Shown: piece after piece, positions 1 through 4,631 of the stretch
How the letters are laid out: each line of letters begins with the position of its first letter
How positions within the stretch are numbered: the first letter of the stretch is position 1
DNA from: a virus
Lineage: Duplodnaviria; Heunggongvirae; Uroviricota; Caudoviricetes
Virus record (IMG/VR): IMGVR_UViG_648276648_000005
Coordinates: 1-4,631 of that record
Length of the DNA: 4,631 nt
Reading direction: 5' to 3' (one strand)
Made by a program: the position numbers and the translations under genes
Notes under the pieces: model-generated
What the model was told of the DNA's origin: nothing
Database searches by the model: none
The model's input: the letters and a program-made list of their open reading frames with translations, nothing else

Positions 1-781
1 AAATGCTCTTAGTACAGTACCGGACGATGTCCGGACTCGGCACCCCATGAAATACCTGAATATATGATGTGTTTGCAGATGCTCCCCCCGCGCCACCGCC
101 TGTACCACCCGGTGCAGTTATCAGGGAACCGAAATAAGTTGTGCCACCTTCACTACCTGAATTTCTTCCGGCTCCCCCCCCTTTACCTGCAGCACCGATA
201 ATAACGTTGACTTCGAAATCATTATCAACCTCGAAAAATGCTTCAATAAATGCACCGCTCAATCCAGCTCCGGCTGTTGCCTGCTGATTTGCTGTTGTTT
301 CAGGAACCCCACCGCCGCCGCCACCGCCACCAGAGGCAATGACCCTTATCTTTTTTGTCCCTGGTGTTGGGATATATTTTCCAGAGCTTTTAAAAATATT
401 CGTGTTTAACAAACGACCAGAGAATCTGGCTTCTCCCAAACCAAGGTTTTCGAGAGCCGTTTTCACCGTGCCATCCGATTTGATATCACCAAACGGATTC
501 TTGCGGCTCAGGTATTCAACAGCAAACCCCGATCCCAGCAATTCAACAAAACCGGGCAGATCACCATTATCAAGCACATCCCGTTGCGTTTTGTCACTTA
601 CAAACTGGGCCAGAGCTGCAGCAATAAAGCTGGCCTGCCGAATAACCTTATTGACTTGCGCACTGGATGCTTTCCCTGCTGTAAATCCGGATAAAAGCGC
701 AGGCAACGCTTCCCATTCCTCCTGCGACATAACATTGGCATTTTTACCCGTTGCGAATGCTTTAAAGTCATTTTTTGCCAT
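1..781 (-). CDS. Tail fibre protein, N-terminal ~260 codons (gene continues beyond the window start); glycine-rich central region
   Basis: Minus-strand ATG at 781..779 overlaps the stop of the upstream gene. I scanned the frame by hand and found no stop down to position 2. The ORF track omits it, presumably because it has no in-window stop. Translation begins [33 protein letters not shown] and later contains a Gly8 run and further GGxGG motifs typical of phage fibre proteins. Its position right after the baseplate genes fits a fibre gene. Confidence 0.75.
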
Positions 782-1461
782 CAGAGTAATACTCCCCATG
801 CCCCTACATCAAAACCACTGATGAATTCGTTATCCATATCAAAACCAAAAAATTTTGAACCTTCCGATGGGGTTTCCACCGAAGGTGTTTCAATGCCACC
901 CGCCCACACCCCGGCGGCTTTTACTGTGAGATATCCCTGTTTAATTGCAGCAATTAACTCACGCGATACATCTGAAATATCAGTATCAGGAAAGACCCAG
1001 ACCGATATCGTCATGTCCTGGTTATCGACAATCTGCATTCGCAGCCCGGATCCTGCTGTTGCCGCGTCAAGAATTGCCGGAAGCGAATCATTCCGTCCGT
1101 CCCAGTTATTAATCGCAATCTTCGCTTTAAGAATGACACGATAAGTTTCATCGCTGAGATACATGTATCCAGAATCAGGATCATATGGCCCCTGCCATAC
1201 CCCCTGATCATATCCAAGCCCGTCGGTATCCCAGCTGAAATAGACACCTGAGATAGGCTGGCTGACAACACGGCTACGTCCGATCCACAATCCCAGAATG
1301 TCAAGTTGCACACCAACCGCAGAGTCAATATCAAATGCAGTAATCAGCCCTCTGGTGGCAGCCGCAACATCAATAAGCGGCCGGGTCATCAGATCAACAT
1401 GCGCAAGAAATTTAGGTTTGGTGGCGTGGTAGTTCGTGATTAGTTCGGTGTATTTGCTCAT
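781..1461 (-). CDS. Baseplate/tail protein, Mu gp48-like (e14 YmfQ-like, DUF2313-type)
   Basis: 226-aa ORF whose start overlaps the stop of the J-like gene (ATGA at 1458..1461) and whose stop overlaps the fibre start at 781. Size and position immediately downstream of baseplate J match the gp48/gpI-type wedge protein. The family assignment is from gene order and recollection, not a search. Confidence 0.7.
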
Positions 1462-2657
1462 GACTCCACCGTTATAACGATATTTTCCGGGGTACAGGAC
1501 GCAGATTCGTTGTATCTGATATCAATGTTTGATGACGACAAAGCCCCCGGGGATTTCCCAATCGTCAGTTCCTGAATATCGTAATAGCGTGCATTCCCGC
1601 CACTCACCACGCCAAGATTGGCCGGTGAGTAAATGCGACTTAAAAGGACTGAATCACCAATCGTCAGACTATTGATATAGTCGGAAATAGCCTGCTGGAT
1701 CTGCTGCCCTATCTGTGAGGTATAACCCGTAAAAACTTTTAATTTAATCCGGGCATAAACAGGTACATCACTGGAACGCGAGAATTTGATTACATGGGGA
1801 TTGCCGTATTTATCCGGAACCGTAACGGATGTTGTACCGTGAGTGGCTGTCCCCTGACCTTTATTCCCTCTGATAGCCTGAGCAATATCCGTCACATCAC
1901 CGCCATCCACAATTACAGCAACAGAGTGTGGTGGTAACCCGTTACCGTCCTCCGAACCAGTATCGTTTTCATAGAGTTTGTGGCGGGTTACACCGGTAAC
2001 ATTAGAAACAGCACCATCCAGTGCTTCAAATGGGGTTATTGATGGCAATGCAACACTTTGCGACTGGCGGATACGTAACTCCGCGTCAGTTTCTGCCGGA
2101 GTGCCCACAGTAGCTGCAGCAGGATTGGTTACCGAAACCCAGCCACGGGTTGGCGTATTAATTTCAGTGATAGTTCCAGCCAGCGCCGCCACTGCACCAC
2201 TGACGGAACATGTTGCGGTCACCATCACTGTACCATCCACGCCGACCACCACTGAAGCAGGCAAACGCCATATCACATTATTACTGTCTTTCACGCTGCC
2301 ATTAATGATGGTTGTTCCGGCAGTTCCTGTAAGAAGCAAATCAACCGTAGAATTCGTCGCGCCTTTACGTGAAATACCATTTATTTTCACGTTACTGGTC
2401 AGTGCGGCCCCATAGCCGGTTGCTGGTGAAAAACAGTTGTAGACAGTTATCGCCATATTATTGGCATCATGAATCGCCAGCGCCATCAGAGCCACCATCT
2501 GACCGTCTTTACTGTCCGGTTCGAGGTAGGCATCACTACCATAAATCTGCTGAAAATAGCTAATCAGGGTGCTGAGTATCGTCTGATAATCAGGCGCACT
2601 GATCCCCTCCGCGGTTACCTTTGCAGATAAACCGAGAGAATCAAGGTTCAGAGCCAT
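1458..2657 (-). CDS. Baseplate J-like protein (Mu gp47 / P2 gpJ family)
   Basis: 399-aa ORF, the largest in the cluster, with a Thr/Gly/Val-rich beta-type composition. It lies between the small gp46-like and gp48-like genes, and its start at 2657..2655 overlaps the upstream stop (TAATG). Confidence 0.8.
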   Translation of the reverse strand: MALNLDSLGLSAKVTAEGISAPDYQTILSTLISYFQQIYGSDAYLEPDSKDGQMVALMALAIHDANNMAITVYNCFSPATGYGAALTSNVKINGISRKGATNSTVDLLLTGTAGTTIINGSVKDSNNVIWRLPASVVVGVDGTVMVTATCSVSGAVAALAGTITEINTPTRGWVSVTNPAAATVGTPAETDAELRIRQSQSVALPSITPFEALDGAVSNVTGVTRHKLYENDTGSEDGNGLPPHSVAVIVDGGDVTDIAQAIRGNKGQGTATHGTTSVTVPDKYGNPHVIKFSRSSDVPVYARIKLKVFTGYTSQIGQQIQQAISDYINSLTIGDSVLLSRIYSPANLGVVSGGNARYYDIQELTIGKSPGALSSSNIDIRYNESASCTPENIVITVES

Positions 2658-3010
2658 TACGCCTCCGATGTAACAGTCGTTATTCCATAGAGAGTGTCGA
2701 TTTCAGCGGAAAACATGACACGTCGGGTCGTGGTATCCACCGTCGTATTGAAAGAGAGGATTGATTTAACGCCCTGCGTTTCGAGGATGCGCTTACGGAT
2801 CGCCAGGTTGTAAGTTTCTGGTTTTTGCCTGCCCAGCACGGACTGGATCCACGGTGTTCCCTCTGTGGTATCAAGAAACCATTGCCCATACCACAATTCG
2901 AATCGCGTTTTCACAGCCTGCGCTACGGCCTCAGGCGAGTTAATCAGCCAGGTGTCATCACCGCTGCCAAAGGTGTAATCGCCATCGGCGTCTTCACGTC
3001 TGTATCGCAT
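2657..3010 (-). CDS. Small baseplate protein, Mu gp46-like (W-type wedge subunit)
   Basis: 117-aa ORF sitting between the spike and J-like genes, with overlapping stop/start codons at both ends. The call is by size and synteny. Confidence 0.65.
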   Translation of the reverse strand: MRYRREDADGDYTFGSGDDTWLINSPEAVAQAVKTRFELWYGQWFLDTTEGTPWIQSVLGRQKPETYNLAIRKRILETQGVKSILSFNTTVDTTTRRVMFSAEIDTLYGITTVTSEA

Positions 3011-3762
3011 CAGTTTACCCCGTCGGTACTGCTTCCACCACGCTGAACACCACCATGAGTGTGTGTATCATCGATTGGCTTGCCATTAGCCTTCACGCTC
3101 CCCAAAAACTCAACAGCACCAGTGATTTTTGAAGCCACACCAGAAACCACAGACCCCACCATGCCCCCCATCCAGGTTAACAGGCCATGAATGGTTACTT
3201 TCTCAGAAAAATCAGCCAGAGGGGCAACCACATCAAGACCACCTGGAGCGACAATTTTAATTTTCCTGGTATCAGGATTAAGCTCAAAATAGGTGCTGCC
3301 GTCATCACTACGCAACTGTGTGGCACTGGTATTAATACCGCTAATCTTCCTTGCCTGCGACTGGGGACCGACAATACAAAACGCATCCGATAAATCATGC
3401 ATTCTGTCATCGACCGACTCCTGTATCCCGCCACTCTGCCACCAGAAATCAATACAACGATCGGCAAAAATCACCAAACATTCATCACCGGCTTTAACTG
3501 GGAACGTTAGCGTACATCCTCCGCCGCGCGGGAATACCACTGGCACATCCACCAGCAATGGGTAATTTTTGGTAATGCGGTTGCCGTCATTATCCTTTTC
3601 AACCGAACGGATAGCAGGCTGCACAACTGCCGTCACCGCATCAGGATCGAATGACTGAATAATGCCAGGCAAGGCGACACGGATCTGGTTCTTTGTTGTT
3701 TCCCGTTCAGATTTGAATGTTTCGGCAAGGTCGCCGCTGCGGGTCTGGTCAGATACTGCCAT
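3010..3762 (-). CDS. Baseplate central spike/assembly protein (Mu gp45 / P2 gpV-like) with a His-rich C-terminal tip
   Basis: 250-aa ORF with a GGAG ribosome-binding site 8 nt upstream of the ATG at 3762..3760. The N-terminal half has an OB-fold-like pattern (LVDVPVVFPRGGG...DECLVIFADRCIDFWW). The C-terminus carries DDTHTHGGVQRGG, resembling the metal-binding apex of spike proteins. Confidence 0.7.
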   Translation of the reverse strand: MAVSDQTRSGDLAETFKSERETTKNQIRVALPGIIQSFDPDAVTAVVQPAIRSVEKDNDGNRITKNYPLLVDVPVVFPRGGGCTLTFPVKAGDECLVIFADRCIDFWWQSGGIQESVDDRMHDLSDAFCIVGPQSQARKISGINTSATQLRSDDGSTYFELNPDTRKIKIVAPGGLDVVAPLADFSEKVTIHGLLTWMGGMVGSVVSGVASKITGAVEFLGSVKANGKPIDDTHTHGGVQRGGSSTDGVN

Positions 3763-3781
3763 TTAGTAGGCTCCAGAAAGC

Positions 3782-3804
3782 AAAAAACCCGCCGAAGCGG
3801 GTTT
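3782..3804 (-). terminator. Rho-independent terminator downstream of the 131-aa ORF
   Basis: On the minus strand the sequence is AAACCCGC-TTCG-GCGGGTTT followed by TTT: a perfect 8-bp stem with a UUCG tetraloop and a U-tract, 18 nt after the ORF stop at 3822. On the plus strand the stem is followed by only three T, so it is effectively unidirectional. Confidence 0.75.
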
Positions 3805-3821
3805 GATAACGTTAATTTTAT

Positions 3822-4217
3822 TCATGAAACTCTAGCAGACTTTAGCTGTTCCCAGCGCTCAAAATAGAGTTCAGCAGCCTCGATTGCATCCTGTCCCATC
3901 TCTTTCGAAACAGTCACATTCGTCAGATCATAGTCAGCTTCATTTCTAGCATCCCGCCACTGGCGAAGTACGAAAGCTAGGGATTTCAGTGTATTTGTCG
4001 GGTATGGCTCTGATTTGCACTCTGAGGGCGTTGACATATAACCCACAGTATTTTTGTGATGCTCATGGGTAAAATGCGGTATGGCAGTAAGTGAGCTAAT
4101 AGACTCATGTAACATACTGTAATACGCCCTTGAGATAGCGCTTCGAAATCCACTCTCAATATTTTCAGACAGACATAATCGAGCGGTATCGAGAATCTGA
4201 TTGCTAGTTACCGACAT
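3822..4217 (-). CDS. Hypothetical protein, possibly HEPN-like (candidate orphan toxin/defence cargo gene)
   Basis: 131-aa ORF with a GGTGA ribosome-binding site 6 nt upstream of the ATG at 4217..4215 and its own terminator. Hand-counted GC is about 44% against about 52% for the neighbouring baseplate genes. The protein looks all-helical, with an N-terminal pattern (ARLCLSENIESGF-RSAISRAYYSMLHESISSL) and a C-terminal RDARNEADYD resembling HEPN motifs. The functional call is inference only. Confidence 0.6.
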   Translation of the reverse strand: MSVTSNQILDTARLCLSENIESGFRSAISRAYYSMLHESISSLTAIPHFTHEHHKNTVGYMSTPSECKSEPYPTNTLKSLAFVLRQWRDARNEADYDLTNVTVSKEMGQDAIEAAELYFERWEQLKSARVS

Positions 4218-4231
4218 GGTAGCTCACCCCC

Positions 4232-4260
4232 TGACCTGCTCCCCGTTGATTAGTACACCC
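4232..4260 (+). repeat. Putative left terminal inverted repeat (IRL) of the IS element; inner boundary approximate
   Basis: Begins with TGACCTGC. The right end is outside the window, so the IR length and the target-site duplication cannot be confirmed. Confidence 0.45.
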
Positions 4261-4273
4261 CGATGTTAGTAAT
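4246..4273 (+). promoter_or_regulatory. Candidate orfA promoter (-35 TTGATT, 16-nt spacer, -10 AGTAAT) inside the IS left end
   Basis: TTGATT at 4246..4251 and AGTAAT at 4268..4273, upstream of a GAGGA ribosome-binding site at 4291..4295 and the orfA ATG at 4303. This is hexamer matching by eye only. Confidence 0.3.
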
Positions 4274-4302
4274 GTCTTCATAAGCCACATGAGGACATCC
4301 CC

Positions 4303-4566
4303 ATGAAGAAGCGTTTTTCCGACGAACAGATCATCAGTATTCTCCGCGAAGCCGAAGCTGGGGTACCCGCCCGTGAACTCTGCCGCAAGCATGCCATTTC
4401 CGATGCCACGTTTTACACCTGGCGTAAGAAGTATGGCGGTATGGAGGTGCCTGAAGTTAAGCGCCTGAAGTCGCTTGAGGAAGAGAACGCCAGACTCAAG
4501 AAGCTGCTTGCCGAAGCCATGCTGGATAAAGAGGCGCTTCAGGTGGCTCTTGGGCGAAAGTACTGA
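4303..4566 (+). CDS. IS3-family transposase OrfA (HTH DNA-binding domain plus leucine-zipper region)
   Basis: 87-aa ORF MKKRFSDEQIISILREAEAGVPARELCRKHAISDATFYTWRKKYGG...LEEENARLKKLLAEAMLDKEALQVAL. The helix-turn-helix and heptad-leucine pattern is characteristic of IS3/IS407 OrfA. GAGGA ribosome-binding site 7 nt upstream. Confidence 0.9.
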   Translation: MKKRFSDEQIISILREAEAGVPARELCRKHAISDATFYTWRKKYGGMEVPEVKRLKSLEEENARLKKLLAEAMLDKEALQVALGRKY

Positions 4567-4631
4567 CGACAGACCAGAAGCGGGAAGCCGTGATGTTGAT
4601 GTGTGATGCGACCGGTCTGTCGCAACGTCGT
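4530..4631 (+). CDS. IS3-family transposase OrfB, N-terminal part (-1 frame relative to orfA; expressed as OrfAB by frameshifting; partial)
   Basis: The -1 frame is open from 4530 to the window end and reads ...KVLTTDQKREAVMLMCDATGLSQRR, a typical OrfB N-terminus. It has no start codon of its own, which implies fusion to OrfA by frameshift. Confidence 0.7.
4557..4622 (+). promoter_or_regulatory. Programmed -1 ribosomal frameshift signal: A_AAG slippery motif plus downstream stem-loop
   Basis: A_AAG at 4557..4560 is the last Lys codon of orfA, followed by a 6-nt spacer containing the orfA stop. Then 4567..4575 CGACAGACC pairs perfectly with 4614..4622 GGTCTGTCG (9 bp) across a 38-nt loop. Confidence 0.55.

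Follow-up and report, generated by a model that had tools for sequence, protein, structure and literature searches.

A run of eight guanines inside the gene for a phage receptor-binding protein raises the question of whether the loss or gain of a single base can turn that gene off and on again, or whether the run is simply the way in which a few glycines happen to be spelled. We considered this for a 4,631-nucleotide stretch of viral DNA (IMG/VR record IMGVR_UViG_648276648_000005; hereafter, the window), at the left end of which lies the 5′ part of a tail-fibre gene that contains both a G8 homopolymer and a tract of eight glycine codons. An earlier note on the same DNA had proposed the homopolymer as a slippage-based on/off switch and had offered flexible linkers as the alternative reading of the glycine runs. 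The answer depends on where the tracts lie in the gene, on how the gene varies among its relatives and on what the glycines do in the protein.

The tail-fibre gene and its glycine tracts

The window carries, on its minus strand, the baseplate module of a contractile tail. A spike gene (3762..3010; PF18352 and an Apex motif) is followed by a gene for 117 amino acids (3010..2657), the counterpart of which is named sheath initiator at related loci, by a Baseplate_J gene (2657..1458), by a DUF2612 wedge gene (1461..781) and by the 5′ 780 nt (260 codons) of the fibre gene (1..781), the ATG of which (781..779) overlaps the wedge-gene TGA. We assign this last gene to a tail fibre because it lies downstream of the spike, sheath-initiator, Baseplate_J and wedge genes, and because its product matches both Pfam Gly_rich_2 and the fold of the Pam3 fibre. 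The left end of the window falls inside the gene, where the open reading frame (ORF) is still open. In a protein search, residues 1–240 are 100% identical to an intact fibre allele of 343 amino acids (P0002; record name ‘phage tail protein’), which an exact-protein look-up records on 67 contigs and the gene for which has 70 glycines among its 343 codons. An ORF of 87 amino acids lies downstream of the fibre gene in relatives, and the resulting order of wedge, fibre and 87-residue ORF is consistent with a putative trimeric, baseplate-docked fibre and a downstream chaperone. In JNEC-KY208 (locus L001), the closest complete genome, the host element is a myovirus prophage of about 43 kb that has its own DNA polymerase and looks largely complete. 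The other end of the window, from about 4226 onward, is occupied by an ISSen4-like IS3 element; no complete Escherichia coli genome contains the junction of the window with this element.

The G8 homopolymer (174..181, minus strand; C8 on the plus strand) and a G6 homopolymer (84..89, minus strand; C6 on the plus strand) lie exactly where the earlier note had placed them. The former sits in the coding context AAA GGG GGG GGA GCC GGA, which reads KGGGAG (residues 200–205), the run itself belonging to AAA GGG GGG GGA (K200-G-G-G203). The latter is part of GCG GGG GGA (A-G-G, residues 231–233) and is a weaker indel site. Eight consecutive glycine codons are likewise present, as had been claimed, but their range had been given 3 nt off, as 311..334, which takes in a serine codon (332..334) and misses a GGG codon (308..310). 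Because the reading frame is set by the ATG at 781..779, the (GGN)8 tract occupies 308..331 on the minus strand (GGT GGC GGT GGC GGC GGC GGT GGG, encoding Gly151–158). Tandem Repeats Finder (TRF) reports a period-6 CCACCG array over 309..331, an imperfect hexanucleotide repeat.

A Pin-type invertible segment

The fibre gene consists of a constant part and a cassette. The constant N-terminal part (residues 1 to about 113; 444..781, minus strand) is predicted to be α-helical and, by analogy with gp24 of phage Pam3 (PMC9608196), is taken to be a baseplate-docking shaft. The glycine-rich cassette (1..~443, minus strand) lies inside an invertible segment of the e14/Pin type. At the boundary between the two is a 26-bp crossover site of the Pin/Din type, TTCTCCCAAACCAAGGTTTTCGAGAG (431..456, with no strand assigned), the core of which, TTGGTTTGGGAGAAGC, matches 15 of 16 positions of the inverted repeat published for the e14 P segment, TTGGTTTGGGAGAAGG (PMC12529663). 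The homology breakpoints of relatives fall at this site, at about 430–455 of the window. When the gene was compared by BLAST with 5,426 complete E. coli genomes, its 5′ part (window 424..800) was found in many of them; the glycine-rich part (window 1..430) was found in only 35, where it is joined to other N termini or lies unfused beside a recombinase gene.

These relatives supply the remainder of the segment. In L001, inverted arms at 6352–6372 and 8059–8079 are 1686 nt apart; next come an alternative cassette that is opposed and has a Caudo_TAP assembly gene, and then pinE. The window itself holds one arm and one cassette; the recombinase gene (pinE or a Resolvase + HTH_7 gene), the Caudo_TAP gene and the alternative cassette are seen in relatives only. 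Both orientations occur: the cassette is joined to the constant part in the window, in L001 and in L038–42, and it is unfused, beside the recombinase gene, in L002, L003, L023 and L027. At least eight different fibre N termini are fused to this one cassette. Conversely, the constant part is common to prophages and phages that have other C-terminal cassettes: phages with genome records of their own have the constant fibre part and different cassettes, and a DNA-level search of 50,697 phage records found the constant part only, with no record containing the glycine-rich cassette.

The arrangement shares with the e14 P segment and the systems of other Din invertases (Pin, Gin, Cin and Hin) a crossover site within the fibre gene and, in relatives, a segment of about 1.7 kb with inverted arms, opposed cassettes with their own assembly-protein genes and an adjacent serine recombinase gene. 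It differs in that the evidence here for a recombinase and for a second arm comes from relatives only, and in that the glycine-rich cassette is not the StfP/StfE pair of e14 in K-12, although some records label it stfP. As the cassette lies in such a segment, site-specific inversion is the built-in route to a change of fibre tip, and Pin-type DNA inversion, which the earlier note had missed, is the demonstrable switch of this gene.

Length variation at the G8 run

The G8 tract keeps the gene in frame for 343 amino acids. With G7 the product ends at 219 residues, which bears out the earlier claim that a one-base indel truncates the fibre, and with G9 it ends at 209. Because the alternative frames past the tract stop after 6–19 codons, there is no second ORF to reach, and programmed frameshifting or transcriptional slippage towards a second product was rejected.

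A variable-gap pattern scan of viral, metagenome and species-representative genome collections returned 17 viral or metagenome contigs, all with a tract of 8 nt, and no match among the species-representative genomes. In a set of 23 copies (the 17 contigs, the first five E. coli loci fetched and the window), 17 had G8, 4 had the synonymous interrupted allele GGTGGGGG, which leaves the protein unchanged, and 2 had G7. Invariance of the tract, for which the pattern scan alone had argued, was overturned once exact sequences were looked up in a protein collection of 15 billion entries. The look-ups found the 219-residue G7 product on 16 contigs, among them short-read assemblies (megahit and Logan) and NCBI drafts, and a 220-residue G10 product on two SPAdes contigs with 8–14× coverage; the G9 and G6 products were absent from that collection. 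Ten control indels were looked up in the same way in the window-type context (gain or loss of one base at each of the A6, G6 and G7 runs, loss of one base at each of two T5 runs, and the Gly7 and Gly9 variants), and their products, including both of those from the G6 run, were absent except for that of A6−1, which was found on one contig. The G7 products were also absent from nine other N-terminal contexts, only the unfused-orientation context being found.

Among the loci fetched from the 35 complete genomes, L001, L005, L026 and L029 have G7 and L030 has an in-frame G5. In L001 and L026 the change from G8 to G7 is the sole departure from the intact allele. Other sites vary too, with one base lost at the G6 run (giving G5) in L005, L024 and L030, one base lost at a G7 run past the window's edge in L005 and L029, A6−1 in L023, and one glycine codon lost in frame from (GGN)8 (Gly7) in L025 and L027; an in-frame Gly10 variant of that tract is found in P0160. 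Several homopolymer deletions coincide in each of L005 (4), L029 (4) and L030 (several), and in these three loci they may be long-read artefacts. Altogether, 9 of the 35 complete-genome copies (about a quarter) are broken somehow, at various homopolymers, and null alleles at the G8 tract make up roughly 10–20% of sampled copies.

Across 14 window-type prophage copies aligned over 4.3 kb there are about six single-nucleotide polymorphism (SNP) columns, and the tract is G7, G8 or G10. At least three cassette haplotypes (ANQQ/FFEV, ENQQ/FFEV and ENQQ/LFEV) encode G7-type products, and one copy is Gly10 as well. The comparison of tract length among relatives that had been suggested thus turns up G7 (at least three haplotypes), G10 and G5, the last of these in frame. 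Close relatives are polymorphic for length (G5, G7, G8 and G10), and frameshifted alleles exist where an invariant tract would have spoken against the switch. G8 is the in-frame majority state. Because G7, G8 and G10 occur among near-identical copies, and G7 on three haplotypes, the tract is a real, recurrent indel hotspot in E. coli prophages. Contig counts for tract alleles are not counts of events: in the 14-copy alignment, the window-type G7 copies are explicable by one mutation followed by one SNP, and the SNP pattern gives no sign of reversion at the tract.

The window's own copy departs from all of these. Against 35 relatives, each locus being represented by a single copy, it has three private indels at 31..56 on the minus strand: it is one C short at 55..56 (CC, against CCC in the others) and has one additional base at each of two places, 38 and 31..32. 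They fall within 26 nt and amount to a net +1, so that the frame is lost after residue 240 (SYIQ), from where a stretch of 18 residues reads otherwise than in the intact allele. Outside these three indels, and the tract at which L001 has G7, the window is identical to L001. Should the sequence downstream resemble that of relatives, the window ORF would stop five codons past the window's edge. The private indel sequence was not found in the genome or viral collections. The window may be a draft contig, short and bounded by a repeat (the IS element) on one side and by the invertible segment on the other, and the clustered indels may have arisen as errors at a contig end; alternatively, the window is a decaying prophage copy. 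Either way, its G8 is the ON length in a gene that is already out of frame downstream.

We think it probable that G8 came about incidentally, through the coding of glycines as GGG-GGG-GGA, and that it behaves as a hotspot for slippage. One probable glycine-rich motif (GRM) of the fibre is spelled GGG-GGG-GGA after AAA, creating a G8 run that, as any long G run, is prone to slipped-strand mispairing during replication. Bases have repeatedly been lost or gained there in natural E. coli prophages, most plausibly by slippage, giving rise to truncated alleles (G7 and G10), and these null alleles persist, probably through weak selection on a prophage cassette that is used in one orientation only. 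Such relaxed selection is our suggested reason for their persistence, and the 9 broken copies among 35 fit the decay of a prophage cassette in part-time use.

Some observations do not favour this reading. No other site in this otherwise nearly clonal prophage comes close to G8 in variability, which counts against a by-product. A genuine contingency locus would give the same picture of dominant variability and null alleles at a comparable share. The G7 and G5 calls of L005, L029 and L030, if they are artefacts, would inflate the hotspot.

The alternative that G8 is such a genuine contingency locus, a selected and reversible slipped-strand ON/OFF switch that forms a second tier over Pin inversion, draws on the same data. 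G5, G7, G8 and G10 occur in near-identical prophages and on at least three haplotypes, the tract dominates the exact-product look-ups (16 + 2 contigs versus 1 for the ten controls) and the in-frame state is also the majority state (67 contigs). A precedent exists in the hypermutable polyG tracts of Campylobacter phage receptor-binding genes, (Sorensen et al. 2021, Cell Rep 35:109214, cited in PMC10877375); with these and with bacterial contingency loci the present case shares an in-frame G homopolymer, here in a phage receptor-binding gene, and frame-switching variants in relatives. We nevertheless consider a contingency locus unlikely, for the tract itself is not enriched over chance. A G8 or C8 run arose in 42 of 200 (21%) dinucleotide-preserving shuffles of the window, and a G run of at least eight in 18–24% of synonymous glycine-codon shuffles (permuted or resampled) of the intact gene. 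The run is therefore within chance expectation, at about 20% of shuffles, and we dropped it as a statistical oddity; the enrichment of uninterrupted tract beyond coding need that marks a contingency locus is not seen. The run is also dispensable, given that 4 of 23 copies have GGTGGGGG with no change to the protein, and five sister glycine-rich cassettes at the same locus contain no G run longer than six. Further against a switch, the exact-protein look-up found no G9, no reversion was seen, G7 may, on the SNP data, have arisen just once within the window-type lineage, and other homopolymers of the cassette are broken too in some genomes.

The mutability expected of the host points in the same direction. 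Campylobacter lacks MutS/L, E. coli is proficient in mismatch repair, and G8 is orders of magnitude less mutable in E. coli than in Campylobacter; classical phase-variable tracts, moreover, are usually at least 9 nt long. Compared with the Campylobacter phage tracts, then, the present one is short (8), tolerant of synonymous change, unenriched over chance and carried in a mismatch-repair-proficient host, and its variants look like fixed null alleles. What stands of the proposed slippage-based switch is a recurrent length hotspot; a reversible or selected switch finds no support. That G8 should provide a second, mutational tier of host-range control, reversibly silencing one invertible cassette independently of Pin, strikes us as quite unlikely; on that reading, replication by the DNA polymerase that the prophage itself encodes might make slippage more frequent.

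A further possibility is that the length variation is a homopolymer artefact of sequencing or assembly and that the true length is always G8. Several of the G7 copies in complete, mostly long-read genomes are also one base short at other G runs, the tract was 8 nt in 17 of 17 viral and metagenome contigs from the pattern scan, and the window itself has three clustered indels near its end. This explanation is very unlikely all the same, as the identical G7 product comes from 16 contigs of independent sources and pipelines (megahit k141, Logan of an SRA run and NCBI drafts), G10 from two SPAdes contigs at 8–14×, and G7-type products from three haplotypes, and as L001 and L026 show nothing but the G8-to-G7 change relative to the intact allele.

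Glycine runs in the fibre tip

The favoured reading, in which the run is a by-product of coding, leaves the glycines themselves to be accounted for. The fibre matches Pfam Gly_rich_2 (PF21722) with 31.7 bits (cut-off 24.3) over residues 137–237, and the same family is found in intact homologues. An AlphaFold2 model built on 32 homologues predicts a helical region of low confidence at residues 1–120 (predicted local distance difference test (pLDDT) scores of 50–60) and a compact C-terminal domain at residues 121–230 (pLDDT 85–97), which includes both glycine runs; pLDDT is about 92 for the Gly151–158 block (residues 151–160) and 91–97 over residues 191–210, the blocks that contain K200–G205 scoring 97 and 91. 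With this model, Foldseek returned the Pam3 fibre as the best match in the PDB (7ypx_A, E = 3.4e-9; 7yfw_a), followed by glycine-rich tail-tip proteins of mycobacteriophage Bxb1 (9d93) and then by the glycine-rich domains of ALK/LTK. A profile of the family finds Pam3 gp24 from sequence alone (E = 5e-5) and aligns the window's block of eight glycines with VGGGGAGGN, IGAAGK with TVGAAG and, at the C terminus, GxxGIVIVEEY with GKQGIIIVQY. The block of eight glycines is the first glycine-rich motif (family motif GGGGxGG) and follows a β-strand. Instances of GGGGxGG are SGGGGGGGG at residues 150–158 in the window and GAGGGGAC at residues 312–319 in intact P0002. Across the 32 homologues, which represent different cassettes, G153, G196, G199, G212/213 and G225 are invariant, with others, and G151–G154 are invariant or nearly so in the family alignment.

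In Pam3 gp24, a helical domain for docking at the N terminus is followed by a TNF-like sandwich and by a glycine-rich domain, the GRMs of which are extended and stacked into a hydrogen-bonded lattice in the solved structure, with GGGGxGG in the central loops; the variable distal tips have been proposed to bind receptor, and gp24 resembles gp38 of phage S16 (PMC9608196). On the evidence of model and alignment, the present fibre would share with gp24 (PDB 7YPX/7YFW) the N-terminal α-helical shaft, the TNF-like β-sandwich and the glycine-rich lattice. Common to both are GGGGxGG in the first and last loops, a C-terminal strand of the form G..G.GI.I.EY, and a fibre gene that adjoins a wedge gene of the DUF2612 type and is followed (here in relatives) by a small chaperone-like gene. 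The two differ in that identity is only about 22%, in that the host here is E. coli and for Pam3 a cyanobacterium, and in that the distal domain here is swappable behind a Pin crossover, none being described for Pam3. More distantly, the predicted lattice would be comparable to those of gp38 of T-even phages and S16 and of ALK/LTK, in which consecutive glycines form rigid lattices for ligand or receptor recognition. The similarity is weak, with a TM of about 0.2 to ALK; gp38 is an adhesin separate from the fibre itself, and the domain context differs in both.

The confident model, the conservation within the family and the homology to Pam3 gp24 together indicate that the glycine runs are probably structural motifs of a predicted receptor-binding domain and not linkers. 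That they are flexible linkers between fibre domains, as the earlier note had allowed, is highly improbable: poly-glycine is the classic linker composition and DSSP assigns the residues of the runs no regular secondary structure in the model, but they have pLDDT of about 92 and 91–97, align with conserved lattice-forming GRMs of Pam3 gp24 (PMC9608196), contain glycines that are invariant at these positions across cassettes and belong to a confidently modelled compact domain, the low-confidence segment being the N-terminal helical part. From the matches in fold and sequence we infer a polyglycine lattice in this fibre, and its glycine-rich tip may well be what binds the receptor. G8 and (GGN)8 would then be the DNA footprint of GRMs, extended all-glycine strands packed in a hydrogen-bonded lattice, and the GRMs would build up the domain that binds the receptor at the distal end of a simple myovirus fibre, one of the Pam3 gp24/Gly_rich_2 type.

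A glycine-lattice receptor-binding cassette and a Pin-invertible segment are both of known kinds. Were the run a true switch, a second, stochastic layer of host-range control would lie over DNA inversion in enterobacterial phages, and polyG phase variation of receptor-binding proteins of the Campylobacter type would extend to a mismatch-repair-proficient enterobacterial host. If, as we favour, G8 is a by-product of coding, glycine-rich fibre tips are to be seen as structural lattices and not as linkers, and their GGG-rich coding would create frameshift hotspots that explain many of the ‘truncated’ or ‘partial’ annotations of E. coli phage tail genes and also some ‘carbohydrate kinase’ mislabels. 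It would then be advisable to inspect such sites before declaring a prophage defective or engineering a fibre; recoding of GGG-GGG-GGA to GGT-GGG-GGA, which occurs naturally, would stabilize the gene.

The invertible glycine-rich cassette

The fibre gene contains an internal crossover site of the e14/Pin type (window 431..456), with counterpart arms at 6352-6372 and 8059-8079 of L001, the locus fetched from Escherichia coli JNEC-KY208. Because this site sits within the gene, all of the window's Gly-rich sequence (positions 1..~443) belongs to an invertible cassette. At least eight different fibre N-termini are joined to this cassette in E. coli, P2-like, e14-like and SfV-like types among them. 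Many E. coli and Shigella tail-fibre proteins carrying the Gly_rich_2 domain bear the NCBI name 'carbohydrate kinase' (in our protein search, P0021, P0039, P0041, P0047-P0052, P0066 and P0076), probably a mislabel set off by the GGGGxGG motif.

Length change in and around the glycine tracts

The (GGN)8 tract (window 308..331) is an imperfect GGTGGC repeat that differs in length, in frame, between relatives (E. coli loci L025 and L027 and protein P0160): Gly7 variants have lost GGC or TGG, and a single copy has Gly10. The first glycine-rich motif therefore tolerates, or at least accumulates, length change. The cassette holds G runs of eight, seven and six bases, compared with six or fewer in five sister cassettes. 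The G7 run (ACC GGG GGG GAT) lies past the left edge of the window, still within the cassette, at nucleotides 844-850 of the intact gene (3844-3850 of E. coli locus L038), and is G6 in two other loci, L005 and L029. In PCP06235 (L028), a 4-nt deletion of AGCC directly 3' of an intact G8 run, in a copy that also has other small indels, shows that decay affects the border of the G8 tract as well as its interior.

The window's own fibre copy carries three private indels within 26 nt (window 31..56), after which the fibre frame is lost beyond residue 240. These indels were absent from 35 compared relatives (one copy per locus), and the variant was not found in the public genome and viral collections searched; they represent either contig-end errors or a pseudogene.

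The far end of the window and the host prophage

At the opposite end (window ~4226..4631), the sequence runs into an ISSen4-like element of the IS3 family, of which the left end is present, including orfA (4303..4566; HTH_Tnp_1). The insertion point corresponds in JNEC-KY208 to a 257-aa gene that lies upstream of the spike gene and is uninterrupted, and the IS junction was found in none of the complete E. coli genomes searched. Between the element and the spike gene, a minus-strand 131-aa ORF (window 3822..4217) gave no match in a Pfam search and is identical, although unannotated, in JNEC-KY208; it is followed, just upstream of the spike start, by an intrinsic-terminator-like hairpin, AAACCCGCTTCGGCGGGTTT, and a T run (window 3785..3804).

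The host element in JNEC-KY208 is a myovirus prophage of about 43 kb (L043, genome positions 1340000-1383000), which contains an IS2 insertion and encodes its own DNA polymerase, a VapE-type primase and a Q antiterminator. During lytic replication, the rate of slippage could depend in part on this phage-encoded polymerase.

Follow-up and report, generated by a model that had tools for sequence, protein, structure and literature searches.

The reading frame examined here very probably encodes a HEPN-fold protein of the AF0298-like (UPF0332) subgroup of HEPN-T, and very probably does so as part of a two-gene cassette, in which it follows a gene for a protein with a TPR-like region and a C-terminal domain (TPR-CTD). 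The window, that is, the whole stretch of 4,631 nucleotides that was analysed, holds the HEPN gene intact in sequence next to the left end of an insertion sequence (IS) that has cut the partner gene. Because the IS parts it from the body of its partner and from the upstream region of the cassette, the HEPN gene is probably a stranded and poorly expressed remnant, and the copy in this window probably does not function. Identity and architecture blended with the mechanism discussed below, an RNase effector under the control of the TPR partner, give what we consider a reasonably probable explanation overall.

The reading frame, its signals and its surroundings

The features of the window are collected in Table 1.

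Table 1. Features in and around the interrupted cassette of the window
Feature	Position	Strand	Remarks
Glycine-rich fibre gene, start only	left of the wedge/DUF2612 gene		
Wedge/DUF2612 gene	781-1461		
Baseplate_J gene	1458-2657		
gp25-like sheath-initiator gene	2657-3010		
Baseplate spike gene	3010..3762	-	PGAP name in the intact reference locus (L001); Pfam spike N-terminal domain in homologues
Intrinsic terminator	3775..3806	-	stem 3804..3785, UUCG loop, T-run
Gene of the very probable HEPN-T (UPF0332/AF0298-like) protein	3822..4217	-	131 aa, ATG start, intact; distal gene of two-gene cassette
Partner gene remnant	4204..4231	-	last 8 codons GVSYHVGN plus stop; overlaps HEPN start by 14 nt
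Shine-Dalgarno-like GGGGGTGAG	4223..4231	-	embedded in partner codons
IS3-like (ISSen4-family) left end	4232..4631	+	from 4226-4229 on, 99.8-100% identical to copies of the ISSen4 family
IS orfA	4303-4566		

An initial annotation of this DNA, made from the letters alone, had described a 131-aa ORF beside an IS element, and both observations hold, the IS being an IS3-like element of the ISSen4 family. Length by itself would not be proof of a gene, since the window also has antisense ORFs of 145 and 160 aa; it is homology which settles that the ORF is real. The translated ORF matches the PHROG family phrog_5176 (E = 9e-40), its homologues amount to 1,473 representative clusters (E <= 1e-3) in a search of 1.84 billion representative proteins, and the exact protein has been recorded on at least 1,000 contigs. 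In the RefSeq records, the gene is left unannotated in 24 of the 27 complete E. coli genomes having it. With a GC content of 44.2% the ORF agrees with the earlier estimate of about 44%; the flanking phage genes, estimated at about 52%, are in fact lower, with 47.7-51.7% for the five genes and 49.0% for positions 1-3762.

The initial annotation furthermore regarded the ORF as a self-contained orphan unit with its own GGTGA ribosome binding site. The GGTGA is present on the minus strand (4224-4228) within GGGGGTGAG, 6 nt before the ATG of the HEPN gene, yet its independence could not be upheld, as it overlies codons G250-V251-S252 of the partner gene. Such a ribosome binding site inside the last codons of a preceding gene is a signature of putative translational coupling and not of an independent unit, and the supposed orphan is actually the second member of a conserved operon of two genes, the first of which has been cut by the IS. 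A promoter-like site upstream of the HEPN gene was not found within the window.

The IS starts at about 4229-4232, with a boundary that is ambiguous within 4226-4232, and the window ends inside the element; identity of the window to intact cassettes ceases at 4231. The insertion point lies 14 nt ahead of the HEPN start and falls between codons 249 and 250 of the partner, 8 codons before its stop, and the IS thereby severs the invariant tail motif of the partner from its remainder. The junction of partner and IS is not spanned by any of the complete E. coli genomes and was absent from the GTDB representative genomes in an exact 40-nt scan, and for the 62-aa chimeric ORF that is created at the junction no exact protein match was found.

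On the other side of the HEPN gene, the spike gene is the first backbone gene downstream of what is a cargo slot. It had been proposed that the ORF takes the place of the hub and tape-measure genes in a Mu-like tail module. In intact prophages, however, the hub and tape-measure genes are kept and lie further upstream of the cassette, the view on them being interrupted by the IS in the window, and the Pfam families of the module point to a contractile tail of the E217/PhiTE/Pam3 type and not to a Mu-like one.

Assignment to the HEPN fold

Scans of the window protein against Pfam (even at E <= 10), NCBIfam and PADLOC gave no match. In a phmmer search of the PDB, on the other hand, the entries 9xbd and 9xbc, each a 'HEPN domain-containing protein', were retrieved with E = 0.002-0.007, with an alignment that spans SRAYYxM, a histidine and RNxxDYD, while a profile of 22 homologues found 9xbd at 2.6e-6 and AF0298 (2hsb, 'UPF0332') at 2e-3. 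Pfam family PF05168 is matched by 7 of the 22 close homologues (best E = 3.8e-5) and by 29 of 56 remote relatives (best E = 9.4e-9), the latter, with identities down to 22%, stemming from the search of representative proteins mentioned above. Membership of the window protein in PF05168 thus appears to hold by transitive, not by direct matching. Labels given by databases are in line, as the exact protein is termed 'UPF0332 family' by JGI and several homologues are termed 'HEPN domain-containing' by NCBI or UniRef. Equally, the window protein displays a four-helix up-and-down bundle with HEPN topology in the size range of ~110-140 residues.

The profile and structure searches which the initial annotation had called for have therefore recovered a HEPN four-helix bundle with relatives in the PDB and in PF05168, and its suggestion of a HEPN-like protein is borne out by PDB, profile, Pfam-relative and fold evidence. 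Its statement that the protein cannot be placed in a named functional family likewise stands, with Pfam, NCBIfam and PADLOC silent and with two PHROG families (5176 and 17809, the latter for the partner) that already exist, both of unknown function. The closest solved relatives are 9xbd and 9xbc, one of which is apparently a Y-to-F variant of the motif tyrosine. A structure of the HEPN family has been known since 2006 (2hsb). The classification of HEPN-T proteins including the AF0298-like subgroup dates from 2013 (PMC3710099).

A conserved partner gene upstream

In 27 of 5,426 complete E. coli genomes, a HEPN protein 100% identical to that of the window is preceded by a partner gene of 257 aa, located in the intact reference locus at 15505..16278 of L001, with a stop codon that overlaps the HEPN start by 14 nt; E. 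coli BH100N (NZ_CP025703, 2809782-2811091) has one such intact cassette. The same arrangement, a partner directly upstream with its stop overlapping or abutting the HEPN start, has been seen in every intact locus examined. The partner comprises 267 aa in Klebsiella phage ST405-OXA48phi1.3, 261 aa in Enterobacter kobei prophages, 260 aa in Rahnella prophages and 254-265 aa immediately upstream of remote HEPN relatives of 22-36% identity from metagenomic and genomic sources; one further remote relative, from a contig of 1 kb in which the upstream gene is truncated, is uninformative for the pairing. All nine upstream proteins tested match the partner profile (E 1e-128 to 1e-5), two unrelated slot proteins do not, and members of the HEPN and the partner family recur on same-sized contigs. 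Across the loci compared, the HEPN gene and the TPR partner are shown as an apparently obligate, co-inherited pair joined by an overlapping or abutting stop and start. With small co-directional overlapping or abutting genes that are inherited together on mobile elements, the pair has the general appearance of a two-gene module.

The partner, which belongs to phrog_17809, has no match in Pfam, nor in PADLOC at E <= 10. Its AlphaFold model (pLDDT 91.8) consists of eight TPR-like helices (residues 7-139) and a compact alpha-alpha-beta-beta-alpha-beta domain (146-242) followed by a disordered tail. In the close enterobacterial subfamily, the tail residues R245, L247, G250, S252 and Y253 are invariant (G250, S252 and Y253 in 26 partners), while in the whole partner family invariance is restricted to N219 and A223 in a helix that reads MN..LA. 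Such sparse invariance would fit a binding or regulatory protein, not an enzyme.

An MNT nucleotidyltransferase had been named in the initial annotation as a possible companion of the HEPN gene. The comparison of neighbourhoods brings to light the TPR protein instead, in which no nucleotidyltransferase signature (GS...DxD) was found across the family, which matches no nucleotidyltransferase model of Pfam, NCBIfam type or PADLOC and the fold of which is that of a TPR protein with a small alpha/beta domain. The hypothesis of an MNT partner was consequently rejected.

A variable cargo slot between hub and spike genes

The hub-spike region has been compared in 352 complete E. coli genomes, of which 27 possess the cassette and 325 lack it. 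The hub and spike flanks match among these genomes and the genes between them differ. Alternative cargoes of the slot are a 190-aa protein together with a YafO-family toxin, a DUF4282 membrane protein, a DUF2335 membrane protein and a pair of 243 and 142 aa that is a distant homologue of the HEPN/partner system, with a HEPN-like protein of 30% identity (phrog_5176 at 3.5e-45) and a partner that matches phrog_17809 at 6.8e-12. When prophages of E. coli are compared with those of E. kobei, identity reaches 85-96% in the plug, hub, gp25-like, Baseplate_J and wedge proteins, versus 42% for the partner and 53% for the HEPN protein. The GC content of the cassette is 39-43% in five backgrounds with flanks of 50-64%. 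Outside the hub-spike slot, the same pair adjoins the tape-measure gene in a Klebsiella phage, is flanked by Mor and endolysin in a Mu-like prophage, and is located in an integrase/AlpA island adjoining a SocA_Panacea module and beside homologues of the P4 cII and Beta proteins; the cII and beta genes of satellite P4 are part of a locus described as a defence hotspot (Rousset et al., PMC9122126). As judged by its distribution, the cassette is a low-GC mobile accessory cargo in a variable hub-spike slot of enterobacterial prophages, and the prophage cargo slot that had been postulated initially is thus substantiated by an occupancy of 27 in 352 and by the alternative cargoes.

The boundary of the slot includes the UUCG-loop terminator, which the initial annotation had correctly recognized and had attributed to the ORF as its own insulating element. 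The hairpin AAACCCGC-TTCG-GCGGGTTT with its T-run has an 8-bp GC-rich stem, starts 17 bases past the HEPN stop and, with -15 kcal/mol and z = -1.9, is the sole terminator-like site in 3600-4631. When eight loci were aligned from the cargo stop to the spike start, the stem, the T-run, and the ribosome binding site and ATG of the spike gene were found to be conserved under HEPN, YafO, DUF4282 and DUF2335 cargoes alike; the terminator is equally conserved across E. coli, Enterobacter and Rahnella, with variation in the loop alone, and just upstream of the hairpin the sequence diverges completely. Furthermore, 55 E. coli genomes without the cassette match only the 44 nt that make up this terminator/slot boundary. 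On the evidence of the alignment, the terminator is to be counted to the downstream boundary of the slot and not to the HEPN ORF. A terminator of its own as a sign of an autonomous unit was rejected, as the alignment assigns the element to the slot backbone, shared by unrelated cargoes.

These comparisons bear on the question whether the ORF might simply be an ordinary structural or assembly component of the tail module, as its recurrence at the same hub-spike position in E. coli, Enterobacter and Rahnella prophages could suggest. This alternative is effectively refuted and can be considered highly improbable: of the 352 E. coli prophages that share this hub and spike, 325 do without the ORF and have unrelated genes instead, and the initial annotation, which had named conservation as a regular tail gene as an outcome that would speak against it, withstands the comparison. 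Besides, the gene is found at unrelated positions in other phage types, diverges far beyond the flanking structural genes, has a distinct GC content and encodes a HEPN fold, not the fold of a virion protein.

On the other hand, the pair might serve the phage itself in counter-defence, in the control of superinfection or lysogeny, or as a late RNase for host takeover. Most contexts with enough flanking sequence are indeed phages, prophages, satellite-like or integrative elements, the pair of the Mu-like prophage lies between Mor and the lysis genes inside phage-programmed transcription, and the faster evolution of the partner compared to the HEPN protein is as would be expected for a tracker of a changing target. 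Absence from 325 of 352 related E. coli prophages nevertheless indicates that the phage can complete its life cycle without the cassette. Equally, a promoter-like gap, a terminator, a low GC content and the exchange with toxin-antitoxin or membrane-protein cargoes are typical of morons expressed in lysogeny; the promoter-like TTGACG-17-CACAAT is well placed in the 95-nt gap that precedes the partner gene of intact cassettes, the number of such sites being no higher than expected by chance. A role in the service of the phage is thus regarded as quite improbable, and a possible protection of the lysogen by the HEPN/TPR pair is followed up below.

The putative active site

The segment RDARNEADYD, which the initial annotation had singled out as the counterpart of the Rx4-6H motif, corresponds to residues 88-97 of the HEPN protein and does occupy this place in the model, the end of helix 3, where the motif is positioned in HEPN domains (PMC3710099). 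[quoted passage not shown] Among the 22 homologues, H53 and H54 as well as R88, R91, N92, A94, D95 and Y96 are invariant; among the 56 relatives with identities down to 22%, R25, Y32, H37, R91, D95 and Y96 are invariant and E21, R30, Y33 and H54 are conserved to at least 90%. In the model, helix 2 carries the residues from R25 to H37, those from R91 to Y96 form the end of helix 3 (residues 74-95), and H53 and H54, which align with a histidine of 9xbd and 2hsb, open an insert helix (53-62) between helices 2 and 3. In AF0298-like HEPN-T proteins, the motif histidine is absent or replaced, often by aspartate, and a second, strongly conserved histidine, N-terminal of the motif in the insert that separates helix 2 from helix 3, could make up an alternative active site together with the basic residue of the motif (PMC3710099). 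The window protein shares both traits, the replaced motif histidine and the conserved histidine in the insert, and its set of conserved residues seems to match the alternative active site that has been proposed for this subgroup.

As the canonical catalytic histidine is missing, which is also a point against the mechanism proposed below, the HEPN protein might be a non-catalytic adaptor that binds a ligand or nucleic acid, comparable to the HEPN domains of sacsin and kanamycin nucleotidyltransferase, with the cassette being regulatory for the prophage. Some HEPN domains are in fact non-catalytic binders (PMC3710099), and the coexistence of an intact HEPN gene with a disrupted partner in the window likewise speaks for a protein of this kind. 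A modulation of host or phage RNA, or of a nucleotide signal, can be envisaged as an example of such a role. However, the charged and aromatic residues R25, H37, H54, R91, D95 and Y96 show little or no variation even at 22% identity and match the proposed alternative active site, the sister branch keeps Rx5H, and the slot also hosts the toxin-antitoxin-like cargo YafO, and an adaptor without catalysis is hence held to be unlikely.

Proposed mechanism

The reading that we prefer, an RNase effector governed by its TPR partner in the manner of a toxin-antitoxin or abortive-infection system, is, as far as this mechanism is concerned, a serious candidate with a little less than an even chance of being correct. 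The cassette is organized as a promoter-like gap, the ~260-aa partner, the overlapping ~131-aa HEPN gene and the terminator. The HEPN protein would act as an RNase-type effector or toxin by means of R91 and the alternative histidine H53/H54. The TPR partner might bind the HEPN protein and keep it off; alternatively, it might activate the HEPN protein once its TPR surface has perceived a cue of infection. Expressed from the prophage, the pair would display toxin-antitoxin or abortive-infection behaviour and could thereby protect the lysogen. Precedents are the established abortive-infection effectors HepS and Tha, which are HEPN proteins of prophages, and the operons combining repeat and HEPN proteins that were catalogued in 2013 (LA2681, AbiU2).

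The presence of an intact HEPN gene with a disrupted partner in an evidently viable strain argues against a simple scheme in which loss of the antitoxin equals cell death, unless the IS silences the HEPN gene. Silencing by the IS would fit the lack of a promoter-like site upstream of the gene in the window. As a second option, the HEPN protein may be harmless until activated, like HepS, which would favour a role of the partner as sensor and activator over that of a classical antitoxin.

Going beyond the single cassette, it is a tentative proposal, with a chance somewhat below even, that the TPR-CTD + HEPN-T pair (PHROGs 17809 + 5176) represents an uncharacterised, widespread phage-borne immune or abortive-infection system with a TPR sensor and a HEPN RNase with a non-canonical site, in which the motif arginine acts with an alternative histidine and tyrosine or aspartate replaces the motif histidine, and that the hub-spike slot of E217/PhiTE-type enterobacterial prophages, with the conserved terminator as its boundary, is an undescribed defence hotspot. 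Models of PADLOC-DB 2.0.0 did not match the HEPN protein or the partner (E <= 10), and their accessions were not among the entries of the DefensePredictor supplement that were covered. No published description of the TPR-CTD + HEPN-T pairing, its function or the hub-spike cargo slot was found, nor was a paper on UPF0332 or WP_000718774.

Relation to known systems and significance

AF0298-like/UPF0332 HEPN-T proteins (PF05168, PDB 2hsb) are likewise stand-alone four-helix HEPN proteins of ~125-135 aa with an alternative conserved histidine in the insert that follows helix 2; 2hsb has about 20% identity to the window protein, which itself has no Pfam match. Classical HEPN-T proteins occur alone or are paired or fused with MNT, whereas the present clade is always accompanied by the protein with TPR and a C-terminal domain. 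A demonstrated activity was not found for the AF0298-like HEPN family, of which structures have been solved. In the type VII system HepT/MntA (SO_3166/SO_3165, PDB 5yep; 7ae2; 8xeh), a regulator is also located upstream of a ~130-aa HEPN protein and a tyrosine is present near the motif as in the window protein. However, HepT is a member of DUF86/PF01934 and its Rx4H is catalytic, neither of which applies to the window protein, and the antitoxin MntA is a nucleotidyltransferase that AMPylates the toxin, while the partner here has a TPR fold without GS...DxD.

Among systems in which a repeat protein and a HEPN protein share an operon, as in the cassette, LA2681 HEPN is fused to or in an operon with TPR and AbiU2 is in an operon with Sel1 repeats (PMC3710099, Table 1), the likeness to LA2681 being one by description only; both keep Rx4-6H, which the window protein does not. 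AbiV, on the other hand, has an alternative histidine at the same position (PMC3710099, Table 1), an arrangement in common with the window protein, and none of the 56 relatives matched the Pfam model of AbiV (E <= 0.01). HEPN abortive-infection proteins encoded by prophages are HepS of Gifsy-1, described as an effector with no partner gene and having a canonical Rx4-6H (PMC13043305), and Tha of S. aureus (PMC11087260). Both are accessory effectors which are inactive by default and triggered by proteins of the incoming phage. A sequence relationship of the window HEPN protein to HepS or Tha was not found, and the present system, with its obligate TPR partner, differs from HepS in the motif as well, which is non-canonical here.

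The pair is a good candidate for a defence screen, although HEPN modules have by now come to be expected in the cargo slots of prophages. To our knowledge, HEPN effectors have so far been known with MNT, RnlB/Dmd, an ATPase or no partner. If functional as a defence or toxin module, the pair would add a TPR-type sensor or antitoxin as a new class of HEPN partner and would open the alternative active site of AF0298-like HEPN proteins, a prediction from 2013, to experiment. Equally, with a functional pair, a site within a tail-gene cluster would stand out as a cargo hotspot in which further systems can be sought.

Annotation and closest structural relatives of the HEPN gene

The 131-aa HEPN gene, which overlaps the end of its 257-aa TPR partner gene to form the cassette, is frequently passed over in RefSeq annotation. 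For 24 of the 27 complete E. coli genomes with the cassette, RefSeq gives a single 'hypothetical protein' at this position, the partner only, and in the annotation table of L001, an E. coli prophage with an intact cassette, the HEPN gene (15123-15518) is without any CDS. The record of Klebsiella phage ST405-OXA48phi1.3 (MK416008) presents the HEPN homologue as two short CDS. The exact 131-aa protein is found in at least 1,000 contigs in GenBank and JGI. In the protein collection, the HEPN protein and its 257-aa partner share one 90%-identity cluster of 136 members. This is not expected when sequences are unrelated; somewhere a gene call, fused or read-through, may have joined the two.

The closest solved relatives, PDB 9xbd and 9xbc, differ in the motif tyrosine (RNRSDYD versus RNRSDFD), which suggests that the depositors introduced a Y-to-F change at the position corresponding to Y96, the tyrosine of the HEPN motif RNEADYD.

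The insertion junction

In the window, the ISSen4-family element that cuts the partner gene creates a chimeric 62-aa ORF (Table), which shares the stop codon of the partner overlapping the HEPN start and, if transcribed, could re-establish the translational coupling of the HEPN gene. An exact look-up retrieved no product of this ORF on record. The exact end of the IS is ambiguous over about 6 nt (window 4226-4232), since other copies of the IS have flanking sequence that agrees in part with the C-rich ACCCCC at this junction. As the IS/prophage junction is absent from all 5,426 complete E. coli genomes searched and, by an exact 40-nt junction scan, from the GTDB representative genomes, the insertion looks strain-specific.

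Table. Features at and around the cargo slot and in related elements
Feature	Location	Strand	Context
Protein of ~110 aa, phrog_3443 (unknown function)	L001 16374-16706; equivalents in prophages L010-L013		Between hub gene and cargo slot
HEPN and partner pair with its neighbours	L021 391-3870		Metagenomic contig; P4 cII and Beta protein homologues alongside
TIR-domain protein gene	L002 (Klebsiella phage carrying the pair) 16582-17460	-	Opposite strand within tail region
62-aa ORF	Window 4204-4392	-	Starts in IS left end, runs in frame through last eight codons of partner
Strong intrinsic terminator	Window 3763-3806; L001 15064-15107		Directly upstream of spike gene RBS, within tail-gene cluster (alignment A6)
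Distant homologous pair, 243 aa and 142 aa	L013/L014 1028-2187	-	Hub-spike slot of other E. coli prophages

Architecture and cargo of the hub-spike slot

Aligned from the cargo stop codon to the spike start in eight loci (alignment A6), the slot terminator is kept under every cargo type and in three genera, with invariant stems and varying loops (TTCG, CACCCG, CAAGTG and TCGA). Antitermination and a separate promoter are both possibilities for late transcription past this terminator into the spike and baseplate genes.

On the hub side, the phrog_3443 protein, with a signal-peptide-like segment at its N-terminal end, is 55-65% identical between prophages and the hub proteins of the same prophages are ~96% identical; in L010 its place is taken by a 154-aa protein that is unrelated but similar at the N-terminus. 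The position between the hub gene and the slot may represent a second variable position.

The pair also occurs in other settings. In satellite P4, the cII and beta genes, homologues of which adjoin the pair in the metagenomic contig, lie in a locus described by Rousset et al. as a defence hotspot (PMC9122126), and the TIR-domain protein of the Klebsiella phage is likely another defence-type moron. Within the E. coli prophages, the HEPN-like protein of the distant homologous pair displays the motif RVNSDYK and, as this pair occupies the same hub-spike slot, the slot carries divergent 'alleles' of the same system.

Follow-up and report, generated by a model that had tools for sequence, protein, structure and literature searches.

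An ISSen4-marked deletion in an Escherichia coli prophage probably orphaned the HEPN-fold gene of a two-gene moron

Introduction

A phage moron, as defined for the lambdoid phages, is a promoter–gene–terminator unit that lies between late genes, and it usually carries one gene. Deletions that are flanked by an insertion sequence (IS) and show no target duplication are a standard route of prophage decay. In the HEPN/MNT type VII toxin–antitoxin systems (HepT/MntA; PF05168, UPF0332, PDB entry 2hsb), a protein with the four-helix HEPN fold is encoded by the small downstream gene of an overlapping bicistron, adjacent to a minimal nucleotidyltransferase (MNT) with the signature hG[GS]x9-13Dh[DE]h. 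The canonical RNase motif of the HEPN superfamily is Rx4-6H; in the AF0298-like HEPN-T proteins and in AbiV, of lactococcal abortive infection, the motif histidine is absent, an alternative histidine is present and an alternative active site has been proposed (PMC3710099). HEPN proteins are also accessory genes of temperate phages: HepS of Gifsy-1 and Tha of S. aureus phages are held inactive and are triggered by the tail proteins of incoming phages (PMC13043305, PMC11087260).

Here, we analyse a stretch of 4,631 nt (the window; positions 1 to 4,631 of the Caudoviricetes record IMGVR_UViG_648276648_000005) in which an open reading frame (ORF) of 131 aa begins beside the left end of ISSen4. We consider it likely that ISSen4 marks an IS-associated deletion of about 22.9 kb within a myovirus-type prophage integrated between yfhL and yfhH of E. 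coli, and that this deletion orphaned the distal gene of a two-gene moron. In the moron, a sigma-70-like promoter precedes the genes for a 257-aa TPR-like protein and for the 131-aa HEPN protein, and an intrinsic terminator closes the unit. With its endpoint in codon 249 of the partner gene, the deletion would have left the HEPN gene its Shine-Dalgarno sequence and terminator while stripping it of promoter, translational coupling and partner.

Results and discussion

The window and the boundary of ISSen4

The window runs from tail-module genes through the orphaned ORF into the left 400 bp of the IS (Table 1). The left end of ISSen4, TGACCTGC, begins at 4232, a boundary on which three independent results agree: every IS-free E. 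coli match stops exactly at 4231 (27 of the 30 matches listed in a database search), and likewise in a local BLAST of the relatives' loci; positions 4232–4631 line up with base 1 of annotated ISSen4 copies, where the left inverted repeat starts, and match them at 100% identity; and an IS1222-type frameshift element lies at 4533–4631 (Rfam RF00383, 125 bits) and an 87-aa plus-strand ORF at 4303–4566 carries HTH_Tnp_1 (PF01527). The junction is a structural rather than a statistical pattern, to which a chance test does not apply.

Table 1 Features of the window, with positions, strands and supporting observations
Feature	Position	Strand	Evidence or remark
Tail-fibre gene, 5' part, Gly-rich	1..781	-	ATG at 781 overlaps wedge-gene stop
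Tail-fibre frame	31-54	-	Disturbed by three 1-nt indels vs sister loci
Baseplate wedge protein (DUF2612/Phage_Wedge1)	781..1461	-	Pfam PF11041, E 3.8e-47
Baseplate J-like protein	1458..2657	-	Pfam PF04865, E 6.8e-16
Sheath-initiator (gp25/W-like) protein	2657..3010	-	Identical gene in sister loci has RefSeq annotation and PF10934
Membrane-puncturing spike protein with Apex motif	3010..3762	-	Pfam PF18352, E 4.2e-44; PF18946
Intrinsic terminator closing the two-gene cassette	3785..3804	-	Stem AAACCCGC/GCGGGTTT, then T run
131-aa AF0298-type HEPN-fold protein, cassette gene 2, orphaned	3822..4217	-	phrog_5176, E 9e-40
Remnant of the 257-aa partner gene, with HEPN-gene Shine-Dalgarno sequence GGGGGTGAG (in 4218-4231)	4204..4231	-	
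ISSen4 left 400 bp (IS3 family, IS407 group), IRL TGACCTGCTCCCC from 4232	4232..4631	+	
ISSen4 orfA	4303-4566	+	Pfam HTH_Tnp_1
ISSen4 frameshift element	4533-4631	+	Rfam RF00383

The first-pass annotation had placed the IS terminus 15 bp from the start of the 131-aa ORF. Its coordinates, 4232 and 4217, were right (CAT at 4215–4217 is the ATG of the minus-strand ORF at 3822–4217), but the gap between them is 14 nt: positions 4218–4231 read ggtagctcaccccc, or GGGGGTGAGCTACC on the gene strand, with the Shine-Dalgarno sequence inside. Position 4204, given there as the start of the junction feature, is the final base of the stop codon of a displaced upstream gene. Comparison with the corresponding locus of strain JNEC-KY208 (L001, positions 13202–13229) identified 4204–4231 as a 28-nt remnant of this 257-aa gene, comprising 1 nt of codon 249, codons 250–257 (GVSYHVGN) and the stop, and the IS breakpoint falls between the second and third base of codon 249.

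A two-gene cassette in the tail module

That functional DNA upstream of the ORF had been displaced was also proposed from the window, and the IS-free homologous loci bear this out: a 257–261-aa gene and a sigma-70-like promoter precede the ORF there. The partner lies directly upstream in 27 of 5,426 complete E. coli genomes (about 0.5%), where the cassette is intact in every case, and in Enterobacter, Rahnella and Yersinia. The 257-aa ORF precedes the 131-aa ORF in L001, which is 99.9% identical over window positions 1–4231, and in all ten further loci that were aligned with the window. The two genes overlap there by 14 nt (ATGTCGGTAACTAG), the 131-aa ATG lying before the partner's stop. Across the loci read through the overlap measures 14–41 nt, and it is present in all of them except Yersinia, where the genes are called without overlap and the 114-aa call is probably truncated.

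A 96-nt spacer upstream of the 257-aa gene carries the sigma-70-like site TTGACG-17-CACAAT in E. coli, and the hexamers of Enterobacter (TTGACT-18-TAGAAT) and Rahnella (TTGATA-17-TAAAAT) occupy the same alignment columns in a spacer that is otherwise divergent between genera; the scans score nothing beyond resemblance to the consensus, and in L001 they gave no more sites than expected by chance. At the other end of the cassette, a terminator counterpart stands at the same position in Enterobacter and Rahnella, with the sequence of stem and loop changed. With the Q-type antiterminator that is encoded in the intact prophage, late transcription would be able to read through the cassette terminator.

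The slot that the cassette occupies lies between the spike gene and a small ORF (102–116 aa) that follows the baseplate hub gene (phrog_196). The gene pair recurs in this slot at 53–69% identity, and the partner is still accompanied by a HEPN-like ORF in Yersinia and in a distant pair of 258+134 aa (hhalign 1.5e-49 and 2.4e-28). In a prophage of strain C3728, whose baseplate DNA is 98.8% identical, an unrelated 138-aa ORF takes the place of the pair. A further 55 complete genomes share only the 44 nt adjoining the spike gene; the cassette DNA had no match in the INPHARED phage collection. Because it has a promoter-like site and an intrinsic terminator of its own between late genes, and because close relatives lack or replace it, the cassette has in silico the architecture of a moron. 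It departs from the usual moron in comprising two translationally coupled genes.

These observations also bear on whether the pair might be a lineage-specific tail or baseplate assembly factor, the IS event having removed structural genes only. Such a role would suit the constancy of the tail-module slot, which was the same in every locus inspected, the absence of a PADLOC defence model matching either protein at E ≤ 1, and the TPR-like partner, as TPR proteins often serve as assembly chaperones. A conserved promoter-like site and a separate terminator inside a late operon argue against it, as do the replacement of the pair in C3728 and the restriction of the cassette to 27 genomes, with merely the spike-side nucleotides in 55 more, and we know of no structural role for the HEPN fold in tails. 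We judge an assembly factor unlikely and favour an accessory, moron-like cassette.

The orphaned gene encodes a non-canonical HEPN protein

The 131-aa protein matches phrog_5176 over its full length and has homologues of 51–91% identity in Citrobacter, Klebsiella, Cronobacter, Rahnella and Aeromonas, among others. Taken alone, it has no Pfam match; PF05168 was matched by 7 of 22 family members (best E 3.8e-5), and the family profile matches HEPN proteins in the PDB (9xbd, E 2.6e-6; 2hsb, E 0.002). We found no relevant literature on PDB codes 9xbd and 9xbc. The AF2 model is all-helical (pLDDT 89.6), a four-helix up-and-down bundle for which the top Foldseek match is 2hsb, the AF0298 structure (prob 1.00, TM 0.68/0.71), with HEPN domains as the further matches. 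Fold and family profile together are those of the HEPN superfamily. For the cassette, a fold search of BFVD yielded nothing beyond two viral proteins, both uncharacterised and comparable in length and fold.

The reality of the gene deserves scrutiny, since RefSeq leaves the ORF unannotated in several genomes, PGAP being blank between the spike and 257-aa genes in two of the loci (L001 and L002). That the ORF is spurious is nevertheless hard to credit given its full-length PHROG match, the confident HEPN-like model, the 32 invariant residues common to 28 cluster representatives (51–91% identity) and the conservation of its start, Shine-Dalgarno sequence and gene overlap, and we take it to be a genuine gene.

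The invariant residues include R91, N92, D95, Y96, H53 and H54. R91-N-E-A-D-Y96 forms an Rx4Y motif (with position 93 left free, R91-N-x-A-D-Y96), in which Tyr replaces the histidine of the canonical Rx4-6H motif, and H53-H54 lie between helices 2 and 3 of the AF2 model. The R-N of the motif, the missing motif histidine and an alternative His between helices 2 and 3 are shared with the AF0298-like HEPN-T proteins, and an AF0298-like variant with an alternative His as predicted from these residues fits the 131-aa protein. AbiV belongs to the same active-site variant class (PMC3710099); it differs from the 131-aa protein in size and genomic context. HepS and Tha are likened to it by description, as HEPN accessory genes of temperate phages, and not by sequence relationship: HepS works alone, lacks a conserved partner and has the canonical motif (R100-H105), in contrast to the Rx4Y motif and strictly co-conserved partner of the cassette.

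The partner is a TPR-like protein without nucleotidyltransferase motif

In the 257-aa protein, a TPR-like array at the N terminus is followed by a small C-terminal alpha/beta domain and by a tail that is conserved. It matches phrog_17809 and belongs to a family of about 120 representatives at 50% identity, mostly of about 240–270 aa, and it had no match in Pfam, NCBIfam or PADLOC. A Caprin-1_dimer match to a cassette protein (E 0.025) was dismissed as noise. An MNT-like fold in the C-terminal domain (GS...D) was considered and rejected, the spacing being wrong and the second acidic residue missing. Between genera, the HTGVSY tail keeps its amino acids although its codons change synonymously, which points to selection on the protein, in addition to the tail's carrying the downstream Shine-Dalgarno sequence.

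The cassette shares with HEPN/MNT systems the four-helix fold and the position of its HEPN gene as the small downstream gene of an overlapping bicistron. An adjacent MNT was not found; the partner is instead a 257-aa TPR-like protein without an NTase motif, in a phage tail module. Because this partner is no MNT, the cassette falls outside the HEPN/MNT class.

A probable deletion of 22,949 bp joins ISSen4 to the interior of IS2

The window stops 400 bp into a multi-copy IS, and the first-pass annotation had pointed beyond position 4631 for the right IS end. Exact look-up of the 131-aa protein led to contig L005 (GCA_949768545.1, 1.03 Mb), which matches window positions 1–4631 with zero substitutions and three 1-nt indels, all at window 31–54; the sequence beyond the IS was read from this sister contig and not from the window's own record. 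There, the right end was found. ISSen4 is complete in L005 at 1,221 bp, the length given for the element (PMC5088012), and has 0 mismatches against the IAI1 copy. The TGACCTGC termini, the orfA/orfB arrangement and the IS1222-type frameshift element are likewise those of the reference, and the features of the IS3 family are all present: an HTH domain in orfA, a DDE (rve) domain in orfB, where rve domains were found in L005, and a programmed −1 frameshift ('programmed frameshift' is noted on ISSen4 by RefSeq).

At its right end, GGGGGCAGGTCA, the element runs straight into the interior of an IS2. This copy of ISSen4 is flanked by CCCC and ATTT, whereas the IAI1 copy has the 4-bp duplication ACTC. 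Since no 4-bp target-site duplication surrounds it, the L005 copy is not a simple insertion, a conclusion that leaves the identity of the element unaffected; unlike an ordinary ISSen4, it joins two distant points of a prophage, one of them inside IS2.

As reference for the lost sequence we used the intact prophage of strain JNEC-KY208 (L014), which has the same IS2 at the same site. Positions 1–8765 of L005 correspond to 16740–25504 of L014 (99.98%) and positions from 9987 onward to those from 48454 onward (100%), with both flanks collinear and in the same orientation, and 22,949 bp are absent from L005 relative to L014. An inversion was rejected on account of this unchanged order and orientation. 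IS2 spans L014 24402–25732 and is 5'-truncated in L005 by the loss of its first 228 bp; past the truncated IS2, L005 continues into the early genes of the prophage.

The junction had been read from the window as the point at which the tail module is truncated, and so it proved: sheath, tube, chaperone, tape-measure, Dit-like, plug and hub genes are absent from L005, together with a small 115-aa ORF. The names borrowed from Mu (gp43/gp44) did not hold, the domains being of E217/PhiTE/Pam3 type, and the loss is far larger than the tail genes then suspected. It extends to regulation and replication (cI- and cro-like regulator genes, a VapE primase gene and the Q antiterminator gene) and to lysis, packaging and head formation (holin, endolysin, both terminase subunit genes, and portal and head genes); at one end it takes in the first 228 bp of IS2, and at the other the cassette promoter with codons 1–248 of the partner gene. 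Because these 22,949 bp, with their regulatory, lysis, head and tail genes, are absent, the prophage is, judged by gene content, defective.

The lack of a 4-bp duplication suggests either of two routes: two ISSen4 copies in direct repeat recombined with each other, or a transposition event was accompanied by a deletion. No deletion intermediate was found in the complete E. coli genomes or in a collection of 15 billion proteins, and the ISSen4/IS2 junction of L005 is absent from the complete E. coli genomes. Seven full-coverage junction matches were rejected, as they came from an unrelated locus with a full-length IS2 beside ISSen4.

A window that ends within a multi-copy IS is typical of short-read contigs, and the far side of this one is known only from the sister assembly, in which two ISSen4 copies might have been collapsed into one. 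ISSen4 could then be a simple insertion that interrupts the 3' end of the partner gene, with the rest of the prophage intact beyond it and the truncation an artefact of a contig end or collapsed repeat. We think this very improbable. The 1.03-Mb contig L005 continues across ISSen4 and IS2 as far as early genes that belong to this same prophage, with no 4-bp duplication; a second place similar to the L005 junction is present in the searched index; and the exact 250-aa product that a simple insertion predicts (...QLHTG, then TGA from the IS end) is missing from the 15-billion-protein collection. The junction is an ordinary IS-associated deletion, of the kind seen in ordinary prophage decay.

Expression of the orphaned gene

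Three fates had been offered for the ORF in the first-pass annotation, silencing, loss of regulation or transcription from an outward-reading IS promoter, and of these proposals the loss of the native promoter was upheld, while no candidate site for an outward promoter was found. A consensus scan of window positions 3700–4631 gave no sigma-70-like site on the ORF strand. Scanning 3 kb of L005 upstream of the ORF turned up one weak site about 580 bp away, fewer than in shuffled sequences, and no terminator. One candidate picked out by eye on the ORF strand of the IS left end, AAGACA-18-ACTAAT with an upstream TG, is very weak and fails the scan criteria. Because the native promoter has been lost and no outward promoter is detectable at the IS end, the ORF is probably transcriptionally silent, or expressed only through read-through from a 174-aa early gene.

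IS407-group elements can drive neighbouring genes via outward promoters in their terminal parts (PMC3281130), and the ORF, without mutation and with Shine-Dalgarno sequence and ATG intact, could in principle be served by an outward or hybrid promoter at the ISSen4 terminus, leaving an unregulated HEPN gene to act alone. The reported promoters were mapped with 3'-terminal IS fragments (PMC3281130), however, and here it is the 5' end (IRL) that faces the ORF. The ORF also diverges from the ISSen4 transposase gene, which is transcribed away from it, as are the transposase genes of IS2; the IS left end holds no sigma-70-like site on the ORF strand; the 14-nt spacer is too short for a hybrid −10 plus leader; and the single weak site in L005 is below chance expectation. 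A promoter of this kind seems to us distinctly unlikely, and a silent or read-through-dependent gene the better expectation.

Proposed function of the cassette

PHROGs assigns no function to either cassette protein. As in toxin–antitoxin and abortive-infection modules in general, the two genes are co-conserved and overlapping and, judged from sequence, co-transcribed. We infer that lysogens express the cassette as an accessory module, most likely a conflict module of the toxin/immunity or abortive-infection type, with the TPR-like protein as putative regulator of, or sensor for, the HEPN effector. More specifically, and only tentatively, it may be an undescribed two-component conflict system (abortive infection, superinfection exclusion or toxin-immunity), carried as a moron in the tail module of Enterobacterales myovirus prophages, with the TPR-like protein holding or triggering the HEPN effector, possibly through its conserved, disordered C-terminal HTGVSY tail. 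A phage-specific, non-defence role in the tail module is a live alternative, and is compatible with the data because the pair was seen only inside one tail-module slot. Should the conflict system be real, a natural 'effector-only' mutant would exist in the form of the ISSen4 deletion strain, and it would show the HEPN protein to be either harmless without its partner or silent.

Conclusions

The event described here shows that an active IS can reduce a complete prophage to a defective remnant in a single step, and that short-read contigs ending in an IS can conceal deletions of such size. The junction is routine, and the cassette, itself previously uncharacterised, is more worth following: a strictly co-conserved pair of a TPR-like and a non-canonical HEPN protein, present in several enterobacterial genera and without PADLOC, Pfam or NCBIfam models. 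If it serves in defence or as a toxin-immunity pair, the HEPN-T proteins would gain a class of partner other than MNT, and the deletion strain would provide a natural genetic control.

Results and discussion

The same IS2 insertion, in the interval between a 174-aa early gene and a cI-like repressor gene, is present in the intact prophage of strain JNEC-KY208 (L014) and in the deleted prophage on contig GCA_949768545.1 (L005), and the JNEC-KY208 prophage is therefore a direct reference for the state that preceded the deletion.

In homologues of the 257-aa TPR-like partner (30 compared), the final residues, LHTGVSY, are invariant or nearly so, while the codons that specify them vary synonymously. 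AlphaFold models the tail as disordered (pLDDT 32). The LHTGVSY tail is a candidate docking peptide for the 131-aa HEPN protein encoded beside it. The 90%-identity protein cluster of the partner (P0029) also includes 131-aa HEPN members, suggesting that a fused or frameshifted product spanning both genes has been called in some assemblies. A mechanically called 62-aa ORF, predicted only, lies antisense to the start of ISSen4 orfA, and runs from there across the left inverted repeat (IRL) and the GVSYHVGN remnant of the partner gene, terminating 14 nt within the HEPN ORF.

Features of the window and of the compared loci
Feature	Location	Remark
IS2, intact prophage	L014 24402-25732	174-aa early gene/cI-like repressor gene interval
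IS2, deleted prophage	L005 7665-8765	same site
Partner gene 3' end	L001 13202-13232	JNEC-KY208 cassette locus; encodes LHTGVSY
Partner gene remnant	window 4204-4231	
62-aa ORF	window 4204-4392	minus strand
ISSen4, strain ABWA45	L016 4374-5594	
ISSen4, strain ABWA45	L016 7434-8654	inverted relative to the other copy
115-aa ORF	L001 14071-14418	between hub gene and cassette
138-aa ORF, strain C3728	L015 9376-9792	hub|spike slot
1-nt indels (three)	window 31-54	C added at 31 and at 38, C absent at 54
Additional C	window 174	within a C-run; relative to L001

At a locus in strain ABWA45 unrelated to the prophage junction, two ISSen4 copies in inverted orientation carry an identical 4-bp flank, GAAG, but at opposite ends of the two copies, and the interval they enclose contains an autotransporter gene, which is split, together with an IS2. 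The arrangement suggests an inversion mediated by ISSen4.

At the window end, three 1-nt indels relative to both L005 and L001 shift the tail-fibre frame past residue 242; given how close they lie to that end, contig-end or homopolymer errors seem a likelier source than biology. A further single-nucleotide difference falls at window 174.

Next to the cassette, the 115-aa ORF begins with a signal-peptide-like N-terminus (MKRMKLVLTISLLFSCSAAFA) and matches solely phrog_3443, of unknown function; the product of this tail-module gene may be secreted or may be a lipoprotein. In the closely related prophage of strain C3728, the slot between the hub and spike genes is occupied not by the two-gene cassette but by an unrelated ORF (138 aa, unknown function); this slot therefore acts as a site for variable cargo.
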